A stretch of 64,000 nucleotides of DNA from a virus (taxonomy: Duplodnaviria > Heunggongvirae > Uroviricota > Caudoviricetes): IMG/VR virus record IMGVR_UViG_2939521961_000009; one strand, written 5' to 3'. Below are positions 1 to 64,000 of the stretch, in pieces (the stretch's first letter is position 1; every line of letters begins with the position of its first letter). The position numbers and the translations under genes are program-made. The notes beneath the pieces were generated by a model. That model searched no databases and had not been told where the DNA came from. It saw nothing but the letters and a program-made list of their open reading frames with translations.

Positions 1-1201
1 TCCAGTTGCCATCTCCCCGTGATTCCGCACCATAATACCCGGCAGAAGCGATATCCGGGTCGTGCTCCGGCAGGTTGGTCGCGGTTTTATTACCGAACTC
101 ATCGTGCATCAGTGGAACAAAGTGAATGTTCTCGGAAGCCCGGTTTTTATATCCGCTATAAATGGTTTCATATGCCGCCGGGTTCTTCTCTTTCCAGTCA
201 TAGGTTGTGTCACCACATAACCACGGCACACTGTCTGATGAACCACCAATACACTGACCGGAGAAAGCACCAAGATCCGCACGGAATTTTTTCACCATCG
301 CAGTAAACTGGGCACCATGCTGGGCCGGGGTCGCTTTAAGGTCTCCTTCCCCCTGAATCCATACGACAGATAACAGCACATTCTTTGGATTCGCCTCAAG
401 TGCCGCTTTAGTTCGACTGACAAGATCCTGATACAGTGGGGTATCCACTCCCCAGCGTAGTGACGCCTCGGCTGCACCACTTGCCGGATCGAATGAGCCA
501 ACTGCGCCGGTTGTAAAAGCAGAGCCGCCACGGGCACAGGGAACCAGTAAAATCCCGGCATCAGCAGGAATCACCGGTAATACTTTTTTCGCAATATGAA
601 GTCCCTGCCCCACACAACCATACTGCCCTTTTTTCAGGTCTGCTTTTGGATGGTTCAGCAGACTCATATTCTGAACATCATGAAGGCAGTGATCTGCTGG
701 AATGATTTCATTGTATTTGCAGGGAATACCTCCGGGGGTTTGTGTATTCCTGCGTGCCAGCTGCATAATACGTGGATCAGGACGATCATAAGAATCCGGA
801 AGGGGCAACCCTTCACCATAAGATGAAGCATTGGACTGGCCGGCTATAACAATCACGTAATACCAGGAAGGGGAGCTGGAAGCAGTTTCATTTCCTGACG
901 GACGGGTATGTGTTTCAGCATTATCCCAGTCTGACGGTTCAGCAGTACCGGCAACATCAGCACTTAACGGAATGACCGCACCAATACCCGCTCCGGTAAT
1001 TTCCACACTCGGATCACCGGATACTGGCCTTACCCACAGGCAATCCCGTGTATTAAAACTGATGAGACAGTCAGCAAATGTCATTCCTCCTTTTGTTTCG
1101 GCCGGAGGAAAGGGAGCCTCAAGAAATGCCGCTGTACCACCGGAAACTTTAACAGTAAAGTTTCCGGGCATTGATGATAGTTGAACCCATTTGGACGTCA
1201 T
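1..1201 (-). CDS. SASA/DUF303-family sialate O-acetylesterase-like protein (NanS-p-like), N-terminal ~400 aa; continues beyond window start
   Basis: Manual translation from ATG at 1201 (MTSKWVQLSSMPGNFTVKV...) stays open to position 1; absent from ORF track because no stop in window; contains VIVIAGQSNASSYGEG resembling the GQSN catalytic block of SASA esterases. Confidence 0.5.
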   Translation of the reverse strand, partial: MTSKWVQLSSMPGNFTVKVSGGTAAFLEAPFPPAETKGGMTFADCLISFNTRDCLWVRPVSGDPSVEITGAGIGAVIPLSADVAGTAEPSDWDNAETHTRPSGNETASSSPSWYYVIVIAGQSNASSYGEGLPLPDSYDRPDPRIMQLARRNTQTPGGIPCKYNEIIPADHCLHDVQNMSLLNHPKADLKKGQYGCVGQGLHIAKKVLPVIPADAGILLVPCARGGSAFTTGAVGSFDPASGAAEASLRWGVDTPLYQDLVSRTKAALEANPKNVLLSVVWIQGEGDLKATPAQHGAQFTAMVKKFRADLGAFSGQCIGGSSDSVPWLCGDTTYDWKEKNPAAYETIYSGYKNRASENIHFVPLMHDEFGNKTATNLPEHDPDIASAGYYGAESRGDGNW

Positions 1202-1300
1202 AATAATCAGCCTGTTCCTGAATAAACTGAATTATCATATCCACAGACCGATAAACGCCATTTTGCGTTAATTCAGTAAAGGCCCAACAAAGAGAGCGTC

Positions 1301-1861
1301 TTATTTTTCCGAAACGCTCGCAGGATAATAACGATAAAGGGTTGAAAGACCGATATCAAAAATAAGTGCCACCTGTCTTCGACTGACACCCCCGGCCAGT
1401 AAACGCCCGACCTGCTCGTATTGTTCCTGCGTGAGACGGCGGGGTCTGCCGCCGGTTCGTCCCCTTTCACGGGCAGCTGCAAGACCAGCCCGTGTCCGTT
1501 CGACAATTAATTCACGCTCCATTTCTGCCAGCGCACCCATTATGTGAAAAAAGAAACGCCCCATGGGGGTTGACGTATCAATGTTGTCAGTAAGACTACG
1601 AAAATTTATCCCCTGTTGCTGTAATTCATCTGTCAGCGCAACAAGGTGGCGCATACTGCGCCCCAGCCTGTCCAGTTTCCAGACCATCAGTGTGTCACCG
1701 GGTTTTAGTTTCTTCAGTGCCCGCTTCAGTCCCGGCCGCTGTGTCGTTTTACCACTCATTTTGTCTTCAAAAATCTGCTCACATCCTGCACATTCCAGCG
1801 CATTTCTTTGTAAACCGGTGTTCTGGTCATTTGTTGATACGCGTATATAGCCAATCAGCAT
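1301..1861 (-). CDS. pin: DNA invertase, Pin/Gin/Hin-family serine recombinase
   Basis: 186 aa, MLIGYIRVSTNDQNTGLQRNAL... with catalytic Ser motif and C-terminal HTH; near-identical in pattern to e14 Pin / Mu Gin as recalled. Confidence 0.9.
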   Translation of the reverse strand: MLIGYIRVSTNDQNTGLQRNALECAGCEQIFEDKMSGKTTQRPGLKRALKKLKPGDTLMVWKLDRLGRSMRHLVALTDELQQQGINFRSLTDNIDTSTPMGRFFFHIMGALAEMERELIVERTRAGLAAARERGRTGGRPRRLTQEQYEQVGRLLAGGVSRRQVALIFDIGLSTLYRYYPASVSEK

Positions 1862-1916
1862 GTATTTACCTTCCTTAAAAAGAGGTGAAAATGCCTTTTA
1901 AAACAGATATACGGTA

Positions 1917-1942
1917 TCCCTGAAAACCTCGGTTTACGGGAA
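1917..1942. other. gix/pix-like recombination crossover site (left)
   Basis: Reverse complement reads TTCCCGTAAACC GA GGTTTTCAGGGA, closely matching the Mu gix site as recalled (TTCCTGTAAACC GA GGTTTTGGATAA). Confidence 0.6.
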
Positions 1943-2083
1943 ACGGTAAATAAGGCGGCGAATGCCCTGCCATCGAACGGAACGGCTGTTGCAGCGAATA
2001 AACTCGCCACTCCAAGAAATATTAATGGTGTCCCATTTGACGGAACGCAGGATATAAATATTACATCGGGGATGACGCAGTCT
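1931..2083. repeat. Inverted repeat, left copy (~155 bp) of invertible segment
   Basis: Plus-strand 1931-2083 is near-identical to reverse complement of 3152-3304 (e.g. shared GGTTTACGGGAAACGGTAAATAAGGC). Confidence 0.8.
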
Positions 2084-2287
2084 GTGGCTGACTCACGTTA
2101 TGTTCAAAGCATTCGAAGAGGTTCAAGGTCAACGATTGGAATGCAATATAATATTTTTGAAGTTCCTGACGGATGCGTACTTACAGGGCTTGATGTCGCT
2201 GGTGATGGTAATGCAACGGTAACCGCATATTATCGACCTGTTCAGTTTCTGATAGATGGTTCGTGGAAAACAGCTTCCAGCGCATAA
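1931..2287 (+). CDS. Alternative tail-fibre C-terminal segment (S'v-like), no own start, silent in current orientation
   Basis: Open frame through the left repeat into unique sequence ...SVADSRYVQSIRRG...YYRPVQFLIDGSWKTASSA; parallels the expressed fibre tip. Confidence 0.55.
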   Translation, partial: GLRETVNKAANALPSNGTAVAANKLATPRNINGVPFDGTQDINITSGMTQSVADSRYVQSIRRGSRSTIGMQYNIFEVPDGCVLTGLDVAGDGNATVTAYYRPVQFLIDGSWKTASSA

Positions 2288-2366
2288 AAGTGCAGTAGTT
2301 CAAAAAACAGATTATCTGAATAAATATATGATGATTTTGTCTTTTCAACAAAAACAAGGTGAAATA

Positions 2367-2888
2367 ATGGAGCTTATTAACGTAAAACGATATTACCCGG
2401 AACACAAACCCTATGGTGAGGATGTTCAGTATTTCCAGAGTGAGGACGGAAGGGATTTTTATGAATCTATCCCGCTTTTCACAAAGAAATACAAACTCTG
2501 TATTTCGCCTGTAACGGGTATTATCTGCTCTGTTGCTGAAGATGTCTCTGCTTTATATCCGGCAGGTTTTACTGTTGTTGAAGTGGACGAACTGCCGGAA
2601 GGTGTGAATATTGACGGTAACTGGCAGTTTTCTGATGGCCTGATATCAAAGGTGCCGGTAAACTGGAAGACGGTTGCTGAAAAGCGTCGCTCATCGCTGC
2701 TCCAGGAAGCCAACGAAACCGTGGATGACTGGAAAACAGAATTAAAACTGGACATGATTAGCGATGAAAATAAATTACAGCTGACGCGCTGGATGGCGTA
2801 TATCCGACAGCTTAAAGAAATGCACTTTAATGATATTGCCAGTGAGGGGCATTACCAGGCGATTCCCTGGCCGGAAAAACCGGAATAA
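2367..2888 (+). CDS. Tail fibre assembly protein (Tfa/U-like), in the currently inverted (non-expressed) orientation
   Basis: MELINVKRYYPEHKPYGEDVQYF... typical Tfa N-terminus; AAGGTGA Shine-Dalgarno 5 nt upstream of ATG at 2367; ORF track lists a longer 2256 start. Confidence 0.8.
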   Translation: MELINVKRYYPEHKPYGEDVQYFQSEDGRDFYESIPLFTKKYKLCISPVTGIICSVAEDVSALYPAGFTVVEVDELPEGVNIDGNWQFSDGLISKVPVNWKTVAEKRRSSLLQEANETVDDWKTELKLDMISDENKLQLTRWMAYIRQLKEMHFNDIASEGHYQAIPWPEKPE

Positions 2889-2922
2889 TTCAGAGGGTGC
2901 ATTCAGCACCCTTTTCTGTGGT

Positions 2923-3834
2923 TTACACTGAACTTACCGTTCTCCAGGCATTATTAATATAAATCTGAACCGGGCGATAATAGACCCCACCGATATTGTC
3001 CGCAGACCGGGAGCCGGTTTCCTGCACGTTAATACCGGAAAGCATACAACCGGAAGGTGCGCTGTAATTCCATGATATTTCATTGCCTCCGGGTGAATGA
3101 TAGCTCTGTGCTCCAAGCTGAACATTCTGTACATACCGGCCATCTGCGGTTGACTGCGTCATTCCTGACGTGATGTTGATATCCTGCGTTCCGTCAAAAG
3201 GAACGCCATTAATATTTCTTGGGGTGGCGAGTCTGTTTGCTGCCACGGCGGTTCCACCCGATGGCAGGGCATCAGCAGCCTTATTTACCGTTTCCCGTAA
3301 ACCGACGTTATCGATAAAAGCGCCTTTATCCGGAATGTCTGCGCCGTTCTGCTCCCTGCGCAGGTAACGGTTATCACCTTCGCTTTTGCTGTAAACATCC
3401 AGATTATTACGGGCGGTTCCCGCATTCTCCAGGTCGGCAAGGTTCTGATCCTTCGCCAGAGCATTAACGTCACCGGGACCAAGACTGTTTTTTGTGGCAA
3501 GCGCCCCAAGACCAAGATAACCACGGGCAAGACGCTGGGCTTCCGCACCGGCATCAGCAATTTCTTTCAGGTTGTTTTTCCGGGAAAAGGCATTCGCAGC
3601 GATAATGGCTTTAATGGACAGCGTAAGCTGGTTTAACTGCGCCTTATCCGGCTGAATACTGGCTTCAGCCAGAATATTCAGCAGTTCGGCCTGGAGAATA
3701 TTCAGCCAGTCCTGACCAATCCAGCTGATACCTTTTTGTCCGTCACCTTCGGTAAACCAGGTGGTGGTATTACTCTGCGCCGGTGCCAGCGCAGGCATAT
3801 TCGCCACGCCGGAATTATTATCAACATGAAACAT
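2923..3834 (-). CDS. Tail fibre protein (Mu S-like); constant N-terminus fused to the currently expressed variable tip
   Basis: 303 aa; C-terminus crosses the gix site and right inverted repeat; start overlaps stop of upstream gene at 3834. Confidence 0.8.
   Translation of the reverse strand: MFHVDNNSGVANMPALAPAQSNTTTWFTEGDGQKGISWIGQDWLNILQAELLNILAEASIQPDKAQLNQLTLSIKAIIAANAFSRKNNLKEIADAGAEAQRLARGYLGLGALATKNSLGPGDVNALAKDQNLADLENAGTARNNLDVYSKSEGDNRYLRREQNGADIPDKGAFIDNVGLRETVNKAADALPSGGTAVAANRLATPRNINGVPFDGTQDINITSGMTQSTADGRYVQNVQLGAQSYHSPGGNEISWNYSAPSGCMLSGINVQETGSRSADNIGGVYYRPVQIYINNAWRTVSSV
3152..3304. repeat. Inverted repeat, right copy of invertible segment
   Basis: Reverse complement matches 1931-2083; encodes the conserved ...ATPRNINGVPFDGTQDINITSGMTQ stretch in both tail-fibre variants. 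Confidence 0.8.
3292..3317. other. gix/pix-like recombination crossover site (right)
   Basis: TTCCCGTAAACC GA CGTTATCGATAA on plus strand; shares the 12-bp half-site with the left site in inverted orientation. Confidence 0.6.
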
Positions 3835-4394
3835 TAAATAGTCTCCTCTTCATGGCTGTTTGCATACACGTAAATAAACGTCTGCCATGCAGGCTTATAA
3901 CGGTTCAGAATACATTCCAGCGCACCGCCTTCATAAATACGCAGCGGCGTGAGAATATCATCCAGCACATTCATATTCCGGTAGCCGGTTTCACTGTTAA
4001 TCGTGACAATACTGACCCACTGTGAATCCGGTGATGGCTGAATATCTATTTCATAACCAAACTCTGCCGCAAACCGGATATAAAATTCACGGTTAAGAGA
4101 GGGTTTCATCCGGTATTTATTCCCGGCATAACGCTGACGCTCCTGAATGGTTGCGCCGGTCATATCACATTCCGGTAACCCCAGATAACGCTCCCAGTCT
4201 TCCAGCAGCAGACGGGATGAATCAGGAAAACGTTCTGCCAGCATCTGGTTACCGGTCCAGGAAACACGCTCCGTGGAATGACTGAGGCCCAGGCACAAAG
4301 CCGCAAGAACGGATGACGGCCGCTTATCCCATGCCAGCCCGTCAGGCAGCAACTGCAACAGGGCACGCTGATGCGGGGTCAGGGTTACAGCCAT
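3834..4394 (-). CDS. Tail protein, Mu gp48-like (DUF2313 / YmfQ-like)
   Basis: 186 aa; position between baseplate J-like gene and tail fibre; family resemblance from memory. Confidence 0.7.
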   Translation of the reverse strand: MAVTLTPHQRALLQLLPDGLAWDKRPSSVLAALCLGLSHSTERVSWTGNQMLAERFPDSSRLLLEDWERYLGLPECDMTGATIQERQRYAGNKYRMKPSLNREFYIRFAAEFGYEIDIQPSPDSQWVSIVTINSETGYRNMNVLDDILTPLRIYEGGALECILNRYKPAWQTFIYVYANSHEEETI

Positions 4395-5470
4395 GTGATT
4401 TCCCCCACGGTCAGCAACTCTGTATCTCCGGCCATCACGGACTTCAGCGGGCTGCGAACTTCAAAATCCTCCAGTCCTTTCACCCCTGCAACAGCCCGCC
4501 AGAATGATGAAGGCAATACAAGTCCACCCGGCCGCGATTCGTTATAAAGCAGGTCCGTTAATGCCTGTTTTACGGCAGCCTGATTTTCCGGCGTTTTGGG
4601 TACAATCCTGATCTCAAACGCCACCGGCTTATTGGTCAGCTTAAACACGCTGATTGTCGGCCCAAGTGGCTGACCAACGGGCTGGCCCGTCGCCGGATCA
4701 TCATGACTGCGGATATAATCCGCCACCCGCTTCACATCACCTTCTCCGGGGAAAATGTCAGGGTTATTATCCTGAACAAAAGTCACACCAACACTACCCG
4801 CCTCAGGCCATTCAGGCTTACACCATGCCCGCGTCACGCCCGGTACTTCCCGTGCCCAGCGTTCAAAATCATACTGTGTTCCCCCTGATGGCGGGTTCTG
4901 TACCCGGAATACCAGCCTGGACAGCAACTCCGGCACCGTTTCCACATCCGCACCACCGGTGAGTCCCGTGCCGGTGACCGTGGCTGTCTGGTTGATGCCC
5001 GCCTGTGGCGTGATAAAGGACAGGCGGGTTCCGGTCGGGGTATTTCCAGCGCGCCCCGCACTTTCCGCCTCCACATTAACATTCAGTGTTCCGGCTTTTC
5101 CGGTCGCAGAGCCGGTGATGCGGTACACAACACCATCGCTTCGCTGAAGGAGTACGCCTTCCGTGATCCCTGCATCCGTGGTCAGCATCAGTTGTACCGG
5201 TCCGTCAGCGCGGGAAGCCGGTTTACGGATGACACCCCAGAATGCGCAGTGTTTCAGGAGTTCGGCTTCATCAGCTTCTGTCGGAATTATCTGCCGGGAG
5301 ATCCAGGCCAGATGTTCATGCTCCTGTGCTGACAGACCCGCCAGTGCATACGCAATGGCATTCAGGGTGGTTTCATTCACGCCCGGCTGCGAACCGGGCA
5401 GGCGCTGGCTGATATCCTGTTGTGTCTGTGTGATCAGTTGCGCCAGTGGTAAGGGCTGATAAGGCATCAT
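4385..5470 (-). CDS. Baseplate J-like protein (Mu gp47-like)
   Basis: 361 aa; synteny in Mu-type baseplate cluster. Confidence 0.8.
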   Translation of the reverse strand: MMPYQPLPLAQLITQTQQDISQRLPGSQPGVNETTLNAIAYALAGLSAQEHEHLAWISRQIIPTEADEAELLKHCAFWGVIRKPASRADGPVQLMLTTDAGITEGVLLQRSDGVVYRITGSATGKAGTLNVNVEAESAGRAGNTPTGTRLSFITPQAGINQTATVTGTGLTGGADVETVPELLSRLVFRVQNPPSGGTQYDFERWAREVPGVTRAWCKPEWPEAGSVGVTFVQDNNPDIFPGEGDVKRVADYIRSHDDPATGQPVGQPLGPTISVFKLTNKPVAFEIRIVPKTPENQAAVKQALTDLLYNESRPGGLVLPSSFWRAVAGVKGLEDFEVRSPLKSVMAGDTELLTVGEITWL

Positions 5471-5904
5471 TCCCCCTTCATATCAGCATAAAAAATCATC
5501 GGATGTCTGCTTCCGTCCGGCAGGGTGATTTTCACGGAAAGCGAAAGGCGAGCATGCCCCACACGCATGGCATGGCATACCACGGATGTGGCAGCACCGC
5601 TTTTATGCAGCCACGCCAGCGCTTCATCAGCATAGGCCTGTGCACGGCTGACCACGGAGGACAGCGTCTTTTCACGGCTTAACAGCCAGAGACGGGAGCC
5701 AACGGGGCGCTCCCGGAAACTGTCTCCCCACCATCCCCGACGGTCACGGGTGCCGTCAGGGATTTCATCGGAATCCAGCGCCCGCCTGTCCGTAAACAGT
5801 GAAATAATGACCGCAGTCAGCAGGCTGTTATCCGTCAGAAGATCTGCGCCGTTCAGTTGCAGGGAACCGCAACCCTGATCCCAGACGACAGCAATATCAG
5901 CCAT
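5467..5904 (-). CDS. Baseplate protein, Mu gp46-like
   Basis: Start placed at MADIAVVWDQ (ATG 5904) to avoid 220-bp overlap with upstream gene; ORF track start 6117 probably spurious. Confidence 0.7.
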   Translation of the reverse strand: MADIAVVWDQGCGSLQLNGADLLTDNSLLTAVIISLFTDRRALDSDEIPDGTRDRRGWWGDSFRERPVGSRLWLLSREKTLSSVVSRAQAYADEALAWLHKSGAATSVVCHAMRVGHARLSLSVKITLPDGSRHPMIFYADMKGE

Positions 5905-6511
5905 TCTCTGGTCCTCCCGTTTTGCTGCCTTCACCGTTATCGTGATGCACATGACCTGAATAGGTGATCCCGGCAATAACCGCTTCGGACATCGTGAACG
6001 TCCCCTGTGATCTTCCGGTGCCGTCAATGGACACATTGCCTTTGACATGCAGGTTCTTATCCACTGTGACATTACCGGTAAAGTGAGCCTCCGGTGTATC
6101 CACCTGAACACCTTCATCGGCGTAAATCTCCAGCGTCTTACAGGTCACAATGATCCGGCCGTTCTTTGTCAGACGTATACGGTGCCCCTCATGGTGATAC
6201 ACGCCGGTATCTCCGGCGGTAAGTCCGGTCGGGCGACTGCGGCGGTCTTCCACCACAAGCACCACGGCCTGATCCCGTTGTCCGCCAGCACAGGCCAGAA
6301 AAACTTCCGCACCAGGCAGGGGGACGCTGATTTGCCCGTACTGCTGGGGGCGTTCAACGTCATCAAAGGTTTCACCATCCATACCGGTGATTTGCACATT
6401 CTGGATTTTCAGCGTGTCCGTTGTGCCGGTCAGTACACCACGCCCGAACAGCAGACGAACACCCCGCATTACGGGGGCCAGAAGGCGGCTGATGACTTCG
6501 TCATTCATCAT
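5897..6511 (-). CDS. Baseplate assembly/spike protein (gpV-like, Mu gp45-like)
   Basis: 204 aa; synteny and size. Confidence 0.75.
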   Translation of the reverse strand: MMNDEVISRLLAPVMRGVRLLFGRGVLTGTTDTLKIQNVQITGMDGETFDDVERPQQYGQISVPLPGAEVFLACAGGQRDQAVVLVVEDRRSRPTGLTAGDTGVYHHEGHRIRLTKNGRIIVTCKTLEIYADEGVQVDTPEAHFTGNVTVDKNLHVKGNVSIDGTGRSQGTFTMSEAVIAGITYSGHVHHDNGEGSKTGGPENG

Positions 6512-7625
6512 TGAATTTAATCCCCTGTTTTTTCATCTGTGCCCGCACGAAGGCGTCCACGTCACCCGCATTTCCGCTTCCGCTGTTTCCCGGCTCTGCC
6601 GGAACAATAAAGCCGTCACGGGGTGCCAGAATCAGACGGGTGGTTTCGCCGTGATTTGCATCCAGCGAAAACTCCACCTGACAGACAAGAAGATCACGCT
6701 CTTCCACTCCGGTGCGGGGAGCCGTGACAGCCGTCAGCAGGTTGATATCCCACAACTGGCCGTTCTCCCGAAACCAGTGCCGCACGGTGGCTGTCAGGCG
6801 CACAGAGCGGGCAACCGCCCGGCGCATTTCCCGGACAGCCCTCTGGCGTGCACCGTCTGCATCAACAGCATGATCCGCCAGCACAATTTTCGGTCTGTAA
6901 CGGTGGATGGCACTGTCTGTCACCGTACCAACGGGTGCGGCCAGCGTTCCGGCTGTCAGTGCATCCCCGGCATGACCACCACCACGCCCGTGCCCCCGTA
7001 CACGGTATTCACTGTGGCGCAGACGGTGATCCACGTTGTGATCCAAATCCAGCAGATTTTCGCCCAGCGTCAGCGTGTCGCCACGCTGACTGCCGGCCTG
7101 AGTGAAAACCAGTTCACCGGCGGCATTACTGGTTACCAGGACGCCTCTGTGTCTCGCGGCCCGTGTCAGCGCATCTGCCACGGTTTCTGAGTTTTCCAGT
7201 GTGAAGGTGGAAAAGGGCCGGGCTGCCGTTGCATCATTTACCTGCCAGCGCACCGTGACCCCGAACGGAGCACACAAATCTGAAGCAATGTGCTCCAGCG
7301 TGCGGTTCCTCCACTGGCTGCCCGGATGAATGGCTGAACAGTCCACCAGGTCACCGGTTTTATCCCGTCCGCTGAGCGTGATCTGAAAACGCGTGGCGCT
7401 GATGCGCTGCCGGACCTGATCCAGCCAGCCAGTGATCACAGGCTGACCGTCAATGCGCAATTCCAGAGACTGACCGGCACGGACGGATGACGGAAGGCGT
7501 ACACCGGGCATCATTACCCCCAGTTCAAAGGAGCCCGCCAGATGTTCAAGAGAGCGACGAACACTCACCGTCAGCCAGCCGGAAAAAATCTCACCGCCCA
7601 GATACAGTTCAACCCTGCTGCTCAC
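6501..7625 (-). CDS. Baseplate hub / late control D-like protein (Mu gp44 P-like)
   Basis: 374 aa; synteny downstream of DNA circularisation protein. Confidence 0.75.
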   Translation of the reverse strand: MSSRVELYLGGEIFSGWLTVSVRRSLEHLAGSFELGVMMPGVRLPSSVRAGQSLELRIDGQPVITGWLDQVRQRISATRFQITLSGRDKTGDLVDCSAIHPGSQWRNRTLEHIASDLCAPFGVTVRWQVNDATAARPFSTFTLENSETVADALTRAARHRGVLVTSNAAGELVFTQAGSQRGDTLTLGENLLDLDHNVDHRLRHSEYRVRGHGRGGGHAGDALTAGTLAAPVGTVTDSAIHRYRPKIVLADHAVDADGARQRAVREMRRAVARSVRLTATVRHWFRENGQLWDINLLTAVTAPRTGVEERDLLVCQVEFSLDANHGETTRLILAPRDGFIVPAEPGNSGSGNAGDVDAFVRAQMKKQGIKFNDE

Positions 7626-8979
7626 TAATCACCTCCACTGAATGGCCTCCGGGAATGAACAGCGGATCAACAATACCGTTACGGCGCACAAAACGTTGCC
7701 AGCCGGTACTGTTCCCGGTGGCACGGTACAGGGTCACCAGTGCAGGCTCGGTGGTACGTACAGTCACTACTGTTGCACCGGGTAGCTGAACTCCCCGTGT
7801 ATTCAGATCCTCTGTCAGTGCCAGTCTGGCATCACGAAGCGTCAGCGCCGTGGCGGTATACCCCTGCCCGGACAGTGTCATCACCTGCCGTTCGAGCGCT
7901 TCGCTTAAGTCACGGTTAATGCGCTGAAGATCAACTGAACTTTCCAGCCAGACAGGCCAGGTACGGTGGGCTGCGTCACTGTCCGGCAGGGTTTCCTGAC
8001 TGAGAACCTGATCCAGCAGTTTTCCCACGGTCTGTGCCTGGGCCACCACGGCAGCACTCTGCATTACCGCCCGTATCAGACGAATATTCTTTTGTGCTGC
8101 CGGTGTCAGACCGATGAGAGTCTGCGGATTATCCTGCTCATCCAGCACGTAACGCAGGGAAGATAATGTCCTGTACAGTTGCGGCATTCCCTGAGAGACG
8201 GCGGATGTCGTCCGGCCGATACTGCCACCGGGCCGGGTATTCAGGCCTCCTGAAGACAGTGACGGCAGCGATGGCAGGGTGATCAGGGCACTGAAAAGCC
8301 CCGCAAAAGATGAGGCCATGCGGGAAGGTGCTGTCAGTAATGCCGTGGCATTCCCTTTCAGCGCCGTGAACGTGGCAGTAAAGGCACTGATATCCTGTAC
8401 AATCCCCATGCCGGAAACGGCATTTTCCAGGGCGGACACCTTATCGCTGATGGTTTCGGTCATTGCCTGGACATCGTGCATTCCGTCAGAAATCACCGTC
8501 CAGCCCGCTTCCAGGGTTTCAAAAACCTTCCCGAGCGCGGTGGTACTCTTCTGCTCCAGAATGGCGGCCGTGTCCTGTGTGACAGCAGGTGCGGTATCAT
8601 CACTTACCGGCGTGACATTAATGGTGAACTCAACCACGCCCTGTTCAGCAGCGTTATAACGACTTTCAAAGCTGTTTATCAGCACATTTAACGTGCCGTA
8701 ATCCGGGTGAAGCAGCTCCCCGGCACCGGGAGCACGAAGGGCATCACGCAGACGATTTCGCTGTGTCTGAACATCATCCCCCATCACAAGTACACTGAAC
8801 GTAAATTCAGCCAGTTTAGGTCCCAGATCGTCTGCACCACCGGTTTCCCGTAACGGATATTCCCGACGGACAATGTTTCGCCCGCCACGTTCGCGCTGCT
8901 CACGCCAGACGAGGAACGGCACACCACGGAACGCACCACGACCGTCACCAGAGGCCATAATTCCCTCCGTTCCAGACAT
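7609..8979 (-). CDS. DNA circularisation protein N-like (Mu gp43-like)
   Basis: 456 aa; immediately downstream of tape measure gene. Confidence 0.75.
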   Translation of the reverse strand: MSGTEGIMASGDGRGAFRGVPFLVWREQRERGGRNIVRREYPLRETGGADDLGPKLAEFTFSVLVMGDDVQTQRNRLRDALRAPGAGELLHPDYGTLNVLINSFESRYNAAEQGVVEFTINVTPVSDDTAPAVTQDTAAILEQKSTTALGKVFETLEAGWTVISDGMHDVQAMTETISDKVSALENAVSGMGIVQDISAFTATFTALKGNATALLTAPSRMASSFAGLFSALITLPSLPSLSSGGLNTRPGGSIGRTTSAVSQGMPQLYRTLSSLRYVLDEQDNPQTLIGLTPAAQKNIRLIRAVMQSAAVVAQAQTVGKLLDQVLSQETLPDSDAAHRTWPVWLESSVDLQRINRDLSEALERQVMTLSGQGYTATALTLRDARLALTEDLNTRGVQLPGATVVTVRTTEPALVTLYRATGNSTGWQRFVRRNGIVDPLFIPGGHSVEVISEQQG

Positions 8980-11020
8980 TCACATCCAGTCCGTGACCGG
9001 ACGTGTCATCAATATCAATACTGCGAGCCTGCCACCCTTCCGGGGCAACCAGCTCCACACGGGCAGAGGCTTTTTGTACCGCCTGTCCACTGCTTTCATC
9101 ATCACTGCCCCGTAATTTCTGCCAGGCTTCAGTCAGCCATCCCCCCAGATAGTTACCGAGATAGCTGCCCACCGTAGAACCAATGGCAATCCCCACAGGT
9201 CCGGCTGCCGCCCCCAGCGCACCACCGGCAATACTGCCTGCAAGAGAGCCGACCGCTTCTCCCTTGTCTGTGGCACTGGCGCTGCCATCCAGCAGAACCG
9301 GGGCTGCCATCGCGCCAGCCCACAGGGCACCTCCACCCAGCCGGCCGGCCAGTCCACCGGCACTGCGGAAAAAGCCGGAGAAACGCCCCAGCCCCATGCG
9401 GCTACCGACAGACGAAAGTAACCCACCGGCGCGCCCCATCATGCGCCCCCAGAACCCTGCCCCACCAGAAGAGGGAGACGGTGGCACTGGGGACGGTGGC
9501 AGGGGAGGCGTGACCGGTCTTCCGCGCCCCGGTCCGCGTTTCCTGCGGCCCCGCCCCTGACGTCCGCCTGAGGATGTATCGGTCGCGCCGGTGCCGGACA
9601 GTCCTCCTGTGGGCCAGTTTGTTACAAGTACTGGCTGAACGGCTGCCGGATTTACCCCGGTAAGAAAGTTTATAAAACGTTGCCCTCGTCCCTGAGATGT
9701 GCCTGGTGGTGTTCCGGCCGGAGGAGAGCGCCGGAAAGGTGAAGTCAGGAAGGCCGCCGCTGATAATCCGTATCCCAGCAATGCAGCACCCGGACGTATA
9801 ATCCCCGTTCCGACAGCCCGCGCCATTTTCAGGGCACGGGTGGCGAGATACATGTACAGCAGGTATTTCGCGGCAGTCTGTGCCCCCTGACCAATGCGAT
9901 CCAGCGCATCACCATAGCCCGCATCCCGCAGAGCCTGAAGCGTGTCGCGTACCTTTCTGATCGCCTGATAAAACCCTGTCACTGCATCACGGGCATACTC
10001 AAAGCCCTGGTTCATGGCTGATGCCGTGCTTTCCGCCAGGGAATGGTAACTGCCATCAGATTTGGCACTGTCAACCCATGAAAGAAATCCCCTGAGATTA
10101 CCCTTCAGTTTTTCAAATGGCCCACTGTCCATCACATCCCGGGCAAACTGGTCCCAGACGTCACCCATCATGGCCGTCAGGCCACTCCAGGAATTCATTG
10201 CGTCCTTTTGTGCTCCCCTGGCCTGTTCCGCCAGCGTCTGAAATAACAGGCGAATACTGTCCGGCCCAAGCAGCCCTTTTTCACCAAGTTTTCTGACCAC
10301 TTTCTGGTCCACACCCAGACGATCAGCCAGCACGCGGTAGGCATTAATGCCGTAGGTGGCAAGAATATTTGCATCCGCCGCCTGAATACTGCCTCTTGCA
10401 TACATCTGTTTCAGTTGCAGGGATGCCCCCTGTGCATCGGACAGTGACCAGCCGCCCACGGCCCCCTGATCCTGAAGCATGGTGACAAAATTTCGGGCCT
10501 CCCTGTCACTCATACCAAAGCCCAGACTGGACGTATATTCCTGCATGACGCCAGCCAGCCCCCAGGTGGTTTCCTTCGCATTCTGTATTGCCCACCTGCG
10601 GACATCATCCGTTTTCGCCCGATCCCCTTTGTAAAGGGAGTTCAGGCGAATCATATAGGTTTCCATCTCCGCTGCCGGGCGAATAAATCCCCGGTTAAAG
10701 CCATATACAGCAGCACCACCGGCCAGCATTCCGTAAAGATTGCTGATCCGCCCGATGGTGCCGGTAATACTGCCCTGAAGACGGTCAAAATCAGAAGTGA
10801 CATGGCGGATACTGCCCCGCACCCCGGCCAGCGTGCGCTGCATCCTGCTTCCGAGTACATCTGTTTCCTGCCCGGCACGGCGGGCAGCATTTCCCAGGCC
10901 ACCCAGCCCCGCCTGGCCGGAGCGTGAGAATGCCCCCAGCTCCTGTGACCACTGGCGGGATTTGGCTGAGATATTGCCGAGCAAATCAACTATCAGAGAT
11001 GCTCTGAGATTTCGGGCCAT
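8945..11020 (-). CDS. Tail tape measure protein
   Basis: 691 aa, Gly/Ala-rich C-terminal region, position between tail chaperone and baseplate genes. Confidence 0.85.
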   Translation of the reverse strand: MARNLRASLIVDLLGNISAKSRQWSQELGAFSRSGQAGLGGLGNAARRAGQETDVLGSRMQRTLAGVRGSIRHVTSDFDRLQGSITGTIGRISNLYGMLAGGAAVYGFNRGFIRPAAEMETYMIRLNSLYKGDRAKTDDVRRWAIQNAKETTWGLAGVMQEYTSSLGFGMSDREARNFVTMLQDQGAVGGWSLSDAQGASLQLKQMYARGSIQAADANILATYGINAYRVLADRLGVDQKVVRKLGEKGLLGPDSIRLLFQTLAEQARGAQKDAMNSWSGLTAMMGDVWDQFARDVMDSGPFEKLKGNLRGFLSWVDSAKSDGSYHSLAESTASAMNQGFEYARDAVTGFYQAIRKVRDTLQALRDAGYGDALDRIGQGAQTAAKYLLYMYLATRALKMARAVGTGIIRPGAALLGYGLSAAAFLTSPFRRSPPAGTPPGTSQGRGQRFINFLTGVNPAAVQPVLVTNWPTGGLSGTGATDTSSGGRQGRGRRKRGPGRGRPVTPPLPPSPVPPSPSSGGAGFWGRMMGRAGGLLSSVGSRMGLGRFSGFFRSAGGLAGRLGGGALWAGAMAAPVLLDGSASATDKGEAVGSLAGSIAGGALGAAAGPVGIAIGSTVGSYLGNYLGGWLTEAWQKLRGSDDESSGQAVQKASARVELVAPEGWQARSIDIDDTSGHGLDVNVWNGGNYGLW

Positions 11021-11146
11021 ACTTACTGCTTCGTTCTGATGATTTTTTCTGTCTGTCGGCAGTGCCGGTAAAGTTGCGACAGGGGGAGGTTAAGCGCCCA
11101 TTCCGGACCGCTTTTTGTCACCATCCCCAGGATAATTGCCGCTTCT

Positions 11147-11641
11147 TCAATCTGATCCCGACACTGCGCCTGATCGCCCCCGGTCAGCTGCCAGCTTTCC
11201 GGCAAGCGCGGTATCCAGCAGGCTGACCGCTGCCATCAGGCGGGAGAGATCGCGCTCGCTTAACTGTCCAATCTGACGGGGTGACAACGGACCTTCAATG
11301 TCTCCCACTGCGGCAATCTGACGGCGCAGCAGTGCAACACCGCGTAACGACGGAGACGCTATCAGCATCGGGCCATTGTTTGTCTCCACCACGCGCTCGG
11401 CTTCTGCTTCTGCGTCAATACTGTCTTTCGCTGTCAGTTCCCGGAACGTGACACGATATTCACGGGTCTCACCAAACGGCAGACCATCAAGCAGATCCAC
11501 ATATCCCTTTGCCAGTTGCTCTGTCAGCCCGGCAGTGCGTGGATCAGCCCCCTCAAGTGCTTCCCGGATTGCCTCCATCACGGCTGCCTCGGAAACTGCC
11601 GTTTTTTTCTTACGTGTGGTCATTTTATTTTTCCTGATCAC
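11147..11641 (-). CDS. Tail assembly chaperone-like protein (Mu gp41-like); start may be the internal MTTRKKK at ~11623
   Basis: Acidic ~160 aa protein between tail tube and tape measure genes. Confidence 0.6.
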   Translation of the reverse strand: MIRKNKMTTRKKKTAVSEAAVMEAIREALEGADPRTAGLTEQLAKGYVDLLDGLPFGETREYRVTFRELTAKDSIDAEAEAERVVETNNGPMLIASPSLRGVALLRRQIAAVGDIEGPLSPRQIGQLSERDLSRLMAAVSLLDTALAGKLAADRGRSGAVSGSD

Positions 11642-12003
11642 TGAACACGGGTACTGGTGGCGCTGGCGAACTTCACGGAGATCTCCCCGCCACCGTCAAG
11701 CGAGGCCGGTTCACTGCTCCAGGCCTTCGTCATCATGTGGACTTCGCCGGTATCCGCCACAAACTCGATAGTGACCGCAGTCCAGTTGTTGATTTCATCA
11801 GCGGCTGGTGAGCCTTCTCCGCCTGCCGGAAATTTGCAGTCCAGCGTCGCTTCACGTGGTTTCTGGCGGTAACCATAGACTTTCGCGCCTTTCACCACTT
11901 CACGTTCAAAACCTGACGGAGAAAATGTAGCCCCCTCAAGCGTCTCGTATTCCTGACCGTTCACACGGATAGTGGCCGTGCCCTGATACTGTTTTCCGCT
12001 CAT
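11638..12003 (-). CDS. Tail tube protein (Mu gp40 M-like)
   Basis: 121 aa directly downstream of sheath gene. Confidence 0.8.
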   Translation of the reverse strand: MSGKQYQGTATIRVNGQEYETLEGATFSPSGFEREVVKGAKVYGYRQKPREATLDCKFPAGGEGSPAADEINNWTAVTIEFVADTGEVHMMTKAWSSEPASLDGGGEISVKFASATSTRVQ

Positions 12004-12011
12004 GCCTTACC

Positions 12012-13514
12012 TCACAAAATGAAACGGATCTGTGCTGCCAGGAAGCGGAACTGGTTAACCAGATCCGGCGTGCATAACACGTCAAGACGGTTTCGATCTG
12101 ACGCATTACGCTCCACAAGCAGATTCTTTTTAAAGGTGTCCAGATTTTCGACCAGCCCGAGTTCCACCCACTCTTCACCCAGCGAAATTAACTGAAGCTT
12201 CATGATCTCCGGCGTCACGATATTCTGACCGGCACGAACGGGCGTCCCGTCATCAGCCAGTTTATGGCGCGGAAAACGTTGTGTGATAAAAGTACGCAGG
12301 GAATAACGCAGCCAGGAGAGGGTGTAGATGGTTTCCACATCCAGATAGCTGGGATCACTTTCGCCGTACACGTTCTGGCGATACATGGTCACCTGACGTT
12401 CGATCTGAACCACATCACCGGCAGCCACACTGACCGTGGCAATCCCTCCCCACAGCAGACTGTTACGCTCTTCACGCGTCAGACGATCGGCCGGAGCCGG
12501 GGCCATGCGTGACGGAAGCGCCAGCGTCTGAAGCGGACGCGCAGGATCTGCTCCCAGAGAGGGTGCACAGGTGGCACAGACCGCCGCTGCCCAGAGGTAA
12601 TCCGGTTCAGGGGCTTTGGGAATGGATGTGCAGGTCGCCAGAAAATCATTGCGTTTTGCCCCGAATGCCTGCACCTCACCAAACGTGCCGGTATGTGCCA
12701 GCCACAGCACGCCGTCAGACATTTTGGCCGGTCCCCAGCGTTTCAGAAGCTCATCACTGATGATTTTCAGGTTTGCATCATCCTTATAGGGCATGACGAC
12801 ATAGTTGTACTGGCGATCGCCCATCCCCGCCACGCTTCGGGTGATATCCGGGTTAGCCGCTTTTTGTTTCGGATAGGCTATAGCGACCTGTATTCCTTCC
12901 GGGGTTGCTTCCCCGTCGTGATAGTTCAGGCGCACATCATGAACGGAGCATTCACCGGTAAAGCGGGCGGTGATCCCCAGAGACCCTTTCAGACCTGCGC
13001 CATTATCACCACTTCCTGCACCAGAGGAGGCCGTGAAGGGCGCGTCAGGATCGGCATTGATCAGCGCGGCCAGCTCGTCGGTCAGTTCTTTGCCTTTCTT
13101 ACCTTTTGGTGCCGGGAGTGTATAACGCCGCCCCCCCACGCAGGCATAAACAATCCCGTCACGGGTGACCGTTCCGGTCAGATTCATGGCCGCAGCCGTT
13201 GCCTGTCCGGTGCCGTTCCCCTGAGCAATGGCATACAGTTCAGCATCAGGATTGATGGCGATAAATTCCGCCACCATCAGGGCAATCATGGAACCGCGCC
13301 CCCAGAGTTCTGTTGCCTGAGACGCACGGGTGATCCTGACCGGAACATCCAGAACACCGGCACCGTCCACGGCATTCTCTTTCATTCTCGCCTGACCAAA
13401 CAGCAGCACACACTGACGCTGTGCCGGAGTGCCGGTGACAGCCATGGAGTTATTAAACTCAACCTCAATCAGCGGTATACGGCGGTCATTACCGATCCCG
13501 TCAAAATTAATCAT
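12012..13514 (-). CDS. Contractile tail sheath protein (Mu gp39 L-like)
   Basis: 500 aa; sheath-sized ORF followed by tube gene. Confidence 0.9.
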   Translation of the reverse strand: MINFDGIGNDRRIPLIEVEFNNSMAVTGTPAQRQCVLLFGQARMKENAVDGAGVLDVPVRITRASQATELWGRGSMIALMVAEFIAINPDAELYAIAQGNGTGQATAAAMNLTGTVTRDGIVYACVGGRRYTLPAPKGKKGKELTDELAALINADPDAPFTASSGAGSGDNGAGLKGSLGITARFTGECSVHDVRLNYHDGEATPEGIQVAIAYPKQKAANPDITRSVAGMGDRQYNYVVMPYKDDANLKIISDELLKRWGPAKMSDGVLWLAHTGTFGEVQAFGAKRNDFLATCTSIPKAPEPDYLWAAAVCATCAPSLGADPARPLQTLALPSRMAPAPADRLTREERNSLLWGGIATVSVAAGDVVQIERQVTMYRQNVYGESDPSYLDVETIYTLSWLRYSLRTFITQRFPRHKLADDGTPVRAGQNIVTPEIMKLQLISLGEEWVELGLVENLDTFKKNLLVERNASDRNRLDVLCTPDLVNQFRFLAAQIRFIL

Positions 13515-13756
13515 TGCGGTTTCTCCTTATCGGATGCCGGTTGGGCGACCGGTTTTTCTGTCGCAGTCGTTGCATCCGCAGATACAGCCGGAGCCTCTTC
13601 AGCGGCTTTTTCAGCCTGAATGACATCGCCGTCATCAAGACGCCGACACCAGAACGGCGTAAAGGGCTTTTCCTCCCCCTCCTGTGCCAGCGGGCGCATT
13701 GTGTCGGGATCACGAATCAGGCGTCCCGGCGCGGGTTTGATAAAGATGGTTTTCAT
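13511..13756 (-). CDS. Small protein, Mu gp38-like (DUF2635-like)
   Basis: 81 aa, synteny upstream of sheath. Confidence 0.55.
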   Translation of the reverse strand: MKTIFIKPAPGRLIRDPDTMRPLAQEGEEKPFTPFWCRRLDDGDVIQAEKAAEEAPAVSADATTATEKPVAQPASDKEKPQ

Positions 13757-14317
13757 TTACAGTTCCTCCGGCGGTTCGACCGCCGTTGTCGTGTTCCCCG
13801 GCAAATCAATATGTGCCTCAAACGGCGGCGTACCGGGCGGCTCCACAAAGGTTTCGTAATGACGCAGGAAGTCGTCCAGCGAGCTGGTATCGGTCAGCGG
13901 TGCGATCATTTCCTCGCAGGAGAAATAAAGCGCATACATCACCGCACCACTGTCCGCCTGGGTTTCGGTGTAACCGTTGACCGCCTTTTCAAAGTAAAGC
14001 GGTGAGGTTTTTTCTGTTCTGAAGCCGTTAAGCACGGCAATCAGCCGGGCCACAATCTGATACAGTCCGGGACGGCTGGCCTCACGCCCGTTGAGCATGT
14101 CGCCGATGACGTAGAACACCCAGTGACTGACCAGGCGACCACGGGTACGGCCTTCACCGGCACCCAGCCAGGCAACGTAGATCGCCGGGGCGTTAATCAG
14201 CATGGTGCGCAGTACGCTGTCGCTCCAGTCGCCGGGATGCGTGTCAACAGACACCAGTTCATTCCCGAAATACTCACGGATACGGGCGATGTATGCCTGT
14301 TCGGTTTCCGTAATCAT
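13757..14317 (-). CDS. Tail/neck protein, Mu gp37-like
   Basis: 186 aa, synteny. Confidence 0.55.
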   Translation of the reverse strand: MITETEQAYIARIREYFGNELVSVDTHPGDWSDSVLRTMLINAPAIYVAWLGAGEGRTRGRLVSHWVFYVIGDMLNGREASRPGLYQIVARLIAVLNGFRTEKTSPLYFEKAVNGYTETQADSGAVMYALYFSCEEMIAPLTDTSSLDDFLRHYETFVEPPGTPPFEAHIDLPGNTTTAVEPPEEL

Positions 14318-14733
14318 ATGAAGCCCTTCTGGTTGCGCCCGAATACCGCTGCATCAGACTGAACCTGTGGTAAATCCCCGGATTCAGGGGCCGCACCGTT
14401 CGTATCCACACCGACCGGCACATTGCCGTTCATGACATCTTTCAGCCAGGCCAGCGCTTCACGGTAACGGTCACGCGCCTGATCGGAGGCTCGCTGATCG
14501 CACAGGTAATAAAAGGCAATCGCGCAACAGTGCTGAACAAGAACGGCCGGAATAACCTCCAGCGGCAACGTGTAACGGGCGGACAGATAGCTGTCGATAA
14601 GGGCTGACGCATCTGTCAGCGCCCGGTTCAGCTTGCGCGTGTCCGGCTCATCCGAACGGGGCACAGCCAGTAACGGCCTGAGCAAATCCTCGCGGTAACG
14701 CGCCCGCATATCGGTTTCAGTGGCGTAATTCAT
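14314..14733 (-). CDS. Head-tail connector protein, Mu gp36-like
   Basis: 139 aa, synteny. Confidence 0.55.
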   Translation of the reverse strand: MNYATETDMRARYREDLLRPLLAVPRSDEPDTRKLNRALTDASALIDSYLSARYTLPLEVIPAVLVQHCCAIAFYYLCDQRASDQARDRYREALAWLKDVMNGNVPVGVDTNGAAPESGDLPQVQSDAAVFGRNQKGFI

Positions 14734-15083
14734 GCGCGGGCCTTTTTCGCCTGTTTCGCTTTGTTACCGGTCTTTTTCCGGGGAGTATCCTGTCCGGCTT
14801 CGGCTAAATCTGTACCGGCCACTGCATGAACCACACCCGCCACGCTCCCCGCATCATCAGCAGGCGTCTGTAGTATTCGCACAGTGAGGCATGGCTCCGC
14901 CTCCAGTCGGGCAAGCTGCTCCGGGGAGACCTCAACCTGCTGACGTCCACGCGTGAACAGGAACCCCGCACGACGAAACGCCGAACGACTGCAACGCACT
15001 TCTGCCAGCACTGTGACAGAATTGTCACCACTGACCTGAAGACCTGAATCATCTGTTGCTGCCACAGTGTGATGTTCATTCAT
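14730..15083 (-). CDS. Hypothetical head-module protein (Mu gp35-like), basic C-terminus
   Basis: 117 aa downstream of major capsid gene. Confidence 0.5.
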   Translation of the reverse strand: MNEHHTVAATDDSGLQVSGDNSVTVLAEVRCSRSAFRRAGFLFTRGRQQVEVSPEQLARLEAEPCLTVRILQTPADDAGSVAGVVHAVAGTDLAEAGQDTPRKKTGNKAKQAKKARA

Positions 15084-15126
15084 ATTTGCCCTCCGCAGGG
15101 GCCGGGCCGTAAGCCCGGCTCACCGT

Positions 15127-16074
15127 TTACAGATAATCCGCGACAACCAGCTCCAGCTTGCCCTTCATCTCGTTAGAGACGGTTGCGTTTCCGTCTGCGA
15201 ACAGTTCACGCTCCAGCAGCTGCACCGCCTGTTTTTCCAGCGAGGTGGGGACAACAATATGGGTGGGTTTGATGCCGAGTTTGCGGCCACCGTCAGCGGT
15301 AAATTCGCGCATGGCTGACCAGCCGTGCCACAGTGCATCCAGCGTCAGCGGTGACTGCATCATGTAGGCCATCTGCCAGAAGCCGTAGCCCACATTGCGA
15401 CGGGCGGATGCACCAAACACAAATTCGTTATCGGTGAATGCGCGACCTTCATCGACTTTGGTCTGGGCAACCAGTTCAGCCTTACGGCGATCCTGATAAA
15501 TCAGCGGTTTGATTGCGCGTGAACAGTCGAGCAGATACCAGGCAGGACCGCTGTAATCCGCTTGTGCACCGACAGAGCCGGTTTTTGCCACAAACATATT
15601 GCTGACCATCTGCGCATCCCCGGAGCCATCCACTTTGGGGTAAACAGGATGTTCGGTATCAAAGAAGTTCTGGCCGTCATAGCAGGCCGCATTAATCCCG
15701 TCACGAAGAGCAGCAAAGACCAGTTCATCCGGTTGTGCCGCAGCAGCGCGCCCCATCTCCTGGAACAACGGGGAATAAATACCGAGGTTATCGTCTTCGA
15801 AGTCATCGCGGTTAATGGCGACGGTGCCTTCAAAGGTTTTGTTCACGATGGCATAGCCATAGGCCTTCATCTTCTCGATGACGCGGGAGCCGATCCACTC
15901 ACGGAACTGCGGGAACTGCCCCAGCCAGCCGTAGGTGTTGGATTTCGACGTGGACGGTACGGTCATCGCAATTTTTTTGTACTGCGACGGGGCCATGGAC
16001 ATCCCGGCCTGAAAATCAGAACGGTAGCCCGTCATCAGGGCGGTGATCATCGCCGGTGTAATCGGGGTAGGCAT
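15127..16074 (-). CDS. Major capsid protein (Mu T-like)
   Basis: 315 aa; downstream of protease/scaffold gene. Confidence 0.85.
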   Translation of the reverse strand: MPTPITPAMITALMTGYRSDFQAGMSMAPSQYKKIAMTVPSTSKSNTYGWLGQFPQFREWIGSRVIEKMKAYGYAIVNKTFEGTVAINRDDFEDDNLGIYSPLFQEMGRAAAAQPDELVFAALRDGINAACYDGQNFFDTEHPVYPKVDGSGDAQMVSNMFVAKTGSVGAQADYSGPAWYLLDCSRAIKPLIYQDRRKAELVAQTKVDEGRAFTDNEFVFGASARRNVGYGFWQMAYMMQSPLTLDALWHGWSAMREFTADGGRKLGIKPTHIVVPTSLEKQAVQLLERELFADGNATVSNEMKGKLELVVADYL

Positions 16075-17198
16075 TATTGCATTTCCTCTTTCATTTTCAG
16101 GAACTCGGCTTCGGTTTTACCCAGCAGTTTGGCGGCCGCGATATCTTCAGCCGACAGCACAGCGGTGGCAGTCTTTTTATCCGGCACGGTCACGGTGTCG
16201 GTCTGAAGGCCGGTCAGGGCCGCAACCGGCTGGCGGGCGTCAAGCTGTGCAGAAAGTGCCGCAACGCCAATCTGCCCGCCCAGTTGTTCCAGATAGCCGC
16301 GTTCGCTTTTGAAGATGCGCCCTTCGGATTCAGCCTTGTCCAGCACCTGCTCCAGCGTGGTGCTGCCGTGCTGCGCCGACAGCGCAACGTATTCGGTACG
16401 CAGGGCGTTATACGTTTCAACGGGCACGTATTTCGTCAGATCAATACTGCCGCCAGCCGGTGTGCCTTTTGCGGTTTCCAGCTCTGCCGACAGACTGGCG
16501 ACCTGTGTTTTCAGGTTGTCGTGTGCATCCGCACGGGTTTTGATCCCGGTGAGGGCAGACAGCGCCGCCGTGCCCAGCTCCGGCGTAAATTCGTCACCGT
16601 CAGCCACGGTCAGACCGAGCGCCGTCAGCAACTGGCGTAATTGCTCATTCATGGAGGTATCCTTTAAAGGAGGGTTTAAGGCGTTATAAAGGTCATCCGC
16701 CGACAGTGCGGCGACAGGATTCATGCCGGTCAGACCGGGGTCACCGGTAATAGCCAGCATCCGAAGTTCGACAGGTTCGCCGGTGCTCTCGTCATAGCCA
16801 ATCACCGGTGAAAACCAGGGGAATTCGTTATTACGCAGATGTTCAAGGGCCGGAGGGTTCCACTTCGGGCGCACCTCGAAACCTCGCTCTTCACTGAAGC
16901 GAAAATTCTCCGGTGAGGCCATCACAAAACCGGCAGCCGGTGCCGGATGTCCCTCAATCAGGGTCTGGTGGTTGTAGTCAATTTTCACCGGCTGATTGAG
17001 CGCCACAACACGGGAGACCATGCGCTCAACGGCTGCATGGTTGATCAGCCAGCCCTCGGCCGGTTTTTCCGGGCGACCGTCACGGGCCTTTACCCGACCG
17101 GCTGGCATGATCTGACACCAGTCACCGTCCCCGTCTGCGGACAGGCTGATGGCATTCAGAATGGCATAAGCAAGTTTGGGCGTGTTTTTCGTCTTCAT
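16074..17198 (-). CDS. Head maturation protease/scaffold (Mu I-like)
   Basis: 374 aa with Ala/Leu-rich scaffold-like C-terminal half. Confidence 0.8.
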   Translation of the reverse strand: MKTKNTPKLAYAILNAISLSADGDGDWCQIMPAGRVKARDGRPEKPAEGWLINHAAVERMVSRVVALNQPVKIDYNHQTLIEGHPAPAAGFVMASPENFRFSEERGFEVRPKWNPPALEHLRNNEFPWFSPVIGYDESTGEPVELRMLAITGDPGLTGMNPVAALSADDLYNALNPPLKDTSMNEQLRQLLTALGLTVADGDEFTPELGTAALSALTGIKTRADAHDNLKTQVASLSAELETAKGTPAGGSIDLTKYVPVETYNALRTEYVALSAQHGSTTLEQVLDKAESEGRIFKSERGYLEQLGGQIGVAALSAQLDARQPVAALTGLQTDTVTVPDKKTATAVLSAEDIAAAKLLGKTEAEFLKMKEEMQ

Positions 17199-17374
17199 TC
17201 CGGCAGCATAGGCCGGGAATTTTCAGGGCGGGTTTTGCGGGATTTCAGGAAGTGCTTCCAGGGGAAAAATACAAAGGCGCTTCACGCAGATTTTAAAGCC
17301 CGTTAAATACAGGTTAGAAAATCACGACACGCGCCTGAAGGGGGTAAGGTAATGCATTTGCATACCTTAAACAA

Positions 17375-17848
17375 TTAAGGCGTTTCTGTGGCCTTTTTAA
17401 AGCGTTTTCTGATTTCGTCCATGATCTCCTGCTCTGCCACCTGATCAAAGCCCATATACGGACGTGCACCAATGGCCGCCGGTCCCGGCGGCATACCTGG
17501 CAGGCCACCCCACTGATGAATGGCCGCATAAGGCTCATTTGATCCAATCAGCGCCCAGGTGTCGCCATAATCCGTGGTCAGGCGTCGGGCCAGATCGCCG
17601 TTCAGCGTCAGGATTTTGCCGGGCATGTATCCCTTACGGGTACGCCACTTGCGGTAAGGATCTGACCAGTCATGCCAGCGTTCGCCGTCCGGCTCTTTTT
17701 CCTGTTCAAACGCCATTTCTGACGATGACAGAAGGCTGGACGCCACACTGCGGGCCAGGTCTTTTCCGCCACCCACAAACTGAAGCCGGGCAAAGACCCG
17801 CTGGAGACGCGTAACGTCAACAACGACGGCGGCATCAATGGATGACAT
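17375..17848 (-). CDS. Virion morphogenesis protein (Mu G-like)
   Basis: 157 aa between F-like and I-like genes. Confidence 0.7.
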   Translation of the reverse strand: MSSIDAAVVVDVTRLQRVFARLQFVGGGKDLARSVASSLLSSSEMAFEQEKEPDGERWHDWSDPYRKWRTRKGYMPGKILTLNGDLARRLTTDYGDTWALIGSNEPYAAIHQWGGLPGMPPGPAAIGARPYMGFDQVAEQEIMDEIRKRFKKATETP

Positions 17849-17969
17849 ATTGCCTCCGTATAAAATATGAATATAAAATAAGCAGGCGGTCAGTGTACGC
17901 TTAACTGGTAAAGTCGGTGCCTGCCTCCGGGTGGATCATGTATGCGGGTTCGACCCCCGCCACTGACCG

Positions 17970-19301
17970 TTAATCAATATCTCCTTCCAGTACCTCAAGC
18001 ATTCCGCCCCGGATATCCGATTTCAGCTTATCCATATTGATAACCCGGTAAGCATTAACAATCACATCCAGTTTATCCGGCTGACGCTTCAGGCTGTACG
18101 GTGCATTAACGGCAATCTGCACACTGCCATCCTGATTTTCCACGATATACATCAGATTGTTGTGCCGTTTGTCCCACAGTACCGCTTTTGGCCTTGCCAG
18201 CATTGCCGGTAAGCGCCCGAAATCCTCCGGTGTCAGGGCGATACCGTCATTCTGATGTTTCATGCTGTCCGCATGGAGCACATTTTTACCGCTCATCGCC
18301 AGCAGGCGGGCCGGTGGCGTTCCCGTCCGGCTTTCCACCGCCTGCGCAATGCTTTCGGTCATAAAGCCCAGCGTGCGGATATCGTTACCGCCTCGCCGGG
18401 TTTTCATGATGTTTTTTGCCCAGATGCGGAACGCCAGCTGCCGCTCCGGGCTGTTGTTCATCTCCTGAACCACCATTTCCCGTAACGCCGGGCTTTTCAC
18501 CTCGATCAACTTGCGGAGCAGCGCCTGGTCTGTGCCGAACGCCGCCGAACCGGGGTTATATGACCAGCCCACATCCGGTGTCATGGTTCTGGTGCCATCT
18601 GAATATGTGGTCACCGGCATTTCTCTGACTTCTCCGGTCTGCTTATCCACGCCAGCCTCAACATTGCGGGTGGAAAGATGATCCTGACCGGATGAAACGG
18701 ATAACCCCATTGCATCCAGACGGGTCTGAGACAATGGCCGGACACGGCAGCGGCAGTTCCAGCCATTGGGTGGGTAGTGTGTATTCCAGAACGGATCGTC
18801 ATAGCGGAATACCAGACCGTTAAGGGCGGAATGCGCCGGGCGGGTGCGGCTGTCCATCACCGCCACATACTGCCAGAACGGATGCGTGTCCGTGTTGTTC
18901 ATCATCTGCGTGTAACGCCCGGCATTGTAAGCCACGCGGGTGTTCACGTTGTAAATCAGCGCCAGACGGCGGGGACAGCCCAGCTGCACTTCTTCTGCGT
19001 TACCGGCGCTGTCCACCACAATCTGCTTTCCCCACCATCCCAGCTTTTGCAGGCGGGGGGTCAGTGTGCGGATAAATGCTTTCTGTGAAATCCCCTCATC
19101 AATGGCCCGTTGCACTTCCGCCTGTAGTGTGGTCAGTACGTCCAGGCGTGCCACTTTTGCCGCCGTGAACGAACGGGCATGAACATCCGCGTCTGTTTCG
19201 AACCAGTTCCAGCTGATATGCGCCCCTTTGGCGCGGAAGTATGCCACCGCCTCTTTTGAGGGAAGCGTGGCGGCATAACCTAAATCAATCCCCTGTGCCA
19301 T
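17970..19301 (-). CDS. Head morphogenesis protein (Mu F-like)
   Basis: 443 aa downstream of portal. Confidence 0.8.
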   Translation of the reverse strand: MAQGIDLGYAATLPSKEAVAYFRAKGAHISWNWFETDADVHARSFTAAKVARLDVLTTLQAEVQRAIDEGISQKAFIRTLTPRLQKLGWWGKQIVVDSAGNAEEVQLGCPRRLALIYNVNTRVAYNAGRYTQMMNNTDTHPFWQYVAVMDSRTRPAHSALNGLVFRYDDPFWNTHYPPNGWNCRCRVRPLSQTRLDAMGLSVSSGQDHLSTRNVEAGVDKQTGEVREMPVTTYSDGTRTMTPDVGWSYNPGSAAFGTDQALLRKLIEVKSPALREMVVQEMNNSPERQLAFRIWAKNIMKTRRGGNDIRTLGFMTESIAQAVESRTGTPPARLLAMSGKNVLHADSMKHQNDGIALTPEDFGRLPAMLARPKAVLWDKRHNNLMYIVENQDGSVQIAVNAPYSLKRQPDKLDVIVNAYRVINMDKLKSDIRGGMLEVLEGDID

Positions 19302-20883
19302 CCAGCATCCCCTTCATTTCCGCAGCAAACATGGCATCACTGAGCAGCGTCATCAGGCGGGAATCATCCATTTCACGGTAAAGGGCAGGCAGGTCTGCCA
19401 GTGCCTCCGCCAGCCCCCGCGTTCTGATGGCATCAATGACCGGCTCCAGTACCGGGTCGATGGCCTCCTGTAACCGGCGGGCAGGCACCGCATCCCCCAT
19501 GTCGTCCAGTTCATCTCGGGGGCTGCTTTTCGCTTCCGGCAGTCTGGCAGCCAGCGCTGTCTGCTCTGTCTTCTCCTGTTTTTCCGGTGGCATCTCTTTG
19601 TCTGTCTGAGCAGGTTCATTGCCACTCTGACGGACACGGAAGATGGCTTCACCGGGGGCAGGCTGTGGAATACCGGTCTGCTCCCGTACCCAGGGATCAG
19701 GAATATCCATCCCCGTACTGAGCTGCATCACCGCACTGGTGATTTTGGTGATATCCCCCGGCTCTTTTGTCTGGAAACAGATACGCGGCAGGCGACGGAT
19801 ATCAATGGCGTGGGCGGTGTTCAGGGCATACAGCGGATACACCAGATCGCGGTTCAGCGTGGCGGCCAGCTGACGTAAATCAGAATCCCTGATTTCCCGG
19901 CGCACCTCGTTATGCACTTCACCCAGCGAACGTGCGCCCTTGTCTCCGGCTTCCGTGGTCAGCGTGCCGCCGAGGATAGCTTTGGAGATGGAACGCTCCC
20001 CCCACGAAATCATGGTTTCAAACGGATCGGCCTGACCGTTCGCTGCCGCCTGAAACTCCAGCGACATCCCGGCCGGGATGATCCCGCCTGTACGTCGCCC
20101 GATATCCATCACCGCCCGCATCAGGGCGCTTTTCTGCTCCGGTGTTGCCCCGGAGGGGTATTTACCGACCTTCATCGGCAGGCCGTACACCTCCAGAAAT
20201 TCAGCCAGATCGCGCACGGAATAGTTTTTGAAAATGAACGGCCAGATAAGCGTTCTGACAAGCCCCGTCGCACCACCGTAGCCGGTGCGTGAACGTGACT
20301 GATGCACTATCCAGCCAAAGGGCTGAAACGCCACCCCGGCATGGCTGCCGTCACGCAGCCGCAGTTCGCTCAAATCATCCGGGTTAAGGCAGAAATGCCC
20401 GCTGTCACGCCAGCGGATGGCGCGGATGATGTGCATTTTACCGAGCATCCCGTGCTCAATCTCCATGCAGGAATAGCCTTTCAGGATGGCATCGGTGGCA
20501 TCAAACAGCATGGCATCAAACCAGTCGGCGGAATGCAGATATTCGTCGAGCATTTCCGCGTCCTTTTTCTCATTCGCGCTGGCGTTCGGGGGCGGCTCAA
20601 TACTCCAGGGCACGCCCTGAATGGCAAGACGTCGCTTGCCCAGCTCTGCAAAAAGGTGGGTATCCTTTTCTTCAATGTCAGCGGCCAGATCGGACTGGGC
20701 AATCAGATCGCCACGTTCAGCCCCGCGAAGGCACTGTGCCGCCCGGTTCGGGGTGATACCCGAGGCCGGATGTTCAATATAACGGCTGGCAATCTGCGGA
20801 ATATCCAGCGCGGCGCTCTGCATCTCCGGGTCAAAGGAGAAAGGTTTTCCGTCAAGATCAATTATACGTCCCACTACCAGCAC
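19285..20883 (-). CDS. Portal protein (Mu gp29-like, DUF935)
   Basis: 532 aa following terminase large subunit. Confidence 0.85.
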   Translation of the reverse strand: MLVVGRIIDLDGKPFSFDPEMQSAALDIPQIASRYIEHPASGITPNRAAQCLRGAERGDLIAQSDLAADIEEKDTHLFAELGKRRLAIQGVPWSIEPPPNASANEKKDAEMLDEYLHSADWFDAMLFDATDAILKGYSCMEIEHGMLGKMHIIRAIRWRDSGHFCLNPDDLSELRLRDGSHAGVAFQPFGWIVHQSRSRTGYGGATGLVRTLIWPFIFKNYSVRDLAEFLEVYGLPMKVGKYPSGATPEQKSALMRAVMDIGRRTGGIIPAGMSLEFQAAANGQADPFETMISWGERSISKAILGGTLTTEAGDKGARSLGEVHNEVRREIRDSDLRQLAATLNRDLVYPLYALNTAHAIDIRRLPRICFQTKEPGDITKITSAVMQLSTGMDIPDPWVREQTGIPQPAPGEAIFRVRQSGNEPAQTDKEMPPEKQEKTEQTALAARLPEAKSSPRDELDDMGDAVPARRLQEAIDPVLEPVIDAIRTRGLAEALADLPALYREMDDSRLMTLLSDAMFAAEMKGMLDGTGD

Positions 20884-22538
20884 CCCCGATCAAATTCATG
20901 ATATGCCTCATCGTCATCACGATAACCGCCCTCCATGGCCCGCGACCGCTCCGGCAGCGCCTGACAGGCTGATTCATCCAGGATGAAGCCCTCCATGTAT
21001 GACGCCCGGTTTGCCATACAGAGCGCCACGGCAAAATCGCCATGGCGGCGGGCGTTCACAGCCGTTGCGTTCTGGTCCTTCGTACGCCCCTTGTCAATTT
21101 GCGGGATACCGTTCACCACCTTCACATGGCGCAAATCATCAAGCGTGGTCTGATGGCGGGCGACGAGGATATTCTGATCCTCAAACTCGGCCTTCAGTTT
21201 TGGCATCCACTCGCCGTACCACTTCGGCGATAACATCACGCAGTCGATGATGTCCGGGCCAAAGGCCAGCAGCGCGGCTTCGGCCAGATAGCCGCCGTTA
21301 CCGGTGGCGTCGAACGCCGCACCGACCAGCGCCGGAACGCGGGTCAGGATGTACATCATCACCTGCTCCTGCTGGGCATACGGCAGGTTGCGCAGCTCCA
21401 CGCGAAACACCTCGCGTTTTGCCAGGGATTCAGTGATTTCCAGCAGCACAAAGCAGGAGAGGTCACCGATGCGGGCAAAGTCTTCCCCGAAGCTGAAGCG
21501 GGAACGGGGATTTAACGCCTCTAAAAGCGGTTTTAAATGTTCTTCACACCAGGTTAAAACCTCCGATTCACGCAGCCATGCGGCACGGCTGATGAAGTCG
21601 TCCGGGGCTTCAAACGTCAGAATCGGGATGTCGCGGAGCATCGCCATTTCAATAAGCGCGTGAGGAATATAGGCACCGCCGGATTTTTTCGGGATACAGC
21701 CGTATTCCTCGTCGGCATCCTCACGGGTCGGGGCGTTTTTGTAGAGATCATCACGCCACTTCTGCTCGCTTTCCGGTGACCATTCGCGGCCGGTGACATA
21801 ACAGATACGACGGTACAGCCCGTCCGCAATGGCATCATCCAGGGTAATGCGGTGGACGCTGTAATCCTTGCGCCCCTCGCGGGCTTCCTGAATGTACTGA
21901 TTAAACAGATTATCGACGCCGTTATGCGTGGAGATAATACGCACGCGCGCGCCCCACATGGTGAGCGCCATTGCCGCCTTGAGAAGCTCATCCAGTGACT
22001 CGTGGAACGCGGCTTCATCAATCACCACATCCCCCTGAAGGCCGCGCAGGTTTGACGGACGGGAAGACAGTGCCTGAATTTTGAATCCACTGTTCGGAAA
22101 GCGGATCATGTAGGTCAGAATTTCTTCTTTTTTATCCCGATCCCAGAAGGTCTGCTCATACACATCAGCATCTGCCAGCTGGTTAAAGGCACGGGAGAAC
22201 AGTGCGCAGGCAGAAATATATTCCAGCGCCATCTCCTGCTTTGACCCCACATAAAACACATTGCGGCCACCACGCCGCTTAGGCTTTGCGGCGGTAATGA
22301 CGTTACGCCCGGCTTCCGCCCAGGTAAGCCCGGTGCGGCGGGATTTTTCCGCGATGCAGACCTCGCTTTCATCCTCAAACCAGCGGGCCTGATAATCCAG
22401 AAATACCGGCATATCACCGGGCAAATCAAGGCTGTCCGGCACATCCACGCCCAGCAGGGCTTTTTCACCGGCCAGATCAATTTTGCGGGTGGAGACGGTA
22501 TTCGTCAGTAAGGGGGAGAGTTCTTCGGCGTTATTCAT
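20874..22538 (-). CDS. Terminase large subunit (Mu gp28-like)
   Basis: 554 aa; terminase-sized ORF between small subunit-like gene and portal. Confidence 0.85.
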   Translation of the reverse strand: MNNAEELSPLLTNTVSTRKIDLAGEKALLGVDVPDSLDLPGDMPVFLDYQARWFEDESEVCIAEKSRRTGLTWAEAGRNVITAAKPKRRGGRNVFYVGSKQEMALEYISACALFSRAFNQLADADVYEQTFWDRDKKEEILTYMIRFPNSGFKIQALSSRPSNLRGLQGDVVIDEAAFHESLDELLKAAMALTMWGARVRIISTHNGVDNLFNQYIQEAREGRKDYSVHRITLDDAIADGLYRRICYVTGREWSPESEQKWRDDLYKNAPTREDADEEYGCIPKKSGGAYIPHALIEMAMLRDIPILTFEAPDDFISRAAWLRESEVLTWCEEHLKPLLEALNPRSRFSFGEDFARIGDLSCFVLLEITESLAKREVFRVELRNLPYAQQEQVMMYILTRVPALVGAAFDATGNGGYLAEAALLAFGPDIIDCVMLSPKWYGEWMPKLKAEFEDQNILVARHQTTLDDLRHVKVVNGIPQIDKGRTKDQNATAVNARRHGDFAVALCMANRASYMEGFILDESACQALPERSRAMEGGYRDDDEAYHEFDRGCW

Positions 22539-23119
22539 CAGGCTTTACCCAACAGAATCCCCTTAATACGGGACTCAAGCTGTTCACTCATCCCGTCCAC
22601 GCCGCGCAGCTCGTCGGTGACGGCGTTTGCCATCTCTTCAGCAAATGCAGCCCGGATTTCTTTTTCACGCTTAATGCTGCGCTCGGCGGCACTTTCCGCA
22701 CGCTGTGCTGACAGGAGGATGTCCTTAATAAGACGCATATCCACGTCGCTGTCACTGTTCAGGGATTCGGTCGCGGCACGCAGACGGCGGTACATCAGGG
22801 CGCGGGACATCTCCAGAATCAGCGCTGTGGTTTCACCGGTTGGCTTGTCTCCCAGTTCGGCCATCATGGCTTTTGTCTGCTCGCGTAAATCACGCAGGTT
22901 ACGGGCAATCAGCTCATTACGGGAGGCTTCCCGGCTGATGGCCGCCGGTGAAAGCTGCTGCTCTTCCGGCAGGCCCGCCTCACGGATCAGACGGTTGATT
23001 TCCTCGCGTATCTGGACCTGCGTCAGACGTTTTTCACGCAGCATTTCCAGCAGTGGCTTACGGATGCTGTCGGGGAGCAAATCCACCTTGCGCACGCGTC
23101 CACGCGTCGGCTTGTCCAT
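22538..23119 (-). CDS. Terminase small subunit-like protein (Mu gp27-like)
   Basis: 193 aa basic/acidic protein immediately upstream of large terminase. Confidence 0.65.
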   Translation of the reverse strand: MDKPTRGRVRKVDLLPDSIRKPLLEMLREKRLTQVQIREEINRLIREAGLPEEQQLSPAAISREASRNELIARNLRDLREQTKAMMAELGDKPTGETTALILEMSRALMYRRLRAATESLNSDSDVDMRLIKDILLSAQRAESAAERSIKREKEIRAAFAEEMANAVTDELRGVDGMSEQLESRIKGILLGKA

Positions 23120-23121
23120 CG

Positions 23122-23412
23122 TTACCCCCTTGCGCGTGGTTTCTTCACACCCGGAACGCTGGCGCGACCTTCCGCCACATCCTGACCCCGGCCGGTCAGT
23201 TCGGCGATGAAATAACCGTTAACGAGCGTGCGCTTACGCACCAGTCCCTGCTCGGCAAGCCAGGCAATGTGGGTGTGAACGGTGTCGCGGGACACGCGGT
23301 GGCCGTAATCATCCAGACAGTCCTGGAGCACGGATTCACCCAGTTCACCGTTGTAATCTGCCAGCGACCGCAGAATGACCAGACGCTGATCTTCAGTAAT
23401 GAAATCACTCAT
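23122..23412 (-). CDS. Hypothetical late protein (Mu gp26-like)
   Basis: 96 aa, synteny. Confidence 0.5.
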   Translation of the reverse strand: MSDFITEDQRLVILRSLADYNGELGESVLQDCLDDYGHRVSRDTVHTHIAWLAEQGLVRKRTLVNGYFIAELTGRGQDVAEGRASVPGVKKPRARG

Positions 23413-23717
23413 TGCGTTTTTTTCCTTACAGCCTGCTCCAGCAGCAGTTCGTTCTGATAGGAGACAGAGCGGAGCGTGGCGTTCGTGGTTTTCAGTTCAC
23501 CCCGCAGGGTCACGATTTCCACATTCAGACGGTTGACCTCGGCTTCTGTCGGCAGTGACGACAGGCGGGTTTCCACCTTCTCAACGCGGTCGGAGAGTTT
23601 TTCAAAGGCCTCGCGGGGGACAAACGTTTTGCGCATCAGCGCCATGAATATCCCGCCAGCGGTTGCCGTCGCCGAAAGGATCGGCACAACATAATCTTTA
23701 ACGATGCTGACCCACAT
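23409..23717 (-). CDS. Small membrane protein (Mu gp25-like)
   Basis: 102 aa with N-terminal hydrophobic helix VPILSATATAGGIFMALM. Confidence 0.5.
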   Translation of the reverse strand: MWVSIVKDYVVPILSATATAGGIFMALMRKTFVPREAFEKLSDRVEKVETRLSSLPTEAEVNRLNVEIVTLRGELKTTNATLRSVSYQNELLLEQAVRKKTQ

Positions 23718-23991
23718 GACGGGCCTCCATGATGTTCTGGCAGTTCACACAACGGATGGCATCCGGCACAGCAACAAGACGTGCGGCGGGGATCTCTCCG
23801 CCACAGTCCGCGCAGACACGTCTGCCCGGAGCATCCATTGCCCGGCGCTTACGTGTCAGCCGGTTACAAAGGGCGCGTTCTGATCCCCGCTCCATCACAG
23901 CCTGAGCACGATCTGAATCATCCATACCTTTTTCCTTACTTCGTCTTTCCTGCCGGAACAGCAGGCGTTCCGGCCATATCAGTAAATTCAT
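23698..23991 (-). CDS. TraR/DksA-family C4 zinc-finger protein
   Basis: CADCGGEIPAARL...IRCVNCQ four-Cys motif. Confidence 0.7.
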   Translation of the reverse strand: MNLLIWPERLLFRQERRSKEKGMDDSDRAQAVMERGSERALCNRLTRKRRAMDAPGRRVCADCGGEIPAARLVAVPDAIRCVNCQNIMEARHVGQHR

Positions 23992-24307
23992 GTTGTCGCC
24001 GCGCCTCCAGACGACGAATACTGGCCTTGTCCACGTTGCAGTTCTTGATCACCGCCAGCAGTTGCAGGTTGTAAGTGACCGATGCCCCAAACGTGAACGG
24101 CTCCGGCGCAGGAGGGACCAGGCAGTCAGCCAGCCATTCAGCGGGGATCGGCACCGGCTTCACAGGCACGTATTTCACAGACGGCCCGGCGCACCCGATC
24201 AGCCACATCATCAGGAACAGGGGCAGAGGCCGCAGGCACTGCCGCCAGCGACCGGCGGACAACGCTCTGCTGCCCCTCGCTGTGCTGAATGTTCTGTTGT
24301 TTTTCAT
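23936..24307 (-). CDS. Putative o-spanin (Rz1-like outer-membrane lipoprotein), overlapping the i-spanin gene
   Basis: Alternative frame within/after Rz-like gene; signal peptide ending in lipobox LIGC followed by Pro-rich sequence; start (MKNNRTF at 24307) uncertain. Confidence 0.5.
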   Translation of the reverse strand: MKNNRTFSTARGSRALSAGRWRQCLRPLPLFLMMWLIGCAGPSVKYVPVKPVPIPAEWLADCLVPPAPEPFTFGASVTYNLQLLAVIKNCNVDKASIRRLEARRQHEFTDMAGTPAVPAGKTK

Positions 24308-24488
24308 TCGTGGCCGCCTCACTGATTTGTGAAATGAGTTGCAGGGTGTGCTGCTGATTTGCCAGCACCTGACGCGCCTCATCCCGCTCACGCACAAGCA
24401 CCTGATTATTGTCTTCAAGGCGCTGCGTCTTCTGGTGCATTCCCCATATAGCGGCAACCAGTACAGCGATAATCCCCAGCGCCGCCAT
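24138..24488 (-). CDS. Putative i-spanin (Rz-like); start uncertain (ATG 24488 or upstream GTG ~24536)
   Basis: N-terminal TM helix AALGIIAVLVAAIWG then coiled-coil-like Gln/Arg-rich region; directly downstream of endolysin. Confidence 0.55.
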   Translation of the reverse strand: MAALGIIAVLVAAIWGMHQKTQRLEDNNQVLVRERDEARQVLANQQHTLQLISQISEAATNEKQQNIQHSEGQQSVVRRSLAAVPAASAPVPDDVADRVRRAVCEIRACEAGADPR

Positions 24489-24600
24489 GCACGCCCCGGC
24501 AATCAGGGCCGGTAAGGCATTATTCACCGCAGCCACAGGACACCCCGTAACAGCAGTACCGCACACAGCAGCGCTATCATGAGCGGTCGCCAGAAGCGGT

Positions 24601-25101
24601 TCAGACTTTCGGCAAGTCGTAGCGACATAACCATTCATCCGCCGAACGGCGGGCCTCAAGGCCGGGGAGTTTCACCCCCTTTGAATAAATCCAGCGGATA
24701 TACTGCTTACAGGACGCGGGCATCTGCCCGGCATTGATCAGGCGCAGAAGCGTGGAGTTGCGAAAGTTCGTTTCACCGGCCCAGAAGATCCACGAAGCCA
24801 GCGCCACCGTCTGACCACGGGTAAGCGGCACCTGAACACGCCGATCAATGGCCGCAAAGGCCCATTTCATGTCCTTTTCCAGTAGTTCCAGGCATTCTTC
24901 ATCTGTCAGGGTCATACCCGGTTTCACATCCGGGCCGGTATGGCCGTAACAGATGGTGGGTGTACCGGTGGGATCGATATACGTGGAGTTTTCTTTCCCT
25001 TCCCAGTAACCGGTGTAATGCGTGGCAATCGTGAACGTCCCGGCACCGGCCAGAACAAGGGCAATCAGCTTTTTACGCAGTGGTGCGGGGAGTTTTGGCA
25101 T
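24601..25101 (-). CDS. SAR endolysin (lysozyme, GH24-like)
   Basis: 166 aa; N-terminal signal-anchor-release-like hydrophobic segment LIALVLAGAGTFTIATHY and lysozyme-like body. Confidence 0.85.
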   Translation of the reverse strand: MPKLPAPLRKKLIALVLAGAGTFTIATHYTGYWEGKENSTYIDPTGTPTICYGHTGPDVKPGMTLTDEECLELLEKDMKWAFAAIDRRVQVPLTRGQTVALASWIFWAGETNFRNSTLLRLINAGQMPASCKQYIRWIYSKGVKLPGLEARRSADEWLCRYDLPKV

Positions 25102-25172
25102 TGTTACGCTGTCTCATGATGTTCTCTGAGTCAGCGTAACGGTGAAGGAGAGGCGGCAGGCTTTGCGGAATA

Positions 25173-25598
25173 TCAGAAAAGTGGCGGTTGCGTTCTTGCC
25201 AGATGCAGACGGCGCTGTTCGCGTATGACGGTATAAATCTGGGTTTCTGACATCCGGTAATGGCGGCGAAGGGATTCAATTTTCTCGCCCCGGTCCCAGC
25301 GCGAAAATATCTCATTGTTTCGCAGCTCGGCAAAGAGAGATTCCCCGACCGGCAGGTAATAACCCCGTCCGCCCATATAGGCTGCCTGAGCCGCAGCCAC
25401 CTTGCGTGCCAGTTTACCGGCCAGTACCGGCTCAATCCCCTGACGCTGAAGTTCTGCGCCGGTGACTTCAACCAGTTCTGACAGGGTCCGCGGCCAGTTC
25501 TTTTTGAGAACATCATCAGGGATGTCATCAAGGCGGTCGATAAGGGCGTGCAGTTGCTCACTGTCACCACCAAACATGCTCATCTGAGTTTCTGCCAT
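25173..25598 (-). CDS. Mor/C-family transcriptional activator (late/middle gene activator)
   Basis: 141 aa with C-terminal HTH-like region, positioned immediately upstream of the lysis/late genes as in Mu. Confidence 0.75.
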   Translation of the reverse strand: MAETQMSMFGGDSEQLHALIDRLDDIPDDVLKKNWPRTLSELVEVTGAELQRQGIEPVLAGKLARKVAAAQAAYMGGRGYYLPVGESLFAELRNNEIFSRWDRGEKIESLRRHYRMSETQIYTVIREQRRLHLARTQPPLF

Positions 25599-25667
25599 AT
25601 CAGCCTCCGGTTCTCGCGTTCCCGGTAAGTTTAAAATAAAAATCCCGCGTTGTGGCGGGATTTGGAG

Positions 25668-26177
25668 TTAACGGGGAAGTGATTTTTCATACTGCCTGCA
25701 AACGGCGTCATACCCCATCAGCGTGCGTTCGGGCATTCCCATCGCGGCCAGCATTTTGCGGCGGTGCCATCGCTTGAGACGCTCCAGCACATCTGAGGCC
25801 AGGGCGGGGTGTTGCTCCAGCCACTGCCAGTTTGCCACACCTTCGCCGCCGTTTTGCGCGGCCGTCTGCGATTTCACCCAGCGGTTAAGGGCGGTTTCCG
25901 CACCATCGGTGATAAAGCCCTGCCGGTGCATCACCTTCCAGATGGCGCGAATTTTGGCGGTCACCGTACCCGGTTTTAAGGCCCGGTTAACCGGGTTCTG
26001 ACGCACTTTAAAACCGCGTTTTTTGAAAACATCCAGCACGCGGGATAACTCATCCGGTGACATATCCCGGCAGCTGGTTTTGCCGGTGGCTGCCAGCAGC
26101 GCGGATGTATAAGTCTCATCATCCAGGGCAAGCTCGCGCTTTGCCACATGAATGGCGGATATCAGTTTTCCTCTCAT
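25668..26177 (-). CDS. GemA-like protein (Mu gp16-like)
   Basis: 169 aa, position upstream of Mor/C-like gene. Confidence 0.65.
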   Translation of the reverse strand: MRGKLISAIHVAKRELALDDETYTSALLAATGKTSCRDMSPDELSRVLDVFKKRGFKVRQNPVNRALKPGTVTAKIRAIWKVMHRQGFITDGAETALNRWVKSQTAAQNGGEGVANWQWLEQHPALASDVLERLKRWHRRKMLAAMGMPERTLMGYDAVCRQYEKSLPR

Positions 26178-26470
26178 ACCGTATTTACCTTTTTACGGAC
26201 ATGGAAAGCCTTTTCTGCCTCATCCCACCGGGCATGGTGTGTTGGTGGAATAATCATTATGTGCCAGCCATCTCTGGTTGTTATCCGGCAGAAAAATTCA
26301 CCGCTATATAACACAATGGCCTGCTGAATGAGCGCATCAGCCGCCCGTTCAACCGGATGTCTTTTATCAAAAAAGCAGATGATTTTTCGACATAACCACC
26401 GGGTAATAACAAATGCGCCGAAAAAGGATGTGATATATAAGCACCAGAACAACAGAGAACTATTGTCCAT
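26174..26470 (-). CDS. Hypothetical small membrane-anchored protein (accessory cassette)
   Basis: 98 aa with N-terminal hydrophobic helix; overlaps upstream gene by 11 bp; AT-rich. Confidence 0.5.
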   Translation of the reverse strand: MDNSSLLFWCLYITSFFGAFVITRWLCRKIICFFDKRHPVERAADALIQQAIVLYSGEFFCRITTRDGWHIMIIPPTHHARWDEAEKAFHVRKKVNTV

Positions 26471-26657
26471 TATCTTTCTCCTTATTCAGTCTTCTGCGAC
26501 ATTCGGCACAGTCATCAGGGCTTTCAAATGTATCCGGCTCGCGATTATGAGCCAGATATAACCACCGCCTACATATACTGATATTATCGCCAGTTTTAAA
26601 AAAATGATGCTTCTTAGCCATCAGAGGGCGCGCCCATCCAGCGGGTAGACTATTCAT
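26460..26657 (-). CDS. Hypothetical small protein (accessory cassette)
   Basis: 65 aa; overlaps neighbours at both ends. Confidence 0.45.
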   Translation of the reverse strand: MNSLPAGWARPLMAKKHHFFKTGDNISICRRWLYLAHNREPDTFESPDDCAECRRRLNKEKDNGQ

Positions 26658-27024
26658 TTGCTTTATCCTCCATACTGGACAAAATCATCTGTATTAATGT
26701 CGGGCGTGGAGATATACGCATTTCATTAAGCGTCTGAAGGGCAGCAACAGCTGCCTGTTTATCGGTGCCTTTGGCAATTTCCGCAAGAGAATGCACAATC
26801 CATAACGGACTTAACGCCACGACTGAATCCAGAATCATGTCATCCATAATAATTTCTGACACATCCCGCTTATCACATTCCTTATCCATAAAAGAAACGA
26901 TTTTTTCCACATCTTCCGGTTTCATGCCTCCGGCGATAAGAAATTTGCGATACTCATAAGACGATCTTAATTCAATACTCATATTCATCTCCTGTAACTC
27001 TGACAAGGACGTGATTTTTCTCAT
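26650..27024 (-). CDS. Hypothetical acidic protein (accessory cassette)
   Basis: 124 aa; ATG overlaps stop of the restored upstream small ORF (ATGA). Confidence 0.5.
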   Translation of the reverse strand: MRKITSLSELQEMNMSIELRSSYEYRKFLIAGGMKPEDVEKIVSFMDKECDKRDVSEIIMDDMILDSVVALSPLWIVHSLAEIAKGTDKQAAVAALQTLNEMRISPRPTLIQMILSSMEDKANE

Positions 27025-27118
27025 TTATGTTTTCCAGTAATACGGATATATATGTCGATAAGAAGATTCATAATAAACAGGAAGAGCGACATCCTGATAA
27101 AGAACCAAATATCTGGCA

Positions 27119-27205
27119 TCATGGACAGGTTTCCTGTAATCGCAAATATAACCCCCCCCCCAACACCGGAACGAAAATTGCGAAAAATACAAGTCTCTTT
27201 ATCAT
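27119..27205 (-). pseudogene. Small membrane-protein ORF interrupted by G10 tract (28 codons as sequenced; 61 aa to 27021 if tract is G11 or G8)
   Basis: ATG 27205 overlaps stop of upstream gene; MIKRLVFFAIFVPVLGGG then frame exits; restored frame is hydrophobic and ends in ATGA overlap with next gene. Confidence 0.45.
27152..27161. repeat. Homopolymeric tract, C10 on plus strand (G10 on coding strand)
   Basis: Ten consecutive C at 27152-27161. Confidence 0.95.
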
Positions 27206-27753
27206 GGCGTTAACTCCCGTAATACAGCGTCCTCGGCAGTCCGGCGATGGTGATAAATAAAATTCACCGTACTCTCGGATAATTCAAATTTCTCGCCTAT
27301 TTCCCGGAAGGTAAGACGTCGTGGTGATTCAGCATCCCGTAATTCACGAATAAGATGAACATCATCGTCAGGTATACGGGTGAAGGGCAGCAATTCTCCG
27401 TATTTTTTCATGCTTACGCCAATATATCGCGCCCGATTGTGGACAGAATCCCGGTCTCGCCCCAGATATTCTCCTATTTGCTTACCGGTCATCGTTCTGG
27501 CATTTTTTCGGATAAATTTATCTTCATCATGTTTAAATCTTGGACGTTTGCATTTGAGCAACTCCGGGTAAGTACCGCGTAATAAAACAATCCGGTTATG
27601 TACACCCCAGAAACTTCTTTTTACCCTGACAGCAATATCCTTAACCGGGGTGGATGGATAAAGCGCAATCAGCAGCGCATCTTCTTCAGGTGTCCACGCA
27701 CGGACATGAGCAGGTGCCTGACCTTTTCGCCCCATGGGTTGTAAAATCATCAT
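27202..27753 (-). CDS. Hypothetical protein, possible DNA-binding regulator
   Basis: 183 aa basic protein with repeated helix-rich segments; function not recognised. Confidence 0.5.
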   Translation of the reverse strand: MMILQPMGRKGQAPAHVRAWTPEEDALLIALYPSTPVKDIAVRVKRSFWGVHNRIVLLRGTYPELLKCKRPRFKHDEDKFIRKNARTMTGKQIGEYLGRDRDSVHNRARYIGVSMKKYGELLPFTRIPDDDVHLIRELRDAESPRRLTFREIGEKFELSESTVNFIYHHRRTAEDAVLRELTP

Positions 27754-27756
27754 ACA

Positions 27757-28272
27757 TCACCCCCTGACTCGCTTTTCAGCAGCATAAAACTCATCAGACA
27801 GAATTTCGGTCATTTTCTGATTTGCGGGTTTTACGCCGCACTCAAGGTAAATCACATCGTCAACGCAGAACCACTTCACAGGGCCAAACATGATTGCCGA
27901 GAAATCAATACCCAGCCAGAACAACAGTGCATCGGTTCTGGCATACGTGACGGGCGAATATTCACGCCACAGACTGTTAAGTTCGTCAGAGGCAACGCGC
28001 AGGGCTTTGGGAATACGTGATGTGCGCGGTGTGCAGCTCCAGCCATTCGACGCAGTCGGTTTTCGCCATAAGTCGCGATGAAAAGGATATTTGTCATCCA
28101 TAAAGCGCAGCCCTTTAAAACAAAAGCCACTGATACCGGATACAAATACCGACCGGCACGCAACATTCAGCACGGCCTCAAGGCGTTTTGCCTCATCCTT
28201 AACTTTCTGGCAGTCCTGCTGATATTTTTGCCACGCGGCCAGCGCGGAAGGGTTTGATGTTTTAAAGAACAT
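27757..28272 (-). CDS. Hypothetical early-region protein
   Basis: 171 aa ORF, tightly packed with neighbours. Confidence 0.5.
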   Translation of the reverse strand: MFFKTSNPSALAAWQKYQQDCQKVKDEAKRLEAVLNVACRSVFVSGISGFCFKGLRFMDDKYPFHRDLWRKPTASNGWSCTPRTSRIPKALRVASDELNSLWREYSPVTYARTDALLFWLGIDFSAIMFGPVKWFCVDDVIYLECGVKPANQKMTEILSDEFYAAEKRVRG

Positions 28273-28805
28273 TACGCCACCTCCGCAGATATCCCGGCAG
28301 GCGCGGCCGTCCGGTCAACAATCAGGTAACGCAGAACGCGCGAGGTGATATTCCAGCCGCTTAAACCGCAGATAATGACACCCAGGCGTATGTCGATATA
28401 CGCCATCACAAACTGGGGCACGCCTTCTTTCATGGCCTGCTCATCAACTTCAGCCACCACATAAACGGTTTCACAGGTCAGAACGCCCTGAGCAAATTCC
28501 CACGCCATTGACGGAATATCATGCCCCTCAATCCACGGCAGGGATTTTCTGAAGCTGCACCACTGAACATCATCAGCCGCACCTTCCTGGCTGCATTTGC
28601 GACGAACCGGCTGCACCGGGCGGGGACGCGGAATATCATAAAAACCGTTACATTCCGTCAGCACCCCGGCATCGACCGCATCACGCAGAAAATAAACCAT
28701 CGAGGATGGCGGCATATTCATTTTTTCAGCCAGAATGCCGCAGGTCAGACGCCCGTAAATACTCAGCCAGTTTTTAACCCCTTCAAGCACTTTTGCATCA
28801 ATCAT
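28272..28805 (-). CDS. Hypothetical early-region protein
   Basis: 177 aa ORF, start overlaps upstream stop. Confidence 0.5.
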   Translation of the reverse strand: MIDAKVLEGVKNWLSIYGRLTCGILAEKMNMPPSSMVYFLRDAVDAGVLTECNGFYDIPRPRPVQPVRRKCSQEGAADDVQWCSFRKSLPWIEGHDIPSMAWEFAQGVLTCETVYVVAEVDEQAMKEGVPQFVMAYIDIRLGVIICGLSGWNITSRVLRYLIVDRTAAPAGISAEVA

Positions 28806-28808
28806 GAA

Positions 28809-29351
28809 TTATTCCTCCGTCAGCGCCACATATTCAGAATGTTTAATCTCCTGGCATTCTTCAGGAATACCCCCTTTTATTTCCCTGCCATAAGCGCCTA
28901 CTTTAAACACCACGCACAGGGCATCACGGGAGAGCGACGGGGTCCACCAGGAGTCCATGTTAAACATGGAGGGGATTCTCATTACCCCCAGCTTTTCACA
29001 GAGCCAGACAAGGAAATCAGGACGCTTTCTTAACTCGCGTTCAGCGGCTTCAATCATTGCGGCAATCGCCGGTCCTTCAGGGCATGACTCATCAGGTCTG
29101 GCAATAAAGCACGGTCCGTCCCCGATAAAAGCCACATCATCGCGCTTACGCCAGCCCGCAGGCAGAGCACCAGAAAAATAAAACTCACTGATTACGTCCA
29201 TGGCAAACGGCTTTAAGCGCAATCCGGCAGCGCCTGTATTTTTCAGTAATGCCCGAAGAATACTGTTGCGTAGCGGTAAAACAGTCTGTTGATATTTGGT
29301 GAAATATTTATTTGTCTGCACACGGTCTAATTTGAAATAAAAATATGCCAT
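28809..29351 (-). CDS. Hypothetical early-region protein
   Basis: 180 aa ORF. Confidence 0.5.
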   Translation of the reverse strand: MAYFYFKLDRVQTNKYFTKYQQTVLPLRNSILRALLKNTGAAGLRLKPFAMDVISEFYFSGALPAGWRKRDDVAFIGDGPCFIARPDESCPEGPAIAAMIEAAERELRKRPDFLVWLCEKLGVMRIPSMFNMDSWWTPSLSRDALCVVFKVGAYGREIKGGIPEECQEIKHSEYVALTEE

Positions 29352-29448
29352 ATATCCTGTTCCTTATTTTCAGTTTACAGGCGCAGGCAGTCCCCTGACG
29401 CGAGCGCCATACTTAAAACGATGTGATATTTAAAGATTTAATGCGGTG

Positions 29449-29979
29449 TTATTTATTCAGTCCGGCGTCCTGTTCAAAAGGCTCGACATAAAAACTTTCA
29501 GCGCCTTTATTCACCTTAATACCGGCAATGCCTTTCACTGCATCCGGCTCCGCCAGGACCGCTTCCTTGTTCACTTCCTCTTTCGTGCGGATGAATCGCT
29601 CAAGCCCCATACGGCGCAGCATTTCAATCACACCTTCCACATCACGGCTGACGCTGCATGATGGATTTCCCAGCCGCCATGATACTGTTCCGGTGGTCAG
29701 ATTGGCTGTTTTGGTTTTGCCGCCGTTCGTCAGCTCATCGCGGTTGGTTTTGCACCAGTCCTGAATCCCCTTAAAAAGCACTTTGATTTCTTTTTTAAGG
29801 TTTTCAATCTGCGGCGTATAACGGGCGGTGATTTCTGCCACTTCATCATTCATCGCCGTTTCCAGCCGCAGCGCCTCTCGCTGAATATCGCCCAGGGTAC
29901 GGATATCGCGGCTGACTTCTTCGCGGGTCTGCGGTGCAGCCTCGGCTGCGGCCTTTAATTTTGTAACACGTTTAGCCAT
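29449..29979 (-). CDS. gam: Gam-like host-nuclease inhibitor protein
   Basis: 176 aa, coiled-coil-rich, Mu Gam-like sequence and position. Confidence 0.75.
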   Translation of the reverse strand: MAKRVTKLKAAAEAAPQTREEVSRDIRTLGDIQREALRLETAMNDEVAEITARYTPQIENLKKEIKVLFKGIQDWCKTNRDELTNGGKTKTANLTTGTVSWRLGNPSCSVSRDVEGVIEMLRRMGLERFIRTKEEVNKEAVLAEPDAVKGIAGIKVNKGAESFYVEPFEQDAGLNK

Positions 29980-29990
29980 TTTGTTTTTCC

Positions 29991-30284
29991 TTATTGCAGT
30001 GTGCCTGATGCTTTATGCACGCGGTGGCGTTTAATGATGGCATCCGCCCCAAAAGCCTGTACAGATGCCTGAAATTCCGCTGAGAGAAACTGAATAATTT
30101 CAGGACTGTGATACTGGAGAATACTTGCATAAACGTCACAGAGTGACGTCGGCCTGTTATTCGTATCACGTTCTGTTTTTACATCCACACCAATCTTTTC
30201 ATGCACTTCAACACAGTCATTGCCTGCCGGTTTTTCGTCATGCGAAACATGCTTAAATTCAAAAATAACGCGTACTTTGCTCAT
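29991..30284 (-). CDS. Hypothetical small protein, paralog A (start at MSKVRVIFEFKHV)
   Basis: N-terminus parallels the adjacent upstream gene product. Confidence 0.45.
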   Translation of the reverse strand: MSKVRVIFEFKHVSHDEKPAGNDCVEVHEKIGVDVKTERDTNNRPTSLCDVYASILQYHSPEIIQFLSAEFQASVQAFGADAIIKRHRVHKASGTLQ

Positions 30285-30288
30285 GGAA

Positions 30289-30561
30289 TTACCCCTGCTG
30301 ATTAAATTCATTACCTTTAATAACCCCGGAACGCATGCTCATATCTTTCATGAGCGCACTGGCTTTCATTGCCACAAGTTCAGCAAAGTCTCTGCTTTCC
30401 GCGAGCATAACCACCCCAAAAATCATGGCGGGTCCATCACCTTTCTGCTTTATCCCGGTTGAACGTATGTCCAGACTTACCCCCATGCGCACTGTTCCAT
30501 CAGCGTTTTTATGGATAACGTGCTCCTTGTATTCGAAAATAATGCGTACGACTTTACTCAT
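30289..30561 (-). CDS. Hypothetical small protein, paralog B (MSKVVRIIFEYKEHV...)
   Basis: 90 aa; N-terminal similarity to paralog A. Confidence 0.45.
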   Translation of the reverse strand: MSKVVRIIFEYKEHVIHKNADGTVRMGVSLDIRSTGIKQKGDGPAMIFGVVMLAESRDFAELVAMKASALMKDMSMRSGVIKGNEFNQQG

Positions 30562-30839
30562 CCTCTGGTCCTCGTTCTGTTTGGATAACTGACCCGGCGT
30601 CTGACCTCACGGCAGAACCGAATCATGGCATTAAAGGCTTCTTCCTCCGTCACCGCTTCCGGTATCCCCGGAACCAGTAACTGCTCCTGTTCATCACGTC
30701 CATGACGCGCCATAACCTCAATCACATGCCGTACCGTGGCAGGCTTTCCGGCAACTATCGGCAATGCACCTTCCGGCAGGACGTAACCAAACTCAATAAG
30801 ACCACTCGACCACGCCCATGCAATGAGATTTTTTTTCAC
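30558..30839 (-). CDS. Hypothetical early-region protein
   Basis: 93 aa ORF. Confidence 0.45.
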   Translation of the reverse strand: MKKNLIAWAWSSGLIEFGYVLPEGALPIVAGKPATVRHVIEVMARHGRDEQEQLLVPGIPEAVTEEEAFNAMIRFCREVRRRVSYPNRTRTRG

Positions 30840-30840
30840 C

Positions 30841-31107
30841 TCACACCTCCCAGTAAACCGTGCAGCCGCTGATGCGGGTGGCCTTCACACGGCGGCGCAG
30901 GCCGTTGGTCTGTATGGTGATTTCAATTTCACCGGTTCCCTGCACGTTGCCTACCGGCGGCGTGGTTTTCAGTGCAAAACGTTGCGGATAGCGCTTACTG
31001 CGTTCCAGTACCGCACCGGCAAGTTCGGTCAGACGGCGCGCGCTGTTCAGGGAGTCGAATAAATTCATTTTGTTACCGCAGGATTGCATATTCATATAAC
31101 ACCTCAT
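30841..31107 (-). CDS. Hypothetical early-region protein (start uncertain)
   Basis: 88 aa ORF. Confidence 0.4.
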   Translation of the reverse strand: MRCYMNMQSCGNKMNLFDSLNSARRLTELAGAVLERSKRYPQRFALKTTPPVGNVQGTGEIEITIQTNGLRRRVKATRISGCTVYWEV

Positions 31108-31335
31108 TTAGCTGACTTGTTTCGCACCAACAGAACGGCATATTCCGCTGTAAACGTCTGTCGCACCTTCGCGATCAAGTCCGGCAGATATCACCATTCG
31201 TGTGCGGTCATTAAATTCAAAAAGAAAATCGCCACATTCTTTATTTTCGGCCAGTGAAATCACCTTCACGTTATCGAAATTAACCAGGTAAAAGCGTCCG
31301 TAAATATCAGGAATATTAAATACCGCCATAATCAC
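31108..31335 (-). CDS. Hypothetical small protein directly downstream of B (Kil position)
   Basis: 75 aa ORF overlapping B stop. Confidence 0.4.
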   Translation of the reverse strand: MIMAVFNIPDIYGRFYLVNFDNVKVISLAENKECGDFLFEFNDRTRMVISAGLDREGATDVYSGICRSVGAKQVS

Positions 31336-32264
31336 ACCTGTGAGAGTAATTCAGGGTTGGTATAAACCTCTTTAAAGGCCGCATTAATATGTTTTTCTGT
31401 CAGCGCCGCGCCTTCACCGCTGGCGGTGAGCCACGCCTGGTTAAGCGTATGTGTCAGAACGCGTAACGCTCCCGGCTTTTCAGCGATAGCCTGCATGACG
31501 GCCAGCTCGGCCTCACCACTGATCCCCCACGCCCTGGCAATGGCCAGCACATCCGCCTTTTTGGCCTTGCGAAGTTGTTTTGTACGGGCAAGACGGCTGA
31601 ACAGGCGCGATAAATCATCAAAGGCGCGGCGTCCACCTTTAAACAATCCGCGCGGGTTACCAATAAGCACCATCCCGATCCCCGTGGCGTCCTGAATTGC
31701 CCGGAGTTGCTCCAGACCGTCAATACCAAGATGATCCGCCTCATCCACAATCACCAGTCCACGCGTTCCCATCAGGCGACGGCGGATGGCGCGGGATAAT
31801 GCCCCTTTGTTCGCGCGGGTGTAATCAATCCCCAGCGCATCGGCCAGCTCCAGCAGACACTCCGTGACGCTGGAGTGCGCGGGTGACAGGGTGATCATCC
31901 AGGTGTTTGGTTGCTCCTGGCAGTAATTACGGGCAGTGGCCGTTTTACCCACACCCGGTACGCCCACAATAACGTTAATACAGCCCATCAGACGAACCGC
32001 CTGAAACAGTGCGCGCAGCTCCTGGACTGTCTGCGTTTCCACAAACTGCGGCGGTTCCGGCAGTGCGCTTTGTTTATTCCAGTTCTCATACCAGGAACGC
32101 AGGGAAGCAGCCACAGCAGCGTTATCGCCTTTATATTTTCCCTTACGGAAAGCCGATAATGTGCCGTCGGAAATTCCCGCCTCTCTGGCGATGGCATACT
32201 GCGTCAGTACGCCGCCATCAATAAGTTCATCAATGGTCTTGATTACATCGTTAATATCAGTCAT
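31332..32264 (-). CDS. B: Transposition ATPase MuB-like
   Basis: 310 aa; N-terminal HTH, Walker A GVPGVGKT. Confidence 0.9.
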   Translation of the reverse strand: MTDINDVIKTIDELIDGGVLTQYAIAREAGISDGTLSAFRKGKYKGDNAAVAASLRSWYENWNKQSALPEPPQFVETQTVQELRALFQAVRLMGCINVIVGVPGVGKTATARNYCQEQPNTWMITLSPAHSSVTECLLELADALGIDYTRANKGALSRAIRRRLMGTRGLVIVDEADHLGIDGLEQLRAIQDATGIGMVLIGNPRGLFKGGRRAFDDLSRLFSRLARTKQLRKAKKADVLAIARAWGISGEAELAVMQAIAEKPGALRVLTHTLNQAWLTASGEGAALTEKHINAAFKEVYTNPELLSQV

Positions 32265-32335
32265 ATTATTAACCTCTCATTTGATACCTTGTTTAATCAA
32301 ATAACCTGAGTCGCCGCTCGGGTTATTTTTTTATT

Positions 32336-34426
32336 TCAGGCCAGCGGGTCATTTTCTTTTAATTTCGCTTCCAGCAACTGCAATCCCCGCTGGAAATTAC
32401 GCTCGTATTCTTCATCAGGTTCATCGTCAGCGACCGGTTGCTGAACGGTCACCGTATTACCCACAGGGCGGTATATGTTTTCCAGCCAGGGCTCCTGCGG
32501 CTTGTGCTCCAGCACGTTGACAACCTCATCCTCGGCATCACGGATTTTTTCCTCTGCGCGTTTACGCATGCCTTTAAGGCGTTGCTGCTGTTTGTAGTAT
32601 TCCGCGCTAACCGGGAAGGCTTCGCGTTTATTACCGTCCCATACCGCCTCGCAAATCACGCTGCCATCCAGGCGACGTACGGTAATTCGTTCGGCATCAT
32701 GAATGTCATAGCTGATAAGCACCTTACGACCATGCTCGTCACGCAGCTCGGGCGCGTAGTAAATATTATTCAGCCAGCGTATTTCACAGCGTCTTACAGG
32801 GCGTTCCACCATCGGCCGGAACATATCCCGCAGCTCAACATCGGACAGCCATTCAATTTCCGTGTCCTCTTCCGCCAGGCGTTTTTTTCTGAACTCCGCC
32901 GGGCTGTAATGCTTGCCGTTCGGCTTCACCGGTAATTCATCGTGCGGCCGGTTGTTGTACCACTCAACACCGTCACGAATGGCATCAATCAGTTCAGACC
33001 AGGACGGTAAATCACGCATCGCTGACTGCTGCCGGGCGTTCAGCCGTTTGCCCTGTTGCAGGGCAGTAAATGCCGAGCGTAAATCGCGGTTGGTTTTGCG
33101 TAACGTCTCGCGATCTGCACCTTTCCCGAAATAGGTGCGGTATTTACGGGCTATGCGCATCGGTAATGTGCGGTTAAGCCGTTCGATAATGCCTCGTCCC
33201 TGCGGATTACCGGCAATCCCGGTCGGGTGATTAATCCCCAGTCGCGGCAGTATCCCCACAACCTCCTTATCCAGGATGTCGGCGGTTTCCCCGGAGCCGT
33301 TATCCGAGTAATACAGAAACGGTTTGCCGTGATGGCGAATGCCGTGCTGTATGGCACCGGCTACGGCGAAAACATTTTCAGCCAGGTCAAGGCTCCAGCC
33401 CACCACAAAGCGCGTGCCACCGTCGATAACAAAGGTCACTTCCGGTGCAAATGGCCGACCGTGAACCGGGTGTGCGCATTTCAGCTTCATGCCGTGACCG
33501 TCACCAATCCAGACATAATTCACCGGCATTCTGGACCAGTCGCGGCGCGTGAATCCCTCAAGCTGGCGGTATTCACTGCCGGTCACCCGGCCTTTTTGTT
33601 TCACCACTTCCGGCAGTTTCTTCATTGCGCGGCGAATGGTGTCATAAGACGGCATGATATCGAGCATATAAGGCTCATCAGCGTGCCGGTGCTGCCATTC
33701 AGCGACAAAATCCTCGTAAGCCTCGGTCATTGGTCGGCCGTTTGACTGGCGATACTGCGCCAGAAATTCGGGCAGCCAGTTAATATCTTCAGCTTTTATT
33801 TCCTGGCGCTTACCCGGTGCCAGTAAAAGCAGGCGTTCAGCGGCGTTCTGCGCCTTGTTAAAGGCCGCAATCCAGCGTTTCAGCGTTATTTCACTCAACG
33901 CACGGCTGTTTCCCTTTTTGGCGTTCGCCGTCTCAACCATTGCCACAATGCGCTCGTCCAGTTGCGAACGTGCCAGGTTGTCAACGATAAACCGGATAGC
34001 TTTCGCACAGCTGAAACCGGGTTGTTGCGCGACTTTCATCACTTCGCTGACGATCGCAATTCGTGCATCAGCCACCTGGCGCTGGTTTTCAGTCAGGGCA
34101 TTAAGGCGTTCAACCATCAGTTGTGGTGATCCGCGATATGCCTCCACCGCATCAACCACGGCAGGCGAGCGTCTGGCCTTTGTCACCACCGGAGCCGGTG
34201 ATTCATCAGCTTTTTGCGTCATCAGTTGAAGGGCATAACGTTCACGCAATACTTGTTGCGCGCCAGAAGGCAAACAATCGATATTAAATTCGATTGCTTT
34301 TGTCCCCTTACGTTTGCGTAACATGGCTGCATTTCCCGCAGCTGCTTTTGTGAGTCGATGGCGAATGTTATGTTCCATCATTGGTAAATCAGGAAGACCA
34401 ACACATTCTTTTGCTGTTACCCACAT
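32336..34426 (-). CDS. A: DDE transposase MuA-like
   Basis: 696 aa; N-terminus WVTAKECVGLPDLP parallels Mu A WVSPKECANLPGLP; followed by B. Confidence 0.9.
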   Translation of the reverse strand: MWVTAKECVGLPDLPMMEHNIRHRLTKAAAGNAAMLRKRKGTKAIEFNIDCLPSGAQQVLRERYALQLMTQKADESPAPVVTKARRSPAVVDAVEAYRGSPQLMVERLNALTENQRQVADARIAIVSEVMKVAQQPGFSCAKAIRFIVDNLARSQLDERIVAMVETANAKKGNSRALSEITLKRWIAAFNKAQNAAERLLLLAPGKRQEIKAEDINWLPEFLAQYRQSNGRPMTEAYEDFVAEWQHRHADEPYMLDIMPSYDTIRRAMKKLPEVVKQKGRVTGSEYRQLEGFTRRDWSRMPVNYVWIGDGHGMKLKCAHPVHGRPFAPEVTFVIDGGTRFVVGWSLDLAENVFAVAGAIQHGIRHHGKPFLYYSDNGSGETADILDKEVVGILPRLGINHPTGIAGNPQGRGIIERLNRTLPMRIARKYRTYFGKGADRETLRKTNRDLRSAFTALQQGKRLNARQQSAMRDLPSWSELIDAIRDGVEWYNNRPHDELPVKPNGKHYSPAEFRKKRLAEEDTEIEWLSDVELRDMFRPMVERPVRRCEIRWLNNIYYAPELRDEHGRKVLISYDIHDAERITVRRLDGSVICEAVWDGNKREAFPVSAEYYKQQQRLKGMRKRAEEKIRDAEDEVVNVLEHKPQEPWLENIYRPVGNTVTVQQPVADDEPDEEYERNFQRGLQLLEAKLKENDPLA

Positions 34427-34436
34427 ACATCCCCCA

Positions 34437-34703
34437 TCAAGCCACTTCTCTGGCGTCCACCTGGTATCTGCTGGGCCAGATTACAGCAGGTTCAACCCCT
34501 ATTTTTTCGGCGATGGCGGCTTCGTATTTACGGCACTGGCGGTAAAACACATTGCGCATTGATCCGCTTTTTAATCCTAACTCCCTTTCCAGTTCAGGGA
34601 GGTCTGTGCCTTTGTTTTCAAGGGCTGCATATACCGCTTTAGCAGACCAGTCACACCCCTCTCGAACAAACAAATTATTCGATGCTTGTCTGGATACCCT
34701 CAT
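34437..34703 (-). CDS. ner: Ner-like DNA-binding protein
   Basis: 88 aa ending ...VIWPSRYQ as in Mu Ner. Confidence 0.8.
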   Translation of the reverse strand: MRVSRQASNNLFVREGCDWSAKAVYAALENKGTDLPELERELGLKSGSMRNVFYRQCRKYEAAIAEKIGVEPAVIWPSRYQVDAREVA

Positions 34704-34859
34704 TGTGTGATCCTCTCATGTTTACCTGAACCGATAATCAAAACCGGTTATCGATTTAGGTAAATCATAATCGCAAAATAATTCGATATCAACGGTTTTT
34801 TGCGAGCATATCGAAATTAAATGCGATGTCGATAATTTCTTTGTTTTATAGGGGGTTAT
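34704..34859. promoter_or_regulatory. Divergent early promoter/operator region between repressor and ner
   Basis: AT-rich intergenic region with repeated CGAT(A/G)TC-containing motifs between divergent genes. Confidence 0.5.
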
Positions 34860-35471
34860 ATGGATAAGGCAGAAAAAACCGTATCCAGTGCGGAACGGTT
34901 TATTGATATGGAAGGAATAAACCGATTTTCAGAACGCTTAGCTATGGCTATGGGAAACATGACAAACGTCGAACTGGCGACCCTTTGTGGACTATCTGAA
35001 GCCACAGTAAGAAATTACAGGAAGGGGAAAAACTTCCCTCCTTTGGATAAACTGGCCTTAATAGCTAAAGCCTGTAATTGTTCACTCGAATGGTTGGCCA
35101 CAGGCAAGAACGAAGATGAATGCGGAAAAATCGAAAACAATTGCGATTCAGGTTCGGGTATTGATCAGGCGCTTAGCTCTCTAAGCCCCCAAGAGAAGCA
35201 ATTAATCCTTACATTCATCAGGCGAGAAGGTACTAATAACCTTGTCAGGCTGGCAGCAATGAATACATCTACAATCAGCCAGGATGCGGTAGAAAGCATC
35301 ATTGATGCCTTGCCATTACGTCCCGTACTAAAAAATGCAATAAAGATAGGAATGGCGGGAAGTGAAGAAACAGACAAAGAGATTTTGCGCGTTATTGAGA
35401 AGTACAACTCGAGCAATAACGCCACCCAGGAATCAGGGGCAGTGACAGTAAAGAAAAATGTTGTTGGTTAA
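34860..35471 (+). CDS. HTH (XRE-type) repressor, Mu c-analogue
   Basis: 203 aa; N-terminal HTH NVELATLCGLSEATVRNYRKG; divergent from ner at the prophage left end. Confidence 0.7.
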   Translation: MDKAEKTVSSAERFIDMEGINRFSERLAMAMGNMTNVELATLCGLSEATVRNYRKGKNFPPLDKLALIAKACNCSLEWLATGKNEDECGKIENNCDSGSGIDQALSSLSPQEKQLILTFIRREGTNNLVRLAAMNTSTISQDAVESIIDALPLRPVLKNAIKIGMAGSEETDKEILRVIEKYNSSNNATQESGAVTVKKNVVG

Positions 35472-35617
35472 GCGCCATCGCTATCATGAGGTGGTGCTGT
35501 AAATACATATAGAGATCATATGACTCATCCCAAGATAATCACGCTATTGAATAGTAATTCATGATGATTATCATACTGATTATAGTTAGATCGATTATGT
35601 GAGCATTTTGGCAGTTT

Positions 35618-35650
35618 GAAGATGTTTTGAAGATGTTTTGAAGAAGATTT
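35618..35650. repeat. Tandem direct repeat (GAAGATGTTTT unit, ~2.5 copies)
   Basis: gaagatgttttgaagatgttttgaagaag read directly. Confidence 0.8.
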
Positions 35651-35654
35651 TAAG

Positions 35655-35838
35655 GGTAAATTAGCAGTATCAAATGTGTCGCCGTTTTTTGATCTTTTGA
35701 CTATTTGTTGAGCAGTCGGTATCAAAAAGAGTTTTCCGTCCGAAGTATACATCACCTGTTTTATTTCAGCATCTTACAGGTGATTTCACCTCCTTTCACT
35801 AAAACCCTTGTCGGTATCAAATGATTCACCTGGTTACA
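35655..35838. repeat. Mu-like left-end (attL) with three transposase-binding repeats and terminal TG
   Basis: Minus strand reads TGTAACCAGG TGAATCATTTGATACCGACAAG (like Mu L1 TGATTCACTTGAAGTACGAAAA); further TTTGATAC(C/T)G copies at 35707-35729 and 35655-35678. Confidence 0.55.
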
Positions 35839-35985
35839 CTGGTCGGCAGTTCGGTTCTCCCGTCGGGCTTTGTGTGTCCGCGTCGTTTTTACGGCCTCAT
35901 AAGCCTGGATCACCGCACGGGAACGCAGCCTTGCCGCTTTCCATCCTGGTGAAAAAACGCCAATCACATCATCAAGAATTGCCAT
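35839..35985 (-). pseudogene. Lambda-family portal protein, N-terminal 49 codons only (truncated by Mu-like insertion)
   Basis: MAILDDVIGVFSPGWKAARLRSRAVIQAYEAVKTTRTHKARRENRTADQ then frame runs into Mu-like end; follows W and terminase A in lambda order. Confidence 0.65.
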
Positions 35986-36203
35986 CAGAACCTCGCCAGC
36001 CGGTACCCGGGATGCCCCCGTCGTCGTGTAATCAGAGCCGCAAGGCGGCGCTCCCACTCCTGCCGTCCCTGCCGGATCTCAGATAAGTTTTCCATGGTCA
36101 TCTGCTGACCATTAAAGGTGACGGATTTTCCGTCCAGCACCGCCATTTCAGCTTCCGTATAACGCTGAATCATGGCTTCGATATCATTCTGGTTCATAAC
36201 CAT
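35985..36203 (-). CDS. Head-tail joining protein W-like
   Basis: 72 aa ending ...RRRGHPGYRLARF, located between terminase A and portal. Confidence 0.65.
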   Translation of the reverse strand: MVMNQNDIEAMIQRYTEAEMAVLDGKSVTFNGQQMTMENLSEIRQGRQEWERRLAALITRRRGHPGYRLARF

Positions 36204-38293
36204 CCTCCGGAAGTCAGCCAGGGGTTAACATCGTCAGTTACTGTTTTCTTCCGTTTTTGTTTTTTAACAGGCGTGGATACCGGTTCCGGTGAGGATGACG
36301 GTTCGGTACTGTCCTGGACACACTCCAGCCAGGTCTCCCGGCTCGCCCACTCCGGTGCATCCGGCCAGCGGATCTTTTCGTATCCATGCAGAATGACCAG
36401 AGCCTCGGCATACACCATCAGGTCAAAAGCTTCGTTGGCACCGCGACCCGGCTTACTCCATTTCCCGTCACTGCTCCGCTCTTCATACGTCAGTTCGTCG
36501 TAAAACCAGCTCCCCAGCCAGTCAGGGAAATGCACATAGCCTGGACCTGGCGAGTCACGCCATAACGCGTTATTCACCCGGTCTTTCAGGGCATCCGTCT
36601 GAAGAAGCCAGAGCGGCACATCACCTGCGGCCTGCGCCCGGCGGCCCGTTCGTCCGGTGTTATCAGGGAATGTACGGCTGATCAGTTTTGCGCGCCGGAT
36701 GCTGTCACCCTTAAACAGGTAAATACGTTTACCAAGGCCATCACGACGGCAACGACGCCAGAATTTATAGGCATTATCAGTGACCCCGTCTTCACCGCCG
36801 GAGTCCACCGCCATTGCCATCAGTCGCATTTGTTGAGAAGGATCGGAGGCCAGCGGCCAGCTTTTATGAAAAACATCCGTCAGCAGGACATCCCAGTCTT
36901 CCGGATAGCTGGCCGGATCAATTCGCTGGCTCTCCCCGTCGCAGTCACTGCGCAATGACTGCGTGATGTTGTAACGATCAATAATCCAGCGTTCGCCACG
37001 ACTGCCATAGCCCGTTACCTGAACCACAAAACGGCGATGACGTCCCGCCTGCACATCCACTGTCGCCACAAGGAAATTAACGCCATCCGGCACACTGCGG
37101 GAAGGAACTGGCTCTGCCCGCTGCTCAAGCAGTTCACTTTTTCGTTGCTCCATGCTGGCACGAGGAAGATAAGGCAATCCCCAGTCGGTGTTGATAACCG
37201 CCCTGAGTGTTTCTTCGCTTCCTGTCGCTTCATACTCCTGTTCTGCAGTCAGTAATTTGTAAACCAGTTGCGCCCAGGTCTGATACGCAGCAGCTGGCCC
37301 TTCCATCCAGAAACTGGCGATACGGGAGCGGCGCGGTTCACCGGAAACGTTGCCGTTACGATCAATGACCTGACCTTCACGCAACCAGACTCCTGCACTA
37401 TTGAGCTCACGCTTTTTCTCCGCAGTGATAATGCCGCTGCAGTGCGGGCAAAGTAGATACGCCGCCTCACTGGCTTTAAAGGGATCCGGTTCATTACGGT
37501 AGCCGGTCATGGCATCCATGGCTGGCTGAAAATATTCACCGCAGTGCGGACATGACCAGTACCAGCGGCGGCGGTCACCACGATTGTAAAGGGAAAGAAT
37601 ACCAGTCGTCGGTGGCGCTTCATGAGGCGACTTACGTCGCCATTTGCTGTCGCAGATGTCACGTCCCGGCGAGCTCTCCACCAGAGTCATCCCAGCGGAC
37701 ATAAATGTGGTGGTACGTTTTGAGGCCAGGGAGAAACCATCACCCTCGCTGTCGATATTCTCCGGAAAACGGTCGTAATCGGTTAAGGCGACAAACCGGT
37801 AATCCGACGACGACATAATGTTGACCGAGGGCCAACCAATTTTAAGGAACGAGCCATCCCTGAACGTCTTATCATGGACATTATTGTCGTTACGACGTGG
37901 ACTCATTCTTTTCTTTACCGCCGCACTGCTTCTGAACGTTCTGTCGAGGCGCTTTTTAGAATGCTCGCGGGCCTTATCTTCGGTCATCTGCACAACGAGC
38001 ATGTCCGAAGGATCGCAAACGATGGTATAGACAATCCATCCATCGATCAGACCAATGGTCTTCCCTGTTCGCGCAGGACCAACAAAAATCACCGCATCGT
38101 ATTCACGCGATGCCAGGCAGTTCATGGGCTCAATGATGTAGGGTGTCAGTTCAGGATCCCATGGCACCGAGTTACCAGCCCCCTTGGGAACACGCATGAA
38201 TTTTTTAACAGCCTCCGAAATCGGCATGCGACGTGGTGGGGAAAATCCTGCCGATATGTCCCTTCCCAAATTTCGGGCTGATGAAAAACCCAT
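36194..38293 (-). CDS. Terminase large subunit (lambda gpA-like)
   Basis: 699 aa; Walker A GPARTGKT. Confidence 0.9.
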   Translation of the reverse strand: MGFSSARNLGRDISAGFSPPRRMPISEAVKKFMRVPKGAGNSVPWDPELTPYIIEPMNCLASREYDAVIFVGPARTGKTIGLIDGWIVYTIVCDPSDMLVVQMTEDKAREHSKKRLDRTFRSSAAVKKRMSPRRNDNNVHDKTFRDGSFLKIGWPSVNIMSSSDYRFVALTDYDRFPENIDSEGDGFSLASKRTTTFMSAGMTLVESSPGRDICDSKWRRKSPHEAPPTTGILSLYNRGDRRRWYWSCPHCGEYFQPAMDAMTGYRNEPDPFKASEAAYLLCPHCSGIITAEKKRELNSAGVWLREGQVIDRNGNVSGEPRRSRIASFWMEGPAAAYQTWAQLVYKLLTAEQEYEATGSEETLRAVINTDWGLPYLPRASMEQRKSELLEQRAEPVPSRSVPDGVNFLVATVDVQAGRHRRFVVQVTGYGSRGERWIIDRYNITQSLRSDCDGESQRIDPASYPEDWDVLLTDVFHKSWPLASDPSQQMRLMAMAVDSGGEDGVTDNAYKFWRRCRRDGLGKRIYLFKGDSIRRAKLISRTFPDNTGRTGRRAQAAGDVPLWLLQTDALKDRVNNALWRDSPGPGYVHFPDWLGSWFYDELTYEERSSDGKWSKPGRGANEAFDLMVYAEALVILHGYEKIRWPDAPEWASRETWLECVQDSTEPSSSPEPVSTPVKKQKRKKTVTDDVNPWLTSGGWL

Positions 38294-38301
38294 TATTCCT
38301 C

Positions 38302-38859
38302 CTAGAGACTCTCTCCTTCCTCATCAGGAATTAATTCAGCAGCACAAGCCTCGTAGGATTTTTCCTGAAGAGTGTATCGCAGGTCATCAATGGCCTGCTG
38401 TACAACGCCGACGGCCTGAGGAGTCAGGGCGCAATCGCGTTCAAGAACATCCGGAATTGTCTCCAGAACCTGGACGACAGCCTTTCTCATGGACGAATAG
38501 ACGATGACTACTTCATCAACGGGGATGAGTTTTCGCTGCTCCTTTTCCAGCTTGATCCTTTCATTTTCAGATTGGTACCAGTCCTTTCTCTCTTTCGGCT
38601 CCATACGGGATGGATCATGAACAGAGTCTGCTGCCTCATGCTTCACACTAAACAGGGCTGGCCCGACATGCTGCAGGGCGTAAACGGGGTTCCCCCTGAC
38701 AGTCGCAGCCACAGGAGTGTTAGCCGCGAGGAGCCGTTTTTTTACTGTGTCCCGGTGAAGCCCAAAGGCCTCAGCGATTTTAAAAACACTCCAGTAATAA
38801 GCATCACCGATCCCGCTCACATTTGACATAAGCAACTCCATCTGGCAGGTGAAAATCAT
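38302..38859 (-). CDS. Terminase small subunit (Nu1/NohA-like)
   Basis: 185 aa, N-terminal HTH, upstream of gpA. Confidence 0.8.
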   Translation of the reverse strand: MIFTCQMELLMSNVSGIGDAYYWSVFKIAEAFGLHRDTVKKRLLAANTPVAATVRGNPVYALQHVGPALFSVKHEAADSVHDPSRMEPKERKDWYQSENERIKLEKEQRKLIPVDEVVIVYSSMRKAVVQVLETIPDVLERDCALTPQAVGVVQQAIDDLRYTLQEKSYEACAAELIPDEEGESL

Positions 38860-39008
38860 GTTTATTTATATATTTCAATTAATTGCAAACTGGTCTAATG
38901 ACAGGGAGAAAGAAATATTGTACAGGTGAAAAGAGAAATAACTTTTAATTATCAATAAATTACCAAACATGCTGCCGCCGCCATGGAAATGCAAAAACTA
39001 GCCTTTTT

Positions 39009-39026
39009 CCGCGACGCTCCCGCCCC
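39009..39026. other. Putative cosN-like cohesive-end site
   Basis: Minus strand reads GGGGCGGGAGCGTCGCGG ~150 bp upstream of Nu1, resembling lambda GGGCGGCGACCTCGCGGG. Confidence 0.4.
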
Positions 39027-39050
39027 GTGGCAGGGGCCCCCACCGGGAGG

Positions 39051-39075
39051 ACCCGACAGCCTGACAGCCTGACAG
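39051..39075. repeat. Triple direct repeat GACAGCC adjacent to putative cos
   Basis: gacagcctgacagcctgacagcc. Confidence 0.7.
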
Positions 39076-39213
39076 CCGTGATGAGCATCTGATACAGCGC
39101 TTTACATAATGGCATAGGAATAATTCAGAAGGACATCACAGCATGCCCACACAAATTAGTGTGAGTGTCCTGTTTCTTCCTACGCACAGGACTGACGAGC
39201 ATGAGGGGAAAAT

Positions 39214-39384
39214 ATGCGAACCATAAATGCCTCATCTTCAGCAATGCAACCGGCATCCGAACAGGACGATATTGTAAATTCACCTAATTACGAGGACATT
39301 GCAGTAGTTGAATTGCAGCTCTGTATTAGCCTGACAGTGACAGAATGCGATATTGACTCTGTCACAGGTGAAATAGTTTGAATG
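39214..39384 (+). CDS. Hypothetical small protein (56 aa)
   Basis: ATG preceded by GAGGGG; below ORF-track size cutoff. Confidence 0.3.
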
Positions 39385-39401
39385 ATTAGCAGTTATGGTG
39401 C

Positions 39402-39608
39402 TCAGTCAACCACCAGGGAATAATCCTTCGAATTCTTATCGTGCTTCACCAACGCTGCCTCAATTGCCCTGAATGCTTCCAGAGACACCTGATGTTCTAT
39501 ACATGCAATTACAACATCCGGGTAACTCATAGAAATGGTGCTATTAAGCATATTTTTTACACGAATCAGATCCAACGAGACTTCATCAGCAGATTGTTCT
39601 TTATTCAT
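39402..39608 (-). CDS. YbcW-like small protein
   Basis: 68 aa [39 protein letters not shown]... Confidence 0.6.
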
Positions 39609-39908
39609 TTTGTCGCTCCATGCGTTTGCTCGTCATCTAGCGGTTAAAATATTACTTCAAATCTTACTGCATAAAAGAGGAAAAGTATGAAAGTTTGAGT
39701 ACATCGACCTTACATACATCTGTCGGTTGCATATCCCTCCTGGATGCCAGCAAGGCTCAATTTTGTTACGCAATCAACACTATTCATTAAAAACAGGCTT
39801 AATATTTGACATAAATCATCAACAAAACACAAAGAGGTCAGACCAGATTGAAACAATAAACACGATAATGCTAACTACGCGCCATCGTATCACATGGAAG
39901 GTTTACCA

Positions 39909-40319
39909 ATGGCTCAGGCTGCCATTTTTAAAGAAATATTCGATCAAGTGCGTAAAGATTTAAACTGTGAATTATTTTATTCTGAGCTAAAACGTCACAA
40001 TGTCTCACTTTATATTTACTATTTAGCCACAGATAATATTCACATTGTGTTAGAAAACGACAACATAGTGTTAGTAAAAGGACTCAAAAAGGTTGTAAAT
40101 GTTAAATTCTCCAGAAACAAACATCTTATAGAGACCTCCTATAATAAGTTGAAATCAAAAGAAATCACATTTCAACAATACAGGGAAAATCTTGCTAAAG
40201 CAGGAGTTTTCCGATGGGTTACAAATATCCAGGAACACCAAAGATATTACTATGCCTTTGATAACTCATTACTATTTACTGAAAGCATCCAGAAAACTAC
40301 ACAGATCTTACCACGCTAA
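39909..40319 (+). CDS. DUF1398-family protein (YdfO/YbcV-like)
   Basis: 136 aa from [11 protein letters not shown]...; ORF track start at 39894. Confidence 0.65.
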
Positions 40320-40470
40320 ACCATAACGTCCGGCTTCTCTCACTCCTGAGCCGGACTGCATTGGTTTAATAAAAACCATCAACAATTGTGATTTAGATAT
40401 TCGGAACCATTCAAATATAACAAAACCCCGAAAAAACGAGGTTTATGGATAAATTTTATTATTGAATACA

Positions 40471-40644
40471 TCAGATTAAATTAATCTTGACATCATAGCT
40501 TTCAAGACCCGTCATTTTTTCCCGTGCGGTAAACTGAATACTGGTAACTTCTTTCCCGGTCTTTTTCTTAAGTTCAATAATTTTTTTTGTTATATATTCA
40601 GAAATATCTGCTTCTGCTTTTGTTTTTAAGTTTTCAATATTCAT
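40471..40644 (-). CDS. gnsB: GnsB-like small protein (57 aa)
   Basis: Manual translation MNIENLKTKAEADISEYITKKIIELKKKTGKEVTSIQFTAREKMTGLESYDVKINLI; below ORF-track cutoff. Confidence 0.65.
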   Translation of the reverse strand: MNIENLKTKAEADISEYITKKIIELKKKTGKEVTSIQFTAREKMTGLESYDVKINLI

Positions 40645-40815
40645 CATTTCCTCTTTTAGTCTGTTATGACTTTCCAGTTACACAGTAAGTCGATTATATG
40701 GTGCAAACGTGTAAAAGATAAGATGAAACATCGCAATAATCAACATACGATAGTCTAAATTTTACACAAACAGACAAAGAGAATTTTCCTGAATTATCAA
40801 TACAATAGCATCAAA

Positions 40816-41046
40816 TCAACTCAAGAGCCTTATTGCTGCTTCCAGAATTTCTTCTGAAGTAACATGTCGATCCGCGGCTACATAAATGACTTTATGATCT
40901 CCGGTCAGAGATGGAAACCCTGCGGCCATTACAGTAAGGTGTGTTTTTTCGCCATTTGGATATTCACGCATGATGGTGTTAACTCCAGTCATCGCTGGCA
41001 CTACCACTGCTGGTTCAGAGTTAAAAAAAACTATGATTTTTTTCAT
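40816..41046 (-). CDS. Hypothetical small protein (start at MKKIIVFF)
   Basis: ORF track 40816..41088. Confidence 0.4.
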   Translation of the reverse strand: MKKIIVFFNSEPAVVVPAMTGVNTIMREYPNGEKTHLTVMAAGFPSLTGDHKVIYVAADRHVTSEEILEAAIRLLS

Positions 41047-41090
41047 GATGTTACCGTAGTATGTGAGTATCCATCGAATAGATACCAAGC

Positions 41091-41113
41091 AAAAAAGCTC
41101 CCGAAGGAGCCTT
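41091..41113 (-). terminator. Rho-independent terminator candidate
   Basis: Minus strand AAGGCTCCTTCGGGAGCTTTTTTG hairpin plus T-run. Confidence 0.5.
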
Positions 41114-41317
41114 CATTTTCACTTTTTTAAATCCAACGACAGACGGCTGGCATTTAAGTATTGTGAAATATTATCAAATGTAATCATCATTGATTTACAA
41201 AAGATACATTTTGCCCCGAAAGGATTCATGTCAGAAACATCAAAAGATGATGTTCTATACTGGGAACCATGACAACACGGGCATCTAAAGTGAATATGGT
41301 TTGTAATATTGTCTACC

Positions 41318-41530
41318 TCAAAGCGCCACTACATGAACAGCGGCAGGACCTTTAGGTCCGTTCTCAATACCAAATTCAACTTCCTGATTCTCAGTTAATG
41401 TTTTGAAATCGTTGCTCTGAATTGCTGAGAAATGGACAAACACATCTTTGCTGCCATCTTTCGGCGTGATGAAACCAAAACCTTTTTCAGGGTTAAACCA
41501 TTTCACTAAACCAGTCATTTTGTTAGACAT
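41318..41530 (-). CDS. cspI: Cold-shock protein CspI-like
   Basis: 70 aa [42 protein letters not shown]... Confidence 0.9.
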
Positions 41531-41892
41531 AATTATTACCTTTTGAAGAAATTAGCCCTTGGGCAGAATGGTCCGAAAAAAAATATCAGAGAGAAAAACC
41601 AACAAGGAAATCTCAAGAGGTACAAATAATAAAATTATAACAATGACTGCTTCAGATAAATTTGTAACAAACCAGAACACCATTAACGCATGATTAACCA
41701 CCCATAGCAAGGATTACTTTTGTAAAGAAAAACACAGCAATGAAAGAATAGCTTTATTTATTAATAAAACGTGTCATTCTGATTAAGACCTTTTATCTTA
41801 CCCTTAAGATTTCAGGAATTTTGGCTCATGGAAGAGTCCTTTTTATTTAAATTTTACATTCCGCGATGTAAATGTTCCGATTTAATATTACC

Positions 41893-42916
<1,024 letters not shown>

Positions 42917-42920
<4 letters not shown>

Positions 42921-43228
42921 ATATATTTATGATGAGGACGCTCGTGCTTATTGGCAGGATTTTCAATCTTAAAGGAGTACTGATGCTGCAGATAAGACTC
43001 AACTTTTTCTGACAATTTTTCTGCTACTTCCAGGAAGACTTGCCGGACGCTCCTTCTGGCTGCTGCCTCATAAAACTCCAGCGCAGCTCCTTCAACACGG
43101 TCCATGGCGACATCCAGGTCAAAAATTTCACCGTCAAAGCGTTCCTTGTCCTGTAAGGCTACAGTTACCGTAACTTTATTCTCAAAATTACGGACTCCTT
43201 TCACAACCAGTTCATAGTCTTGAGTCAT
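42917..43228 (-). CDS. YdfR-like protein
   Basis: 103 aa between holin and lysozyme. Confidence 0.55.
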
Positions 43229-43232
43229 TGGA

Positions 43233-43448
43233 TTACTCTCCTCTCGCAGCCTTACGCCTGTCTTCTTTAATCTTGAAATAAAGATTTGTCAGATACGTCA
43301 GCAGGCCAAAAACCAGGCTACCCAGCACACCGATTGCAGCCCACTGTGACGGAGTTACTTTATCGAGTAACTGTAATGCCCAGAAACCAGCATTACCCGC
43401 CGATGTGCCATAGGCAACACCTGTTGTTAACTTATCCATTGATTTCAT
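43233..43448 (-). CDS. Holin (EssQ/EssD-like class II)
   Basis: 71 aa from [14 protein letters not shown]... with two TM segments; ORF track start 43526 likely too long. Confidence 0.75.
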
Positions 43449-43667
43449 ATCCTCACCCCGATGTACACGGATGGTGCAATATGTTTGAAAAAGATCGGAG
43501 TCTACGGGGTAGTTTTGACAGCACACGTTGTTCTCAACGGCGCTAAAGAAACATACACATTAAAAATGTGAGTAATTATTTTGAAAGAAAGTCATATATA
43601 AAATAATAATACGAGAAATGTTTTCATATTTAGTGTACTGTATACGGCCATTATACAGGAAAAGCCT

Positions 43668-43838
43668 ATGTCAGAACGTAAAGACTCAAAATCACGCCGT
43701 AATTATCTCGTTAAATGTTCCTGCCCAAACTGCACCCAAGAGTCAGAACACAGTTTTTCAAGAGTACAAAAAGGTGCCCTTTTGATCTGCCCTCATTGCA
43801 ACAAAGTATTCCAGACAAATCTTAAAGCTGTAGCCTGA
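43668..43838 (+). CDS. Hypothetical small zinc-ribbon-like protein (56 aa)
   Basis: CSCPNC...CPHC pairs of Cys; below ORF-track cutoff. Confidence 0.4.
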   Translation: MSERKDSKSRRNYLVKCSCPNCTQESEHSFSRVQKGALLICPHCNKVFQTNLKAVA

Positions 43839-43895
43839 TTGATTTTATTAGTAACAAGTATTTTTTATATTTTAATAATATATTTAAAGCAGATA

Positions 43896-43920
43896 ATAAA
43901 AAACCCGCCTGAGCGGGTTT
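43896..43920 (-). terminator. Rho-independent terminator candidate (possibly bidirectional)
   Basis: CCCGC-CTGA-GCGGG hairpin flanked by A-run/T-run. Confidence 0.45.
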
Positions 43921-44201
43921 GAGATTGTGGTGCTTTTTGTGGGAGTCATCCACTTACGCACTTTGTTTTGCGATGCCAGCAGTTAGCTTCTGCTGTGAAA
44001 CTATTCATGCAGCAAACCTGCACTTCACCACAATGGTTAGCATACTTTTCCTGATTAAGATTTTGCCAAATATGCTAGCCATTGTTTCATGTATTGGACC
44101 TCCTTACTTTTTATTAAAGAGATCCAATATTCACTACTCTGTCCGTATCTCTACTCAGGCATCAGCCTTCTTCGTTATCGTATACAGACGAGCGATGAAT
44201 T

Positions 44202-44417
44202 TTAATCAGTAATGATGACATTTGCTGCTGCAGGACCTTTAGCACCTCTCTCTATAGAGAAGGTAACCTTTTGACCTTCAAATAAGGTTCGATAATTATC
44301 ATTCTGAATCGCAGAAAAATGCACAAACACATCTTTACTACCATCAACAGGAGAAATAAAGCCGAAACCTTTATCAGCGTTAAACCATTTTACTAAACCA
44401 GTCATTTTATTTGACAT
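44202..44417 (-). CDS. cspB: Cold-shock protein CspB-like
   Basis: 71 aa [51 protein letters not shown]... Confidence 0.9.
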
Positions 44418-44717
44418 TCTACATTCCTTAACTTGAGCCTTTCGGCATAAATGGTTTGCATAACAGAAACGACTTCGTACTTAATTGGAGAGACTCAAAG
44501 AAGGAATAAGTGAATAACACCTGAAATGAGAACTGCTTTAGTAAACTACTTCGTATATCGTCTGTTCTTCAAACCGACGCAATCATTAACGCATAGTTGA
44601 ACATATGAAGCAATGTTTATTTTAGACATCCAGCCATCTTCAACCCCATCAAAAAACTATAGCTTTCTTCAGGAACGTGTGTATAGTGCGCCAAGTTATC
44701 AGTATTAAGGAATTTTT

Positions 44718-44930
44718 TTGTCCCGTAAAATGACAGGAATTGTCAAAACCTTTGACGGCAAAAGCGGCAAGGGTCTTATCACCCCATCCGATGGTCGTAT
44801 CGATGTCCAGCTTCATGTTTCAGCGCTCAATCTCCGCGATGCAGAAGAAATTACCACCGGATTACGCGTGGAATTTTGCCGGATAAATGGTCTGCGTGGC
44901 CCTTCAGCTGCCAATGTTTACCTTTCATGA
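44718..44930 (+). CDS. cspF: Cold-shock-like protein CspF/CspH-like
   Basis: 70 aa [27 protein letters not shown]... Confidence 0.85.
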
Positions 44931-45222
44931 GCTATATTAAAGCTTTAATTTCAGGCCCCATCGGATCACACATGGAGAGTTTTTATGAATAACCCCGTCT
45001 GTCTTGATGACTGGTTGATTGGCTTTAAAAGCTTATGCTGTACTTTGGCCGTAATAGCTCTGCTAATAATATAATAAGCAGACTCATTGTGTTTAGGGAC
45101 ATTGTACTGGAAGAAAACATTTTAAACATCAGGCAAATAACCAAGTCACCAGCTAAATAATAAGTTAACAGACATGAGTCCCGGGATGAGATTCAACATT
45201 ACCATTGCCCCATTTAAAGCAC

Positions 45223-45255
45223 AAAACCCGCTCATCAGCGGGTTTTCTACTTTTT
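45223..45255. terminator. Intrinsic terminator hairpin (candidate tR'-type, bidirectional)
   Basis: AAAACCCGC-TCATCA-GCGGGTTTT followed by T-rich run; downstream of Q. Confidence 0.4.
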
Positions 45256-45351
45256 CTTAACGTCGGGTATACAAAGCCCATCGTTGAAAAAATTTTATCC
45301 ATATTTTTTGAAAAATGCAAACATCATGTCGCCATCTTCAGCAAAAATCAT

Positions 45352-46104
45352 TTATCTCGTCACCTTCCTCAATTGCGCTTCCGCGTATGCTTCTTCCTGC
45401 CAGCACTTTGTTACCAGTTTACCAATGACGTCCGCATACCCCTTATACCACTGATAATCGGTCAGGTCTGGTACCAGCTTCTGGACATGACGTCGTGCCA
45501 GCGTGGTCGGTAAACGACTAAACCGGTTTCCATTACAACGCCCACAAATCTTATATACCGGTACGCCATGAAACCGGGTTCTTTTTTCATCCAGAACAAT
45601 CCCTTTACCCTTACACCCTCTGCACGCTGTGCTGACTTCACCCTTACCATGGCAATGCTGACATAGTTCCTTCACCCATTCTTCCTTGATTACAGATTCC
45701 CCGCGTCGGTAGTGTTTCACCACTTCGCGCAATACATTATAAAATCCCGTACCTGAACAATGCTCACAGCGAGCCTTACTTGCCGCAGACCTGGAGTAAT
45801 CAGCAAAGGCAAAATTCACGAGGTAAGGAATAATCTGTAACCGGATTTCTTCACTCAATTTGTTCAATGTCGGGTTATCCAGTGCCATCGCGTAATTTAG
45901 CAGGCCTTCAATCGCAAACTGAGGGTCCTGAACACCAACTTTTGCCAGAAATAAGGCCAACCCAAGTGGTGCTTTCGACTGCACCATCCCCTGCGCTGCC
46001 ATTACATCCGTAATTGTTAAACAACCGGTGCCTGTCGCTGGAGCGTCATCGCTCAATTTTGGAGATTTTGGGGAGTAATATTTTGGTAAGGCTTCAAGGT
46101 TCAT
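45352..46104 (-). CDS. Late antiterminator Q (QuuQ-like)
   Basis: 250 aa from MNLEALPKYYSPKSPKL...; several CxxC pairs. Confidence 0.85.
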   Translation of the reverse strand: MNLEALPKYYSPKSPKLSDDAPATGTGCLTITDVMAAQGMVQSKAPLGLALFLAKVGVQDPQFAIEGLLNYAMALDNPTLNKLSEEIRLQIIPYLVNFAFADYSRSAASKARCEHCSGTGFYNVLREVVKHYRRGESVIKEEWVKELCQHCHGKGEVSTACRGCKGKGIVLDEKRTRFHGVPVYKICGRCNGNRFSRLPTTLARRHVQKLVPDLTDYQWYKGYADVIGKLVTKCWQEEAYAEAQLRKVTR

Positions 46105-46117
46105 GCTCGTTCTCCAC

Positions 46118-47206
46118 TTACGCCAGTACGCCAATTGCCAGCGCGCGATCGATAAAACGAAATATCAGCTCCAGTTGGGAGCCATACTTATCTTCAAATG
46201 CCACTGTATCCGTATGCAGCTCGTTGTGATGCTTTCTGCACAAAGGCAACACAAAGAGATCATGTGCTTTTGTTCCCATTCCGCCCTGCCCGTGACCAAT
46301 CAGATGATGCGGATCGTCGGCTGGCATACCGCAGCAAGCACACGGCTGTGTCTTAACCCAACGTGTGTATTTCTCCTTAACCCAGCGGCGACGTTTAGGC
46401 AGCTTCATGAAAGATTCCGGAGACTCTGGATCAACGGTGATGCTTACCACCGTCTTTTCCTGTGGTGATTTTTGTTGCTGGTGGGCGTAAGGCAACGGTG
46501 CAAGATTTTTTGTGCGTTGTTTCAATATGCTGGTGGCGGTCTGCTCTCCCGGTACGATGTCGCTTTCGCGGTACACCGAGCAGATTTTTTCCGCTGGTAA
46601 TCCCAGCGAACGACGCGATACAGCCTCAGGTAGTGCATCCACCACCTGATTGCAGACCGCCCACCAGGATAATTCAGCCAAAGATAATTCCCGCTCCTGC
46701 GTACCGCTTATTGCGTGACGGATGACGTCAATCACCCATGCTGTCAGATTTTGTTGAGCAAGCAGCTCCAGTGATTCCGATGTCTGGTCACGCAGTTGGT
46801 TGTCGCAGTGCCAGCACAACACCATTGCGCCGGTACCATAACGGTGAATGACTGTTTCAGTGTGATGGTAATCGCCATTAGGCCACTGGCAGGATGTAAC
46901 ATGACGTAATAGCCAGTCGGACAATGCGCCAACGCCGCCAGCAGCACGAATCACCCGTTCGTTACTAAAAAACGGCAGCAATGTTTTGTCTTCCGCCAGC
47001 GGCTGGCGAACGGCAGGAACGACTCCGGATGGCAGATTACGCATGCTTTTTGGTTCCGGTTCCACCAGCACTCGAGGATTATGAAATATCTGTATGGATT
47101 CACGGCCCGGCTTAAGGACCACCAGCCCAAGCTCAGGCACCAGAACAGGTCTAAGTAATACCCGCACGTTACCTCCAGATCCGTTGCTGGAAAGTGCGGG
47201 ACGCAC
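46118..47206 (-). CDS. YdfU-like protein (DUF968)
   Basis: 362 aa with C-terminal Cys/His-rich motif CACCGMPADDPHHLIGHGQGG. Confidence 0.65.
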   Translation of the reverse strand: MRPALSSNGSGGNVRVLLRPVLVPELGLVVLKPGRESIQIFHNPRVLVEPEPKSMRNLPSGVVPAVRQPLAEDKTLLPFFSNERVIRAAGGVGALSDWLLRHVTSCQWPNGDYHHTETVIHRYGTGAMVLCWHCDNQLRDQTSESLELLAQQNLTAWVIDVIRHAISGTQERELSLAELSWWAVCNQVVDALPEAVSRRSLGLPAEKICSVYRESDIVPGEQTATSILKQRTKNLAPLPYAHQQQKSPQEKTVVSITVDPESPESFMKLPKRRRWVKEKYTRWVKTQPCACCGMPADDPHHLIGHGQGGMGTKAHDLFVLPLCRKHHNELHTDTVAFEDKYGSQLELIFRFIDRALAIGVLA

Positions 47207-47447
47207 GTGGTGGGCGTTCGGAATAAGGCAGCCTGACAGAGATTATCCAGTGCCGATAGTCGAGACTGAGAGCTTTCTTAACCTCGAACCCGCGCCTGCG
47301 GTAAGAATGAATCAGCCATTCGGCCTGTTCTGCAGTGCATGGAGGGTGCTGGAACCATTCAGACTTGAATGCGTGAGAATACCGCCCGTGCGTGCAGGCA
47401 AGAACGGGCGAATTATCAGAATTGTAATATTTTGCGTTGCGTGCCAT
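47169..47447 (-). CDS. Hypothetical protein (overlaps start region of YdfU-like gene)
   Basis: 92 aa ORF only. Confidence 0.3.
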   Translation of the reverse strand: MARNAKYYNSDNSPVLACTHGRYSHAFKSEWFQHPPCTAEQAEWLIHSYRRRGFEVKKALSLDYRHWIISVRLPYSERPPRASRTFQQRIWR

Positions 47448-47513
47448 CGGTTTTCTCCGGTGGCACGGTGTTACTCAGCGGGAGTTCAGCCCCGCGCAAG
47501 ATTGTAGATGAGT

Positions 47514-47765
47514 TTATTCTCCTGAAAAAGCAGAAAAGCCAGCTTTTATTCCGATCTCTTTCAATGCCTGTAATGAAGTGACAAACTCACCTTCGCGCAA
47601 GATAAATCCGTCCGTGACCCGAGCATCCACAAAATTAATTAACGCAGCCCCATTCTTTCGCAAACACATAATGCGGTAATGACTAACAAGATTTCCATTT
47701 TCAACGCACACAGCATAGAGGCCATCTTCACAAAAAATTTTACGCAGTTCTTCGATGTTCATCAT
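47514..47765 (-). CDS. Rem-like protein
   Basis: 83 aa, position between Q-side genes and hokD as in Qin. Confidence 0.6.
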   Translation of the reverse strand: MMNIEELRKIFCEDGLYAVCVENGNLVSHYRIMCLRKNGAALINFVDARVTDGFILREGEFVTSLQALKEIGIKAGFSAFSGE

Positions 47766-47884
47766 CAGAATCCTTCCGGATAATTAGCTCTCCCCTTTAA
47801 GGGACCATCCCTCTTATCCCTGCGCGCTACTTAAGTATTTTTGATTCTATTCCGGCACCGTCCAGAACTTCAAACGCGTTGAAA

Positions 47885-47911
47885 ATAAAAACAAAAACCC
47901 GCCGAAGCGGG
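47885..47911 (-). terminator. Rho-independent terminator downstream of hokD
   Basis: CCCGC-CGAA-GCGGG hairpin followed on minus strand by T-run. Confidence 0.55.
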
Positions 47912-47981
47912 TTAAGTGCGGGTGCGTTGAGGATGCCTGCCACATCAGAGGTGGCGAGGGATTTCTCCCCCGCCGGGTCTC

Positions 47982-48137
47982 TTACTCCTCAGGTTCGTAA
48001 GCTGTGAAGACAGCGACCTCCGTCTGGCCGGTTCGGATTCGTACCTCGCAGAGGTCTTTCCTCGTTACCAGTGCCGTCACTATGACGGTTAAACAGATGA
48101 CGATCAGGGCGATTAACATCGCCTTTTGCTGCTTCAT
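47982..48137 (-). CDS. hokD: Hok-family membrane toxin (HokD/RelF-like)
   Basis: Manual translation MKQQKAMLIALIVICLTVIVTALVTRKDLCEVRIRTGQTEVAVFTAYEPEE; 51 aa below ORF-track cutoff. Confidence 0.85.
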   Translation of the reverse strand: MKQQKAMLIALIVICLTVIVTALVTRKDLCEVRIRTGQTEVAVFTAYEPEE

Positions 48138-48208
48138 AGCCTGCTTCTCCTGTCAACGCAAAGCAGAAGTGTCACCTTCGGTGCGAAACAGAGATGTCAT
48201 GCTTTGGT

Positions 48209-48496
48209 TCAGAGAATGCGTTTGACCGCCTCGCTATATACTTCCGAGCGTTCTCTTTTCCCAACAGAAATCACGAAAACGACAACTTTCTCGTCTATAA
48301 CCTGGTATACAAGGCGATAGCCTGAAGACCGGAGCTTAATCTTGTAACAATCAGGCATACCACGGAGCTTGTTTGCTTCAATCCGGGGTGACTCAAGTAC
48401 TTCAACCAGCTTCTTTTTCAACTGTTCACGTACCGTCGAGCCCAGCTTTCGCCATTCCTTTAGTGCCCGCTCGTCAAAATCCAGAAAATACGCCAT
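48209..48496 (-). CDS. relE: RelE mRNA interferase toxin
   Basis: 95 aa MAYFLDFDERALKEWRKLGSTVREQLKKKLVEVLESPRIEANKLRGMPDCYKIKLR... Confidence 0.9.
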   Translation of the reverse strand: MAYFLDFDERALKEWRKLGSTVREQLKKKLVEVLESPRIEANKLRGMPDCYKIKLRSSGYRLVYQVIDEKVVVFVISVGKRERSEVYSEAVKRIL

Positions 48497-48735
48497 CAGA
48501 GTTCATCCAGCGTCACACGTACTGGCTTAGGATTACGAAGCCGTTCTTTCACTATCTCCACAAGTTCAGCATCTTCATCACTCAGGAGTGTCTGTTTGAA
48601 CGGCAAGCGTTCATTGTCAGCGATATACTCGAGCATGAGACGAAGCGCTTCAGAAGGAGTTACACCCATTTTTTCAAGCGCGGCGTAAGAACGCGCTTTA
48701 AGTTCATCGTCAATACGCAGGTTAATGCTACCCAT
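48496..48735 (-). CDS. relB: RelB antitoxin
   Basis: 79 aa MGSINLRIDDELKARSYAALEKMGVTPSEALRLMLEYIADNERLPF...; stop overlaps relE start. Confidence 0.9.
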   Translation of the reverse strand: MGSINLRIDDELKARSYAALEKMGVTPSEALRLMLEYIADNERLPFKQTLLSDEDAELVEIVKERLRNPKPVRVTLDEL

Positions 48736-49217
48736 GTCTTACACCTCTTGTAATTACAAATGTCATTACAAGTATCGCACTACAACATGCTTAGGGCAAG
48801 TCACGAAGGAAGTCAGAAAGTAGTCGTAAGAACGGTGATCACTGTCCGCTTTGTGCCAGGAGCAGCCATTGCTAAGTCCATCCTGTATTGTGCAGGTCAG
48901 CTCGTTTTTAAAGAGTCCGGCCATCATCTTACTGGTACAGACACCATATACTTTGTGACGGTCAGGCTACATATGCACAACTCAACTTATTCATCTATTT
49001 TTTGCTTTAGCATGTCAGTGTTGCTTTCTCGTCGGCGGGTGAGCGGTGACCTGACCTGTCGATAAAGGAACGTAGCACGTTTTATGCAACACCCGCATGC
49101 GGCAGAAAATTATTGCCGAACGTTTACCCCTGTCAACAAGCTTTACTTTCTGAGGCGCGCCAGCCCGCGAGGAAAACAATCTGAACATCAAACAATTAAT
49201 GACACAAGAAATACGAT

Positions 49218-49244
49218 TAAAGATTTTTTTGTGCATGCCGATAG
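49218..49244 (+). promoter_or_regulatory. Sigma-28 (FliA) class promoter upstream of flxA
   Basis: TAAAGATT-N11-GCCGATAG matches TAAAGTTT-N11-GCCGATAA consensus ~25 nt upstream of flxA start. Confidence 0.6.
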
Positions 49245-49267
49245 TGCTTTTTTAAAAGGAGAAATCT

Positions 49268-49600
49268 ATGTCTGTCACAATTCAGGGAAATACCTCAACC
49301 GTTATTTCAAACAACTCCGCCCCGGAAGGAACATCAGAAATAGCCAAAATCACAAGACAAATTCAGGTGCTGACTGAAAAGCTTGGGAAAATCTCATCGG
49401 AAGAGGGGATGACGACACAGCAGAAAAAAGAAATGGCTGCATTGGTACAGAAGCAAATTGAAAGCCTCAGGGCTCAACTGGAGCAGTTGTTAAGGCAGCA
49501 GGCAGAGAAAAAGAATAAAGACGCGACAGTTCAGCCTGATAAAAAAGAAGAGAAAAAAGACGATACAAATACCGCTGGCACCATTGATATTTACGTCTAA
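49268..49600 (+). CDS. flxA: FlxA-like protein
   Basis: 110 aa MSVTIQGNTSTVISNNSAPEGTSEIAKITRQIQVLTEKL... Confidence 0.85.
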   Translation: MSVTIQGNTSTVISNNSAPEGTSEIAKITRQIQVLTEKLGKISSEEGMTTQQKKEMAALVQKQIESLRAQLEQLLRQQAEKKNKDATVQPDKKEEKKDDTNTAGTIDIYV

Positions 49601-49614
49601 GTGACAGCCGTATT

Positions 49615-49640
49615 GTGGCCCTCATCGGGCCACTTTTCGC
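49615..49640 (+). terminator. Rho-independent terminator after flxA
   Basis: GTGGCCC-TCATC-GGGCCAC followed by TTTTCGCC. Confidence 0.55.
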
Positions 49641-49794
49641 CATCAGCCTTTTCTTTAAAGACATATTATCTTTGTATCATTTCTGATAGTTAACATTACA
49701 AGATATAAGTAATGGACGCACTCCCAATTAGTCTATTTAAATCGCCACGAGTTTAACTGACAACCCATGATCAATTATGAATTGCAACTATTTC

Positions 49795-51438
49795 TGTAGT
49801 CACTTTTGTGGGGACAGTCCACAAAACTGCCAACTTCCGCTTCTTGCTCTTAGCGGACATTAGCATAGGCTATTTACCATAACGCCTCATTACGCGCACC
49901 GCCCAGACTGACTCAGCGCGTTTCTGGCATATCCCCGGTAAAACAAGTAACAAACCACCCGAAAATGAACATCAGAAACGCGACTTAAGAATCTACCCTA
50001 TGAATGGATATGCACTCAACCGAATCGATCTTGGTTTCAATCTATTTTATCGGGATCAGGCTTCTTTTTAGGTAACTTCGGGGGCTTAACTTGCTGATGA
50101 CTTTGCGTTCGGCGCGTAAGCCAGGGATGGTCAGCTTTAGATTTAACATAGTATTTTGAGCGTAAATCAATACGGGCATTATCCACTCGTTCATGGACAC
50201 TCTTTTCATCATCCAGTGGTATAGGCTCCGGGCCATCAACATACTTTTCCCAGCCCAGCGCTTTCCCGTCATACAGAACGTTAATTTCACCGTCAAAGTT
50301 CTCACATACAGTAACAACCGAATGCCTAAGTCGATATCCCCGGCCCTCACTGCGTACCTGAAACGCACTGCTTTTGTACTGGAAAGTGAGATTTTTAGAC
50401 AGAACGCGCTTCGCCTGTAGGCTGAAGATATAACCCAGTTCCTCTTCAGAATGGTGCACATCAAGATGAGCATTATCAGTAGTACGAGGCGACGTAGCGA
50501 ACCGGTTGTTATAGGCTTCAATAAAGGTCGGCAACCATGCATTTGCTGTTTCAATATCACTGATATTCTGAAGCCGCATTTCTTTGACCAGCCTGTCCTG
50601 TAGTGTCTGATTGGCGCGCTCTACCCGCCCTTTTGCCTGCGGGCTGTTGGCATGGATTGGCTCGATGCCCAGTGTCTTTATCGCACGAGTGAACTGGGTC
50701 AGCTCACCTTCCCGCTCTGGGTTATTTACCCTGAATATACTGTGTCTATCAGAGTAGAGAGCGAGCGGTACGCCATGATCATTAAGGTAACCCCGGAGGG
50801 TTTCCATGTAAGCCCGGGTTGTTTCAGCAGGCACAAAACGCAACGCCATCAACGCACTGGTGGCATCATCAATGAAAACGATCAGTGTACATCTGGGGCC
50901 TCGATTTTCAAACCAGTCATGAGGTGAGCCATCAATCTGGATCAGTTCACCGTAAGATGGTCGTCGCATGCGGCGTTGATATATACGGGCAATTTTACGA
51001 CGGCGTTCACGCCATAACCCCTCTTCTATCATCCACTTTCTGAGAGTTTCAACGGATAAAGATAAACCGTGTATCTCGCGCAATTTTTCGCACGCAAACG
51101 TAGGTCCAAAATCAGCGTAACGGCCTTTGAGGAGTGAAATTACTGTTGCTCTGAATTCAGTAGAAAAGGAATTATTAGGACGCTTTCCACGTCGGTGGGA
51201 AACCAGACCAGAAGGCCCTTCATTTCTATACCGTTGCACCAGACGTTTAACCTGCCGAATAGAAATGCCAATGCGTGCCGCAGCTTGTTCCTGAGTAATA
51301 TGTCGATTAATTGACTCCTGAATAATCTGAAGTCGGTGGAGTTCCTTATGACTCATCGTAACAGTCTCTTTGATCATGAAAAATCCCCCAGAGAATTGTC
51401 TGGGGACATTTTAGAATGGTTCAAAGGGGACATTACAG
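49795..51438 (-). mobile_element. Insertion sequence carrying single rve-type DDE transposase (IS481/ISNCY-like); boundaries approximate
   Basis: Single 446-aa HTH+integrase-core transposase; candidate TGTA-initiated imperfect ends; no target duplication confirmed. Confidence 0.4.
50037..51377 (-). CDS. DDE (rve/integrase-core) transposase with N-terminal HTH
   Basis: 446 aa; LIQIDGSPHDWF...IDDATS...YSDRHSIF... integrase-core-like D,D,E spacing. Confidence 0.75.
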   Translation of the reverse strand: MIKETVTMSHKELHRLQIIQESINRHITQEQAAARIGISIRQVKRLVQRYRNEGPSGLVSHRRGKRPNNSFSTEFRATVISLLKGRYADFGPTFACEKLREIHGLSLSVETLRKWMIEEGLWRERRRKIARIYQRRMRRPSYGELIQIDGSPHDWFENRGPRCTLIVFIDDATSALMALRFVPAETTRAYMETLRGYLNDHGVPLALYSDRHSIFRVNNPEREGELTQFTRAIKTLGIEPIHANSPQAKGRVERANQTLQDRLVKEMRLQNISDIETANAWLPTFIEAYNNRFATSPRTTDNAHLDVHHSEEELGYIFSLQAKRVLSKNLTFQYKSSAFQVRSEGRGYRLRHSVVTVCENFDGEINVLYDGKALGWEKYVDGPEPIPLDDEKSVHERVDNARIDLRSKYYVKSKADHPWLTRRTQSHQQVKPPKLPKKKPDPDKID

Positions 51439-51830
51439 CTTGGTGTTAACAATAGCCTGCTTCTCCTTGCCTTCCGGCACTCGCGACAGATTATGTTTAG
51501 ACGACTGTCGTAGCGACGTATTTCTCCGTCAGGTAATGACCAGATAAGGTCCGGATCAACCACAGCAGGTTTCTTCACCTTTGCCCTCGAGAGTTTTTTG
51601 CGGGCGTTTTGCCAGTCCTTACGCGCCTGTTCAGACGGGAATAACCCGTAACCAGAGCTGTATACATCGCCACTGGCAACCAGCTCTCTGGCCAGAACGC
51701 TCATCAGATATCTTGTTGCCCCAGTTTTAGCTTCCAGTTGTCGTAACGTCTCGCGCCCACTCTGGCGTACGAGTTCCACCACCTGCCCTTTAATTTTTTC
51801 CCGCTCTTCTTGTGTAAAAACTTTTGCCAC
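51411..51830 (-). CDS. Hypothetical replication-region protein, C-terminus probably altered by IS insertion
   Basis: 139 aa; ORF terminates within ~30 bp of the IS boundary. Confidence 0.4.
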   Translation of the reverse strand: MAKVFTQEEREKIKGQVVELVRQSGRETLRQLEAKTGATRYLMSVLARELVASGDVYSSGYGLFPSEQARKDWQNARKKLSRAKVKKPAVVDPDLIWSLPDGEIRRYDSRLNIICRECRKARRSRLLLTPSCNVPFEPF

Positions 51831-51870
51831 AAGTCCTCCTGAACATTACTTTATACCCTAAAATCAACAC

Positions 51871-52890
51871 TTATCCCCTGAAACCAGGCGGAATTTCTGT
51901 ATCCGGTTCAGAAATATGATTCACACAACGCTGTACAGGTGAACGTCCCAGGCGGATGACCAGTTCGTCCCATTTTTCGCGGAGTTTTGACGGGCTCATG
52001 ATGTTTTTTACCCAGAATTGATCTCGCTGTACCCGACCAAACATTTCGCAAATTTGTCTGTGGCTTCTGCCATCCAGCATCCGCATTGTGCGCACGTCAT
52101 TGGCCCAGGCTGTCCAGTTAGGCTCTTTTGGTCGCATGATCTCTCCATCGTCGCTGGCAGCCTGTTCGTAAAGGTTCACGATCCGCCCCCAAATCCACTG
52201 CGCACACGCCAAATCCTCCCTGCTACCCCACTGGCGTTTTTTCGCACTAAACACAACCGCGTCGGGGTTCCGGGTTAAAAAATCCTGTTCAGCGGTCTGC
52301 TGGTCCGGTTGCGAAGCTTCCGGACGAAAAGTGTTTTTATTCTCTGTAGTAATCTCTGTTGTATTCTCTGTAAGATCATCAGGCCATTTTGACCCGATGA
52401 CATTGGGTCGTTTTGAACCAATGGAGCGTTTCATTTTGACCTCTTCCATCGTGTCATTTTGACCTGATGGAGCGGCGCATTTTAAACCGATGGATTCGCT
52501 CAATTTGCCACCATCTAAAAGCTCGCTCCCGTAGTTGATCGTGTAGAAATTGGTCATATCGCGCTTTGATTTATTGAGCTTTTCACAACGCAAAAGCCCC
52601 AGCGTTTTCAGACTTGCAAACGCGCGCTTTAACGTTGACTCTGACCAGAATGGGAACTGTTCCAGCCATTGTTCCGTTGTGTTGTAAATCCAGCGAACAC
52701 CATCACATTCCATGCCGGAATTGGTATCTCTCAACCAGTAATGCAACTGCTGCAACACAATGGCTTCATTTAAGCCAATCTTCATCGCAAGCTGTGTGTT
52801 TATAACCAGTGGGCGTTCAGCAAAAAGAAGGCTCATAATTCCATCCAGCTTTTTGTTGGTATTGCTGTCGATACGCAAGTTTGAAAGCAA
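51871..52890 (-). CDS. Putative replication initiation / replisome-organiser-like protein
   Basis: 339 aa; N-terminal winged-helix-like segment; position downstream of cro-like gene. Confidence 0.45.
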   Translation of the reverse strand: MLSNLRIDSNTNKKLDGIMSLLFAERPLVINTQLAMKIGLNEAIVLQQLHYWLRDTNSGMECDGVRWIYNTTEQWLEQFPFWSESTLKRAFASLKTLGLLRCEKLNKSKRDMTNFYTINYGSELLDGGKLSESIGLKCAAPSGQNDTMEEVKMKRSIGSKRPNVIGSKWPDDLTENTTEITTENKNTFRPEASQPDQQTAEQDFLTRNPDAVVFSAKKRQWGSREDLACAQWIWGRIVNLYEQAASDDGEIMRPKEPNWTAWANDVRTMRMLDGRSHRQICEMFGRVQRDQFWVKNIMSPSKLREKWDELVIRLGRSPVQRCVNHISEPDTEIPPGFRG

Positions 52891-53338
52891 TTGCTTTTTC
52901 TATAAGTTCGTCAGTTTCACGATCCACTACGGCAGGATCAGCAAAAAGCAGTCCGGACTCCACCACATCGCCATATTCTTTGTTTAACCCGGCGATCATG
53001 TACGTGATGCTTTTTCCGTCACTAATTTCACGATACAACCTGAAATCATTAATCCGAATAGCCTCCATAATTGCAGGCACTAGCGCCGTGAACTTTTCAC
53101 GCTTATCCCTGGTGTCGATAGCCTTCCAGCGTTCGAATATCTTCACTCGATTAACGCCAAGTGCTCGCTGATCAACCGCGCCACCTTCATCTGTGACACG
53201 CTGAACATCGATGTTCGGGCGCTCTTTCAAAGCCCAGAATGCTTCAGTGATTAATATCGTCGCCTGCTCCTGTGTCATTCCTGGTCGACATATCCAGGCA
53301 TCCAGAGCCTCACGAGCCTGTTCAGGAGTGATTTTCAT
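52817..53338 (-). CDS. Hypothetical protein (YdfX/YdaT-position)
   Basis: 173 aa ORF immediately downstream of dicC-like gene. Confidence 0.4.
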   Translation of the reverse strand: MKITPEQAREALDAWICRPGMTQEQATILITEAFWALKERPNIDVQRVTDEGGAVDQRALGVNRVKIFERWKAIDTRDKREKFTALVPAIMEAIRINDFRLYREISDGKSITYMIAGLNKEYGDVVESGLLFADPAVVDRETDELIEKAIAFKLAYRQQYQQKAGWNYEPSFC

Positions 53339-53549
53339 TGTTCAACCGCCCCGCCCGCTTCGTCTTACGATATTCGTCATAAACCTTGGGATCATACAGA
53401 AGCTCGCCGCCAGATGCCTCCTGTAGACGCATCGCGCGACCTTCAGGAACCAGCTCTTGCCATTGAGAAACAGCAGATGGGTCAACGCCAGCAGCTTTCG
53501 CTACTTTGGCTTTCGTACCGTAAAAATTAATTACGTCTGATTTAAACAT
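53322..53549 (-). CDS. dicC: Cro-like repressor DicC-like
   Basis: C-terminus ...LVPEGRAMRLQEASGGELLYDPKVYDEYRKTKRAGRLNNENHS matches DicC as recalled; start at MFKSDVINFYG. Confidence 0.8.
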   Translation of the reverse strand: MFKSDVINFYGTKAKVAKAAGVDPSAVSQWQELVPEGRAMRLQEASGGELLYDPKVYDEYRKTKRAGRLNNENHS

Positions 53550-53626
53550 CGCACCTCCAATATTGAGTTTTCTCAATGCTAATCACTCAAGGAATCTCAA
53601 GTCAAGGGTTATTAAGATATCTAAAT
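53550..53626. promoter_or_regulatory. Divergent promoter/operator region between dicC and dicA
   Basis: Intergenic region between divergently transcribed repressor genes. Confidence 0.5.
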
Positions 53627-54034
53627 ATGAACGAGAAAACTTTAGGTCAACGCATTAGAGAAAGACGTAAGCAGGTAGGCTTAAGTCAAAACGGTTTAAG
53701 CAAAGCTGCTGGCGTATCTGGCTCATCAATTTCATTATGGGAAAGTGACCATACAGCCCCGCGCGGGCAAAATTTGCATCGCCTCGCCGAGGTATTGCAA
53801 TGTTCACCAACTTGGATACTGTTTGGCGACGAGGACAAAACACCAGCTCCCCCTGTTTCACTCGATAGTGCCTTAGACTTATCGGAAGATGAGTTAGAGA
53901 TGCTGCGTTTGTATCGCGCACTTCCTAAATCAGAGCAACAAGCACAACTCAGCGAACTCCGCGCCCGCGTTGAGAATTTTAATCGCCTGTTCACCGAGCT
54001 ATTAGAGGCTCGCAAACGCAACAAGCATCAATAA
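53627..54034 (+). CDS. dicA: CI-like HTH repressor DicA-like
   Basis: 135 aa; ...LAEVLQCSPTWILFGDEDK... and ...RARVENFNRLFTELLEARKR matching DicA as recalled. Confidence 0.85.
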   Translation: MNEKTLGQRIRERRKQVGLSQNGLSKAAGVSGSSISLWESDHTAPRGQNLHRLAEVLQCSPTWILFGDEDKTPAPPVSLDSALDLSEDELEMLRLYRALPKSEQQAQLSELRARVENFNRLFTELLEARKRNKHQ

Positions 54035-54226
54035 TCATCCCTTCACAAAATTTTAAAGCCTTACATTTCAATGTATTGGCTTTATCTTGCGCCAACACTT
54101 GAGTTTTCTCATCAAAAAACCTTGACGAAAAATAATGAGAAAACTAAATTACCTCCATCAAGACACCGCACGGTGTTCTCAGCAAACAGTTCCGCTACCC
54201 CGGCGTTAAGGGGAAATGAGGTCAGC

Positions 54227-54382
54227 ATGGATACTATCGATCTTGGCAACAGCGAATCTCTGGTATGTGGCGTGTTCCCCAACCAGGACGGCACGTTCAC
54301 CGCGATGACGTATACCAAAAGCAAAACGTTTAAAACCGAAAATGGTGCCCGTCGCTGGCTGGAAAGAAACTCAGGTGAGTGA
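54227..54382 (+). CDS. ydfA: YdfA-like small protein
   Basis: 51 aa MDTIDLGNSESLVCGVFPNQDGTFTAMTYTKSKTFKTENGARRWLERNSGE. Confidence 0.8.
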   Translation: MDTIDLGNSESLVCGVFPNQDGTFTAMTYTKSKTFKTENGARRWLERNSGE

Positions 54383-54383
54383 T

Positions 54384-54959
54384 ATGGATTTCAACACAAT
54401 CATGGAAAAGGCTTACGAAGAATACTTCGAAGGCCTTGCCGAAGGCGAAGAAGCTCTCAGCTTCAGTGAGTTTAAACAGGCACTCAGAATAAGAATGTGC
54501 TCTCACAATGACGCGGAGCACAAATATGAGAAGCAAAATCAGACCGCAGAAAATTTTGTTCTGGAACCCGGAGAAACGCTTTTCAAAATTCCCGTTACGT
54601 GCCCCATTTGCGGTTTTACATCAGAAGAACTTGACGACTCCTGTAACAATCAGGAAACAACCAAGTATGTCGAAGATGATACCGAGTGCGCACGAAGAAC
54701 GATTATATCCACGAGTCCAAACTCCAGGACCAATAAATCTCACTATGAGAGGGTGATTAATCCACTCCCCCAAACCAATAAAAAAGATGCCGGAGGACAA
54801 AAAACCCAATGGAACAACGGGATATCTGTCAAAAAAAGACGTTCCATTAAAGACAAACAACGCAGCGCCAACAACTGTAAGCGCTTTATACCAGTAATCA
54901 ATTTTCATGTTCTTAAGCGGATTTATTGGTGGTTGCGACATTGCTTAATGAATCCTTAA
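54384..54959 (+). CDS. YdfB/YdfC-like protein (longer single ORF)
   Basis: Starts MDFNTIMEKAYEEYFEGLAEGEE...; contains CPICGF. Confidence 0.55.
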   Translation: MDFNTIMEKAYEEYFEGLAEGEEALSFSEFKQALRIRMCSHNDAEHKYEKQNQTAENFVLEPGETLFKIPVTCPICGFTSEELDDSCNNQETTKYVEDDTECARRTIISTSPNSRTNKSHYERVINPLPQTNKKDAGGQKTQWNNGISVKKRRSIKDKQRSANNCKRFIPVINFHVLKRIYWWLRHCLMNP

Positions 54960-55218
54960 AACTGTGGTGATTTTAAGGATACCACCTCGCCTGACGTGGT
55001 TAAAAGCAGGCACACAACACGAAAGCGCACGGCGAAGTTCGTCTCACTGTACGGTGTCGTTAAATTTAATTCGACCGTGCGCTTCCGGTTGTGGCAACCC
55101 GCAAAATGGCGCGGCGGTAAGTATGGCGGGGTTATTCCTTCCCCGTTGAGGACACCGGGTTGTCAGGTTGACCATACGCTTAAGTGACAACCCCGCTGCA
55201 ACGCCCTCTGTTATCAAT

Positions 55219-55271
55219 TTTCTGGTGACGTTTGGCGGTATCAGTTTTACTCCGTGACTGCTCTGCCGCCC
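55219..55271 (+). ncRNA. dicF: DicF small regulatory RNA
   Basis: tttctggtgacgtttggcggtatcagttttactccgtgactgctctgccgccc followed by T-run; matches DicF as recalled. Confidence 0.8.
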
Positions 55272-55445
55272 TTTTTAAAGTGAATTTTGTGATGCGGTGA
55301 ATACGGCTAAGCGCACGCGGAACAGTTAAAACCAAAAACAGTGTTATGGGTGGATTCTCTGTATCCGACGTTAATTGTTAACTGGTTAACGTCACCTGGA
55401 GGCACCAGGCACTGCATCACAAAATTCATTGTTGAGGACGCGATA

Positions 55446-55634
55446 ATGAAAACGTTATTACCAAACGTTAATACGTCTGAAGGTTGTTTTGAAATTGGTG
55501 TCACTATCAGTAACCCTGTATTTACTGAAGATGCCATTAACAAGAGAAAACAAGAACGGGAGCTATTAAATAAAATATGCATTGTTTCAATGCTGGCTCG
55601 TTTACGTCTGATGCCAAAAGGATGTGCACAATGA
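55446..55634 (+). CDS. dicB: Cell-division inhibitor DicB
   Basis: 62 aa MKTLLPNVNTSEGCFEIGVTISNPVFTEDAINKRKQERELLNKICIVSMLARLRLMPKGCAQ. Confidence 0.9.
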   Translation: MKTLLPNVNTSEGCFEIGVTISNPVFTEDAINKRKQERELLNKICIVSMLARLRLMPKGCAQ

Positions 55635-55822
55635 ATTCAGCATTTGCGCTTGTTCTGACAGTTTTTCTTGTTTCCGGAGTGCCAGTTGATATTGCAGTCA
55701 GTGTTCACAGGACAATGCAGGAGTGTATGACTGCAGCAACCGAACAGAAAATTCCCGGTAACTGTTACCCGGTCGATAAAGTTATTCACCAGGATAATAT
55801 CGAAATCCCGGCAGGTCTTTAA
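55631..55822 (+). CDS. ydfD: YdfD-like lysis protein
   Basis: 63 aa MNSAFALVLTVFLVSGVPVDIAVSVHRTMQECMTAATEQKIPGNCYPVDKVIHQDNIEIPAGL. Confidence 0.85.
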   Translation: MNSAFALVLTVFLVSGVPVDIAVSVHRTMQECMTAATEQKIPGNCYPVDKVIHQDNIEIPAGL

Positions 55823-55915
55823 AACAGTTCCGTAATAAATATCCGGTTTCATTCTTATATGCCAGCAATGGCAGGGATTTGTTCATCCTTAAATCTGTCA
55901 TGAGGTTAAAACAAA

Positions 55916-58387
55916 ATGAGTAAAGTCTTTATTTGCGCCGCTATTCCTGACGAACTGGCAACAAGGGAAGAAGGCTCTGTGGCTGTAGCCACAGCCATTG
56001 AAGCTGGCGACGAACGCCGTGCTCGAGCAAAATTTCACTGGCAGTTCCTGGAACATTATCCGGCTGCTCAGGACTGCGCTTATAAATTTATTGTCTGCGA
56101 GGATAAACCTGGCATACCCCGCCCTGCCCTCGATTCATGGGATGCTGAATATATGCAGGAAAACCGCTGGGATGAGGAGTCTGCTTCTTTTGTCCCGGTT
56201 GAGACTGAATCCGATCCGATGAACGTCACTTTTGACAAGCTGGCCCCTGAAGTACAGAACGCTGTCATGGTTAAGTTCGACACATGTGAAAACATCACCG
56301 TTGATATGGTTATTAGCGCACAGGAATTGTTGCAGGAAGACATGGCAACATTCGACGGACATATCGTTGAAGCGTTGATGAAAATGCCAGAAGTTAACGC
56401 CATGTATCCGGAGCTTAAGTTGCACGCCATTGGGTGGGTTAAGCATAAATGTATTCCTGGTGCTAAATGGCCCGAAATTCAGGCAGAGATGCGCATCTGG
56501 AAAAAACGTCGCGAAGGTGAACGCAAGGAAACCGGAAAATACACGTCTGTTGTTGATCTCGCCCGCGCCAGAGCCAATCAACAGTACACTGAAAATTCAA
56601 CAGGAAAAATCAGCCCGGTCATTGCTGCCATTCATCGCGAATACAAGCAGACATGGAAAACACTGGATGACGAACTGGCCTACGCTCTCTGGCCTGGTGA
56701 TGTGGATGCCGGAAACATTGACGGCAGCATCCATCGCTGGGCAAAAAAAGAAGTTATCGACAACGACCGCGAAGACTGGAAGCGTATCTCGGCATCAATG
56801 CGCAAACAGCCTGATGCCCTTCGCTACGACCGCCAAACTATTTTTGGCCTTGTCCGTGAGCGTCCGATCGACATTCACAAAGATCCCGTAGCACTGAACA
56901 AATATATCTGCGAATACCTGACGACAAAGGGCGTGTTTGAGAATGAAGAAACAGACCTGGGCACTGTTGATGTTCTCCAGTCATCAGAAACACAAACTGA
57001 TGCAGTGGAAACTGAGGTATCTGATATCCCAAAAAATGAAACCGCGCCGGAAGCTGAACCATCTGTAGAGCGTGAGGGGCCGTTCTATTTCCTCTTCGCA
57101 GATAAGGACGGAGAAAAATACGGTCGCGCAAACAAACTTTCTGGTCTGGATAAGGCACTGGCTGCTGGCGCCACTGAAATCACAAAAGAAGAATATTTTG
57201 CCCGAAAAAATGGCACATACACGGGCTTACCGCAAAATGTAGATACCGCTGAAGATTCAGAACAACCAGAGCCGATAAAAGTTACCGCTGACGAAGTAAA
57301 CAAAATTATGCAGGCAGCCAATATCAGCCAGCCTGACGCCGATAAGTTGCTTGCTGCATCACGTGGTGAATTTGTTGAAGGGATTAGTGACCCGAATGAT
57401 CCGAAATGGGTTAAGGGGATCCAGACCCGCGATTCTGTGAACCAGAACCAGCATGAATCGGAACGGAACTACCAAAAAGCGGAACAAAACAGTCCAAATG
57501 CGTTACAAAACGAGCCAGAAACGAAACAGCCTGAACCAGTGGCGCAACAGGAAGTGGAAAAAGCCTGCACCGCCTGCGGTCAGACCGGCGGCGGCAACTG
57601 CCCTGATTGTGGCGCGGTGATGGGCGACGCAACATACCAAGAAACATTCGATGAAGAGTATCAGGTTGAAGTTCAGGAAGATGATCCGGAGGAAATGGAA
57701 GGCGCTGAACATCCACACAAGGAGAACACTGGCGGCAATCAGCATCACAATAGCGATAATGAAACTGGCGAGACGGCAGATCACCCAATTAAGGTGAACG
57801 GTCATCACGAAATCACATCCACCAGCAGGACGTGTGACCATCTAATGATCGACCTTGAAACCATGGGAAAAAATCCTGATGCCCCGATCATCTCAATAGG
57901 TGCAATATTTTTCGATCCGCAAACCGGAGATATGGGACCGGAATTTAGTAAGACTATCGATCTGGAAACTGCTGGCGGAGTCATTGATCGGGACACCATT
58001 AAATGGTGGCTTAAGCAATCACGCGAAGCGCAATCTGCCATTATGACCGATGAAATCCCGTTAGATGATGCACTGTTACAATTGCGGGAATTTATCGACG
58101 AAAACTCCGGTGAATTTTTTGTTCAGGTCTGGGGAAATGGAGCCAACTTCGACAACACGATTTTGCGCCGTTCATACGAACGGCAGGGGATCCCCTGCCC
58201 GTGGCGTTACTACAACGATCGCGATGTACGCACAATCGTTGAGCTGGGGAAAGCCATAGACTTCGATGCCAGAACGGCTATTCCATTCGAAGGTGAGCGC
58301 CATAATGCACTTGATGACGCCCGTTACCAGGCAAAATACGTTTCAGTTATCTGGCAAAAACTGATCCCGAGTCAGGCTGATTCTTAA
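55916..58387 (+). CDS. YdfE-like protein with C-terminal DEDDh-type 3'-5' exonuclease domain
   Basis: 823 aa; N-terminus MSKVFICAAIPDELATREEG... YdfE-like; C-terminal DLETMG ... WGNGANFD ... HNALDDA motifs. Confidence 0.7.
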   Translation: MSKVFICAAIPDELATREEGSVAVATAIEAGDERRARAKFHWQFLEHYPAAQDCAYKFIVCEDKPGIPRPALDSWDAEYMQENRWDEESASFVPVETESDPMNVTFDKLAPEVQNAVMVKFDTCENITVDMVISAQELLQEDMATFDGHIVEALMKMPEVNAMYPELKLHAIGWVKHKCIPGAKWPEIQAEMRIWKKRREGERKETGKYTSVVDLARARANQQYTENSTGKISPVIAAIHREYKQTWKTLDDELAYALWPGDVDAGNIDGSIHRWAKKEVIDNDREDWKRISASMRKQPDALRYDRQTIFGLVRERPIDIHKDPVALNKYICEYLTTKGVFENEETDLGTVDVLQSSETQTDAVETEVSDIPKNETAPEAEPSVEREGPFYFLFADKDGEKYGRANKLSGLDKALAAGATEITKEEYFARKNGTYTGLPQNVDTAEDSEQPEPIKVTADEVNKIMQAANISQPDADKLLAASRGEFVEGISDPNDPKWVKGIQTRDSVNQNQHESERNYQKAEQNSPNALQNEPETKQPEPVAQQEVEKACTACGQTGGGNCPDCGAVMGDATYQETFDEEYQVEVQEDDPEEMEGAEHPHKENTGGNQHHNSDNETGETADHPIKVNGHHEITSTSRTCDHLMIDLETMGKNPDAPIISIGAIFFDPQTGDMGPEFSKTIDLETAGGVIDRDTIKWWLKQSREAQSAIMTDEIPLDDALLQLREFIDENSGEFFVQVWGNGANFDNTILRRSYERQGIPCPWRYYNDRDVRTIVELGKAIDFDARTAIPFEGERHNALDDARYQAKYVSVIWQKLIPSQADS

Positions 58388-58582
58388 TGTTCAACTGTCG
58401 CCGGTTGTGACTGGTATTCTGCAACCGGCGCTCGTCTGATGTAAGAGATAAAGAAATCGATGAGCGAAGTAATCATGATTGTCTCTCCCGGCAAATGGGT
58501 ATCCGAAGAGCAGTTAATTGCGCTGAAAGGAATAAAAAAAGGTACGTTAAAAGTAAGCGACTCGTCAGAACCGTATTGATAT

Positions 58583-60154
58583 TTACTGAGAGCTCAGATC
58601 AACTTTCCAGGGCAACAGATCGCGTACCCGGTTTGCCGGCCAGTCCTGGATATGTTCAATGACGTAACGCAGCCACTTTTCTGGCTCCACATTGTTCAGA
58701 CGGCATGTGCCGATCAGCGAGTACAACACCGCCGCATGTTCACCACCGCTGTCGGAACCCGCGAACATCCAGTTTTTCCGGCCTACGGCCACTCCCCGTA
58801 AGGCGTTCTCTGCGATGTTGTTGTCGATTTCCACCCAGCCATTACTGCAGTACACGTTCAGTGCATCCCACTGTTTCAGCAGGTATGCGAACGCTTTTGC
58901 CGTATCTGAGTGACGCGACAGTGTTTTCATCTGTTGCTGTATCCAGTCATACAGTGACTGCATCAGTGGCGCGGCTCTGGCTTTTCTTGCCGCCAGACGC
59001 TGTTCTGCTGAACAGCCCCGGACCTCTGCCTCGATGGCATACAGTTCACCGATACGCTGCAGGGCTTCCGTGGTGATGTAGGTGGGCGCTCTTGCATGCA
59101 CATCGTGGATTTTTCTCCGGGCATGAGCCATACACGCGGCTTCCGTTATTCTGCCGGATTCGTATAACGCCCGGTAACCACCGTAAGCATCGGCCTGAAG
59201 CACACCGCTGTAACCGGCCAGGTGATTTTGTGGATGGATACCTTTCCGGTCCGGACTGTACGCGAACCAGACCGCCGGGGGCATCTGTGAACCGGCGTTA
59301 CGGTCATCACGGACGTAGACCCACAGCCGGGCTGTCCGGGTTTTACCGCTGCCCGGCTCCTGGACCGGGACGGGGATATCATCAGCATGGACTTTACCGG
59401 GCATCAGCACATACTGGCGCAGGACGTCATACAGCGGCTCCAGCAGTTCAGCAACAGCACCTGTCCAGCGCCCCAGTGTGGCACGGCTCAGCTCCACTCC
59501 CTGACGACGGTATATTTCTGACTGGCAGTATAACGGCAGATGGTCTGCATATTTCCCGGTGACAACATGGGCCAGAAGCCCCGCTCCGGCATAACTGCGT
59601 GCAATGGGTTTTGAAGGTACTGGTGCCTGCACGATATGGTCGCACCGGCAACAGGCCTGTTTCGGACGTTGTGTTTCGATAACCTTAAAGGCGCTGCTGA
59701 TAAGCTCCAGTTGCTCTGACACATCACATCCCAGAGAACTGAGTTCACCACCACAGGCAGGACAGCATTCCTCTTCCGGCCGGATAACCCGGGTTTCACG
59801 GGGAAGTGAGGCCGGTAACGGTTTACGGGCTGAAGACTGGCGCAGGGCGGATGGCAGTACCGGGTCATATTGCTCACCCAGCGTTTCCGCCATTTCTTCC
59901 TGAAGTGCGCTGATTCGCTCCTGTGCTTCCTGTATCTGCCGTTCGGTTTTTGCACGAAGTTTTTCTGAGCTTTTACCGAACTGCATACGTTGCAGTTTCG
60001 CAACCAGCGCCTTCAGCCGGTTGATTTCGGAAGCATAAGCCGCCACCCGCTGTGAGAGCAGGCGGTTGTATTCAGCCATCTGGCGGATGGTGTCCTGTTG
60101 CGTCTGCAACAGTGCCCGCAGGCGGGCGTTCTCATGAGCAAGTGAGGTGTCCAT
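58583..60154 (-). CDS. IS66-family transposase TnpC
   Basis: 523 aa; leucine-zipper-like N-terminus, CxxC zinc motif, IS66-type DDE region. Confidence 0.85.
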
Positions 60155-60173
60155 ATCCTCACTTTACAACGGG

Positions 60174-60521
60174 TTATATGCGGATTCCAGCGCGTTCCGT
60201 TCGTTTCGGGTGCTTCCAGTTGATACCTTCAAGAAGCATGGATAACTGAGCCGGAGTAAGGTGCACCTTGCCGTCACGGGTGACTGGCCAGACGAAGCGG
60301 CCCCGCTCCAGGCGTTTGGTGAAGAGGCACAGTCCGTCACTGTCAGCCCACAACACTTTTATCTGGTCACCCCGGCGTCCGCGGAAGATGAACAGGTGTC
60401 CGGAGAACGGGTCATCCTTCAGGACGTTCTGAACTTTTGATGCCAGGCCGTTAAAGCCATTTCGCATATCGGTGATACCTGCAACCAGCCAGATACGCGA
60501 ACCTGCAGGGAGAGATATCAT
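60174..60521 (-). CDS. IS66-family Orf2 (TnpB)
   Basis: 115 aa from MISLPAGSRIWLVAGITDMR... Confidence 0.8.
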   Translation of the reverse strand: MISLPAGSRIWLVAGITDMRNGFNGLASKVQNVLKDDPFSGHLFIFRGRRGDQIKVLWADSDGLCLFTKRLERGRFVWPVTRDGKVHLTPAQLSMLLEGINWKHPKRTERAGIRI

Positions 60522-60622
60522 CAGTGGCTGCTCCCTTTTATTTCGCGGATAAGTGTCTGTAATAACGCCGGCGTCAGTTTGAGGTGTACTGGCAATAGCG
60601 GACACTACCATTTGTTCTTTTT

Positions 60623-61441
60623 TTAAGCAGCCATCTGATGATATTTTTCCCTGAAGGCTGCCGGGGAGATATTCCCCAGACGAGAGTGACGACGCTGACG
60701 ATTGTAGAAAATCTCAATGTATTCCCGTATTACTGAGATGGCTTCATCCCGGTTATTAAAACGATAGTGGCTCAGGCTCTCATTTTTCAGCGTTCCCCAG
60801 AAGCTTTCCATCGGAGCGTTGTCGTAACAGTTACCTTTACGCGACATTGATGTTTTCAGACCAAACTGCTCCTGTATGACCCGGTAATCGTATGCGCAGT
60901 ACTGTGAACCTCGATCAGAGTGGTGGATTAGCCCGGCAGGTGGGCGCTGGCTCCTGAGCGCCATAAACAGAGCTTTACCTGTCAGCTCTTTTGTCATGCG
61001 CTCTCCCATGGCGTAGCCGACAATTTCGCACGTATAAACATCTTTGATGCCAGCGAGGTACAACCATCCCTCCTGTGTGGCAACATACGTCAGGTCCGCC
61101 ACCCAGACCTGATTTGGTGCTGTAGGAGCGAACGTCTGGTTCAGCAGATTTGGCGCAACTGGCAGATTGTGGTTCGAGTTCGTAGTCGCTCTGAACTTGC
61201 GTTTCTGCTTACAGCGTAGCCTTAGCTCCTTACGAAGACGTGCCAGTCGGTCACGACCAACGATGATGCCATTCTCTGCCAGCTCCGTCTGGAGCCGCCG
61301 GGTTCCATATGTTTCGCGAGTGCGGATATGTGCCACCTTAATCTCCAGTTTTAGCCGCTCATCACTTTGTTTTCTGTCTGAGGGTTCATGCTGTACCCAG
61401 TTGTAATAACCGCTCCTGGATACACCAAATACCTGACACAT
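60623..61441 (-). CDS. IS3-family transposase OrfB (integrase core)
   Basis: 272 aa; DDE motif region; frame continues upstream into orfA. Confidence 0.85.
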   Translation of the reverse strand: MCQVFGVSRSGYYNWVQHEPSDRKQSDERLKLEIKVAHIRTRETYGTRRLQTELAENGIIVGRDRLARLRKELRLRCKQKRKFRATTNSNHNLPVAPNLLNQTFAPTAPNQVWVADLTYVATQEGWLYLAGIKDVYTCEIVGYAMGERMTKELTGKALFMALRSQRPPAGLIHHSDRGSQYCAYDYRVIQEQFGLKTSMSRKGNCYDNAPMESFWGTLKNESLSHYRFNNRDEAISVIREYIEIFYNRQRRHSRLGNISPAAFREKYHQMAA

Positions 61442-61476
61442 CGCTTCAATGGGAAATTGTTGTCGCCATTGTTCGA

Positions 61477-61779
61477 TTAACGCGTATTTTTCAGCGACTC
61501 CTGTGCAAAATACGCTGTTGCTTTTTTTAATATATCTCGATCAAGGCGAGCTTCATTTAACGCCTTACGCAGTTGCAGAATTTCAGATTCCAGTTCAGCC
61601 ACCGTGCGGGAACCAGGAGTACCGAGCCCTTTTCTGGCGGCGGTAACCCATTGTCCTAAAGTGCCTTCAGGAAGAGATAATCGGGAAGCGCCTTCACTGA
61701 TCGAAAGTTGATTTTCAAGAACCGTTCTGACAGCTTCGGCTTTGAACTCTTTAGAGTAACGTTGGGTTTTTCTGCTCAT
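61477..61779 (-). CDS. IS3-family transposase OrfA (HTH)
   Basis: 100 aa MSRKTQRYSKEFKAEAVRTVLENQLSISEGA... Confidence 0.85.
   Translation of the reverse strand: MSRKTQRYSKEFKAEAVRTVLENQLSISEGASRLSLPEGTLGQWVTAARKGLGTPGSRTVAELESEILQLRKALNEARLDRDILKKATAYFAQESLKNTR
61523..61529 (-). other. A7 slippery heptamer for -1 programmed frameshift OrfA to OrfAB
   Basis: Minus strand TTA AAA AAA GCA in orfA frame; -1 frame reads through to MCQVFGVSR. Confidence 0.7.
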
Positions 61780-61843
61780 TATTAGCTCCTTCTGATGCCA
61801 TTCTATTTCAGGAAGGAGTGTCCGTTAAACTCAGGCTACCTCA

Positions 61844-62465
61844 GTTTACCTTTAAGCCTGAGAGTTCCGGCCGGCAGAACCAGCTCACAACACAGACTGT
61901 CGGACGGTGTATTTATCTGCTCTGGTTCCTGTGCGGGGGCCGGGATTTTATTATCCGGCTCCGGCGTTAACGTCACGGGAAGCAGTGCCGGCATATTTTT
62001 TCCGGAAGGCAGCAGGCCACCTTTCCGGTATTGATGGCGCCAGTTGAAGAGCAGGTTATCGTTGATTCCGTTTTCCCGGGCGATCTGCGCCACACAGGCT
62101 CCGGGCTGCAGTGACTGCTCCACTAAGGCGATTTTAAACTCATAAGGGAAGTTGGGCCGCCGGGGACGTTTTTTTACCACGGGGGCTTCGGATATAACGG
62201 TGCTTTCAGGACGTACGACTGGTACCGTGGAAAATTGTCCGTAAAGGCAGGCATCAAGTTCCTGCTCCGACATGCCTGCGGGCAAAGGCCACGAAAGGCC
62301 AGCTCTCCGAAAGCGCACGAACATACTACAAACTGTTGATTTTGGTACACCCAGGCGACGCCCGGCCACAACCCGGGGTAAATGTTCTTCAAAGTGAAGA
62401 CGTAAAGCTTCAGTGATCCAGGTCCGGTGTTTCATACGATAGTGTCCATTAAAAATGATGGACAT
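61844..62465 (-). pseudogene. IS66-family Orf1 (TnpA-like), C-terminus interrupted by IS600-like insertion
   Basis: Frame would continue across the insertion site to overlap orf2 start once the IS3 element and one GTT are removed. Confidence 0.55.
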
Positions 62466-62704
62466 TATTTTTGTAGAGCCGGAGGAAACAGACCAGACGG
62501 TTTAAATGAGCCGGTTACCGTTAAAAAAGGCCCGGGAAAAATCGTTTATGGAAGGAAGGGAATATAAGCATGTCGCTCATGACGGTATGCCATGGGATAA
62601 CAGTCCATGCTTTTATAACCTGGAAGAAATTGATCGCTGGATTGAGCGCCAGGCATCAGCGAGACCAAGACGTCATCTTACTTGACTAAAAGCCACACTA
62701 ACTA

Positions 62705-64000
62705 ATGAGAGAAGTTGAAATGAAATATCCGACAGGCGTGGAAAACCATGGAGGGAAATTACGTATCTGGTTTGTTTATAAAGGCGTAAGAGTCAGGGAA
62801 AATCTGGGGGTTCCTGACACATCAAAAAACAGGCGCGTTGCAGGTGAACTACGCTCCTCTGTTTGTTACGCAATAAAAACTGGTGTTTTCGACTATGCAA
62901 AACAGTTTCCCTCCTCACGCAATCTGGAAAAATTTGGTGAGGCCCGACAAGATTTAACCATAAAAGAACTGGCTGAAAAATTTTTGGCACTGAAAGAAAC
63001 TGAAGTCGCCAAAACATCACTCAACACATACCGTGCCGTCATCAAAAATATCCTGAGCATAATCGGTGAAAAAAATCTTGCCTCATCGATTAATAAAGAA
63101 AAATTACTGGAGGTTCGTAAAGAGCTACTGACTGGATACCAGATCCCCAAAAGTAACTATATTGTTACACAACCAGGGAGATCGGCTGTAACTGTAAATA
63201 ATTACATGACAAATCTTAACGCCGTGTTCCAGTTTGGTGTTGATAACGGTTACCTGGCAGATAATCCGTTTAAGGGGATCTCGCCATTAAAGGAATCAAG
63301 AACCATTCCGGATCCTCTTTCGCGGGAGGAATTTATCCGTCTTATCGATGCGTGCAGAAATCAGCAAGCAAAAAATTTATGGTGTGTTTCTGTTTATACT
63401 GGCGTTCGCCCTGGTGAGCTGTGTGCACTTGGATGGGAGGACATAGATCTGAAAAATGGAACAATGATGATCAGGAGAAATTTAGCAAAAGACCGTTTCA
63501 CGGTACCAAAAACACAGGCGGGAACCAATCGGGTCATTCATCTTATTAAGCCAGCAATCGACGCTCTCCGGAGTCAGATGACATTAACGAGACTGAGCAA
63601 AGAGCATATCATTGATGTTCACCTCAGAGAGTATGGCAGAACAGAAAAACAAAAATGCACCTTTGTTTTTCAACCTGAAGTGTCAGCGAGAGTAAAAAAT
63701 TATGGTGACCATTTTACCGTTGACTCAATAAGGCAGATGTGGGACGCAGCGATAAAACGTGCCGGACTCCGCCATCGAAAATCATATCAGTCGAGACATA
63801 CTTATGCCTGCTGGTCGCTGACAGCTGGTGCTAACCCGGCATTTATAGCAAACCAGATGGGCCATGCAGATGCGCAAATGGTATTTCAGGTATACGGAAA
63901 ATGGATGTCTGAAAACAATAATGCACAGGTAGCTTTGTTAAATACACAGTTAAGCAAGTTTGCCCCAACCATGCCCCATAACGAAGCAATGAAAAATTAA
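62705..64000 (+). CDS. Tyrosine-recombinase phage integrase (IntQ-like); stop codon at window end
   Basis: 431 aa; C-terminal catalytic region with R...HxxR...Y (RHTYA) pattern. Confidence 0.85.
   Translation: MREVEMKYPTGVENHGGKLRIWFVYKGVRVRENLGVPDTSKNRRVAGELRSSVCYAIKTGVFDYAKQFPSSRNLEKFGEARQDLTIKELAEKFLALKETEVAKTSLNTYRAVIKNILSIIGEKNLASSINKEKLLEVRKELLTGYQIPKSNYIVTQPGRSAVTVNNYMTNLNAVFQFGVDNGYLADNPFKGISPLKESRTIPDPLSREEFIRLIDACRNQQAKNLWCVSVYTGVRPGELCALGWEDIDLKNGTMMIRRNLAKDRFTVPKTQAGTNRVIHLIKPAIDALRSQMTLTRLSKEHIIDVHLREYGRTEKQKCTFVFQPEVSARVKNYGDHFTVDSIRQMWDAAIKRAGLRHRKSYQSRHTYACWSLTAGANPAFIANQMGHADAQMVFQVYGKWMSENNNAQVALLNTQLSKFAPTMPHNEAMKN

Follow-up and report, generated by a model that had tools for sequence, protein, structure and literature searches.

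Nested IS66-family and IS600 insertions split the excisionase gene of a Qin-like prophage in O26:H11-type Escherichia coli

At the int–xis end of a defective Qin-like prophage, the excisionase gene xis is split by an IS66-family element, which is itself interrupted by a full-length IS600. It is very probable that two successive transpositions explain this structure. The boundaries of both elements, a target duplication for each of them, and the exact restoration of both interrupted sequences can be read directly from the DNA.

The 64,000-nt stretch analysed here (the window) is from an O26:H11-type E. coli and is near-identical to strain War. The prophage is Qin-like and lambdoid and adjoins rspB; it is already defective, since a Mu-like prophage sits inside its portal gene. 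The nested structure is ordinary in kind and is already annotated in public genomes (RefSeq, War).

Results

The excisionase gene is interrupted, not replaced

A sequence-only reading of the window had placed an IS66-family element at 58553-62681, occupying the space between ydfE and int that would be expected to hold an excisionase. An excisionase gene is in fact present: because its two fragments flank the IS66-family element, the element interrupts xis rather than replacing it. The features that define this arrangement are as follows.

58460-58552, plus strand: 5' fragment of xis, codons 1-31, the last 8 bp being the left copy of the duplication
58545-58552 and 62519-62526, no strand: 8-bp target duplication CGTTAAAA of the IS66-family element, with identical flanks
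58553-62518, minus strand: IS66-family element, 3,966 bp (2,699 bp plus IS600 plus 3 bp)
58553-58574 and 62497-62518: terminal inverted repeats of the IS66-family element, GTAACCGGCTCATTTAAACCGT versus GTAAGCGACTCGTCAGAACCGT, 16 of 22 positions matching
62519-62685, plus strand: 3' fragment of xis, codons about 29-83 and the stop
62720-64000, plus strand: int, the prophage integrase, intact; the window ends at its stop

When 58460-58552 is joined to 62527-62685, the product is an 83-aa Xis that is 100% identical to the intact protein WP_000005552.1 and matches PF06806 (putative excisionase) over profile positions 1-69 of 70 (E=1.6e-31). RefSeq annotates the two pieces in War as 'xisR, missing C-terminus' and 'xisR, missing N-terminus', the latter corresponding to 62521-62685. 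The sequence-only reading had proposed looking for xis in intact relatives, and this search was productive: the restored empty site is contiguous and 99.8% identical in the genomes that match it best, which have an intact xis annotated as 'excisionase family protein', and most of the restored site is present in 2,513 genomes. The gene resembles the Qin/Rac-type prophage excisionases (PF06806; RefSeq 'xisR' or 'excisionase family protein') and occupies the same place, directly upstream of a co-oriented int and next to rspB. Unlike the uninterrupted Qin/Rac-type xis, the gene in the window is split at codon 31 by an insert of 3,974 bp. The start of int lies 35 bp downstream of xis; its product carries the Pfam domains Arm-DNA-bind_2 and Phage_integrase, corresponds to RefSeq WP_000877011.1 and shows zero differences from War.

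These fragments bear directly on where the IS66-family element ends. The left end proposed at 58553 (GTAAGCG...) was borne out, whereas the right end proposed at 62681 was not. The sequence up to 62681 does read ...CTTAC, the reverse complement of which contains the GTAAG of the left end, but the agreement does not continue past those five bases (14 of 48 positions match), and the 8-bp flanks differ (CGTTAAAA versus TTGACTAA). The true end lies at 62518, 163 bp leftward. With this end, the 8-bp duplication whose confirmation had been proposed is found, CGTTAAAA standing on both sides of the element, and this 8-bp sequence occurs once in uninterrupted xis genes. Intact copies of 2,699 bp fit exactly to an end at 62518, and 62519-62685 together with 58460-58552 make up a complete known excisionase. 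Thus there is scarcely any chance that an IS66 element spanning 58553-62681 fills intergenic space from ydfE, the exonuclease gene, to int in a prophage without an excisionase.

The interrupting element is an IS66-family member labelled 'ISCro1 family' in RefSeq

IS66-family elements have terminal inverted repeats of about 20 bp that start with GTAA and duplicate 8 bp of target; IS66, IS679 and ISEc8 belong to the same family, and ISCro1 is named after Citrobacter rodentium. Without IS600 and one GTT, the element in the window measures 2,699 bp and matches many intact E. coli copies end to end at 100% identity. RefSeq names these 'IS66-like element ISCro1 family', and our putative assignment to ISCro1 follows this label. 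A stand-alone contig of 2,699 bp covers exactly the same ends as the restored element. An independent copy in the O103:H2 strain 12009 also has these ends, flanked by another 8-bp duplication (TGTCATTC), and a Citrobacter copy with 94.8% identity is flanked by the duplication CCGTAATA. In the representative genomes scanned, that copy was the nearest one from Citrobacter, and C. rodentium gave no locus. The literature found on ISCro1 gave copy numbers and one differing length, with no sequence: what one paper calls ISCro1 is 2,824 bp (PMC8764528), compared with 2,699 bp for the element in the window.

IS600 interrupts tnpA near its 3' end

The second insertion lies between tnpA (orf1) and tnpB (orf2) of the IS66-family element, as the sequence-only reading had described, and its position relative to the three IS66 genes is given below.

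58583-60154, minus strand: tnpC, intact, encoding a 523-aa IS66-family DDE transposase
60174-60521, minus strand: tnpB, intact, encoding a 115-aa IS66 accessory protein
60521-60579, minus strand: 3' end of tnpA, displaced: its final 17 codons and TGA, severed by IS600
60577-60579 and 61844-61846, no strand: GTT copies, the 3-bp target duplication of IS600
60580-61843, minus strand: IS600 (IS3 family), full length, 1,264 bp
61779-61477 (orfA) and on to 60623 (orfB), minus strand: IS600 reading frames
61847-62465, minus strand: 5' part of tnpA, codons 1-208 of 225

The bounds that had been given for the IS3-family element are exact. Its termini are TGAGGT...ACCTCA, with imperfect inverted repeats in which about 20 bases out of the first 30 agree, and the GTT duplication is perfect. 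Perfect 3-bp duplications were likewise found at six of seven further independent IS600 insertions examined. IS600, an IS3-family element first described in Shigella sonnei, is present here in a form 99.9% identical (1 nt apart) to many full-length plasmid copies annotated as 'IS3-like element IS600 family'. It shares with the IS600 copies of E. coli plasmids the length of 1,264 bp, the TG...CA ends, the 3-bp duplication and an A7G frameshift motif, which lies at 61522-61528 and reads as a T run in the plus strand; Shigella plasmids were also matched. A -1 slip at A7G yields an OrfAB of 385 aa, the length in the RefSeq annotation. The encoded proteins match Pfam HTH_Tnp_1 and rve (the catalytic, DDE domain of orfB) and NCBIfam transpos_IS3 (E=7e-100). 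One private substitution, at 61540 (OrfA E80D), sets this copy apart from War and the plasmid copies. IS600 itself looks fully functional.

As found, the tnpA frame enters IS600 for 11 bp, gains one Arg and ends (ORF 61836-62465). Removal of IS600 and one GTT restores the frame to 225 aa, ending in ...KGKLTPALLQTLIREIKGSSH and the stop, and the restored TGA shares one base with the ATG of tnpB (TGATG), as it does in intact copies. The restoration claimed by the sequence-only reading therefore holds; the stop/start overlap exists only after restoration and is destroyed by IS600 in the DNA as found.

All three genes are recognisably of the IS66 type, and their order is tnpA, tnpB, tnpC, with each exceeding the cut-off of its NCBIfam IS66 equivalog model. 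The restored TnpA matches NCBIfam IS66_access_TnpA (E=1.1e-88) and Pfam HTH_Tnp_1. TnpB matches Pfam TnpB_IS66 (E=4.7e-40) and NCBIfam IS66_TnpB, its War counterpart in RefSeq being WP_000624622.1. TnpC matches Pfam DDE_Tnp_IS66 (E=1.4e-101) together with LZ, zf-IS66 and C-terminal domains, and NCBIfam transpos_IS66 (E=1e-141). ISCro1-type elements have the same tnpA-tnpB-tnpC order, 1-base overlap, DDE_Tnp_IS66 domain, GTAA... repeats and 8-bp duplication; in contrast to the intact copies, the copy in the window is broken by IS600 within the last 17 codons of tnpA.

The IS66-family insertion preceded IS600

Strain War (NZ_CP074717.1, 3017950-3023490) has the same nested structure with the same junctions, and every part is annotated in RefSeq, tnpA being listed as a pseudogene. 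War and the window differ by three single bases within 57.5-64 kb, one of which gives War a nonsense codon in tnpA that the window lacks, and by about 26 differences over 60 kb; in addition, a segment at about 1.9-3.3 kb that can invert faces opposite ways in the two. The window thus represents a close relative of War or another assembly, and not that very record. War also speaks to the reliability of the structure itself. IS600 and the IS66-family element are present in many copies per genome, and such repeats trip assemblers, so that a false nesting could be imagined to come from misjoined copies. However, War is an independently assembled complete genome that reproduces the junctions base for base, and a chimeric join would not give clean duplications and exact restoration to known sequences. 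An assembly artefact is thus highly improbable.

The xis/IS66 junction is found in about 64 of 5,426 complete genomes, while the IS66/IS600 junction occurs as one continuous match in War alone among the complete genomes. E2865 and about 60 other genomes have xis::IS66 with an uninterrupted IS66-family element. In O26:H11 strain 11368, IS600 lies in int and not in tnpA, and its full-coverage match consists of four separate pieces. Because xis::IS66 is present in about 64 genomes and this IS600 insertion in War alone, the IS66-family insertion came first and IS600 entered recently.

This distribution also weighs on the order in which the composite was assembled. IS600 might instead have entered an IS66 copy elsewhere, with the 3,966-bp composite then moving into xis, or the structure might have arisen by gene conversion between copies. 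Movement in trans of a composite with both IS66 ends intact is conceivable, and the tnpA of other ISCro1-type copies has also been entered by IS600. In addition, TnpC in the window has Cys210, the variant WP_000381372.1 of 12009 and EH031, whereas Arg occupies this position in the copy that War, 11368 and E2865 carry at the same site; this one SNP (R210C) hints at exchange between copies. Against this, about 60 genomes have the identical xis::IS66 junction and duplication with the IS66-family element uninterrupted, the IS66/IS600 junction at this position is found at this locus only and in War only, and in the other nested copies IS600 sits elsewhere in tnpA. We therefore consider such a route very unlikely and retain two successive insertions at this locus.

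Discussion

In the history that we propose, the 2,699-bp IS66-family element entered xis at codon 31, duplicating CGTTAAAA and splitting the gene. Much later, and in one sublineage only, IS600 inserted into that element at a point in tnpA with 17 codons still to come before the stop, 58 nt ahead of the tnpB start, and duplicated GTT. After the first event, the prophage would not be expected to make a functional excisionase. With functional Xis absent, efficient excision by Int alone would be impossible.

The second event would affect the IS66-family element. Its TnpA would be short of the last 17 residues and of the one-base stop/start overlap with tnpB, and the tnpA promoter would now be separated from tnpB and tnpC by 1.27 kb. 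Transposition reportedly needs all three IS66 genes, as described for IS679. This copy has probably lost autonomous transposition, because TnpA is shortened, the overlap is gone and tnpB and tnpC are far from the tnpA promoter. Since both IS66 ends are intact, the other copies in related strains, 5-24 per record, could still mobilise it in trans. IS600 is co-oriented with tnpB and tnpC, and read-through from an IS600 promoter could therefore express both. Scanning for promoters, whether of tnpA or directed outward to tnpB, returned only a promoter-like site in the orfA-side end of IS600 (61828-61800), with a total below that of shuffled sequence.

Amplification of IS600 is known for STEC lineages including O26 (PMC9397093), and this locus shows high IS600 activity in O26-type strains. 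Various O26-type strains carry IS600 at five distinct points in the exonuclease-xis-int end of the prophage, a stretch of roughly 7 kb, and within ISCro1-type tnpA it is found at three different positions, always co-oriented with the IS66 genes. It is unlikely that IS600 lands non-randomly in this lineage, and the pattern could equally come from chance combined with a high IS600 copy number. If landing were non-random, it could point to a preference for certain regions or structures as targets, or to selection for read-through that starts at the IS600 promoter and expresses tnpB and tnpC.

The relevance of these findings beyond correct annotation is small. Two clean, PCR-testable markers result: the xis::IS66 junction, present in about 64 complete genomes, marks an O26-type STEC lineage, and the IS600 insertion, present in one, marks a sublineage. 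For the prophage, the reading changes from a phage that lacks xis to one whose xis was inactivated by insertion, which would leave the prophage locked in place.

Structure of the nested elements

In the ORF list of the window, every transposon gene between 58.5 and 62.5 kb lies on the minus strand, and each scores strongly against Pfam and NCBIfam profiles.

Genes of the nested elements and the adjoining integrase
58583-60154, minus strand: tnpC, a 523-aa IS66-type DDE transposase
60174-60521, minus strand: tnpB, 115 aa
running to 60623, minus strand: IS3-type orfB
61477-61779, minus strand: IS3-type orfA
61836-62465, minus strand: open frame of 209 aa whose C-terminal half is IS66 TnpA
62720-64000, directly after the 3' part of xis: intact int (Pfam and RefSeq)

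The sequence-only reading had placed an IS3-family element inside an IS66-family element, and this central observation is correct. The exact span of the inner element, 60580-61843 (1,264 bp), was confirmed in the window, as were both copies of the claimed GTT duplication (60577-60579 and 61844-61846). The inner element starts with TGAGGT, ends with ACCTCA and has imperfect inverted repeats, with about 20 of the first 30 positions pairing. It is 99.9% identical, differing at one base, to many full-length plasmid copies annotated as IS600. Within it lies an A7G slippery run (61522-61528), at which a -1 shift gives the 385-aa OrfAB product annotated by RefSeq.

Taken alone, a 3-bp flank match is weak evidence, having a chance of about 1/64. 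The insertion is better supported because the restored element is exact and other IS600 sites also carry 3-bp duplications: among seven other independent insertions extracted, six had a perfect duplication, with a different sequence each time. Excising IS600 together with one GTT leaves 2,699 bp that match many intact E. coli elements over their full length at 100% identity. As had been read, the same excision also restores the tnpA frame; it is 225 aa long, and its TGA and the tnpB ATG overlap by one base (TGATG), which intact copies also show. This nested insertion is ordinary and is already annotated.

The IS66-family element interrupts xis

The left end of the IS66-family element had been placed correctly at 58553 (GTAAGCGACTCG...). 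The right end had been put at 62681, where pairing with the left end is limited to five bases and the flanks are unlike; this position is thus ruled out as the boundary, which lies instead at 62518. There the terminal repeat reads GTAACCGGCTCATTTAAACCGT vs GTAAGCGACTCGTCAGAACCGT, and the 8 bp outside the two ends are identical (CGTTAAAA at 58545-58552 and 62519-62526). With this end and IS600 removed, the element measures 2,699 bp, the length of intact copies. Independent copies in O103:H2 12009 and in a Citrobacter genome have the same end bases and different 8-bp duplications (TGTCATTC and CCGTAATA, respectively), and a stand-alone 2,699-bp contig covers the same ends.

The E. coli element was also met, at 98-100% protein identity, on three very short contigs (L014, SFGJ01000083.1; L022; L034) labelled Clostridiales MAG, Streptococcus sanguinis and Acinetobacter idrijaensis. 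The complete IS makes up one of these (exactly 2,699 bp), and all three look like contamination or binning artefacts, not true hosts.

The element had been described as occupying the space where an excisionase would be expected. That description needs correcting, as xis can be rebuilt from both flanks, which shows that the excisionase gene is the insertion target and is not missing. Deleting 58553-62526 fuses 58460-58552 in frame to 62527-62685 and yields an 83-aa product, MSEVIMIVSPGKW...RPRRHLT, that covers the whole profile of PF06806 (putative excisionase; E=1.6e-31). Its sequence is that of the intact excisionase WP_000005552.1; the gene for that protein has CGTTAAAA once, at the same position. 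In the best-matching genomes, a rebuilt empty site of 600 bp finds a contiguous match of 99.8%, and 2,513 genomes contain most of it; among the matches listed, its annotation reads exonuclease, excisionase, integrase.

Order of insertion and spread of IS600

The xis/IS66 junction was found in 64 of 5,426 complete genomes, a count that may include an occasional stitched match, and most of these genomes, for example E2865, carry the IS66 element uninterrupted. As one continuous match, the IS66/IS600 junction occurs among complete genomes only in E. coli strain War. It follows from this distribution that IS66 inserted in the ancestor of a lineage and that IS600 arrived recently.

Elsewhere in this region, sister strains carry IS600 at other sites: late in int (11368 and others), at the 5' end of int (7_26_9A), mid-int (95_0274) and in the exonuclease gene (EH031). 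Across O26-type strains, the exonuclease-xis-int region has five positions with independent IS600 insertions (L001, L007, L008 and L010, the same locus in other strains). At other loci (L012, L013), IS600 has entered tnpA of ISCro1-type copies (ISCro1 family being the RefSeq label of this IS66-family element) at two further positions, making three positions in this gene, always co-oriented with the IS66 genes. Clean 3-bp duplications flank all but one of the IS600 insertions examined. IS600 amplification has been reported in STEC lineages, and the IS-excision enhancer (IEE) can excise IS3-family elements including IS600 (PMC9397093).

Comparison with strain War

The window is O26:H11-type E. 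coli and, apart from one inverted segment, matches War (NZ_CP074717.1) at 99.96% over 60.8 kb. The RefSeq record of War already annotates two xisR fragments, an 'IS66-like element ISCro1 family' transposase, tnpB, IS600 and a tnpA pseudogene. The two sequences are not identical, having three base differences in 57.5-64 kb: TnpC R210C (59527), IS600 OrfA E80D (61540) and a nonsense codon in tnpA that is confined to War and absent from the window (62306). All three fall inside the two IS elements. The TnpC variant also occurs in O103:H2 12009 and in the EH031 copy at the same site, and gene conversion among IS copies may account for its presence at this locus in more than one strain. OrfA E80D was not seen in War or in the best plasmid copies.

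The inverted segment, 1925-3312, has collinear flanks. Its neighbours are a 'recombinase family protein' gene (~1300-1860) and Mu-like prophage tail-fibre genes, and it resembles an invertible tail-fibre segment of the Gin/Min type in the opposite orientation. From the War annotation, which lists Mu transposase, Gam, Mor and gpT head genes, this Mu-like prophage (~1-35500, with 35830-36057) appears to be inserted within a Qin-like lambdoid prophage, and a portal-protein pseudogene fragment lies just past its end. RefSeq annotates an 80-nt 'tRNA-OTHER' at ~17888-17967, between head-morphogenesis genes of the Mu-like prophage. At ~50307-51377, next to ydfW, the early part of the Qin-like prophage holds a truncated transposase pseudogene of IS1202-like type (ISEsa1 family).

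Probable consequences for the prophage and the IS66 copy

Split as it is, xis would encode no excisionase, so Int should excise the prophage far less, if at all; the prophage would be defective anyway, because its portal gene holds the Mu-like prophage. As for the IS66 copy, its TnpA loses the last 17 residues, with one Arg in their place, the stop/start overlap of tnpA with tnpB is also lost, and tnpB and tnpC now lie 1.27 kb from the tnpA promoter. Han et al. are said to have found in 2001 that all three IS66 genes are needed for transposition, so that the interrupted copy is probably not autonomous. Both of its ends are intact, and other genomic copies could supply the proteins. A promoter scan placed a promoter-like site in IS600 at 61828-61800, and since IS600 has the same orientation as tnpB and tnpC, read-through from this site into the two genes is possible.
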